In this document: positions 1 to 11,213 of the stretch, piece after piece
Numbering within the stretch: position 1 is the stretch's first letter
Layout: the number at the start of each line of letters is the position of its first letter
Source: a virus
Lineage: Duplodnaviria; Heunggongvirae; Uroviricota; Caudoviricetes
Length of the DNA: 11,213 nucleotides
Direction: 5' to 3' (one strand)
Virus record (IMG/VR): IMGVR_UViG_2711768073_000011
Notes under the pieces: model-generated
Seen by the model: only the letters and a program-made list of their open reading frames with translations
Database searches by the model: none
What the model was told of the DNA's origin: nothing
Position numbers and translations under genes: made by a program

Positions 1-207
1 GACGGACGAACACTGGTTCAGACCGTAACGGGATCGCTGGCGTGCGGCGTTCTTGCCATGGCCGTGGCCGGGTCGTTGCGCTTCTTCGGGTTTCCTGAAG
101 ATGCCGTGACGTTTATCGGCGCATCAATCGGTTTTATGGGTGCAGAGAAAGCACGCGACAAGGTTATTGCGGCCTTTAATCGCAGGGTGAAGGAGAAGGA
201 CGAATGA
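1..207 (+). CDS. holin, C-terminal fragment (5' end lies outside the window)
   Basis: Frame 1 is open from base 1 to TGA at 205-207 and reads ...TLVQTVTGSLACGVLAMAVAGSLRFFGFPEDAVTFIGASIGFMGAEKARDKVIAAFNRRVKEKDE*. It has small-residue hydrophobic stretches followed by a charged tail. Its stop overlaps the endolysin start (ATGA), and it sits immediately upstream of the endolysin. No start codon is visible in the window. Confidence 0.45.
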   Translation, partial: DGRTLVQTVTGSLACGVLAMAVAGSLRFFGFPEDAVTFIGASIGFMGAEKARDKVIAAFNRRVKEKDE

Positions 208-596
208 GCAACACATTTAAATTCAGCAGCCGGAGCGAAAAGAATTTGCAGGGCGTAAATCCTGATCTGGTGAAAGTGACCCGACGGGCACTGGAAATCT
301 CGGAAGTGGATTTTGGTATCACCGAAGGGTTGCGCAGCCGTTACCGCCAGAAGCAACTGGTGGCCACGGGTAAGAGCCAGACCATGAACAGCCGCCACCT
401 TACGGGGCATGCCGTGGATGTTGTGGCTTATATCGGCAGCCAGGTGTCATGGGAATGGCCGCTGTACGAAAAAATCGCAGCAGCATTCAGACAGGCCAGC
501 CGGGAACTGAATATTCCGGTGGAATGGGGCGGCGACTGGAAGACCCTGAAAGACGGACCGCATTTTCAGTTACCACACGGAGCCTATCCGGCATGA
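204..596 (+). CDS. endolysin, peptidase M15 (VanY-like L-alanyl-D-glutamate endopeptidase) family
   Basis: 130-aa ORF with an AGGAG Shine-Dalgarno about 8 nt upstream of the ATG. It contains the M15 zinc-binding signatures S-R-H-L-T-G-H-A-V-D and D-G-P-H-F-Q, and has the size typical of a small phage endolysin. It is followed directly by the spanin pair. Confidence 0.85.
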   Translation: MSNTFKFSSRSEKNLQGVNPDLVKVTRRALEISEVDFGITEGLRSRYRQKQLVATGKSQTMNSRHLTGHAVDVVAYIGSQVSWEWPLYEKIAAAFRQASRELNIPVEWGGDWKTLKDGPHFQLPHGAYPA

Positions 597-1000
597 AGCT
601 CTGGCCCACGCTTGGCGTCGCTTTCCTTCTGATTGCCGGATGGGAAACATCCATGCGTCTGTCGTGGTCGCTGGGCCGGGAGAACGCCAGAAACGAAGCG
701 CAGGCCAGCGCCCTGAAAAGTACCGCCGACACCCTGAATATCATCAGCGCCGGGGTACAGGATATGCAGCAGGTGCTGGCGCAACTCCGCGTGGAAAATC
801 AGCAACGCAATCAGGACGGAGAGGTAAGACGTGAACAGCTACGCAACGATATTGCAAAAGATGAATGCGCCCACGCTTTGCCTGACGCTCGTTTTACTGA
901 CAGGCTGCGCAGGCACGCAGAACGCGCCACTGCCAGCGCCGTCAGTCCGGCTTATACCGCAGACGCTGACCATACCGGTAACGCCGCCCCCCTTCCCTGA
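593..1000 (+). CDS. i-spanin (Rz / P2 LysB-like), inner-membrane subunit
   Basis: ATG at 593 overlaps the endolysin stop (ATGA). The product begins MKLWPTLGVAFLLIAGWETS, an N-terminal transmembrane segment, followed by a charged Q/R/E-rich, probably coiled-coil region. The ORF track's longer 449..1000 ORF is an in-frame upstream extension running through the endolysin, so the internal ATG is preferred. Confidence 0.75.
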   Translation: MKLWPTLGVAFLLIAGWETSMRLSWSLGRENARNEAQASALKSTADTLNIISAGVQDMQQVLAQLRVENQQRNQDGEVRREQLRNDIAKDECAHALPDARFTDRLRRHAERATASAVSPAYTADADHTGNAAPLP

Positions 1001-1151
1001 TACTCCCACATGGGGAAATCTCGGTATATGGGGCGACCGCCTTCTGGATGCACTGGAAACCTGTAACGCGGATAAACGGGCCATTGAATTACTGGAACAG
1101 CGCAGGCTGCAACGACTGAACAACGAGGACAACAACCATGCTGAAAACTGA
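861..1151 (+). CDS. o-spanin (Rz1 / P2 LysC-like) outer-membrane lipoprotein
   Basis: ORF in a different frame that starts inside the i-spanin gene and extends past its stop. From the second Met it reads MNAPTLCLTLVLLTGCAGTQNAPLPAPS, a signal peptide with an LTGC lipobox followed by a proline-rich mature part. The start could alternatively be the ATG at 831. The stop overlaps the start of R. Confidence 0.75.
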   Translation: MNAPTLCLTLVLLTGCAGTQNAPLPAPSVRLIPQTLTIPVTPPPFPDTPTWGNLGIWGDRLLDALETCNADKRAIELLEQRRLQRLNNEDNNHAEN

Positions 1152-1605
1152 TTCCCTGCGTGAAGCCATGACCCGTTCATGCCGATGGTGTCAGGCCAAC
1201 CCGGAAAAATTCACCATTTTCGTGGAGAGCGGCAACATTGAAACGACCGGAGAAACGCCCTCGTTTGTTTACCGCTATCAGATGGTGATGTTTGTCATGG
1301 ATTACGCCGGGGAGCTGGACGACCTCACGCTGCCGCTGCTGGCGTGGTTATCCGAAAATCAGCCACAGTTGTTGCTCAACCCTGAGCGTAATCAGGACAT
1401 CAAATTCTCCGCCGTTATCAATGACGATGACAGCGCCGATCTCCTGTTTACGCTCCCCCTGCGGGAACGCGTTCGCATCACGCGCAGCAGTCAGGGGACA
1501 CCGCAGGCAGAACACCTGCCGGAGCCAAAACCCCGCCTGCCATCTCCCGAAGGCGACTGGTCGCATGTATTCCAGGATGTGACGTGGGGTGAAAGCGATG
1601 GATAA
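1138..1605 (+). CDS. R: tail completion protein (P2 gpR-like)
   Basis: 155-aa ORF immediately after the lysis cassette and before S, the position gpR occupies in P2. The size matches my recollection of P2 gpR. It is translationally coupled to both neighbours. Confidence 0.8.
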   Translation: MLKTDSLREAMTRSCRWCQANPEKFTIFVESGNIETTGETPSFVYRYQMVMFVMDYAGELDDLTLPLLAWLSENQPQLLLNPERNQDIKFSAVINDDDSADLLFTLPLRERVRITRSSQGTPQAEHLPEPKPRLPSPEGDWSHVFQDVTWGESDG

Positions 1606-2233
1606 GGCATTCACCCGCGTGGATGAAACCTTTGAGGCTATCCGCGACAGCCTGAATCAGCAGGCCATCAATAACATCGCCAGAAAGCTGGCACAGGATT
1701 TACGCCGCGCCCAGCAGGCGCGTATCCGGTCACAGAAAGCGCCGGACGGGACCGCGTGGACACCACGCAGACGCCGCGTAACCCGGATACAGGAGCGCAT
1801 TCGCTTTATCTGGACTAACGAAGCACGCACGCTGAAAAACTGGCATCACGACACGGGGAAATACGGGCGAACCATTACCGGGTGGGATGAGGATAAAAAC
1901 AATATCCGCACGTTTTACCGGGATGACATCGACCGTTTTCTGGAAATACGCACCCGGCGCATCAACCAGGACAGCACAAAGCGCGTCCCCATGTTCGTAA
2001 AACTGCGCACCGCCCGCTACCTGAAAGCCCGTGCAGATGCTTCCGGTGTGACGGTGGGTTACAGCGGCGTGGCCGCACGTATTGCCCGCGTTCATCAGTT
2101 CGGTGAGCGCGATCAGGTTGCGCCGGGCATTTTCACCGATTACCCGGTACGTGAGCTGTTGGGCATCAGTCAGGCAGATGAACGCCTGATTTATAACACG
2201 GTGCTGGGCCGGATTGCGGAGGCTGTACGGTGA
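1598..2233 (+). CDS. S: tail completion / virion morphogenesis protein (P2 gpS-like)
   Basis: ORF between R and V. ATG at 1598 overlaps the R stop (ATGGATAA); a GTG at 1589 is an alternative start. Its stop overlaps the GTG start of V (GTGA). The call rests on position and coupling; the product is basic and Arg-rich. Confidence 0.75.
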   Translation: MDKAFTRVDETFEAIRDSLNQQAINNIARKLAQDLRRAQQARIRSQKAPDGTAWTPRRRRVTRIQERIRFIWTNEARTLKNWHHDTGKYGRTITGWDEDKNNIRTFYRDDIDRFLEIRTRRINQDSTKRVPMFVKLRTARYLKARADASGVTVGYSGVAARIARVHQFGERDQVAPGIFTDYPVRELLGISQADERLIYNTVLGRIAEAVR

Positions 2234-2545
2234 GCGCAGAACTCATGCGACTGCTGAGCAACATCATCCGCACTGGGATCATCTCTGAAGTTGATGAGAA
2301 GTCCTGGTGCGTGCGCGTTCGCAGCGGCGAACTGGAAACAGGCTGGTTGCGCTGGAACACCACGCGCGCGGGAGCCTTCAATGTGTGGCTGCCGCCATCA
2401 CCCGGCGAACAGGTGGTAATTGCCTGCATTGGCGGCAACCCGGAAACCGCCATGATAATTGGCAGCCTGTGGAGTGATGCCAATCCGGCCCCCGGCAAAA
2501 GCCTGAAAGAAATCGTGGTCAGCGCGCCGGATGGCGCGGTGTTCC
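2230..2545 (+). CDS. V: baseplate spike protein (P2 gpV-like), copy 1, 3'-truncated by the N gap
   Basis: GTG start overlapping the S stop; reads MSAELMRLLSNIIRTGIISEVDEKSWCVRV... up to the N run at 2546. Identical to the first 105 codons of the complete copy at 4066. Confidence 0.7.
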
Positions 2546-2556
2546 NNNNNNNNNNN
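2546..2556. other. assembly gap (11 N)
   Basis: Run of n characters lying exactly at the junction between duplicated blocks. Confidence 0.97.
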
Positions 2557-2974
2557 TAACGAAGCACGCACGCTGAAAAACTGGCATCACGACACGGGGA
2601 AATACGGGCGAACCATTACCGGGTGGGATGAGGATAAAAACAATATCCGCACGTTTTACCGGGATGACATCGACCGTTTTCTGGAAATACGCACCCGGCG
2701 CATCAACCAGGACAGCACAAAGCGCGTCCCCATGTTCGTAAAACTGCGCACCGCCCGCTACCTGAAAGCCCGTGCAGATGCTTCCGGTGTGACGGTGGGT
2801 TACAGCGGCGTGGCCGCACGTATTGCCCGCGTTCATCAGTTCGGTGAGCGCGATCAGGTTGCGCCGGGCATTTTCACCGATTACCCGGTACGTGAGCTGC
2901 TGGGTATCAGCCAGGCAGATGAGCGCCTGATTTATAACACGGTGCTGGGCCGGATTGCGGAGGCTGTACGGTGA
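2557..2974 (+). CDS. S: S-like gene, 5'-truncated fragment (divergent middle copy)
   Basis: Resumes S in frame at the equivalent of position 1816 straight after the N gap and ends at the same GTGA junction. Four synonymous differences from copy 1 lie near its 3' end. Confidence 0.65.
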
Positions 2975-3552
2975 GCGCAGAACTCATGCGACTGCTGAGC
3001 AATATCATCCGCACCGGGATCATCTCTGAAGTTGATGAGAAGTCCTGGCGCGTGCGCGTTCGCAGCGGCGAACTGGAAACAGGCTGGTTGCGCTGGAACA
3101 CCACGCGCGCGGGAGCCTTCAATGTGTGGCTGCCGCCATCACCCGGCGAACAGGTGGTAATTGCCTGCATTGGCGGCAACCCGGAAACCGCCATGATAAT
3201 TGGCAGCCTGTGGAGTGATGCCAATCCGGCCCCCGGCAAAAGCCTGAAAGAAATCGTGGTCAGCGCGCCGGATGGCGCGGTGTTCCGCTACGACGCAGAC
3301 GCTGGCGCACTGAGCGCCAGCGGCATGAAAACAGCCACCCTGCAGGCATCCGTCAGCGTGACACTGGATACGCCCGTCGTGGAATGCACAAACCTTCTGA
3401 GAACAGCGACGCTTGACGTCACAAAAGGGGGAAAGATGAGCGGCAATATCACGCACAGCGGCGGCGATTTCACCTCAAACGGCATCACAGTGCATACGCA
3501 TAAGCACGGTGGCGTTAAAGGTGGCAGCGATTCGACAGGAGGCCCGCAGTGA
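2971..3552 (+). CDS. V: baseplate spike protein (P2 gpV-like), divergent middle copy
   Basis: 193-aa ORF with a GTG start. The C-terminal region is Gly/Ser/Thr-rich and carries the motif VHTHKHGG, the His-x-His pattern found at the apex of gpV-type spikes. Differs from the copy at 4066 by C27R, N/D and D/N substitutions. Confidence 0.85.
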   Translation: MSAELMRLLSNIIRTGIISEVDEKSWRVRVRSGELETGWLRWNTTRAGAFNVWLPPSPGEQVVIACIGGNPETAMIIGSLWSDANPAPGKSLKEIVVSAPDGAVFRYDADAGALSASGMKTATLQASVSVTLDTPVVECTNLLRTATLDVTKGGKMSGNITHSGGDFTSNGITVHTHKHGGVKGGSDSTGGPQ

Positions 3553-3899
3553 CAACCCGCTACACAGGAATGAACCCGGACGGAACGGGAAACCTGAACG
3601 ATATGGAGCACCTGAAACAGTCAGTCAGGGACATCCTGACCACCCCGCTGGCCAGCCGGGTTATGCGACGGGAATATGGCAGCCTTGTGCCTGATTTGAT
3701 TGACGAACCCATGAATAACACCACGCGTCTGCAATGCATGAGTGCTGCCGTGATTGCGCTGACACGATGGGAACCCCGCATTGCCCTGGACGCCATCGAC
3801 GTTGTCTGGAAGGCAGGAGGCCGCGCCGGGGTGACGCTGTCGGGCACTGTCATGCAGACCATGCAGAATGTTGAATTAACCATCACGCTGAGGGAGTAA
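3549..3899 (+). CDS. W: baseplate wedge protein (P2 gpW / GPW-gp25 family), divergent middle copy
   Basis: 116-aa ORF (MTTRYTGMNPDG...) with GTG start overlapping the V stop (GTGA). Size and position match P2 gpW. Confidence 0.85.
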   Translation: MTTRYTGMNPDGTGNLNDMEHLKQSVRDILTTPLASRVMRREYGSLVPDLIDEPMNNTTRLQCMSAAVIALTRWEPRIALDAIDVVWKAGGRAGVTLSGTVMQTMQNVELTITLRE

Positions 3900-3902
3900 A
3901 TC

Positions 3903-4009
3903 ATGCCTGCCGTTGACCTTTCACAGTTACCGGACCCCGCCATCATCGCGGAGCCTGACTTTGAGGCAATTCTGGCTGACACAAAGGCCATGATGATTGC
4001 GTCCTATCC
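3903..4009 (+). CDS. J: baseplate protein J (P2 gpJ-like), 5' fragment truncated by the N gap
   Basis: ATG at 3903 preceded by GAGGGAG; reads MPAVDLSQLPDPAIIAEPDFEAILADTKAMMIASY before the N run. Same as the start of the complete J at 4998. Confidence 0.65.
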
Positions 4010-4019
4010 NNNNNNNNNN
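4010..4019. other. assembly gap (10 N)
   Basis: Run of n characters lying exactly at the junction between duplicated blocks. Confidence 0.97.
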
Positions 4020-4069
4020 GCCTGATTTATAACACGGTGCTGGGCCGGATTGCGGAGGCTGTACGGTGA
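4020..4069 (+). CDS. S: S-like gene, 3'-terminal fragment after the gap
   Basis: Last 16 codons of S (...LIYNTVLGRIAEAVR*) in frame, ending in the GTGA overlap with V. Identical to copy 1. Confidence 0.5.
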
Positions 4070-4647
4070 GCGCAGAACTCATGCGACTGCTGAGCAACAT
4101 CATCCGCACTGGGATCATCTCTGAAGTTGATGAGAAGTCCTGGTGCGTGCGCGTTCGCAGCGGCGAACTGGAAACAGGCTGGTTGCGCTGGAACACCACG
4201 CGCGCGGGAGCCTTCAATGTGTGGCTGCCGCCATCACCCGGCGAACAGGTGGTAATTGCCTGCATTGGCGGCAACCCGGAAACCGCCATGATAATTGGCA
4301 GCCTGTGGAGTGATGCCAATCCGGCCCCCGGCAAAAGCCTGAAAGAAATCGTGGTCAGCGCGCCGGATGGCGCGGTGTTCCGCTACGACGCGGACGCAGG
4401 CGCACTGAGCGCCAGCGGCATGAAAACGGCCACCCTGCAGGCATCCGTCAGTGTGACACTGGACACGCCCGTCGTGGAATGCACAGACCTTCTGAGAACG
4501 GCGACGCTTGACGTCACAAAAGGGGGAAAGATGAGCGGCAATATCACGCACAGCGGCGGCAATTTCACCTCAAACGGCATCACAGTGCATACGCATAAAC
4601 ACGGTGGCGTTAAAGGTGGCAGCGATTCGACAGGAGGCCCGCAGTGA
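4066..4647 (+). CDS. V: baseplate spike protein (P2 gpV-like)
   Basis: 193-aa ORF with GTG start. Its first 105 codons are identical to copy 1 at 2230. Carries the same VHTHKHGG apex motif. Confidence 0.88.
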   Translation: MSAELMRLLSNIIRTGIISEVDEKSWCVRVRSGELETGWLRWNTTRAGAFNVWLPPSPGEQVVIACIGGNPETAMIIGSLWSDANPAPGKSLKEIVVSAPDGAVFRYDADAGALSASGMKTATLQASVSVTLDTPVVECTDLLRTATLDVTKGGKMSGNITHSGGNFTSNGITVHTHKHGGVKGGSDSTGGPQ

Positions 4648-4994
4648 CAACCCGCTACACAGGAATGAACCCGGACGGAACGGGAAACCTGAACGATATG
4701 GAGCATCTGAAACAGTCAGTCAGGGACATCCTGACCACCCCGCTGGCAAGCCGGGTTATGCGACGGGAATATGGCAGCCTTGTGCCCGATTTAATTGACG
4801 AACCCATGAATAACACCACTCGTCTGCAATGCATGAGTGCTGCCGTGATTGCGCTGACACGATGGGAACCCCGCATTGCCCTGGACGCCATCGACGTTGT
4901 CTGGAAGGCAGGAGGCCGCGCCGGGGTGACGCTGTCGGGCACTGTCATGCAGACCATGCAGAATGTTGAATTAACCATCACGCTGAGGGAGTAA
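4644..4994 (+). CDS. W: baseplate wedge protein (P2 gpW / GPW-gp25 family)
   Basis: 116-aa ORF with GTGA overlap to V. The protein is the same as the middle copy; differences are synonymous. Confidence 0.88.
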   Translation: MTTRYTGMNPDGTGNLNDMEHLKQSVRDILTTPLASRVMRREYGSLVPDLIDEPMNNTTRLQCMSAAVIALTRWEPRIALDAIDVVWKAGGRAGVTLSGTVMQTMQNVELTITLRE

Positions 4995-4997
4995 ATC

Positions 4998-5894
4998 ATG
5001 CCTGCCGTTGACCTTTCACAGTTACCGGACCCCGCCATCATCGCGGAGCCTGACTTTGAGGCAATTCTGGCTGACACAAAGGCCATGATGATTGCGTCCT
5101 ATCCCGCCGAACAGCGTGAAGCCGTTTCCGCCGCGCTGGAGCTGGAATCGGAACCCCTTAACGTTATCGCTCAAACCATGTCGTTTCGTGAAATGCTGTT
5201 ACGCCAGCGGGTCAATGAGGGTGCACGCGCCTGCATGCTAAGCCACAGCGCCGGGACAGACCTGGACAACCTCGCGGGCAATATGAACACAAAGCGCCTG
5301 GTTATCACTCCGGCAACGGATACCACCGACGCAGTGATTGAAAGTGACACCTCGCTGAGACTACGGGCGCAACGGGCATATGACGGTCTGAGTGTTGCTG
5401 GCCCGTCAGGTGCATACGAGTATTTTGCACGCAGCGCCAGCGGTCTGGTACGCGATGCGCGGGCCATCAGCCCGTCTCCGGCCAACGTGACGGTTTCCAT
5501 CCTGTCCACTGAGGGCGACGGCACAGCAACGGAGGCGTTGCTTAATACCGTTCGCGCCGTTCTGAATGCAGAGGATACCCGCCCGGTGGCCGACCGCCTG
5601 ACCGTACAGAGCGCCAGCATCGTGACATGGCGGCTGAATGCAAAACTGTACTTTTACCCCGGTCCGGAATCCGAACCTATTCTGGCCGCGGCGGAATCGT
5701 CATTCAGGAAGTGGCTGGCTGAACAGGGGCTTATCGGTCAGGACGTGGCGTTGTCCGCCATTGCTGCCGCACTTCATGTACACGGCGTGCAACGCGTGGA
5801 GATAATCGAACCCACACAGAATATGGCCATCAGCGACATACAGGCGGCGCGCTGTGAGTCATTCACCATCAGCGAAGGTGGGCGTAATGAGTAA
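4998..5894 (+). CDS. J: baseplate assembly protein J (P2 gpJ-like)
   Basis: 298-aa ORF with a GAGGGAG Shine-Dalgarno. Size and position after W match P2 gpJ. Its stop overlaps the start of I. Confidence 0.9.
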   Translation: MPAVDLSQLPDPAIIAEPDFEAILADTKAMMIASYPAEQREAVSAALELESEPLNVIAQTMSFREMLLRQRVNEGARACMLSHSAGTDLDNLAGNMNTKRLVITPATDTTDAVIESDTSLRLRAQRAYDGLSVAGPSGAYEYFARSASGLVRDARAISPSPANVTVSILSTEGDGTATEALLNTVRAVLNAEDTRPVADRLTVQSASIVTWRLNAKLYFYPGPESEPILAAAESSFRKWLAEQGLIGQDVALSAIAAALHVHGVQRVEIIEPTQNMAISDIQAARCESFTISEGGRNE

Positions 5895-6417
5895 TTCACT
5901 GTTACCGCCATCAGCCAGCAATTTCATGCGTTGTGCCGAAGCTGTCGGAACGCGCATTACAGACATCCCGGTAGACCTCAACACGCTGTGGTCGCCGGAC
6001 ACCTGCCCGGTGCACCTGCTGCCTTATCTCGCCTGGGCATTTTCCGTTGACCGCTGGGATCGCAACTGGCCGGAAGAGACAAAACGACAGGTGATTCGTG
6101 ATGCATGGCTGATACACCGACACAAGGGAACCATCAGCGCACTGCGCCGGGCCATTGAGCCGCTGGGATACCTCATTCGTGTGTCTGAGTGGTGGGAGTT
6201 CGGCGGAGAACCGGGAACATTTACCGTTGAAGTGGGCACGCTGGACAGTGGCGTGACGGAGGAAATGTATCTGGAAATGGAGCGGTTGATTGCTGATGCC
6301 CGCCCGGTCAGCCGCCACATGACAGGGCTGAATATCATTCAGGAGATTCCGGGGGATATTTTCGCGGCGGCAGCAACTTACGACGGTGAAGTCATTACCA
6401 TTTATCCGGACGATTAA
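5887..6417 (+). CDS. I: tail / baseplate protein I (P2 gpI-like)
   Basis: ATG at 5887 (MSNSLLPPSASNF...) overlapping the J stop, giving 176 aa. The ORF track's longer form from 5854 is an upstream extension inside J. Confidence 0.85.
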   Translation: MSNSLLPPSASNFMRCAEAVGTRITDIPVDLNTLWSPDTCPVHLLPYLAWAFSVDRWDRNWPEETKRQVIRDAWLIHRHKGTISALRRAIEPLGYLIRVSEWWEFGGEPGTFTVEVGTLDSGVTEEMYLEMERLIADARPVSRHMTGLNIIQEIPGDIFAAAATYDGEVITIYPDD

Positions 6418-6419
6418 GC

Positions 6420-9011
6420 ATGAGTACCACAACACGAAAATTTAAAACCGTTATCACCGATACGGGTGCAAAAAAATTAGCTCAGGCAGCCGCGCCAGAT
6501 GGTAAGCCTGTCCGCCTGACTCATATGGCCGTGGGCGACGGTGGCGGCACGTTGCCCACACCAGACAGTAAGCAGACCCGTCTGGTGCATGAGGTGTGGC
6601 GACATACTGTTAATCGCGTCATCCTGGACGCAACACATCAGAACCGCATTATTGCGGAGCTGGTTATTCCTCCTGAAACGGGCGGATTCTGGATCCGGGA
6701 AATTGGTGTATTTGATGAGCACGGCGATTTGATCGCGGTGGGCAATACTGCGGAAAGTTACAAGCCAGCCGTTGCCGAAGGATCCGGACGTGTACAAACA
6801 TTTCGCACCATTCTGACCGTATCCAGCACTGCCACCGTGGCGCTTACCGTGGATAACACCATGGTTATGGCCACAGTGGATTACGTGAATGACAAACTGA
6901 AAGAACATGAACAGTCACGACGTCACCCGGACGCCTCGCTGACCGCAAAAGGCTTTGTTCAACTCAGTAGCGCCACCAACAGCACGTCTGAAACACTGGC
7001 CGCAACGCCGAAAGCGGTAAAGGCCGCGTATGACCTTGCTAACGGGAAATATACCGCACAGGACGCCACCATAGCGCGAAAAGGCCTTGTCCAGCTCAGT
7101 AGTGCCACCAACAGCACGTCTGAAACGCTCGCCGCAACGCCGAAAGCGGTAAAGGCAGCATATGACCTTGCTAACGGGAAATACACTGCACAGGACGCCA
7201 CCACAACGCGAAAAGGCCTTGTCCAGCTCAGTAGTGCCACCAACAGTGATTCTGAAACGCTTGCGGCAACGCCAAAGGCGGTAAAGGCAGCATATGACCT
7301 TGCTAACGGGAAATACACTGCACAGGACGCCACCACAGCGCGAAAAGGTCTTGTCCAGCTCAGTAGCGCCACCAACAGCACGTCTGAAGCATTGGCCGCA
7401 ACACCGAAAGCGGTAAAGGCCGCGTATGACCTTGCTAACGGGAAATACACTGCACAGGACGCCACCACAGCGCGAAAAGGTCTTGTCCAGCTCAGTAGCG
7501 TCACCAACAGCGATTCTGAAACGCTTGCGGCAACGCCAAAGGCGGTAAAGGCCGCGTATAACCTTGCTAACGGGAAATACACTGCACAGGATGCCACTAC
7601 AGCGCGAAAAGGTCTTGTCCAGCTCAGTAGCGCCACCAACAGTGATTCTGAAACGCTGGCCGCAACATCAAAAGCGGTGAAGTCTGCCTATGACAATGCT
7701 GAAAAACGTCTTCAGAAAGATCAGAACGGTGCGGATATTCCGGGAAAGGATACCTTCACGAAAAATATCGGTGCCTGTCGTGCTTATAGCGGCGCTTTGA
7801 GCACTGAAGCCGGAAACTGGACAACCGCTCAGTTTATTGAATGGCTGGATTCCCGTGGTGCATTTAATCATCCGTACTGGATGTGCAAAGGCTCATGGTC
7901 ATATGCAAATAACAAAATCATTACGGATACCGGATGTGGTGATATCCACCTGGCTGGTTGTGTCGTCGAGGTCATGGGAACTAAATCTGCAATCACTATC
8001 CGAGTAACCACGCCGACAACATCAAGTGGTGGCGGTACAACCAGCGCACAATTCACTTACATTAATCATGGGGACGGCTACTCCCCCGGCTGGCGTCGTG
8101 ACTGGAATCGTCAGGGCGACTCAATGACCGGAACGATTAATCAGGATGGCGGAAGCCAGAATGCCTATATGTCTACGGCCTTATGTTCAGGCACCAGAGG
8201 CGGCAAAAAATATCTCAGAAAGTTTCGTGGTGGAGAAGGAGATACTATCTGGCATGAAACAGTACAGGGCGGGGTAATTCGCTGGGCGACAGGAAACTAT
8301 GACGCTCAGGAAGAATTATCACTCAGCTCCGCTTATGGTCTCCGTTCAAGAGGTGAGATTACATCACTCAGTGCTAATGGTCTGCGCATTGCTTATGGCA
8401 ATTATGGATTCTTTATCAGGAATGATGGCGGCAGCACATATTTAATGCTGACGGCCTCTGGCGATAAATTTGGGACATGGAACGGCTTAAGACCGCTGAC
8501 TATCAATAACGCCAATGGCGGAGTGTCAATGGGGCATGGCCTGAGTGTTACAGGTGATATTGTCTCAAGTACCAAAGTACGTGCCGGTAGCGGGAAAAAG
8601 TTCACGGTCAGCAGCAGCAATACATCAACGAAGGAAGCCGCATTCAATTTGTGGGGAAACGCAAGTCGTCCTGTGGTGGCTGAATTAGGTGATGATGCAG
8701 GCTGGCATTTTTACAGTCAGAGAAATACAGATAACAGCATCACTTTTGCTGTTAACGGGCAGGTATCACCATCTAACTATGGCAACTTTGATTCACGCTA
8801 TGTCCGGGATATTAGACTTGGTGGCGCGTCATCCTATAAACCAGCAAATAACGGTACAACATGGACGCATCAGGCTCCATCTGGTTGCGTATATACCGGG
8901 ATTATCGTTCAGGATACAGGCTCAAACTCTGCCGATAATATTGGTGGTGTTTATTACAGACCAATTCAAAAAAATATTAATGGTACATGGTATAACGTAT
9001 CGAGTGTTTGA
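6420..9011 (+). CDS. H: tail fibre protein (P2 gpH-like) with an internal tandem repeat array
   Basis: 863-aa ORF. The N-terminal ~170 aa (MSTTTRKFKTVITDTGAKKLAQAAAP...HMAVGDGGG...IIAELVIPPE...EHEQSRRHPDASLTAKGF) matches what I recall of the conserved gpH N-terminal domain. It is followed by six 44-aa repeats and a Gly/Asn/Ser/Thr-rich distal region. Confidence 0.9.
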   Translation: MSTTTRKFKTVITDTGAKKLAQAAAPDGKPVRLTHMAVGDGGGTLPTPDSKQTRLVHEVWRHTVNRVILDATHQNRIIAELVIPPETGGFWIREIGVFDEHGDLIAVGNTAESYKPAVAEGSGRVQTFRTILTVSSTATVALTVDNTMVMATVDYVNDKLKEHEQSRRHPDASLTAKGFVQLSSATNSTSETLAATPKAVKAAYDLANGKYTAQDATIARKGLVQLSSATNSTSETLAATPKAVKAAYDLANGKYTAQDATTTRKGLVQLSSATNSDSETLAATPKAVKAAYDLANGKYTAQDATTARKGLVQLSSATNSTSEALAATPKAVKAAYDLANGKYTAQDATTARKGLVQLSSVTNSDSETLAATPKAVKAAYNLANGKYTAQDATTARKGLVQLSSATNSDSETLAATSKAVKSAYDNAEKRLQKDQNGADIPGKDTFTKNIGACRAYSGALSTEAGNWTTAQFIEWLDSRGAFNHPYWMCKGSWSYANNKIITDTGCGDIHLAGCVVEVMGTKSAITIRVTTPTTSSGGGTTSAQFTYINHGDGYSPGWRRDWNRQGDSMTGTINQDGGSQNAYMSTALCSGTRGGKKYLRKFRGGEGDTIWHETVQGGVIRWATGNYDAQEELSLSSAYGLRSRGEITSLSANGLRIAYGNYGFFIRNDGGSTYLMLTASGDKFGTWNGLRPLTINNANGGVSMGHGLSVTGDIVSSTKVRAGSGKKFTVSSSNTSTKEAAFNLWGNASRPVVAELGDDAGWHFYSQRNTDNSITFAVNGQVSPSNYGNFDSRYVRDIRLGGASSYKPANNGTTWTHQAPSGCVYTGIIVQDTGSNSADNIGGVYYRPIQKNINGTWYNVSSV
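6948..7700 (+). repeat. six tandem in-frame 132-bp repeats (44-aa KGLVQLSSATNS[TD]SETLAATPKAVKAAYDLANGKYTAQDATTAR units) inside H
   Basis: Unit starts at 6948, 7080, 7212, 7344, 7476 and 7608; the last unit decays after about 30 codons. The units are near-identical at protein level with scattered nucleotide differences. They resemble the short repeat motif known from phage tail fibres. Confidence 0.9.
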
Positions 9012-9013
9012 TT

Positions 9014-9547
9014 ATGATGCATTTAAAAAATATAAAACCGGGCAATCCAAAAACAAAAGAACAGTACCTGTTAACTAAAAACTCCGGCGTTGTCTGGTTA
9101 TTCGCTGAAGATGGTAAAAACTGGTATGAGGAACAAAAGAACTTTCAGCCAGACACCATAAAGATTGCATATGATGAAAATAATGTCATATGCGACGTGC
9201 AAACGGATGTAACTGCAATTTGCCCGGAAGGAAAAAGTGTTGTCGAGTTGCCTAATATTACAGCAAACCGACGCGCTGATATTTCAGGTAACTGGATGTT
9301 TAAAGATGGCTCAGTCATTAAACGTGTGTATACCGAAGAAGAGCAACGCTTGCAGGCTGAAAACCAGAAACAAAGGTTATTACAGCAGGCCAGAGAAAAA
9401 ACGCAGTTCTGGCAGACCCAGCTTGCATTAGGGATTATCAGTGATTCAGATAAGCAACAACTGATGCGCTGGATGCGGTACGTGCAACAAGTTGAGACCA
9501 CTGATACCACTGAATTACCCGTTACGTTCCCTGATCAACCAGAATAA
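9014..9547 (+). CDS. G: tail fibre assembly protein / chaperone (P2 gpG / Tfa family)
   Basis: ORF directly after H; the ATG at 9014 (or 9017) lies just after the H stop at 9009-9011, and the ORF track's TTG at 9008 is less likely. About 177 aa. The position and the Q/E-rich C-terminal part (QFWQTQLALGIISDSDKQQLMRWMRYVQQVE) are typical of Tfa proteins. Confidence 0.8.
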   Translation: MMHLKNIKPGNPKTKEQYLLTKNSGVVWLFAEDGKNWYEEQKNFQPDTIKIAYDENNVICDVQTDVTAICPEGKSVVELPNITANRRADISGNWMFKDGSVIKRVYTEEEQRLQAENQKQRLLQQAREKTQFWQTQLALGIISDSDKQQLMRWMRYVQQVETTDTTELPVTFPDQPE

Positions 9548-9551
9548 ACGA

Positions 9552-9590
9552 AAGGCCCGAATATCGGGCCTTATCGTTATTTCTGTTTAT
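9552..9590 (+). terminator. rho-independent terminator after G (possibly bidirectional)
   Basis: Stem aaggcccg (9552-9559) / cgggcctt (9565-9572) with loop aatat, followed by the T-rich tract atcgttatttctgtttat. It sits in the 68-bp gap between the convergent G and U genes. Confidence 0.6.
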
Positions 9591-9615
9591 CTAACTATTT
9601 GTGATTTGCGTTAAA

Positions 9616-10110
9616 TCAGAACAGTCCCTTAACAGAACTGACCGCACTGTTAAGGGATGACGCCACCTTATCTTTGAAGCCGGACAGCATATCGCTGAAC
9701 GATGAGGATTGCAGGCGCTCCCGCAAATCCTCATCACAGCGTTCAAGGGTCAGTGAAAATTCTATCTTTTTCGCCTTACCGTAGCGATCAAACTCGGAAC
9801 GGGTCGTATTCGTTCCGGTCAGGACATACATGCCGTAAATCTGCCCGACGCCATCAATCAGAGGCCAGGGGCGTCCTGTATACGCCTGCGTGGTCAGCAG
9901 CGACAGCGACACTTCGCCACCTGTAATTTCAGGATAAAGCACACCAGAAAGAACGATGCGATCATCACCTGCACCGATATACTGCCATCTTGCTGAACGG
10001 TTAACGCGTTCATTTTTTACATGCCGCCAGCTTTTGTTTTGCTGTAACTGCTGATGCGGCAATGTGCGCAGCTCAAAAACAAACATGCCGTAGATCATCA
10101 TCATGGCCAT
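9616..10110 (-). CDS. U: tail protein U (P2 gpU-like)
   Basis: 164-aa ORF on the - strand (MAMMMIYGMFVFELRTLPHQQ...GVLYPEITGG...WPLIDGVGQIYGMYV...KIEFSLTLERCDE). Motifs and size match my recollection of gpU, and it lies immediately after the tape measure gene on the same strand. Confidence 0.8.
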   Translation of the reverse strand: MAMMMIYGMFVFELRTLPHQQLQQNKSWRHVKNERVNRSARWQYIGAGDDRIVLSGVLYPEITGGEVSLSLLTTQAYTGRPWPLIDGVGQIYGMYVLTGTNTTRSEFDRYGKAKKIEFSLTLERCDEDLRERLQSSSFSDMLSGFKDKVASSLNSAVSSVKGLF

Positions 10111-10116
10111 GACTCC

Positions 10117-11213
10117 TCAATCTTTATCGTAAAAACTGCCACGCCCGGCACGGGTACGCCGATCCAGTTCTGCCCTGACCATTTCACCGACCAGTTTCGC
10201 CAGTTCGCGGGGATTCTGCGTAACAACGTTATGCAGATGAACATGAATTTCACCGCAAAATCCGGAGACAGCAGGCTCCCGGTTACGGGAAGTTGCAGGA
10301 ACTGATGCCACTGGCGATCGTATGGCCTCCGCCACCGGGCGGGAGCTGGCCGCAACAACAGGGACCAGCGCCGGAGGCAGCGGAGCCGGGACCACAGGTG
10401 TGATGTTGATTGCGGAAGCAGGCTTACTGACCTGCGCAATCTTCCGCTCCTGCCACTCCCCACGAACAGCAAGTGCGCGGGGCAGGTTCTTAAAGACAAT
10501 ATCGCCAGGGCCAATGCGTTTTTTCGTCTCATCAACCAGCTTACCTGTGTTATCAGCAATTTTGCTGAGTCTGCGTAGCGTCCCGGTATTGCTGTCTGTG
10601 AGCGGTTTGTTGTCTTTGGGTTTATCACCTCCGGTGCCATTGCCATTTTCCACAGGCTTCGGCGGATTGATTTTCGCAAGGTCCCCCTGAAGCAAGGCAA
10701 CCTTGTCCTGAAGAATGGCCGCACGCTGTGCGTCTTCGATTTTCTTGCGCGCCTTTTCCGCTTCATCCGGAAGGACGCCAAGTTTTTCAAGTATCCACGC
10801 CAGCGTATCCAGTAGCATTTTTGCAGGTGTCAGAACAAGTTGTAACGCACCGCCAAGAACGTTACCGAATATCTCGCCAGCACTGGTACATTTATCCAGC
10901 GTTTCCTTGCTGGACTCCATCGGTGACAGCAGCGATTTAAACCAGTTAAACACCTGGCTGATCCCGCTTCCGATTGCGTCAAAAACAGGACCAAACCGTT
11001 CAAAGGTTTCGCGCAACGGGGTCAGCCTTTCCATAATCCCGCTGAACACCCCGACAAAAAATGCCCTGATGGGATCCCAGTATTTCCAGATAAGAACGGC
11101 AGCTCCGGCAAGCGCAGCCACGATAAGACCAACCGGACTGATCAGCGCCCCGATAGCGCCTCCCAGTAAAGAAACGGAACCCGTCACCATTCCCCATAGT
11201 GCTGGCAGGACCC
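10117..11213 (-). CDS. T: tail tape measure protein (P2 gpT-like), C-terminal part; 5' end outside the window
   Basis: The - strand reading frame is open to the window edge; the ORF track's Met at 11190 is internal. It contains a hydrophobic stretch (GAIGALISPVGLIVAALAGAAVLIW) and charged, probably coiled regions typical of tape measure proteins, and lies directly upstream of U. Confidence 0.75.
   Translation of the reverse strand, partial: VLPALWGMVTGSVSLLGGAIGALISPVGLIVAALAGAAVLIWKYWDPIRAFFVGVFSGIMERLTPLRETFERFGPVFDAIGSGISQVFNWFKSLLSPMESSKETLDKCTSAGEIFGNVLGGALQLVLTPAKMLLDTLAWILEKLGVLPDEAEKARKKIEDAQRAAILQDKVALLQGDLAKINPPKPVENGNGTGGDKPKDNKPLTDSNTGTLRRLSKIADNTGKLVDETKKRIGPGDIVFKNLPRALAVRGEWQERKIAQVSKPASAINITPVVPAPLPPALVPVVAASSRPVAEAIRSPVASVPATSRNREPAVSGFCGEIHVHLHNVVTQNPRELAKLVGEMVRAELDRRTRAGRGSFYDKD

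Follow-up and report, generated by a model that had tools for sequence, protein, structure and literature searches.

In this study, we analysed a stretch of 11,213 nt (the window) that is the entire record CYGD01000051.1 of draft assembly GCA_001284425.1, in which a segment with the phage late genes S, V, W and J is laid out three times. This triplication is very probably a false duplication, produced from two templates when a short-read draft was assembled and scaffolded, and the real locus then has a single copy. The true locus is most probably 9,377 nt long, its likeliest sequence being positions 1-1815, 2557-4009 and 5105-11213. The cause is most likely the presence of two related templates in the reads, not just unmerged ends of one template, and it is probable that the strain harbours a pair of related P2-family prophages.

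Source of the record and anatomy of the repeats

CYGD01000051.1 is a fragment of a P88-like (P2-family) Escherichia coli prophage. Its genes run from the lysis genes through R, S, V, W, J, I, H and G, followed by U and T on the minus strand. The R, S, V, W, J, I, H, G order of a P2-family (P88-like) late operon and the family domains were both found, all Pfam matches being above the cut-offs, together with synteny and about 97% DNA identity with the phages PhiR44_2, 500465-2 and P88. Both ends of the record fall within genes, and among the relatives compared no lineage-variable site lies within 30 nt of these outer ends.

The only N runs in the window are at 2546-2556 (11 N) and 4010-4019 (10 N), and they separate three contigs. 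Contig 1 (1-2545) comprises the end of the holin gene, an endolysin gene, an Rz-like gene, R (GpR Pfam match, 1138-1605), S and V up to codon 105. Contig 2 (2557-4009; 1,453 nt) begins within codon 73 of S and contains the whole of V and W and the first approximately 35 codons of J. Contig 3 (4020-11213) begins within codon 196 of S, and carries the last 16 codons of that gene, V, W, J, I, H and G, with U and a partial T on the minus strand. The spacer between contigs 1 and 2 hides a supposed V-to-S junction, and that between contigs 2 and 3 a supposed J-to-S junction.

Repeat copy 1 (1816-2545, plus strand; S codon 73 to V codon 105) recurs in contig 2 at 2557-3286 on the same strand, with 7 mismatches over 730 nt. 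The part of contig 2 at 2925-4009 recurs as copy 3 at 4020-5104 (S tail, V, W and start of J), again on the plus strand, with 17 mismatches over 1,085 nt. Copies 1 and 3 overlap at 2184-2545 and 4020-4381, and here the 362 nt show 0 mismatches. No repeat reaches even one base past the N runs or these limits. Repeats of 730 and 1,085 nt at an identity of at least 98.4% cannot have arisen by chance. The offsets are unequal (741 and 1,095 nt, both multiples of three), and the blocks of 730, 1,453 and 1,085 nt have different end points. Placed on the collapsed locus, the contigs start in rising order at 1, 1816 and 2184. A first-pass annotation of this DNA had described the repeat blocks, the N runs, their coincidence with the junctions and the identity of copies 1 and 3 over 362 bp, and all of its coordinates proved exact. 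That the copies are not all identical was a point absent from it: contig 2 differs from the path through copies 1 and 3 at 21 sites (1.45%), and its two ends are identical to the other copies over 343 and 284 nt.

Only some of the repeated genes, all on the plus strand, are complete. The sole complete S, a gpS-like tail completion gene (Phage_tail_S, PF05069), lies at 1598-2233. It is followed by a V fragment at 2230-2545, which is cut by the N run after codon 105 and is annotated as a protein of 109 aa in CYGD01000051.1. The middle contig has a V allele with R27, N141 and D166 (2971-3552), a gp25-like W (3549-3899) that shows only synonymous differences from the other W copy, and a J fragment (3903-4009) that is cut by the second N run after about 35 codons and called as a 40-aa protein. 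Contig 3 has V at 4066-4647 (Pfam Phage_base_V, Phage_spike and Apex) with C27, D141 and N166, an allele also present in O26 and O104 strains and here assigned to lineage Q, as well as the gp25-like baseplate wedge gene W (4644-4994; GPW_gp25), the sole complete baseplate gene J (4998-5894; Baseplate_J) and I (5887-6417; Tail_P2_I). The earlier claim that genes are broken mid-ORF at each gap was thus borne out for V, S and J.

A single S-V-W-J segment in related genomes

Among 1,048 complete-genome records that covered at least 80% of the 3,289-nt query spanning the three copies, the best 30 were inspected, and in all of them the query stacked as three pieces on one single interval of 1,453 nt. 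A 40-mer common to the three copies had one match in each of 31 viral contigs, none of which was tandem or the source, and 0 matches in contigs representing one genome per species. The first junction, with any 11 bases allowed in place of the Ns, had 0 exact matches in the viral contigs. Seven other drafts that encode an identical 863-aa tail fibre each have one S-V-W-J segment.

The expectations for a tandem duplication are likewise at odds with the window. N runs occupy both candidate junctions, with no novel end-to-start junction among the sequenced bases; the units are neither of one length nor in register; and the copies correspond to two haplotypes that already existed in nature, in different prophage lineages, and are not derived from each other. 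The view of the first-pass annotation that the segment is a scaffold artefact and not a triplication therefore gained support from the single copy in relatives and from the missing junction sequence.

Two natural alleles and a mosaic of lineages

Two lineages served for comparison, lineage P (reference L042) and lineage Q (reference E2865, also L003), both references being picked after the haplotypes had been seen. The 21 differences between contig 2 and the path through contigs 1 and 3 comprise 18 synonymous and 3 non-synonymous changes. OSUCMP42NDM, L036, L037 and L039-L042 each have the full set of 21 contig 2 alleles; these carriers include 6 of the 7 drafts with the identical tail-fibre protein, and their flanks match the window. 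All 21 alleles of the alternative path occur together in 10 records, namely L003 (E2865) and nine viral contigs; over 1,331 nt downstream, the flanks of these records show 52-57 differences from the window. The lineage Q allele type was found in O26 and O104 strains, in which the prophages have other flanks. Judged from these patterns, the contig 2 differences are real alleles under selection and not read errors. The V protein of the middle allele is encoded on 18 contigs, and these show 11-32 nucleotide differences from contig 2. The exact nucleotide haplotype of contig 2 occurred in no other assembly compared, the closest being L042 with 4 differences.

Each of the three contigs is a mosaic of the two lineages. 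Contig 1 matches lineage P up to 1546; beyond this it has the Q allele at 1639, P at 1815 and 1936, and then Q again (2159-2483). Contig 2 has the P allele at the 21 sites (2900-3725) and Q alleles at 3126, 3144, 3224 and 3794. The Q alleles of contig 3 lie at 4098-4889; from 5018 to its end, this contig matches lineage P. Such mosaicism in all three contigs requires either that the assembler collapsed bubbles or that the prophages really recombined with each other.

For the four internal contig ends, the distance to the next site of difference between L042 and E2865 is 1, 1, 2 and 11 nt. Contig 2 starts 1 nt after and stops 1 nt before such sites, which are equivalent to 1815 and 5105 and are located outside the region that varies within the window itself. 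The 11-nt distance, longer than the 1-2 nt of the others, is that of the end at 2545. A simulation gave p of about 1.6e-4 for this closeness, a value that is partly post hoc, as the references were chosen after seeing the haplotypes. Since the contig ends abut sites that differ between lineages, the reads probably held two related templates.

Proposed origin of the layout and repair of the locus

We propose that three contigs of the P88-like prophage fragment were strung together with spacers of 10-11 N. The read set would have contained two closely related S-to-J templates, of which P would own the flanks of the window and Q would carry the O26/O104-type allele. Most likely, Q would be another prophage, related to the first and located in the same chromosome, or, less likely, a second strain. 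Co-residence of copies is frequent, with 1,194 places counted in 1,067 records and at most 3 in one genome. P and Q would be 98.5% identical over about 1.7 kb, with long identical stretches; contig 2 would represent the P version, and the Q version would be found in the 3' part of contig 1 and at the start (5') of contig 3, with their 362 identical overlapping bases. Internal contig ends would stop where the templates diverge, as a read-by-read extender or gap filler cannot choose a base at such a position. The layout S-V'/'S-V-W-J'/'S-V-W-J would then have resulted because the overlaps were never merged before concatenation. Points that speak against this origin are the mosaic make-up of all three contigs, the lack of the exact contig 2 haplotype in the other assemblies compared, the 11-nt distance at 2545 and the position of the outer record ends away from variable sites.

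The first-pass annotation had attributed the layout to unmerged contig ends plus an extra contig. Its account of the overlap stood, whereas the extra contig is not redundant, as it holds a distinct natural allele with 21 differences. It had also proposed to delete 2546-4381. This repair indeed leaves intact S, V, W, J and I in a continuous operon, and the predicted shortening of about 1.8 kb was confirmed: the collapsed path of 9,377 nt is 1,836 nt shorter than the window, and the closest relatives (L035-L042) align to it collinearly and without gaps. However, the allele that is kept in this way mismatches the flanks, the joined contigs 1 and 3 differing from L042 at 28 sites. The alternative path 1-1815, 2557-4009 and 5105 to the end, which deletes 1816-2556 and 4010-5104, has the same repaired length and differs from the gapless L042 at 7 of 9,377 positions.

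Alternative explanations

A simpler account would derive all three contigs from one prophage copy, with unmerged ends and with the 21 differences as sequencing or consensus errors. It would fit the identity of copies 1 and 3 over 362 nt and the identical ends of contig 2 (343 and 284 nt). However, the 18 synonymous differences are third-position changes, each version's 21 alleles recur as complete haplotypes in independent genomes, and the contig ends match lineage-variable sites. Sequencing error was rejected as the source of the 21 differences because of the synonymous excess and the haplotype recurrence, neither of which random errors would yield, and we regard this account as very improbable. 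Potentially, contigs from the two templates were instead joined by start position, through reference ordering or merging of assemblies, with fixed short Ns and no gap filling. The exact order of the contigs by start coordinate on the collapsed locus and the near-constant spacers of 10-11 N speak for such a process, which we nevertheless judge to be unlikely. Ordering alone leaves the contig ends at variable sites unexplained, although graph-based contigs could end there too; its usual products are long pseudomolecules, whereas this record is merely 11.2 kb; and the spacers vary in length.

It is also conceivable that two co-resident P88-like prophages recombined unequally to give a real heteroallelic partial tandem of S-V-W-J, with its junctions in the small gaps. 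The copies carry different natural alleles, as the product of inter-prophage recombination could, both offsets are multiples of three, and genomes with 2-3 such prophages exist. Yet solely the junctions are unsequenced, though novel unique junctions assemble easily from short reads; the units are unequal, with copies 1 and 3 forming an exact overlap; and truncated fragments of V, S and J would sit in an essential late operon. Moreover, no such arrangement was seen in the best 30 of the 1,048 complete-genome records, the 31 viral contigs or the seven close drafts. Hence, this possibility appears to be the most remote of all, and a false duplication from two related templates is the reading that we prefer.

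Implications for the record and comparison with known systems

The significance of a false duplication at this locus is one of data hygiene only. The second V, the second W and three fragments (proteins of 109, 147 and 40 aa) of the record would be nonexistent, and they inflate gene counts and pan-genome clusters. Merging the identical overlap and dropping the middle contig would moreover create a hybrid V/W allele that is unseen in relatives. Where duplicated blocks stand beside short N runs in a bacterial draft, the alleles should therefore be checked against the flanks before a copy is picked.

The behaviour of GapFiller offers a precedent for the proposed origin. This program extends gap edges base by base until it meets ambiguous 'allelic' bases, removes 10 nt from the edges, does not close a gap unless the insertion agrees with its estimated size, and leaves repeat gaps open where the alternatives have an equal ratio (PMC3446322). 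In the Sanger prokaryote pipeline it is run after Velvet and SSPACE (PMC5320598). A literature search for the record and assembly accessions found none, and they were absent from those supplementary lists of the pipeline paper that were searched. GapFiller behaviour predicts contig ends at variable sites, short leftover Ns and duplicated sequence on either side, all of which are present in the window; the N lengths of 11 and 10 and the 11-nt end offset do not derive from the published algorithm, and such a program may have been used here. We also considered the 10-nt trimming as the origin of the N-run lengths; this agrees with the contig 1 end (2555 minus 10) but with none of the others.

A hallmark of false duplications is that gaps separate the duplicated copies within one scaffold (Ko et al., 2022, PMC9516828). 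The window shares with these cases the gap-separated copies on a single scaffold, the single copy in independent assemblies and the spurious gene models (2 V, 2 W and 3 gene fragments). Contig 2 differs from contigs 1 and 3 in an allele-specific manner and is heterotype-like, whereas the end of contig 1 and the start of contig 3 are identical and thus homotype-like; in the published work these classes are set by read depth and k-mer multiplicity, and for the window they were assigned from the assembled bases. In contrast to the diploid vertebrate haplotypes described there, the 'haplotypes' of a haploid organism can only stem from paralogous prophages or from a mixed culture.

Among phages, the closest known system is Escherichia phage P88 with its relatives (genus Xuanwuvirus; P2-family temperate myoviruses), which are about 97% identical in nucleotide sequence to the window over the lysis-to-baseplate region. 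They have the same gene order (holin, endolysin, Rz, R, S, V, W, J, I, H, G), and the U, T, E, tube and sheath block likewise lies on the opposite strand. The C-terminus of the tail fibre and its repeat number differ among the P88 relatives. The P88 relatives have one S-V-W-J, whereas the window as deposited has the triplicated segment.

Results

The apparent triplication of the S-V-W-J segment is best supported as a scaffold artefact and not as a biological feature. The window, recovered through an exact match of its H protein, is the entire 11,213-nt record CYGD01000051.1 of the draft assembly GCA_001284425.1 (identity verified), a small scaffold that starts within a holin gene and ends within the tape measure gene. 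Its only N runs, of 11 N at 2546-2556 and 10 N at 4010-4019, delimit contig 1 (1-2545), contig 2 (2557-4009) and contig 3 (4020-11213). Positions 2557-3286 repeat 1816-2545 (730 nt, 7 mismatches), 4020-5104 repeat 2925-4009 (1085 nt, 17 mismatches) and 4020-4381 equal 2184-2545 (362 nt, 0 mismatches), and none of these repeats extends by even one base beyond its ends. All numbers given for N runs and repeats by the first-pass annotation, which had proposed such an artefact, were correct when rechecked on the window sequence; the recurring blocks are present, but the annotation was silent on the fact that contig 2 differs in sequence from the other two copies. The offsets between copies are unequal (741 and 1095 nt), and therefore the copies do not form a tandem array built from a single unit. 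Both offsets are multiples of three, so that reading frames carry over the gaps, which is probably a coincidence. Three spurious gene-caller proteins (2230-2559, 2531-2974 and 3903-4025; 109, 147 and 40 aa) extend into or through the N runs.

A search of 5,426 complete E. coli genomes with the 3,289-nt stretch returned 1,048 records that cover at least 80% of it, and in the best 30 of these the three pieces all stack on one interval of exactly 1,453 nt. The collapsed, single-copy sequence aligned in one piece to 994 records. A 40-mer common to all three copies has a single match in each of 31 viral contigs, and the seven other drafts with an identical H protein, on contigs of up to 399 kb, each carry a single S-V-W-J and align without gaps to the 9,377-nt collapsed window. 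Since the relatives are single-copy, both supposed junctions consist of N only, the offsets are unequal and copies 1 and 3 overlap perfectly, the locus falls 1,836 nt short of the record length, which bears out the earlier estimate of about 1.8 kb.

Contig 2 differs from the path through contigs 1 and 3 at 21 sites, all within 2900-3725, and it is indistinguishable from the other copies over its initial 343 nt and final 284 nt. Eighteen of these differences are synonymous and the remaining three alter V (C27R, D141N, N166D). All 21 contig 1/3 alleles occur together in E2865 (L003) and nine viral contigs (lineage Q), and the best-matching complete genomes for this path include those of O26:H11 and O104:H4; the full set of 21 contig 2 alleles is present in OSUCMP42NDM, a strain, and in six of the seven drafts that share the tail fibre (lineage P). 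Read errors were rejected as the source of the differences, because the synonymous excess points to diverged functional alleles and both haplotypes are found whole in nature. The exact nucleotide haplotype of contig 2 was found in no other assembly. The "extra contig" of the first reading is a distinct allele and not redundant.

On sequence comparison the window flanks fall within lineage P: 9 sites differ from OSUCMP42NDM in the 6.1 kb from 5105 to the end and 2 in 1000-1815, whereas lineage Q records differ just downstream at 52-57 of 1,331 sites. The closest relative (L042, GCA_030001295.1) differs at 7 of 9,377 sites from the path 1-1815 + 2557-4009 + 5105-end, versus 28 sites for the path obtained by deleting 2546-4381, the repair first suggested. 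S, V, W, J and I are intact under either repair, and that part of the suggestion stands, but it leaves an allele at odds with the flanks. Along its whole length, only the path with contig 2 retained resembles a known prophage; contig 2 is therefore probably the rightful occupant, with a foreign allele on the ends where contigs 1 and 3 overlap, and a repair that retains contig 2 would be the better supported one.

The contig ends were compared with the P/Q variable sites, i.e., all differences between L042 and E2865 at 1400-3700 in collapsed coordinates. Contig 2 starts one base past site 1815, where P has C and both Q and every other relative have A; this site lies one base ahead of the repeated block. 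The contig ends one base short of the site equivalent to 5105, which is C in P and T in Q. Contig 3 starts two bases past a P/Q site, and contig 1 ends 11 bases short of the next one. With three of the four ends within 2 nt of a P/Q site, placement at least this close had p = 1.6e-4 in 200,000 random placements, a value that is only partly independent because the references were picked after the haplotypes had been seen. Two of the abutting sites (the 1815 and 5105 equivalents) fall outside the copy-comparable part of the window and independently indicate that both versions were present among the reads. Among 35 relatives compared, the C at 1815 is shared with L042 only, and the other 31 covering the site have A. 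Two unrelated short-read contigs with the same V protein, L049 (Logan SRR060744_328) and L052, terminate no more than 2 nt from the position corresponding to 5104; the segment from S to the start of J may be a common shared block, with frequent divergence at the J start among co-occurring prophages. In the relatives compared, the 30 nt next to each record end (1 and 11213) contain no lineage-variable site.

Measured against L042 and E2865, each of the three contigs is a mosaic. Contig 1 switches from Q at 1639 to P at 1815 and 1936 and back to Q thereafter. Contig 2, otherwise P, shares Q bases with contigs 1 and 3 at 3126, 3144, 3224 and 3794, such that all window copies are Q at 2385/2403/2483 = 3126/3144/3224 = 4221/4239/4319 and at 3794 = 4889. 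These isolated sites may be bubbles collapsed by the assembler, or real exchange or gene conversion between two co-resident prophages. The mosaic sites, the N lengths, the outer ends and the contig 2 haplotype have no bearing on the main conclusion.

Discussion

How the record could have arisen is suggested by its contig ends. A read-based extender would advance along sequence common to two templates and halt where the next base is ambiguous, leaving contig ends at P/Q variable sites. GapFiller extends both gap edges by one base at a time, applies a majority-ratio rule for "allelic differences", trims gap edges by 10 nt, closes a gap only when the insertion fits the estimated size, and leaves repeat gaps open when the alternatives are in equal ratio (PMC3446322); its halting at ambiguous bases is exactly the behaviour that the pattern in the window suggests. 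The widely used Sanger prokaryote pipeline runs Velvet, then SSPACE and then 120 rounds of GapFiller, and its authors describe the latter two as greedy algorithms able to make false joins (PMC5320598). We infer that software of this type may lie behind CYGD01000051.1; reference-guided contig ordering would give the same layout. Multiple copies of such a segment within one complete genome are common (1,194 places across 1,067 records, with a maximum of three per genome), and therefore a second P88-like prophage on the same chromosome is the simplest source of the second template, although a mixed culture would look identical in the window. The value of the finding lies in a curation note and in the hint of two related prophages in the strain.

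The element itself is an E. coli prophage of the ordinary P88-like type within the P2 family. Pfam assigned, on the plus strand, an M15 endolysin (204-596), GpR (1138-1605), a GpS-type tail completion protein (1598-2233), the V spike with OB domain, spike trimer and apex (4066-4647), the gp25-like W (4644-4994), J (4998-5894), I (5887-6417), the 863-aa tail fibre H (6420-9011) and the fibre assembly protein G (9014-9547), and on the minus strand GpU (9616-10110) and the start of the tape measure protein (from 10117). Within H, a 132-nt (44-aa) unit is repeated six times head-to-tail at 6815-7774 (65-92% identical to the reference copy), with six Pfam Phage_fiber_2 matches; repeat number and C-terminal domain vary among relatives. 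Between the convergent G (+) and U (-), a 9-bp GC-rich hairpin with T runs on both strands (9552-9572) looks like a bidirectional terminator, and a terminator scan found three such sites in 9400-9750 versus 0.3 expected. In some relatives, G and U are separated by a DNA invertase and by alternative fibre or chaperone cassettes in inverted orientation (L044 15623-17800, L048 6865-8924); none was found in the G-U interval of the window (9547-9616). E2865-type Q prophages have a 1.9-kb DUF6645 gene between the Rz1-like gene and R (L003 1638-3515; window ~1151), an insert absent from the window and lineage P relatives.

Escherichia phages PhiR44_2, 500465-2 and P88 share ~97% DNA identity with the window and the same gene order, including the inverted U-T-E-tube-sheath block. 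Phage P2 differs, as in the window U, tape measure, E, tube and sheath are opposite in strand to the baseplate and fibre genes. The inverted U-to-sheath block (window 9616-11213, minus strand; L035 22620-28195) is the usual P88-like layout, as in OSUCMP42NDM and PhiR44_2. Gaps between duplicated copies on one scaffold were described as a primary mark of false duplication, which is either heterotype (allele-derived) or homotype (derived from error or overlap) (Ko et al., PMC9516828), and this record shows both types side by side.

Follow-up and report, generated by a model that had tools for sequence, protein, structure and literature searches.

Overlapping contigs and two haplotypes of P88-like prophage behind an apparent triplication of baseplate genes in an Escherichia coli draft scaffold

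Gene content and contig structure of the scaffold

The window, by which we mean the whole stretch of 11,213 bp of DNA analysed here, is the entire WGS record CYGD01000051.1 of the E. coli draft assembly GCA_001284425.1, and the fetched record equals it exactly, both of its runs of N included. It covers the genes for lysis, tail completion and the baseplate in a prophage of the P2 family, with a partial holin gene, M15 endolysin, LysB, R, S, V, W, J, I, H and G following one another on the forward strand, and with U and a partial tape-measure gene on the reverse strand. The collinear order of R, S, V, W, J, I, H and G, together with the Pfam families detected on the genes (P2_Phage_GpR, Phage_tail_S, GPW_gp25, Baseplate_J_N/M/C, Tail_P2_I, Phage_tail_fib, Caudo_TAP and Phage_P2_GpU), places the region among the tail-completion and baseplate modules of the Peduoviridae.

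The original prediction called this element P2-like, which is right for the family but can be sharpened, as the closer relatives are P88-like Xuanwuvirus phages (97-98%) and P2 itself stands at only about 50% at the protein level. The 1453-bp block in the middle of the window is 97.4-98.4% identical to Escherichia phages P88, 503458, 520873, 500465-2, P884B11 and PhiR44_2, of which P88 and four others are classified in the genus Xuanwuvirus, family Peduoviridae, a genus whose criterion is high whole-genome identity to the type phage, whereas the comparison here is of a 1453-bp block in a window that holds 9.4 kb of unique prophage sequence. P88 and other Xuanwuvirus prophages have the same gene order, R, S, V, W, J, I, H and G and then U and T on the opposite strand. 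Nothing in the window differs from them in kind; both of the alleles described below are minor haplotypes within a mosaic population with a great deal of polymorphism. The module is carried by 1063 of 5426 complete E. coli genomes (about one in five), in 1196 places and with no more than three per genome.

Two runs of N, 11 at 2546-2556 and 10 at 4010-4019, are scaffold gaps that separate three blocks. The first block, contig A (1-2545, forward strand), holds the partial holin gene, the M15 endolysin, LysB, R, S and the first 105 codons of V. The second, contig B (2557-4009, forward strand), is the middle copy, a 1453-bp alternative haplotype delimited by self-BLAST and the gene table; it carries S codons 77-214 (2558-2974), a full V (2971-3552), a full W (3549-3899) and the first 35 codons of J (3903-4007), all on the forward strand. 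The third, contig C (4020-11213, forward strand), opens with the 3' end of S and continues with V (4066-4647), W (4644-4994), J (4998-5894), I (5887-6417), the tail fibre gene H (6420-9011) and the chaperone gene G (9014-9547), followed on the minus strand by U (9616-10104) and the partial tape-measure gene T (10117-11190).

Self-BLAST of the window shows that the end of contig A and the start of contig C (2184-2545 and 4020-4381, both on the forward strand) are an unmerged overlap of one haplotype, 362 bp long and 100% identical, and this overlap makes a single sequence of copies 1 and 3, with copy 1 on the left and copy 3 on the right. Collapsing them (window 1-2545 plus 4382-11213) gives 9377 bp, of which the middle block corresponds to 1816-2545 plus 4382-5104. 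The collapsed sequence aligns without gaps to eight related prophages (L001 and L003-L009), at 98.98-99.70% identity.

The raw look of three similar blocks in a row is the one point in favour of the view that the prophage genome really contains S'-V-W-J' three times in tandem, one copy having diverged. A true tandem duplication has sequenced junctions and whole repeat units; here the junctions are runs of N, and the blocks are cut inside genes, at V codon 105, J codon 35 and S codon 76. In addition, a single copy has been divided between blocks 1 and 3, and the gapless alignment of the collapsed sequence to eight prophages leaves a genuine triplication very improbable. Thus, on the strength of the N junctions, the cuts within genes and the gapless alignment, the S-V-W triplication is an artefact of assembly and scaffolding, and the three "copies" are overlapping contigs of one scaffold, not genomic tandem repeats. 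The middle copy is a distinct haplotype, as claimed, that is part of a set of N-separated overlapping contigs and not of a set of genomic repeats. Three gene calls in the record are by-products of the mis-scaffolding, namely a 109-aa V fragment that runs into the N (2230-2559), a 147-aa S fragment (2531-2974) and a 40-aa J fragment (3903-4025).

Two natural alleles of S, V and W

Self-BLAST gives 7 mismatches and no gaps over the 730 bp shared by 1816-2545 and 2557-3286, and 17 mismatches and no gaps over the 1085 bp shared by 2925-4009 and 4020-5104, exactly the numbers that the original prediction had offered as minima. Three sites lie in both overlaps, and the middle block differs from the collapsed sequence of copies 1 and 3 at 21 unique sites in 1453 bp (1.45%). 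All 21 fall in a variable core on the forward strand at 2900-3725 (block offsets 343-1168), and the block matches the flanking copies exactly over 343 bp at its start and 285 bp at its end. Eighteen of the substitutions are synonymous (four in S, nine in V and five in W), and the remaining three, all in V, change an amino acid. The earlier description of the differences as mostly synonymous, the strings it quoted for the 3' end of S and its three V changes all agree with these results to the letter. The deficit of non-synonymous change (pN/pS = 0.054; p = 6e-9, binomial test) is that of strong purifying selection on S, V and W.

This pattern bears on whether the differences are real. The small size of contig B is all that could speak for sequencing or consensus errors in a low-coverage contig, and such errors are improbable in the extreme: the substitutions comprise 18 transitions and 3 transversions, with no indel and no change of homopolymer length, they are depleted of amino-acid changes as described above, and all 21 middle alleles are reproduced in independent E. 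coli genomes. The flank alleles are real as well, being present in the prophage of E. coli 88_1577 and in at least 60 other complete genomes. The original prediction of two real, selected alleles, distinct as haplotypes, is thus borne out.

We also considered programmed variation of the spike of the kind generated by diversity-generating retroelements (DGRs), and rejected it. Adenine stands at 6 of the 21 differing sites in one allele and at 4 of 21 in the other, so the changes are not adenine-specific; 18 of the 21 are synonymous, they are spread over S, V and W, and no reverse-transcriptase family was found by Pfam among the called genes of the record.

Both alleles occur in nature, as judged from public genomes. 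At an identity of 99% or more, the middle type is found in 14 complete-genome records and the flank type in 95. The complete genome of OSUCMP42NDM (L001) has all 21 middle alleles and differs from contig B at four sites. This genome provides one of eight other loci (L001 and L003-L009) that encode an identical 863-aa tail fibre H, and seven of the eight are of the middle type at 21 of 21 sites, the eighth (L005) being a mosaic; L005 and a further locus, L011, mix both allele sets. The exact DNA of contig B was not found elsewhere, the best match having four mismatches, and relative to its relatives contig B carries the flank allele at four sites (3126, 3144, 3224 and 3794). The flank type, for its part, is represented by the tract 1816-5017, which on the forward strand comprises 1816-2545 and, as its right part, 4382-5017; over these 1366 unique bp its identity with the prophage carried by E. 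coli 88_1577 (L002) is 100%. Window and prophage differ at 1815 and 5018, directly outside the tract, and the flanks of the prophage are 2-3% divergent. At least 60 complete genomes share the SNP-dense core of the flank tract (449 bp) at 100% identity, among them O104:H4, O26:H11, O103:H2 and O111:H11 strains. The 21 differences are ordinary standing polymorphism of the tail-completion gene S and of the baseplate spike and wedge genes V and W. That the triplication is an artefact and that the two haplotypes are real is, as a joint claim, close to certain.

From the flank to the middle allele, the changes in V are C27R, D141N and N166D (SWCVRV to SWRVRV, ECTDLL to ECTNLL and GGNFTS to GGDFTS), with R27, N141 and D166 of the middle allele encoded at 3049, 3391 and 3466 of the window. 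V matches P2 gpV (PDB 3QR8) across its OB-fold, beta-helix and apex (E = 2e-51) and contains the Pfam families Phage_base_V, Phage_spike and Apex, and is thus a central spike of the gpV type with a C-terminal His-rich apex motif. Of the three variable residues, 27 belongs to the N-terminal OB-fold part, 141 to the beta-helix and 166 to the apex region, where it precedes H175, the first His of HTHKH (in VHTHKHGG), by nine residues. HTHKH is kept in both alleles. It is the His motif that is reported to hold an iron ion at the spike tip (Yamashita 2011; Browning 2012).

Compared with P2 gpV (PDB 3QR8 and 3AQJ), in which LHTHKHPG aligns with VHTHKHGG, the V protein of the window has about half of its residues identical and is 18 residues shorter (193 against 211 aa). 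The middle allele is the more P2-like of the two at the variable positions, as R27 corresponds to R32 of P2, N141 to N161 and D166, conservatively, to E186, whereas C27, D141 and N166 of the flank allele are unlike P2 at three of three positions. Both combinations of V residues, and a third with S85, are widespread in public data. The exact flank-allele protein is found on at least 1000 contigs, and the exact middle-allele protein (R27, N85, N141, D166) on about 18 contigs of up to 440 kb, with other synonymous backgrounds; the latter protein is absent from the nearest relatives of the window, which have S85. A reading of contig B as a chimeric consensus was rejected, since this exact protein recurs on those contigs of up to 440 kb. 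By these comparisons the middle V is a natural allele, and the amino-acid changes are standing polymorphisms that reassort by recombination. Nothing in the sequences points to a functional difference between the V alleles.

Phase of the alleles and contig break points

These prophages are highly mosaic, and comparative phasing of their alleles can mislead. Two lineages serve as references here: lineage Y, which is like locus L009 (GCA_030001295.1) and OSUCMP42NDM and has the 863-aa tail fibre, and lineage X, which is like 88_1577, O104:H4 and O26.

The closest relative of the window, L009, carries the middle-type tract. Over the roughly 8 kb that flank the variable tract, just three positions (1639, 10840 and 10845) separate it from the window, and L009 and contig B differ at four sites, so the window with contig B in place of its tract is seven differences away from L009. 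Within contig A, 1-1815 is L009-like and 1816-2545 carries 88_1577-like alleles; in contig C the X-like part reaches to 4889 and the Y-like part begins at 5018. The junctions between the two kinds of sequence (1001-2545 in contig A and 4382-6400 in contig C) each have best matches of 99.2-99.3% in complete E. coli genomes, and each half of those junctions taken alone has matches of 99.7-100%. The middle contig thus appears to hold the allele that is normally paired with the flanks and tail fibre of this scaffold, and the odd tract appears to be the one in copies 1 and 3. This refines the original prediction, which was right that the middle copy is distinct. The phase of lineage Y would then be left flank, contig B and right flank, an arrangement that these relatives make probable.

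Contigs A and C would, on the other hand, be read at face value if their collapsed sequence were a real and recent recombinant, a Y-like prophage with an X-like S-V-W tract of 1.4-3.3 kb, with contig B derived from another element or strain in which the middle alleles sit between different flanks. Recombination also favours long identical stretches, and the position of the switch is compatible with it. Moreover, mosaicism is visible in L005 and L011, the middle-type V protein occurs on several DNA backgrounds, and loci L019 and L020 combine a middle-type V with X-like alleles at 1815 and 5105. However, the arrangement is seen in 0 of 5426 complete genomes and is absent from the other contigs that encode this tail fibre. 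It also needs two otherwise unseen haplotypes, whereas the two that follow from contig B belonging with the flanks are 99.9-100% identical to known ones, and it leaves unexplained why the scaffold ends lie inside prophage genes and in stretches where X and Y are identical. We thus regard a true recombinant as rather unlikely, while giving it some weight. Still more doubtful is the thought that co-resident prophages were actively exchanging sequence, in which case the X tract within Y flanks and the four X alleles of contig B would be tracts of gene conversion.

We postulate, instead, that the reads held two closely related and genuine prophage genomes of the P88-like kind (Xuanwuvirus, P2 family), X and Y, and that the assembler would have lost phase across the long stretches in which the two are the same. 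Contig A would switch from Y to X within the 343-bp identical stretch 1816-2158, and contig C would switch back from X to Y between 4890 and 5017. What remained, the true Y form of S'-V-W-J', would have become the orphan contig B, which the scaffolder would have put between A and C, so that three overlapping contigs came to be laid end to end with N spacers. Purifying selection would have kept the differences between the two prophages mostly synonymous. The neighbouring contigs A and C are, in that event, probable haplotype-switch chimeras.

The break points of the contigs are consistent with such an origin. With L009 standing for Y and L002 for X, the two lineages share 331 identical stretches with a median length of 16 bp. 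The longest of these (474 bp) holds the first base of the scaffold; the second longest (343 bp, 1816-2158) begins exactly at the first base of contig B; and the eleventh longest (162 bp) holds the last base of the scaffold. Contig B ends at the base before 5105, a site that discriminates L002 from the window. In other public assemblies, the contig of L018 ends at exactly the end base of contig B and that of L021 within 2 bp of it. The record CYGD01000051.1 starts and ends within prophage genes, and elsewhere the same prophage lies in contigs of 84-440 kb. The contigs would thus stop, or switch haplotype, in long stretches of X/Y identity because phase is lost there, and the pattern of breaks, as read from contig geometry, is the one expected for co-assembled reads of two related prophages. 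The same geometry suggests that X-like sequence in the sample extends far beyond V and W, at least from the holin to the tape-measure gene. We also attempted to derive the assembler's k-mer size from the distances between contig ends and discriminating sites, and dropped the attempt because only the ends of contig B are flush with such sites (1815 and 5105); the end of contig A (2545) and the start of contig C (equivalent to 2184) are not.

Contig B is a redundant contig with the alternative allele, and the arrangement resembles the haplotigs or unpopped bubbles and the unmerged overlaps of short-read scaffolds, in which a small contig duplicates the interval of its neighbours between short N spacers, its ends are identical to theirs, SNPs are confined to its core and breaks fall at the boundaries of repeat identity. 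It differs from haplotigs in that the bacterium is haploid, so that the redundancy stems from two prophages (or two strains) and not from diploid heterozygosity.

The main value of these results lies in quality control, as the S-V-W triplication in the deposited record is false, some of the record's gene calls are spurious, and its main contigs probably join sequence from two prophages. Counts of baseplate genes, prophage typing or inference of recombination based on CYGD01000051.1 would mislead. We found no literature that mentions GCA_001284425, CYGD01 or CTZ86723. It is already known that P2-family prophages are common in E. coli, often two per genome, that they are mosaic and that their baseplate genes are under strong purifying selection. 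What the record holds is ordinary variation plus an assembly artefact, from two known kinds of P88-like prophage.

Source of the two haplotypes

The original prediction named either a second, closely related prophage in the genome or a mixture of strains in the sample as the source of the second haplotype, and as an either/or statement this is supported. The likeliest source is the first, two prophages resident in one chromosome, and we consider it fairly probable. For the whole account, that is, a mis-joined scaffold made from two related prophages, with contigs A and C as switch chimeras and most likely with both prophages in one chromosome, we estimate a probability of roughly 0.6.

A strain mixture or cross-contamination, in which two E. 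coli strains, one with a Y-like and one with an X-like prophage, were interleaved by the assembler and scaffolder, would give the same contig geometry and the same natural alleles as two prophages in one genome. The distribution of the two types fits a mixture as well, as STEC and EAEC typically carry the flank type, and ETEC and livestock isolates the Y type; among the matches listed (15 of the middle type and 60 of the 95 of the flank type), no complete genome carries both the middle and the flank segment at 99% or more. Double carriage of P88-like prophages is common, however. There are 133 places beyond one per carrier among the 1063 carrier genomes, and two places were found in 5 of the 15 best middle-type matches and in 11 of the 60 flank-type matches (60 of the 95 records). 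Furthermore, the X tract lies in the main contigs and Y in the orphan, which suggests comparable depth and no minor contaminant, and the number 51 in the record of an 11-kb scaffold is a weak hint of a moderately contiguous assembly. A mixture of strains is, for these reasons, the less likely source, though one that keeps appreciable weight.

Co-residence of two prophages has a close parallel in E. coli HCP5S3_I2 (NZ_CM149870.1), whose closed chromosome holds two complete P88-like prophages, at 1.32 and 2.40 Mb. These differ from each other at 19 sites in the same 1453 bp (1.3%), as against 21 sites here. The parallel differs in that the second prophage of HCP5S3_I2 has another allele mosaic, and co-residence is observed there and would apply to the window's strain by inference.

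Variation in the tail fibre

The shaft of tail fibre H (6420-9011) contains approximately six copies of a 44-aa repeat, GLVQLSSATNSxSETLAATPKAVKAAYDLANGKYTAQDATxARK, which is encoded by a 132-bp tandem repeat at 6947-7694 (5.7 copies, 89% matches). The fibre is 863 aa long in the window versus 775 aa in the related prophage L011, and because this gap of 88 aa equals two 44-aa units, it suggests that the number of repeat copies in the shaft varies between prophages.

The C-terminus of the fibre, together with the adjacent chaperone gene G, looks like a host-range cassette that is exchanged separately. G+C content is 0.41-0.45 at 8500-9500, compared with 0.55-0.60 in the baseplate genes, and only 147 of the 905 matching genomes cover at least 80% of the stretch at 7700-9547.

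The complete genome of E. coli HCP5S3_I2 carries two P88-like prophages, and the tail-fibre gene of one of them is split by an IS3-family transposase (L012 12304-13532, corresponding to NZ_CM149870.1 1329292-1330520). This prophage is, therefore, probably unable to make infectious particles.

Orientation and annotation of the window genes

Gene U and the tape-measure gene (T) lie on the minus strand at 9616-11190, opposite to V-W-J-I-H-G. The same orientation of U and T is found in annotated P88-like prophages, in which the minus strand carries the sheath and tube genes as well as E, T, and U, and the plus strand carries D; in phage P2 itself, FI-FII-E-T-U-D are transcribed in the V-G direction.

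The deposited record annotates both V and W twice, and also holds three spurious gene calls at 2230-2559, 2531-2974, and 3903-4025 (109, 147, and 40 aa, respectively), none with a Pfam hit. All three are pieces of genes V, S, and J that arose from the contig joins, and one of them extends through an N run. In the lysis region, related genomes carry an annotated LysC/Rz1-like gene overlapping the end of LysB (DUF2570), equivalent to about 954-1151 of the window. The window's own record is without a gene call at 1000-1138.

Related sequences in other records

Contig B, the middle copy, ends at the base equivalent to window position 5104, and two contigs from unrelated public assemblies end at this position (L018, Logan SRR060744_328) or no more than 2 bp from it (L021). 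This suggests that an assembly-graph branch recurs at the polymorphic site 5105.

A 271-bp stretch that matches gene S of the E. coli prophage at 99.6% identity was observed in the 254-kb record of Aeromonas phage AP1 (MT713136.1, 242157-242427). This jumbo-phage record carries no annotated feature across the S-like stretch, which appears to be a contaminant or part of a chimera.

Follow-up and report, generated by a model that had tools for sequence, protein, structure and literature searches.

The 'phage tail fibre repeat' (Pfam PF03406, Phage_fiber_2; InterPro IPR005068) is a known fibre module. P2 gpH (AF063097, 669 aa) carries two units, and the most frequent number among 150 family representatives is one. 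One of the architectures described for EHEC prophage fibres also includes a PF03406 unit (PMC3368898). A 2021 survey placed the family among repeat families without known structure (PMC8078820). In the PDB its sequence matches are confined to Mu S entries, each with a single unit, and the Mu cryo-EM paper states modelling only of 'the N-terminus' for gp49. A literature search found no specific report that P2-like fibres vary in their number of these repeats. Here, a run of six units is described in a fibre gene of the window, the complete 11,213-nucleotide stretch of IMG/VR record IMGVR_UViG_2711768073_000011 that was analyzed.

Architecture of the fibre gene

By its sequence, the window is classed as an E. 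coli P2-like prophage and its fibre as gpH-type. The PF12571 collar domain is present, and the baseplate operon has the P2-like order V, W, J, I, H, Tfa, as read from Pfam matches for J, I, and Tfa, the annotation of a collinear complete genome, and the genes called in six other assemblies. The fibre gene follows gpI (5854-6417) and precedes the tail fibre assembly gene, and NZ_CP087578.1, which is 99.9% identical, labels it 'tail fiber protein'. The features referred to below are as follows.

6420-9011, plus strand: gpH-type tail fibre gene, 863 aa (ORF translation; PF12571, six PF03406 matches, PF21446)
6420-6947, plus strand: N-terminal baseplate-attachment ('tail-collar fibre') region, aa 1-176 (PF12571 at aa 6-153, E=6.3e-54)
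6948-7079, plus strand: repeat unit u1 (KGFVQLSS...ATIAR), full 44 aa
7080-7211, plus strand: repeat unit u2, full 44 aa
7212-7343, plus strand: repeat unit u3, full 44 aa; recombined with u6 in the three-unit allele of strain CH468
7344-7475, plus strand: repeat unit u4, full 44 aa; present as three identical copies in the eight-unit allele L001
7476-7607, plus strand: repeat unit u5, full 44 aa
7608-7694, plus strand: repeat unit u6, terminal and partial; first ~28 codons conserved, 81-87% nucleotide identity to u1-u5
7682-7700, plus strand: main mosaic junction, where DNA homology to the fibre gene stops in 55 of 80 relatives sharing the N-terminus
7695-8103, plus strand: first distal module, like the variable part of phage Mu S' (aa 425-578 against residues 177-332 of PDB 8ju3, i-Evalue 1.8e-69)
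8104-9011, plus strand: distal receptor-binding part (Gp34_trimer domain at aa 631-695; Mu S-like tip)
9008-9547, plus strand: tail fibre assembly protein, Tfa/gpG-like (PF02413, E=2.5e-33)

The gene resembles that of P2 gpH in its collar domain, in the start of the motif (DASLTAKGF.QLSS), and in the gene order J-I-H-G. It differs in having six units rather than two, and in a distal receptor-binding part that is unrelated past the array. Its first ~76 codons are of the P88/Xuanwuvirus type, not the P2 type, and P2-type phages match only nucleotides 229-1275 of the gene.

Tandem Repeats Finder reports a single array at 6947-7694 (period 132, 5.7 copies, 89% matches, 0 indels, score 1132). Read in frame with the ORF 6420-9011, positions 6948-7694 comprise five complete 132-nt units of 44 aa and a partial sixth, beyond which (past ~7694) the sequence is unrelated and forms a Mu S-like linker. 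PF03406 matches six stretches of the protein (374.2 bits, E=1.1e-114; gathering cut-off 22 bits), each of the six units aligning over nearly the full length of the 42-position model, and a purpose-built HMM places them at aa 173-212, 217-256, 261-300, 305-344, 349-388, and 393-432. The original observation of a six-fold array of 44-residue repeats is thereby confirmed, with the units being five full and one partial rather than six equal ones. Residue variation also extends beyond the T/D, T/A, A/V, P/S, and D/N exchanges first listed, to F/L in u1, I/T and T/A in the ...ATxxR tail, and A/S in u6. Two other candidate features were set aside. A Pfam TPR_20 match in the fibre (24.7 bits, below the cut-off of 25) was taken as spurious, and an antisense ORF at 6959-7639 (226 aa), matching no family at threshold, was read as a shadow ORF of the repeat because it shares its codon wobble positions with the plus frame.

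The N-terminal region is 95-100% identical in ~65 of 80 IMG/VR loci. Downstream of the main junction, homology breaks a second time at 8103, where 13 of the 80 relatives stop (gene nucleotide 1684). The change in base composition first noted at the end of the array was confirmed in moderate form, GC content falling from 0.549 in the array to 0.489 over 7695-8103, and the homology boundary lies at the same place. The fibre tip (8701-9011) has a GC content of 0.415, and Tfa is similarly low (0.413).

An invertible distal segment of the Mu/P1 G or C type was considered and rejected, as the next genes 3' of Tfa are gpU (9616-10110, minus strand) and then the tape-measure C-terminus. No convincing inverted repeat was found bracketing the distal fibre part. 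One pair, 6912-6947 and 8069-8104, adjoins the beginning of the array and the breakpoint at 8103; its exact core is 11 nt, and it was judged a chance occurrence because by our own estimate ~3 such cores are expected per 5.2 kb. Inverted Tfa and fibre fragments are present in the relative P88_4B11.

Reality and age of the six-unit array

Assembly error was raised at the outset as a hazard for repeats of this kind, and the window is a scaffolded draft in which overlapping contigs have been joined across N-gaps (2546-2556 and 4010-4019), falsely duplicating upstream genes. The contig that holds the array, however, has no gaps and runs collinear with NZ_CP087578.1 (30 mismatches over 7194 nt). The units of the array show 9-19 differences per 132 positions, and no exact repeat within it is longer than 76 nt. 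Identical DNA is found in GCA_030001295.1, and five further assemblies show just two or three mismatches. The identical 863-aa protein is encoded on 12 contigs from other assemblies, and the 2592-bp gene occurs as a single uninterrupted stretch in 12 complete E. coli genomes. A wrongly expanded or collapsed array is thus extremely improbable as the source of the count, and the assembler risk for this allele is low. Breakage of short-read contigs at the array was also discounted, only ~4 of 25 truncated database proteins starting or ending in or at it.

The repeat DNA is less uniform than the near-identity originally described. Units u1-u5 are 86-93% identical, and 18 of the 27 variable columns among units fall at codon position 3. 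Between units, pS is 0.28 and pN 0.043 (pN/pS 0.15), with pS ranging from 0.17 to 0.41 among u1-u5. Each unit is under purifying selection, and this level of DNA identity and synonymous divergence identifies the units as old duplicates whose synonymous sites have since diverged.

Copy number was compared among homologues, using censuses drawn largely from short-read draft assemblies, in which arrays of identical units are possibly under-counted. Three units is the mode among 62 close relatives and also in fibres with a matching distal module. The motif is accordingly few-copy in gpH-type fibres, as originally stated, with modes of one to three, and six is high, about twice the usual number. 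It is not the extreme, since fibres with seven and eight copies also exist and related prophages span one to eight. As anticipated, the number varies between close relatives: alleles whose flanks are at least 99% identical have two, three, four, five, six, or eight units. A given distal module is found with one, two, three, four, five, six, and eight units, and more than one copy number occurs in 6 of the 14 distal-module clusters having more than one member. Copy number is independent of distal type.

The arrays of individual relatives reveal how these differences arose. In strain CH468 the order is u1, u2, and a u3/u6 hybrid, with the crossover within unit nucleotides 12-50, and the flanks show 0 differences from the window in 528 positions and 1 in 1272. 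Relative L085 has a u1/u5 hybrid followed by u6, and L083, with equal flanks, has four units; L084 has five. The eight-unit allele L001 (IMGVR_UViG_2609459857_000006) reads 1-2-3-4-4-4-5-6, a count that rests on a 340-nt exact repeat, its three identical units being beyond the resolution of short reads. The hybrid junction units are the product of in-register unequal recombination, which has occurred repeatedly in this prophage lineage. With a unit of 132 nt (44 codons), such exchange gains or loses whole modules and leaves the frame intact. All alleles of two to eight units keep one open frame, which sets the array apart from a contingency (phase-variable) locus.

These observations bear directly on the first interpretation of the locus, in which six copies arose by recent expansion from an ancestor with one to three, and near-identical DNA makes the array unstable. 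Most relatives do have one to three copies, and recent expansion exists in one of them, L001, with its three identical u4 units. For the six-unit form, in contrast, u1-u5 differ by the synonymous distances given above, yet the flanks of three-, five-, six-, and eight-unit alleles differ by 0.5% or less, and the u3/u6 hybrid derives the three-unit allele from the six-unit form by deletion. With between-unit synonymous divergence of ~0.28, six copies are an old state of the lineage rather than a fresh expansion, and the first interpretation is very unlikely to be correct.

Proposed role of the repeat shaft

The account we favor, and consider highly probable, is that the array is a translated run of six PF03406 modules forming the proximal shaft of a trimeric fibre of the P2 gpH type, and that it changes by in-register unequal recombination. 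The shaft would sit between the baseplate-attachment domain and the Mu S/S'-like receptor-binding part. As a gpH-type fibre it would be borne on the baseplate and require Tfa for its assembly. Each unit may be an autonomous trimeric shaft segment, in which case copy number would set shaft length, and six units would add 132 residues per chain relative to the common three-unit form of 731 aa. Lengthening of the shaft by six copies is plausible, and shaft length may affect the reach of the fibre to its receptor. The last unit provides the conserved patch at which differing distal receptor-binding modules join. A single-sequence AlphaFold2 model of aa 151-467 gave an all-helix output of low confidence (mean pLDDT 49) and was set aside.

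It is quite possible, if somewhat short of probable, that the length polymorphism is selectively neutral, the modules having to fold while their number is without effect on infection. The range of unit numbers found with one distal module is consistent with this, as is the occurrence of several distal types each with more than one copy number. Copy-number distributions nevertheless have a clear peak, at three units both for this distal module and for close relatives, which hints at a preferred length; by analogy only, small-domain duplications in the T4 adhesin, said to alter host range, also speak against neutrality. Alternatively, the repeats might act chiefly as DNA homology patches for swapping distal receptor-binding modules, the number of units being incidental. 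In the 55 relatives noted above, homology is lost exactly where the last unit ends; the repeat DNA is ~85% identical to lambdoid 'prophage tail fiber N-terminal domain' genes (H129-H131); and Mu S carries its one unit directly before its variable part. A single unit would suffice for this purpose, however, and the pN/pS of 0.15 indicates that the units are constrained as protein. As the chief function of the array, homology-directed swapping is tenable but doubtful; it is complementary to the shaft-module account, not exclusive of it.

It is interesting to speculate that unit number serves as a fast-evolving length adjuster, in-register unequal recombination shifting fibres within the range of one to eight modules independently of the tip and tuning reach through O-antigen or capsule layers that differ in depth, with synonymous divergence maintained because it limits array instability. 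We regard this extension of the shaft-module account as unlikely.

Comparison with known fibre systems

Close parallels to the window fibre lie in Mu S and S' (gp49 and gp51; PDB 5yvq, 9ki1, 8ju3). The last unit and linker align with Mu S residues 97-180, aa 425-578 match the variable part of S', and aa 641-862 match the S tip; the Mu Tfa chaperone likewise belongs to PF02413, as does the assembly protein here. Mu S differs in having a single PF03406 unit, and the window is without an invertible G-segment.

Fibres of EHEC lambdoid prophages (collagen-like, PCoil; PMC3368898) are comparable in having a trimeric shaft of short repeats that differs by whole repeats. Their repeats, however, are Gly-X-Y triplets and heptads as opposed to a 44-residue module, and they belong to another phage family.

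In practical terms, for annotating and engineering such phages, the P2-like proximal shaft is modular in 44-residue steps, with one to eight modules tolerated with one receptor-binding tip. The end of the last module is a natural splice point for distal exchange, useful in the design of chimeric fibres or tailocins. Where prophages are otherwise identical, genes that differ in length by a multiple of 132 bp are to be taken in comparative genomics as real alleles and not as errors.

Duplicating a small domain of gp37, the T4 fibre adhesin, reportedly expands host range, a finding attributed to Tetart et al. in 1996. The window array is similar to that case as an in-frame tandem duplication of a fibre segment through recombination between short homologies. 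In T4, though, the duplication lies in the receptor-binding tip and its phenotype was shown, whereas the window repeats lie in the proximal shaft. Public databases already contain both the PF03406 family and this exact protein, and the array represents an ordinary length polymorphism in a known module. It is the same in kind as the described phage tail fibre repeat, and unusual only in its six consecutive units against a mode of one to three.

The repeat array and the fibre gene

The repeat array is enclosed by a plus-strand ORF of 863 codons (6420–9011) encoding a tail fibre. Tandem Repeats Finder detects one array only in the window (6947–7694; period 132, 5.7 copies, 89% matches, no indels, score 1132), with units that begin in frame at residues 177, 221, 265, 309, 353, and 397:

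6948–7079, plus strand, u1: complete 44-residue unit
7080–7211, plus strand, u2: complete 44-residue unit
7212–7343, plus strand, u3: complete 44-residue unit
7344–7475, plus strand, u4: complete 44-residue unit
7476–7607, plus strand, u5: complete 44-residue unit
from 7608, plus strand, u6: motif kept for about 28 residues, then different sequence

The complete units u1–u5 follow the pattern KGLVQLSSATNS[TD]SETLAATPKAVKAAYDLANGKYTAQDATTAR. Among themselves they are 86–93% identical in DNA and 89–95% in protein, of 27 variable columns 18 fall at the third position of a codon, and pooled pS and pN between units (Nei-Gojobori counts) are 0.28 and 0.043 (pN/pS 0.15). The units are therefore translated, constrained at the protein level, and products of old rather than recent duplication; the near-identity of their DNA claimed in the original prediction does not hold. 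A minus-strand ORF (6959–7639) was rejected as a gene: it has no family match above threshold, its wobble positions fall on those of the plus frame, and it is a shadow of the repeat. Within the array, the window and GCA_030001295.1 depart from the remaining six-unit alleles compared (those of five additional assemblies and of strain OSUCMP42NDM) solely at 7223 and 7235. Both changes are synonymous and turn u3 to the u2 state, a pattern resembling a short tract of gene conversion between neighboring units.

Pfam places PF12571 (tail-collar fibre N-terminus) at aa 6–153, PF03406 (Phage_fiber_2, "phage tail fibre repeat") in six stretches (E=1.1e-114), and PF21446 (Gp34_trimer) at aa 631–695. By the defining test of PF03406 the array belongs to that family, and by sequence and context the gene encodes a P2 gpH-type fibre; it does not qualify as a Mu-type invertible fibre. 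Baseplate J and I genes lie upstream and a gene for a PF02413 tail fibre assembly protein (Tfa) downstream. The gene is 99.9% identical to that of the "tail fiber protein" of strain OSUCMP42NDM, around which P2-type head, lysis, baseplate, and tail genes are annotated. The window is an E. coli P2-like (Peduoviridae) prophage. A GC-rich hairpin (9533–9591; GAAAGGCCCGA / TCGGGCCTT) between the Tfa gene and the convergent minus-strand gpU gene probably acts as a terminator in both directions.

The attachment domain is separated from the receptor-binding part by six PF03406 modules, all translated and constrained. Each module would be a self-contained segment of a trimeric shaft, so that module number would set shaft length; with six units each chain would be 132 residues longer than in the common 731-aa form, and the tip's reach to its receptor may depend on shaft length. 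A single-sequence AlphaFold model is of low confidence, and in the PDB the motif is found in Mu S only. A 2021 survey lists PF03406 among repeat families without known structure (PMC8078820). A single PF03406 unit in an EHEC prophage protein, viewed by rotary-shadowing, was tentatively read as a globular knob flanked by two stalks (PMC3368898).

Reliability of the six-unit count and its rank among relatives

The window is a scaffolded draft with runs of N at 2546–2556 and 4010–4019. The contigs joined there have overlaps of 730 and 1085 nt (98.4–99% identity), giving apparent duplications (1816–2545 = 2557–3286; 2925–4009 = 4020–5104), so that three genes, those for S (virion morphogenesis protein), baseplate V, and baseplate W, are seen twice. 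A real duplication was rejected because the second copies are absent from all close complete genomes and from six other assemblies, where the genes are single. In the close complete genomes, 4583 nt correspond to 6419 nt of the window. The duplications are a scaffolding artefact, possibly arising from a strain that carried two similar prophages.

The fibre gene lies within the gap-free stretch 4020–11213, which is collinear with NZ_CP087578.1 (30 mismatches in 7194 nt). The exact 863-aa protein occurs on 12 contigs of a public collection, and the 2592-bp gene is found as a single uninterrupted match in 12 complete E. coli genomes; GCA_030001295.1 has the gene without a single DNA difference, and five other assemblies show 2–3 mismatches. 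The longest exact repeat within the array is 76 nt and is therefore spanned by ordinary short reads. These observations make the collapse or expansion by assemblers, raised in the original prediction, unlikely for this allele, and we consider the count of six to be sound.

Canonical P2 gpH (AF063097, 669 aa) has two units, and five isolated P2-like phages have three or four. Among 150 proteins, each representing a 50%-identity cluster and together having the closest N-terminal domains, 0 units were counted in 5, 1 in 90, 2 in 37, 3 in 13, 4 in 3, and 5 and 7 in one each; 62 complete IMG/VR fibre genes picked by N-terminal domain only (mostly 95–100% identical) have 0 units in 1, 1 in 7, 2 in 16, 3 in 25, 4 in 10, and 5, 7, and 8 in one each; and of the 120 database proteins closest to the distal part of the window's fibre, about 83 have three (728 or 731 aa), about 24 two, and a few one or four. 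Many sequences across these samples are from short-read drafts, in which arrays with identical units are possibly under-counted. The original prediction that the motif is low-copy in gpH-type fibres and that six is high is borne out, with two units in P2 gpH and mostly one to three in relatives. By these distributions six is about twice the usual number and within the top few per cent, but it is neither the maximum, as arrays of seven and eight exist, nor rare in absolute terms. The seven units of P0249, a distant family representative (629 aa, 53% N-terminal identity), lie closer together, about 39 residues apart; in this protein the motif would have expanded independently.

Module number changes by unequal recombination

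More than one copy number is present within 6 of the 14 distal-module clusters with more than one member. Alleles with flanks almost identical to those of the window differ only in whole units. The three-unit allele of strain CH468 has no mismatch to the window in 528 nt before the array and one in 1272 nt after it, and consists of u1, u2, and a hybrid that equals u3 up to nt 50 and u6 from nt 13 to its end; it is a clean 396-bp deletion by crossover within nt 12–50. Strain Z142-6 has five units (u1–u4 and a u6-like terminal unit). Strains C7 and C3 agree in their flanks and have four and two, respectively, the first unit of C3 being a u1/u5-type hybrid. An IMG/VR relative (IMGVR_UViG_2609459857_000006, fibre 4001–6856) has eight (u1-u2-u3-u4-u4-u4-u5-u6). 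Its three u4 copies are without any difference and are a recent gain; the count of eight is less certain, because the 340-nt exact repeat is beyond short-read resolution. As anticipated, copy number differs between related prophages (2, 3, 4, 5, 6, and 8 units between near-identical flanks), and it changes by unequal, in-register homologous recombination.

Divergence among u3–u5 far exceeds flank divergence among these alleles; within this lineage the six-unit form is therefore the older one and gave rise to the shorter alleles. Together with the deletion form in CH468, this speaks against six copies as a fresh expansion. A phase-variable locus or on/off switch was rejected, since every change preserves the reading frame; the polymorphism is therefore one of length. 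A literature search for copy-number polymorphism of this repeat found no describing paper, and such polymorphism is what repeats of this kind would be expected to show. Public databases already contain the family, the gene, and this exact protein; added here are the allelic series of 2–8 units and the mapping of a mosaic junction to the last unit.

The array end and comparison with known fibres

When the fibre gene was compared by BLAST with 80 loci that share its N-terminus, homology stopped at gene nt 1263–1281 (counted from 6420; window 7682–7700) in 55, at 1684 (window 8103) in 13, and at 1330 in four; only two matched over the full length. In P2-type phages the match is limited to gene nt 229–1275. 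GC content steps from 0.549 in the array to 0.489 (7695–8103), 0.487 (8104–8700), 0.415 in the tip, and 0.413 in the Tfa gene, so the composition change noted at the array end is correct. The terminal unit is an exchange point at which distal receptor-binding modules from other sources are attached. Haggard-Ljungquist et al. in 1992 and Sandmeier in 1994 reportedly described the mosaic nature of these fibres. The junction fits this long-known mosaicism. A gpH mosaic in L-413C is summarised in PMC7460101.

The distal part (7695–9011) is itself mosaic: Mu S'-like to 8103, followed by the Gp34_trimer domain and a Mu S-like tip whose low GC is common to the Tfa gene. Within the repeat, some 210 nt (gene nt 529–740) match, at about 85% DNA identity, three E. 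coli lambdoid genes annotated "prophage tail fiber N-terminal domain-containing protein"; the module is thus common to unrelated phage families at the DNA level. An inverted repeat (6912–6947 / 8069–8104; 36 nt, 72% complementary, 11-nt exact core) has one arm adjoining the start of the array and the other adjoining the second breakpoint in homology; it was judged a chance occurrence, with about three such cores expected in 5.2 kb. In the relative P88_4B11 the Tfa gene is followed by fragments of Tfa and fibre genes in inverted orientation, which suggests an invertible segment there that is absent from the window's prophage.

In P2, tail genes follow H and G in the same direction, whereas here the U, T, E/E', tube, and sheath genes are on the opposite strand (window 9616–11190; 10197–15772 in locus L081). 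In comparison with solved fragments of the Mu fibres, aa 425–578 of the window's fibre match the S' variable part (8ju3) and aa 641–862 the S tip (5yvq), and Mu S residues 97–180 align with the last repeat unit and linker.

Follow-up and report, generated by a model that had tools for sequence, protein, structure and literature searches.

The window analysed here, an 11,213-nucleotide stretch of tailed-phage DNA, is a P88-like Xuanwuvirus (Peduoviridae) prophage of Escherichia coli. Over the covered parts its backbone is 96.7-97.3% identical to PhiR44_2, 500465-2, P884B11, 520873 and P88, identity to P88-like phages running at 95-97% across positions 1-7288 and again from 9605, and its genes follow the P88 order (...I-H-G...U-T), with T and U converging on the fibre locus. 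This locus (Table 1) comprises the tail fibre gene H, with gene I (PF09684) directly upstream, the chaperone gene G, a hairpin, a short spacer, and the gpU gene, which is native Xuanwuvirus backbone resuming and forms the right edge of the variable region. H is of the P2 gpH type, its PF12571 domain being followed by PF03406 in six stretches (E 1e-114) and, at residues 631-695, by PF21446. G, which comes right after H and carries PF02413, is a tail fibre chaperone of the Caudo_TAP/TfaMu kind; RefSeq starts it at the ATG 3 nt past the H stop, and not at TTG 9008, as first proposed. An Rfam scan of the whole window returned no family, and neither five minus-strand or alternate-frame ORFs within 7668-9510 nor a 226-aa ORF through the repeats gave a Pfam match at the gathering score, all being treated as spurious.

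Table 1. Features of the tail fibre locus and the matches by which they were assigned.
Feature	Position in window	Strand	Evidence
Tail fibre gene H, 863 aa (P2 gpH / Mu S type)	6420..9011	+	PF12571, PF03406 (6 repeats), PF21446; PHROG tail fibre families
N-terminal baseplate-attachment (tail-collar) domain	6420..6947	+	PF12571 E 6e-54
Fibre repeat array, 5.7 tandem copies of 132 nt (44 aa)	6947..7694	+	Tandem Repeats Finder: period 132, 89% matches; PF03406, 6 stretches
Distal shaft, Mu S'-like proximal domain and T4 gp34-type trimerisation domain (~8310-8504)	7695..8800	+	PDB 8ju3 (Mu S/S'), 5yvq_A, T4 gp34 chains
Fibre tip, inferred receptor-binding end, separate module	8808..9011	+	P37 identity falls to 0.42-0.62; YpM_41 alternate cassette 84-96% nt
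Tail fibre assembly chaperone G, 177 aa (TfaMu / U' type)	9014..9547	+	PF02413 E 2.5e-33; PDB 5yvq_B (Mu U) E 7e-60; phrog_136
GC-rich hairpin, T runs on both strands	9552..9572		Terminator scan, both strands
Short spacer	9573..9604		Past the hairpin, 20/33 bases agree with Mu at the equivalent register (shuffle p ~0.0015)
gpU tail gene	9616..10110	-	PF06995; 96-97% nt identity to P88, 503458, PhiR44_2; gene order as in P88

The locus is a common one. Nine complete E. coli genomes are collinear with positions 6420-9615 at 99.5-99.9% identity and further ones at 96-99%, eight IMG/VR contigs carry the same stretch, and RefSeq annotates H as "tail fiber protein" in the E. coli genomes at 99.5-99.9%. 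As the window is scaffolded from N-joined, redundant pieces, the mosaic described below might be an assembly artefact with a chimeric H-G join, and runs of N with duplicated flanks do occur at 2546-2556 and 4010-4019; against this, 4020-11213 is free of Ns and the collinear genomes and contigs carry the same arrangement, which leaves an artefact scarcely credible. A second copy of tip and G in one E. coli genome (H97), considered as a different genetic context, was set aside once it proved to be this prophage type again, with H interrupted by an IS3 insertion.

The earlier note had described a change from GC-rich to AT-richer sequence from sampled lines, which on recomputation (60 nt each) have GC contents of 0.633 (5400), 0.45 (7700), 0.383 (7870) and 0.30 (9000), and sliding GC, third-position GC (GC3) and change-point analysis agree that the shift is real. 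In sliding 300-nt windows GC is 0.53-0.63 from position 1 to ~7500, 0.47-0.51 in 7651-8700 and down to 0.38-0.44 in 8701-9600, recovering to 0.50-0.59 past ~9600, and the best two-change-point segment is 7641-10140 (log-likelihood ratio 34.7, against a maximum of 10.4 among 30 shuffles). The AT-richer region had been drawn from ~7700 through G; its extent needs redrawing, as the drop comes in two steps, at ~7650 and at ~8750, and continues beyond G into the spacer and U. GC3 follows a similar course, from 0.61-0.70 in genes V, W, J and I through 0.53-0.54 in the N-terminus and repeats of H to 0.44 in H 7695-8351, 0.40 in H 8352-9011 and 0.42 in G, with 0.56 in U. The distal half of H is also, as previously remarked, rich in Gly, Asn, Ser, Thr, Trp and Tyr (48.7% together, versus 30.0% in the N-terminus). 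Without any exchange of DNA, a fibre gene that evolves fast but is inherited vertically might become AT-rich through its amino-acid content or through selection. Amino-acid content does explain part of the drop, the GC expected under backbone codon usage being somewhat lower for distal H, tip and G (0.50-0.55) than for the H N-terminus and repeats (0.56-0.57), and the drop recurs in every relative. When the identical amino acids are re-coded with backbone codon usage, however, the expected GC3 is 0.62, whereas the observed values, spanning 0.28-0.45, are 0.445 for H residues 426-796 (z -6.9), 0.284 for the tip, the lowest of the segments (z -5.7), and 0.424 for G (z -5.5), so that synonymous sites, and not amino-acid content, account for most of the shift. 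Since P88, 503458, PhiR44_2, P37 and Mu have this AT-rich drop in their own cassettes too, the bias is no sign of recent import and marks instead a common cassette pool.

Exchange itself is read from discordant relationships. Separate protein searches with H residues 1-176, H residues 426-795 and G found their best matches in three different phage groups, as the earlier note had predicted for the parts of H and G. Residues 1-176 are 98.9% identical to Xuanwuvirus 503458, with nine records at 95-99% and one at 90-95%, and P2-type Peduovirus and relatives, among the matches listed below the top one, reach at most 68%. Residues 426-795 are 98.9% identical to the Yersinia Peduovirus phages vB_YpM_46 and P37, the remaining matches (P1, Mu S', T4-type fibres, a lambdoid side fibre) being partial only. 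G has no match above 77%, the best being in Mu-like Yersinia phages, followed by U' of Mu, D108, P1 and P7 at 70-72%. At the nucleotide level (50-nt windows) the N-terminal tail-collar domain, a native Xuanwuvirus module, is 96-100% identical to P88 and 503458 and 52-78% identical to P37 over 6420-6947. Identity to the former two then falls to 82-94% inside the repeats and that to P37 rises to 94-100%, holding at 96-100% in nearly every window from 7607 to ~8750 (one window 0.94) and falling to 42-62% in the tip. The switch from P88-like to P37-like sequence, and thus the left junction, lies at ~6950-7000, where the repeat array starts, and not at 7700 as had been thought; a second junction lies near 8770-8810. 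Adjoining segments closest to different lineages and separated by sharp identity switches identify a horizontally exchanged cassette. Faster divergence cannot make a segment more similar to a different genus, so a distal shaft 96-100% identical to P37 nearly throughout, beside an N-terminus at only 52-78%, contradicts the no-exchange account, which we regard as very improbable. Homogenisation of the repeats makes the junction within them less sharp.

Beyond the shaft the affinities change again. The tip is 93% identical in amino acids to the alternate cassette of YpM_41, 82% to PhiR44_2 and 59% to P37; the front of G is likewise nearest to YpM_41 and its rear to Mu-like YpM_3, and in a set of 91 loci variation in the tip goes with that in the front of G and not with that in the rear. 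The shaft, the tip with the front of G, and the rear of G thus have different nearest relatives. An exchanged cassette on a native N-terminus, as proposed earlier, is borne out, only not as a single distal-H-plus-G unit, there being at least three modules; and the accompanying idea of a swap between unrelated phages fits the tip and G (Mu-like, P1-like), whereas the donor of the shaft is another Peduoviridae genus. The junction within G is not clean, identity to YpM_41 dropping already at ~9150 and that to YpM_3 rising only at ~9300. A scan of genome contigs with G, which gave just two loci, an odd 'Vagococcus' record among them, was unhelpful for the donor, and the direction and order of the exchanges are not readable from the data.

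The region is, with high probability, the receptor-recognition end (distal H plus chaperone G) of the P88-like prophage, built as a patchwork of recombined modules. The native N-terminal domain would anchor a trimeric fibre to the baseplate, the six 44-residue repeats would form the proximal shaft, and the distal shaft and tip would contact the host surface, probably the LPS core if P2, Mu and P1 are a guide. In P88, fibre residues 716-746 set host range, as established by experiment (PMC5285337); they map to window positions 8838-8954, inside the tip. The host-range role assigned to this region in the earlier note therefore has experimental backing in the type phage, and distal H is the presumptive receptor-binding end and host-range determinant by analogy with P88. 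The Mu chaperone attaches to the fibre by its N-terminal domain, and its C-terminal domain is proposed to trimerise (summarised in PMC9608196). From homology and this account of Mu, G is predicted to be a fibre-binding chaperone for trimer folding of the tip, its N-terminal domain binding the tip and its helical C-terminal domain driving the folding, as for Mu U; the co-variation of tip and G front across loci is consistent with such a role. The patchwork probably arose by recombination at short conserved stretches, the first junction falling at the repeat array, the second at the motif NYGNFDSRYVRDxRLG and at least one more inside G, with the AT-richer fibre/chaperone cassette pool common to P2-like, Mu-like and P1-like phages as the likely source.

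It has been textbook knowledge since 1992 that P2, Mu and P1 exchange fibre ends and chaperones; distal H and G of P2 are reportedly homologous to S and U of both Mu and P1, a homology taken as evidence of horizontal exchange. The H-G host-range cassette is real but of a kind long known; RefSeq genomes already carry annotations of its exact sequence, and no new principle follows from it. What the analysis provides is a module map of a common E. coli prophage fibre (anchor, repeats, shaft, tip, chaperone front and rear), a practical aid where host range in P2-like phages and tailocins is to be predicted or re-engineered. P2 itself carries H-G as a fixed, non-invertible pair, with native N-terminal collar domain and fibre repeats, and in the window, too, H-G is a fixed pair in a P2-family phage; P2 H matches it at 85% over 7695-8068, and P2 G is 59% identical to its G. 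It differs from P2 in backbone genus, in the convergence of T and U on G, in having six repeats, a number that is four or fewer in relatives and two or three in P2, in the tip, and in a chaperone C-terminal end of U' type, that of P2 being of U type. With Mu, an unrelated phage family, it shares the central hairpin, a distal H alignable both to Mu S', over residues 177-333 (domain E 8e-70), and to Mu S, over its middle and tip, and a G that aligns end to end (residues 1-176) with Mu U (5YVQ, E 7e-60) and is 71% identical to U'; unlike Mu, it has no inversion system, and it mixes an S'-like proximal domain, an S-like tip and a U'-like chaperone C-terminus. P37 and vB_YpM_46 match the last repeat and shaft (7607 to ~8790) at 94-100% per 50-nt window, but J, I and the H N-terminus of P37 are only 52-78% identical and its tip 59% in amino acids, and G in both has a U-type C-terminus. 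P88 and 503458 share the backbone, the gene order and the H N-terminal domain (~98-99%), yet distal H is not P88-like, reaching only 74% over ~400 nt to the alternate Hv'.

P88 and 503458 also differ in that their cassettes come as an opposed pair, accompanied by a DNA invertase and two crossover sites in inverted orientation; of all this the window has a single cassette only. Paired crossover sites occur in P88, 503458, Mu, YpM_3 and YpM_41, all five with an adjacent annotated invertase gene. Phase variation still driven by an invertase, as in the Mu G and P1 C segments, is suggested for this host-range cassette by so exact a counterpart at the same place in close relatives, and by homology to the variable Mu S' and P88 Hv' that begins at 7713, ~45 nt past the crossover position of those phages. 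Din-family systems, though, have two inverted ~26-bp crossover sites with the core AAACCNNGGTTT, one of them within the fibre gene, and no core AAACCNNGGTTT with up to two mismatches occurs in positions 6900-9700, in or beside H-G; the window likewise holds no invertase gene and no second opposed fibre-end/chaperone cassette, and an invertase acting in trans would still require two inverted sites. Active switching is thus most improbable. The G-U gap, where P88 and 503458 have the invertase and second cassette, is only 68 nt long and without an ORF, and a single cassette is fixed here, probably after loss of the second cassette and invertase from a Gin/Pin-type invertible segment such as close relatives keep.

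What lies in that gap is consistent with such a loss. The hairpin, likely a terminator working both ways between the H-G and T-U operons, which converge here, is kept at the same place 3' of the chaperone gene in Mu, YpM_3, YpM_41, P88, 503458 and PhiR44_2, and in the five relatives with an invertible segment it sits between two chaperone genes. The spacer behind it, after which backbone homology to P88 restarts at 9605, may be what decay has left of the 3' end of an opposite-facing second chaperone gene; the resemblance, at 20 of 33 bases, is no more than suggestive, and comes from the Mu-type spacer only, the same test against the YpM_3 spacer being not significant (p 0.96). We tentatively suggest, with somewhat less than even confidence, that the unit of exchange is smaller than a gene, the tip moving with the fibre-binding N-terminal part of G only and the C-terminal trimerisation part being shuffled separately, and that the cassette derives by deletion from a Gin/Pin-type invertible segment, of which the central hairpin and ~30 nt of the lost partner gene were kept. 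In PhiR44_2, where a spacer of ~250 nt separates G from U, the 3' end of a second chaperone gene survives in reversed orientation just past the hairpin.

The window carries the lysis-to-tail region of a P2-family prophage, whose backbone belongs to Xuanwuvirus (P88-like Peduoviridae; 96.7-97.3% identity to PhiR44_2, 500465-2, P884B11, 520873 and P88 by megablast) and whose convergent T-U genes beyond the fibre locus retain the native Xuanwuvirus arrangement. Nine complete E. coli genomes are collinear with 6420-9615 at 99.5-99.9% identity, which excludes, for this region, that the tail fibre gene H and its chaperone gene G were brought together by chimeric assembly. In these genomes the two genes are annotated as "tail fiber protein" and "tail fiber assembly protein", the annotated start of G being an ATG equivalent to window position 9014.

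Features of the fibre locus and its surroundings, in window positions
Feature	Position	Strand	Basis or content
R, S, V, W, J, I, then H	upstream to 9011		Pfam
H, tail fibre	6420-9011		PF12571 collar domain, six PF03406 repeats, PF21446 (Pfam)
Repeat array of H	6947-7694		5.7 units of 132 nt
Shaft of H	7695-8800
Tip of H	8808-9011
G, Caudo_TAP chaperone	directly after H		Pfam
Hairpin	9552-9572
gpU and tape measure	downstream of G (gpU, 9616-10110)	minus

In 300-nt windows, GC lies at 0.53-0.63 up to ~7500, at 0.47-0.51 over 7651-8700 and at 0.38-0.44 over 8701-9600, and recovers beyond. This confirms the shift that an earlier note had read from sampled lines (recomputed here as 0.63, 0.45, 0.38 and 0.30) as the mark of a swapped receptor-binding cassette at 7700-9547, and the residue bias it described in the distal half of H is likewise borne out (G, N, S, T, W and Y, 48.7% vs. 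30.0%). GC at third codon positions (GC3) is 0.61-0.70 in V, W, J and I, 0.44 and 0.40 in distal H, and 0.42 in G, against 0.62 expected with amino acids fixed and backbone codon usage, a deficit with z of -6.9 for the shaft, -5.7 for the tip and -5.5 for G. Amino-acid bias or rapid vertical divergence is excluded as the source of the AT-richness by this deficit at synonymous sites, and also by the near identity of the shaft to that of another genus. A two-change-point fit gave 7641-10140 as the best segment (log-likelihood ratio 34.7; shuffles, at most 10.4). The AT-rich pattern is, moreover, common to the cassettes of P88, 503458, PhiR44_2, P37 and Mu, where the baseplate genes tabulated (V, J, I; gp48 in Mu) have GC3 of 0.56-0.69 and distal H, G and any second cassette or invertase mostly 0.32-0.46 (the exception being Mu Sv', 0.52). 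The composition is therefore a property of the whole cassette pool, and low GC alone gives no date for import into this phage. The best low-GC segment extends to ~10140 and so takes in gpU (GC 0.50, below the baseplate genes), which despite its reduced GC is 96-97% identical to its counterparts in other Xuanwuvirus phages; part of the low-GC tract is therefore not exchanged DNA.

Separate tblastn queries with H 1-176, H 426-795 and G returned three different lineage distributions. H 1-176 matched Xuanwuvirus best (98.9%), with nine records at 95-99%, one at 90-95% and all others at 80% or below (Peduovirus, at most 68% among the matches listed), while H 426-795 was closest to Yersinia Peduovirus (98.9%), its remaining matches, to P1, Mu S', T4-type long fibres and a lambdoid side fibre, all being partial. 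The top identity for G did not exceed 77%, with Mu-like Yersinia phages first, followed by U' of Mu, D108, P1, P7 and D6. Composition is thus not uniform and the parts share no single closest lineage, and the exchanged-cassette claim is correct in substance. That P2, Mu and P1 have exchanged fibre ends and chaperones was reportedly described in 1992; the H-G cassette is a textbook case, already known, and its sequence is already present in RefSeq. What is added here is a finer module map.

From 5854 to ~6950, 50-nt windows are 92-100% identical to P88/503458 and 52-78% to the Yersinia Peduovirus P37, and from ~7000 P37 rises to 94-98% as P88 and 503458 fall to 82-94%. Among the repeat units, number 6 shares 99% identity with the last P37 unit, and units 2-4 match a P37 unit at 92-96%. 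Almost all windows up to ~8750 keep 96-100% identity to P37 (one window, 0.94) before it drops to 0.42-0.62 over 8807-8957, the switch falling at a conserved NYGNFDSRYVRDxRLG motif that starts at ~8772, a coordinate derived by hand from the alignment of H with the P88 fibre. From 8807 to ~9150 the nearest relative is the alternate cassette adjoining hin in the Yersinia phage vB_YpM_41 (84-96%), and in the rear of G (9300-9500) it is the Mu-like phage vB_YpM_3 (82-90%), the C-terminal end of G being of U' rather than U/P2-G type. Amino acid identity of the tip is 93% to the vB_YpM_41 alternate cassette, 82% to PhiR44_2, 59% to P37, 49% to Mu S and 39% to Mu S'. In a collection of 91 loci, wherever the tip matched well the match to the front of G was also raised, and loci matching the rear of G at 84% had no tip match.

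P88, 503458, Mu, vB_YpM_3 and vB_YpM_41 each have an invertase gene, a pair of opposed cassettes and a pair of inverted crossover sites (core AAACC-NN-GGTTT), whereas a search of the window for a crossover site, an invertase and a second cassette found none, which excludes an active inversion switch at H-G. Homology to the variable parts of Mu S', P88 Hv' and the vB_YpM_41 alternate cassette begins at 7713, ~45 nt past the crossover-site position in those phages, and the onset of the GC shift is therefore the classical constant/variable border. The boundary proposed earlier at ~7700 thus stands as that border of the fibre family, but not as a recombination junction in this phage. Located 3' of G is the same hairpin that separates the two opposed chaperone genes of invertible segments, and it lies likewise 3' of G in PhiR44_2. 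There (locus L001, ~9380-9630), the ~250-nt G-U spacer opens, directly after the hairpin, with the reversed 3' end of a second, U'-type chaperone gene, a relic of a lost invertible-segment partner. Together with the post-hairpin bases of the window, 20 of 33 of which match the Mu partner gene (p ~0.0015), this makes it plausible, if weakly supported, that half of an invertible segment was lost here too.

By analogy with P2, Mu and P1, the LPS core would be the candidate receptor of H. In PDB sequence searches, distal H matches Mu S/S' (8ju3, 5yvq_A) and T4 gp34, and G matches Mu U (5yvq_B, E 7e-60). Swapping residues 716-746 of the P88 fibre altered host range (PMC5285337), and these residues align with H 807-845 (nt 8838-8954), within the tip module.

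The repeat array is longer than in P88, 503458 and P37, which have two full units and one partial, and in some E. coli genomes the H-G match comes in two pieces and is 264 nt (two units) shorter; shaft length therefore varies with repeat number. N runs at 2546-2556 and 4010-4019 mark the window as a scaffold of three N-joined pieces. The middle one, 2557-4009, is a redundant, slightly divergent copy of sequence on either side (99.0% identical to 1816-2545, 98.4% to 4020-5104), and 4020-4381 is exactly identical to 2184-2545. What looks like a triplicated V and a duplicated W is therefore an artefact of assembly, the redundant pieces perhaps stemming from two similar prophages or strains. A metagenome viral contig (L018, IMGVR_UViG_3300015179_000014, positions 1-5658) matches Peduovirus P37 at 89% in J, I and the H N-terminus and, from the repeats on (window 7079-11213), is 97% identical to the window, Xuanwuvirus U and T included; the contig represents a natural hybrid joined within the repeats, or else an assembly chimera. 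A P88-like prophage also occurs on a 226-kb contig of an assembly labelled "Vagococcus sp. WN89Y" (L010, NZ_JBQPOM010000071.1; nucleotide identity to the window 94% in J and 93% in U), and its enterobacterial composition (locus GC 0.54) makes contamination or mislabelling likely. In E. coli HCP5S3_I2 (L008, 6820-8048), which has the same prophage type, an IS3-family transposase lies inside H, and the insertion interrupts the fibre gene immediately 5' of an identical tip and G.

Follow-up and report, generated by a model that had tools for sequence, protein, structure and literature searches.

The 11,213-nt stretch of DNA analysed here (hereafter the window) represents the late, tail-encoding part of a P88-like (Xuanwuvirus, Peduoviridae) E. 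coli prophage with the normal gene order of its genus, a reading to which we give a probability of about 93%. The feature singled out in the initial annotation, the tail gene U converging on the fibre assembly gene G across a short spacer, is standard in P88-like phages and is therefore ordinary, a sign neither of mis-assembly nor of decay. Both the genus and its usual gene order are already known, the exact junction is annotated in RefSeq genomes, and no new mechanism is involved.

Compared with P88 (KP063541 / NC_026014), the DNA was 98.7% identical at positions 1-2545, 98.0% at 2557-4009, 95.4% at 4020-7288 and 96.9% at 9605-11213, values that describe this 11.2-kb window only. Gene by gene, R, S, V, W, J, I, the N-terminal part of H, U and T are 95-99% identical to P88 in DNA, and the only divergent part is the C-terminal part of H together with G, at 69-74% identity. 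On the strength of this identity outside the H C-terminus and G (95-98.7%), we assign the window to a Xuanwuvirus-type late region. In megablast searches of phage genomes the T-U part matched P88-like phages at 93.6-97.1% identity (P88, Citrobacter phage phiSM, P884B11, 503458, 520873, 500465-2, PhiR44_2 and Chuche). The closest match was a prophage of E. coli CH468 (NZ_CM166354, 3.63-3.66 Mb), with 98.5-99.7% identity over four aligned blocks, and the host of the prophage is almost certainly E. coli.

Genes at the G-U junction

G (9014-9547, + strand) encodes the tail-fibre assembly chaperone and closes the late operon on the + strand. It lies directly after the fibre gene, and its product matched Pfam PF02413 (Caudo_TAP) at 115.4 bits (cutoff 22.1, E = 2.5e-33) as well as PHROG 136 and is 58.5% identical in amino acids to P2 G. 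The longest open reading frame begins at a TTG at 9008 and overlaps the end of H, and the annotated G equivalent of CH468 maps to 9014-9547. Across a spacer of 68 bp (9548-9615) the tail gene U, terminal in the inverted FI-U operon, is read from the opposite strand (9616-10110, - strand; Pfam PF06995, Phage_P2_GpU, 132 bits against a cutoff of 27.5, E = 1.1e-38; PHROG 76). U has 46% amino acid identity to P2 U and 97% nucleotide identity to P88 U, and its probable start is 10104, which matches the RefSeq-style start in the near-identical CH468 prophage.

Upstream of U, also on the - strand and convergent with G, lies the 3' part of the tape measure gene T (10117-11213; PHROG 17114 and PHROG 28). 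Its frame is stop-free and runs off the end of the window, so that the C-terminal 365 of about 935 codons, 39% of T, are inside. This part showed 97% DNA identity to P88 T and 41% amino acid identity to residues 590-723 of P2 T, and the 2808-nt T of CH468 maps to the same positions, 10117-11213. Open reading frames, Pfam and PHROG thus agree with the gene calls first made on this DNA, with G ending at 9547 and, 68 bp on, the 3' end of U on the opposite strand with T upstream of it.

The genes E, FII, FI and D are outside the window. Searches with tblastn, using D of both P88 and P2, the P88 invertase and, from P2, Fun(Z), FI, FII and E as queries, gave no homologue in the window of D, the invertase, Fun(Z), FI, FII or E (all E >= 1). 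With both D queries negative, it holds that no D sits between U and G.

Gene order in P88-like phages

In the annotation of P88, R S V W J I H G lie on the + strand, followed by G' and H' (-), the DNA invertase (+), U T E' E FII FI (-) and D (+). The operon for baseplate and fibre thus faces an inverted FI-U block with U as its terminal gene, just as G faces U and the 3' part of T in the window; D and ogr lie past FI in P88. The inverted FI-U orientation was found in all eight phage genomes examined (P88, phiSM, 500465-2, P884B11, 503458, 520873, PhiR44_2 and Chuche) and also in eight sampled complete E. coli chromosomes. The T-U module had been described as inverted relative to the baseplate and fibre operon, with U as the last gene, and this was seen in the window, in P88 and in all relatives examined. 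Of the explanations offered for it, a lineage with a different module order is the one borne out, since P88 and every relative examined carry U-T-E'-E-FII-FI opposite to V-W-J-I-H-G.

The initial annotation had taken phage P2 as its reference, and the P2 order given there agrees with the annotation of NC_001895. In P2, G is followed by fun(Z) on the opposite strand and then by FI FII E E' T U D ogr on the G strand, and Fels-2 (NC_010463) has the P2 order with an invertase cassette between G and FI. Both phages share with the window homologous tail genes and a slot directly after G, holding fun(Z) in P2 and a cassette with invertase in Fels-2. They differ from it in having FI to ogr on the G strand with D last in the F operon, whereas in the window U and the 3' part of T are inverted and D would lie apart from U. 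Given the single-stranded order in P2 and Fels-2, the inverted block is exactly FI to U with D and ogr left in place, and it follows that U is terminal and that no D lies between U and G. The absence of D from this interval is thus expected, because D never belonged to the inverted block. Fels-2 and SopE-phi had been candidates for sharing the inverted tail block, and this was ruled out for Fels-2 by its P2 order.

Compared with P2 and Fels-2, Xuanwuvirus therefore has FI-FII-E-E'-T-U turned round, with D and ogr unchanged in position and orientation. Transcription of the FI-U operon (sheath, tube and tape measure) consequently runs head-on against that of the baseplate/fibre operon (R S V W J I H G), the two ending at the G-U interval, and D lies past FI, transcribed divergently from it and outside the window. 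In CH468 the genes past T are E, E', FII and FI (-), then D and Ogr (+), and D adjoins FI in divergent orientation (FI ends at locus position 26192, D starts at 26350). By comparison with this prophage, D of the present element would be expected about 5 kb past the end of the window, beside FI and divergently transcribed. Late promoters may lie in the FI-D interval; in the 157-bp interval of CH468, compared by eye with the P2 pF activator site, we noted TTGT..TGTCG-like motifs and no convincing match to an Ogr-type late-promoter dyad.

The same convergent order is present in intact, active phages. P88 is described as inducible and plaque-forming (PMC5285337), phiSM is an active temperate phage (PMC6456863), and the activity of both makes the convergent arrangement compatible with a working virion. 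It also occurs in PhiR44_2 (PV340564), an isolated phage with E. coli C as recorded host, in which G is directly convergent on U, no invertase is present and D lies past FI; PhiR44_2 differs from the window in another G allele and in a 253-bp scar as spacer. In the passages of PMC5285337 that describe P88 biology we saw neither the inverted module nor the invertase discussed. In the very common P88-like prophages it is normal for FI-U to be inverted without D, and this should not be flagged as decay or mis-assembly; the P2 order is not a valid synteny template for all Peduoviridae prophages and is a poor one for the P88-like group.

The fibre gene and the variable G-U slot

Between G and U, P88 carries about 2.4 kb (the H'/G' cassette, crossover sites and invertase) as compared with 68 bp in the window. 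The G-U interval is the variable accessory slot of the genus, occupied in P88 by the H'/G' cassette and a Din-family invertase, both absent here. An invertible fibre cassette with a serine invertase fills the slot in P88, phiSM, P884B11, 503458, 520873 and 500465-2 and in four sampled chromosomes. In P88 the cassette is flanked by crossover cores at P88 locus positions 8245 and 11316. The crossover core AAACCNNGGTTT, allowing up to one mismatch, gave no hit in the window and two correctly placed hits in P88; tblastn with the P88 invertase found none in the window (best E = 4), and neither inverted repeats nor a second G homologue were detected there. Thus, of a Din-family invertible segment (Gin/Cin/Hin type), the window has no invertase, no crossover sites and no H'/G' cassette.

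Other occupants of the slot were found in relatives. In O157:H7 86-24, a degraded prophage, it holds a serine O-acetyltransferase on the U strand (locus 3272-3844), and in phage Chuche a glycosyltransferase, also on the U strand (locus 31-765); this cargo is of the lysogenic-conversion type. In PhiR44_2 the 253-bp spacer (locus 4759-5011) is a clear deletion scar, in which roughly 170 nt from the 3' end of G' run straight into the final approximately 60 nt of the invertase gene. The slot of E275a retains only a C-terminal fragment of the invertase.

Among 5426 complete E. coli genomes the U allele was covered over at least 80% of its length in 1315, the P88-type invertase-U junction was present in 622, and the junction of the window in 28. 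The empty slot is thus a minority yet recurrent state of a known variable slot. The earlier statement that the accessory slot is empty is true of this DNA, but emptiness is one among several common states. Knowledge that this slot can hold a fibre cassette, acetyl- or glycosyltransferase cargo, or nothing, is useful when annotating morons.

The fibre gene H (6420-9011, + strand; 863 aa) matched Pfam Phage_tail_fib and Phage_fiber_2 and PHROG 381. At 6815-7774 a 132-bp (44-aa) unit is repeated six times, in tandem and in register. In CH468, H is shorter (731 vs 863 aa) by three of these repeats, which could reflect either natural differences in repeat number or faulty assembly. The C-terminal part of H is a fixed cassette without an invertase crossover site, and it is to the inverted H'/G' cassette of P88 that the H C-terminus and G are 69-74% identical. 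Judged from these alignments, the receptor-binding tip looks like an invertible cassette fixed in one orientation. The C-terminal part of H and G (7713-9573), whose closest counterparts are invertible-cassette versions elsewhere, were also 79-85% identical to hin-adjacent cassettes of the Mu-like Yersinia phages vB_YpM_3 and vB_YpM_41.

Alignments divide the spacer (9548-9615) in two. Positions from about 9548 to 9587 group with the fibre module, and from about 9588 the sequence is homologous to the P88 sequence between the invertase stop codon and U; the homology thus restarts about 5 nt past the invertase stop, and the blast homology break was placed at 9605. The first part contains a hairpin (9552-9572) with a GC-rich 9-bp stem, including six GC pairs, and with T-rich tails on both strands, located between the convergent genes. 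It scored as a terminator on both strands in a terminator scan, and its predicted folding energy was -20.7 kcal/mol (z -5.8). Alignments show it to be a homologue of the inter-cassette (G/G') hairpin in the invertible segments of P88, 503458 and a Mu-like Yersinia phage. We predict that it acts as a bidirectional intrinsic terminator, which most likely ends transcription of both convergent late operons. The single fixed H-G fibre module would in that case end in a hairpin that stops transcription from both directions. No Rfam family matched anywhere in the window at the gathering threshold. No hidden cargo was found in the spacer; the sole open reading frame touching it is a 51-aa frame (9591-9746) that lies mostly within U.

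A possible origin of the empty slot, with somewhat less than an even chance of being correct, is secondary loss: a deletion in a P88-type ancestor would have removed G', H' and the invertase and left the fibre locked in one form, and this is compatible with the junction being a normal feature of the lineage. Replacement of the fibre module by recombination at the module borders would look alike, and what tips the balance towards deletion is that both the hairpin and the H C-terminus with G are homologous to invertible cassettes, the former to the inter-cassette hairpin and the latter to P88 H'/G'. The resumption of P88 homology almost directly past the invertase stop also points to deletion, as do the deletion scars in relatives, a G'-invertase fusion in PhiR44_2 and the invertase C-terminal fragment in E275a. 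Against it, the window contains no invertase fragment and H no crossover core. The approximately 15 nt past the hairpin (TTATTTCTGTTTATC) loosely resemble the reverse-complemented 3' end of G', but this T-rich putative relic is indistinguishable from chance or from a terminator tail. A relic of the invertase system within the spacer was considered separately and rejected, as there is neither a crossover core nor an invertase fragment and the putative G' relic is too short to judge.

Secondary loss may have occurred more than once. Rather tentatively, we suggest that the empty slot is a recurrent 'locked' P88-like form, in which several independent losses of cassette and invertase fixed the host range and the inter-cassette hairpin was reused as a shared terminator. 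Such cases may be seen in the clean junction of the window, in Z142-6 with its 41-bp version, in the PhiR44_2 scar and in what E275a retains of the invertase. The Z142-6 junction (locus 9549-9589) is about 27-30 nt shorter than that of the window and has a degenerate hairpin.

Prophage decay as a possible explanation, and scaffold gaps

The initial annotation had also raised the possibility of a decaying prophage, in which an inversion and/or deletion took D and the cargo from a defective element. Damaged relatives do exist, as the O157:H7 86-24 prophage has IS damage and a frameshifted T, ETEC-2264 carries an IS100 within T and E275a is without G, but in the window all readable genes are intact, scaffold gaps aside. 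Moreover, the inversion is genus-wide and found in phages described as active (PMC5285337, PMC6456863), and D lies directly past FI in the near-identical CH468 and Z142-6 prophages. In CH468 the junction (G, 68 bp, U; 99.9% identity over 9000-10200) is part of a full prophage set comprising portal, terminase, capsid, lysis, R to G, U to FI, D and Ogr, and Z142-6 has the same architecture with its 41-bp spacer and a full gene set including D beyond FI. Complete gene sets around this junction contradict decay as its cause, and we consider decay very improbable. As the window includes 39% of T but none of the genes E, FII, FI and D, we infer from its near-identical relatives that this particular prophage is complete, and by the same comparison it would probably be viable.

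The initial annotation had mentioned other assembly problems, and these were confirmed, all of them far from the junction. Runs of N occur only at 2546-2556 and 4010-4019, and each is flanked by a duplication: 1816-2545 recurs at 2557-3286 (730 bp; 100% identity over the reported 300-nt repeat) and 2925-4009 at 4020-5104 (1085 bp; about 99% over the reported 300-nt repeat). The duplications make S, V, W and the beginning of J appear more than once. These genes are present as single copies in CH468 and P88, the former having neither scaffold gaps nor duplications, so the flanks of the N runs are overlapping contig ends at scaffold gaps and not real duplications.

These defects show that contigs of this scaffold were joined across gaps, but a mis-join of two prophage-derived contigs at 9548-9615 is effectively excluded, as no N runs or duplications were found near these positions, the same junction is present in complete genomes and window positions 7343-11213 form one ungapped, colinear block with the CH468 chromosome (99.15% identity). 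The junction region (9000-10200) was fully covered in 28 of the 5426 complete E. coli genomes, with 92-99.9% identity among the matches listed (25 of the 28) and at least 99.8% in three or more genomes.

Two further observations concern the deposited relatives. An IS100 element (IS21 family) interrupts FI in phages 503458 and 520873 (locus approximately 9667-11560) and T in the ETEC-2264 chromosome (locus 4625-6426), and some P88-like elements in the databases are therefore defective. In the record of Citrobacter phage Shae_phiSM (OR565851) the FI-position (sheath) gene bears the name 'late control gene D protein' and the D-position gene the name 'ogr/Delta-like zinc finger', so that, from gene position, this annotation looks to be shifted by one gene.
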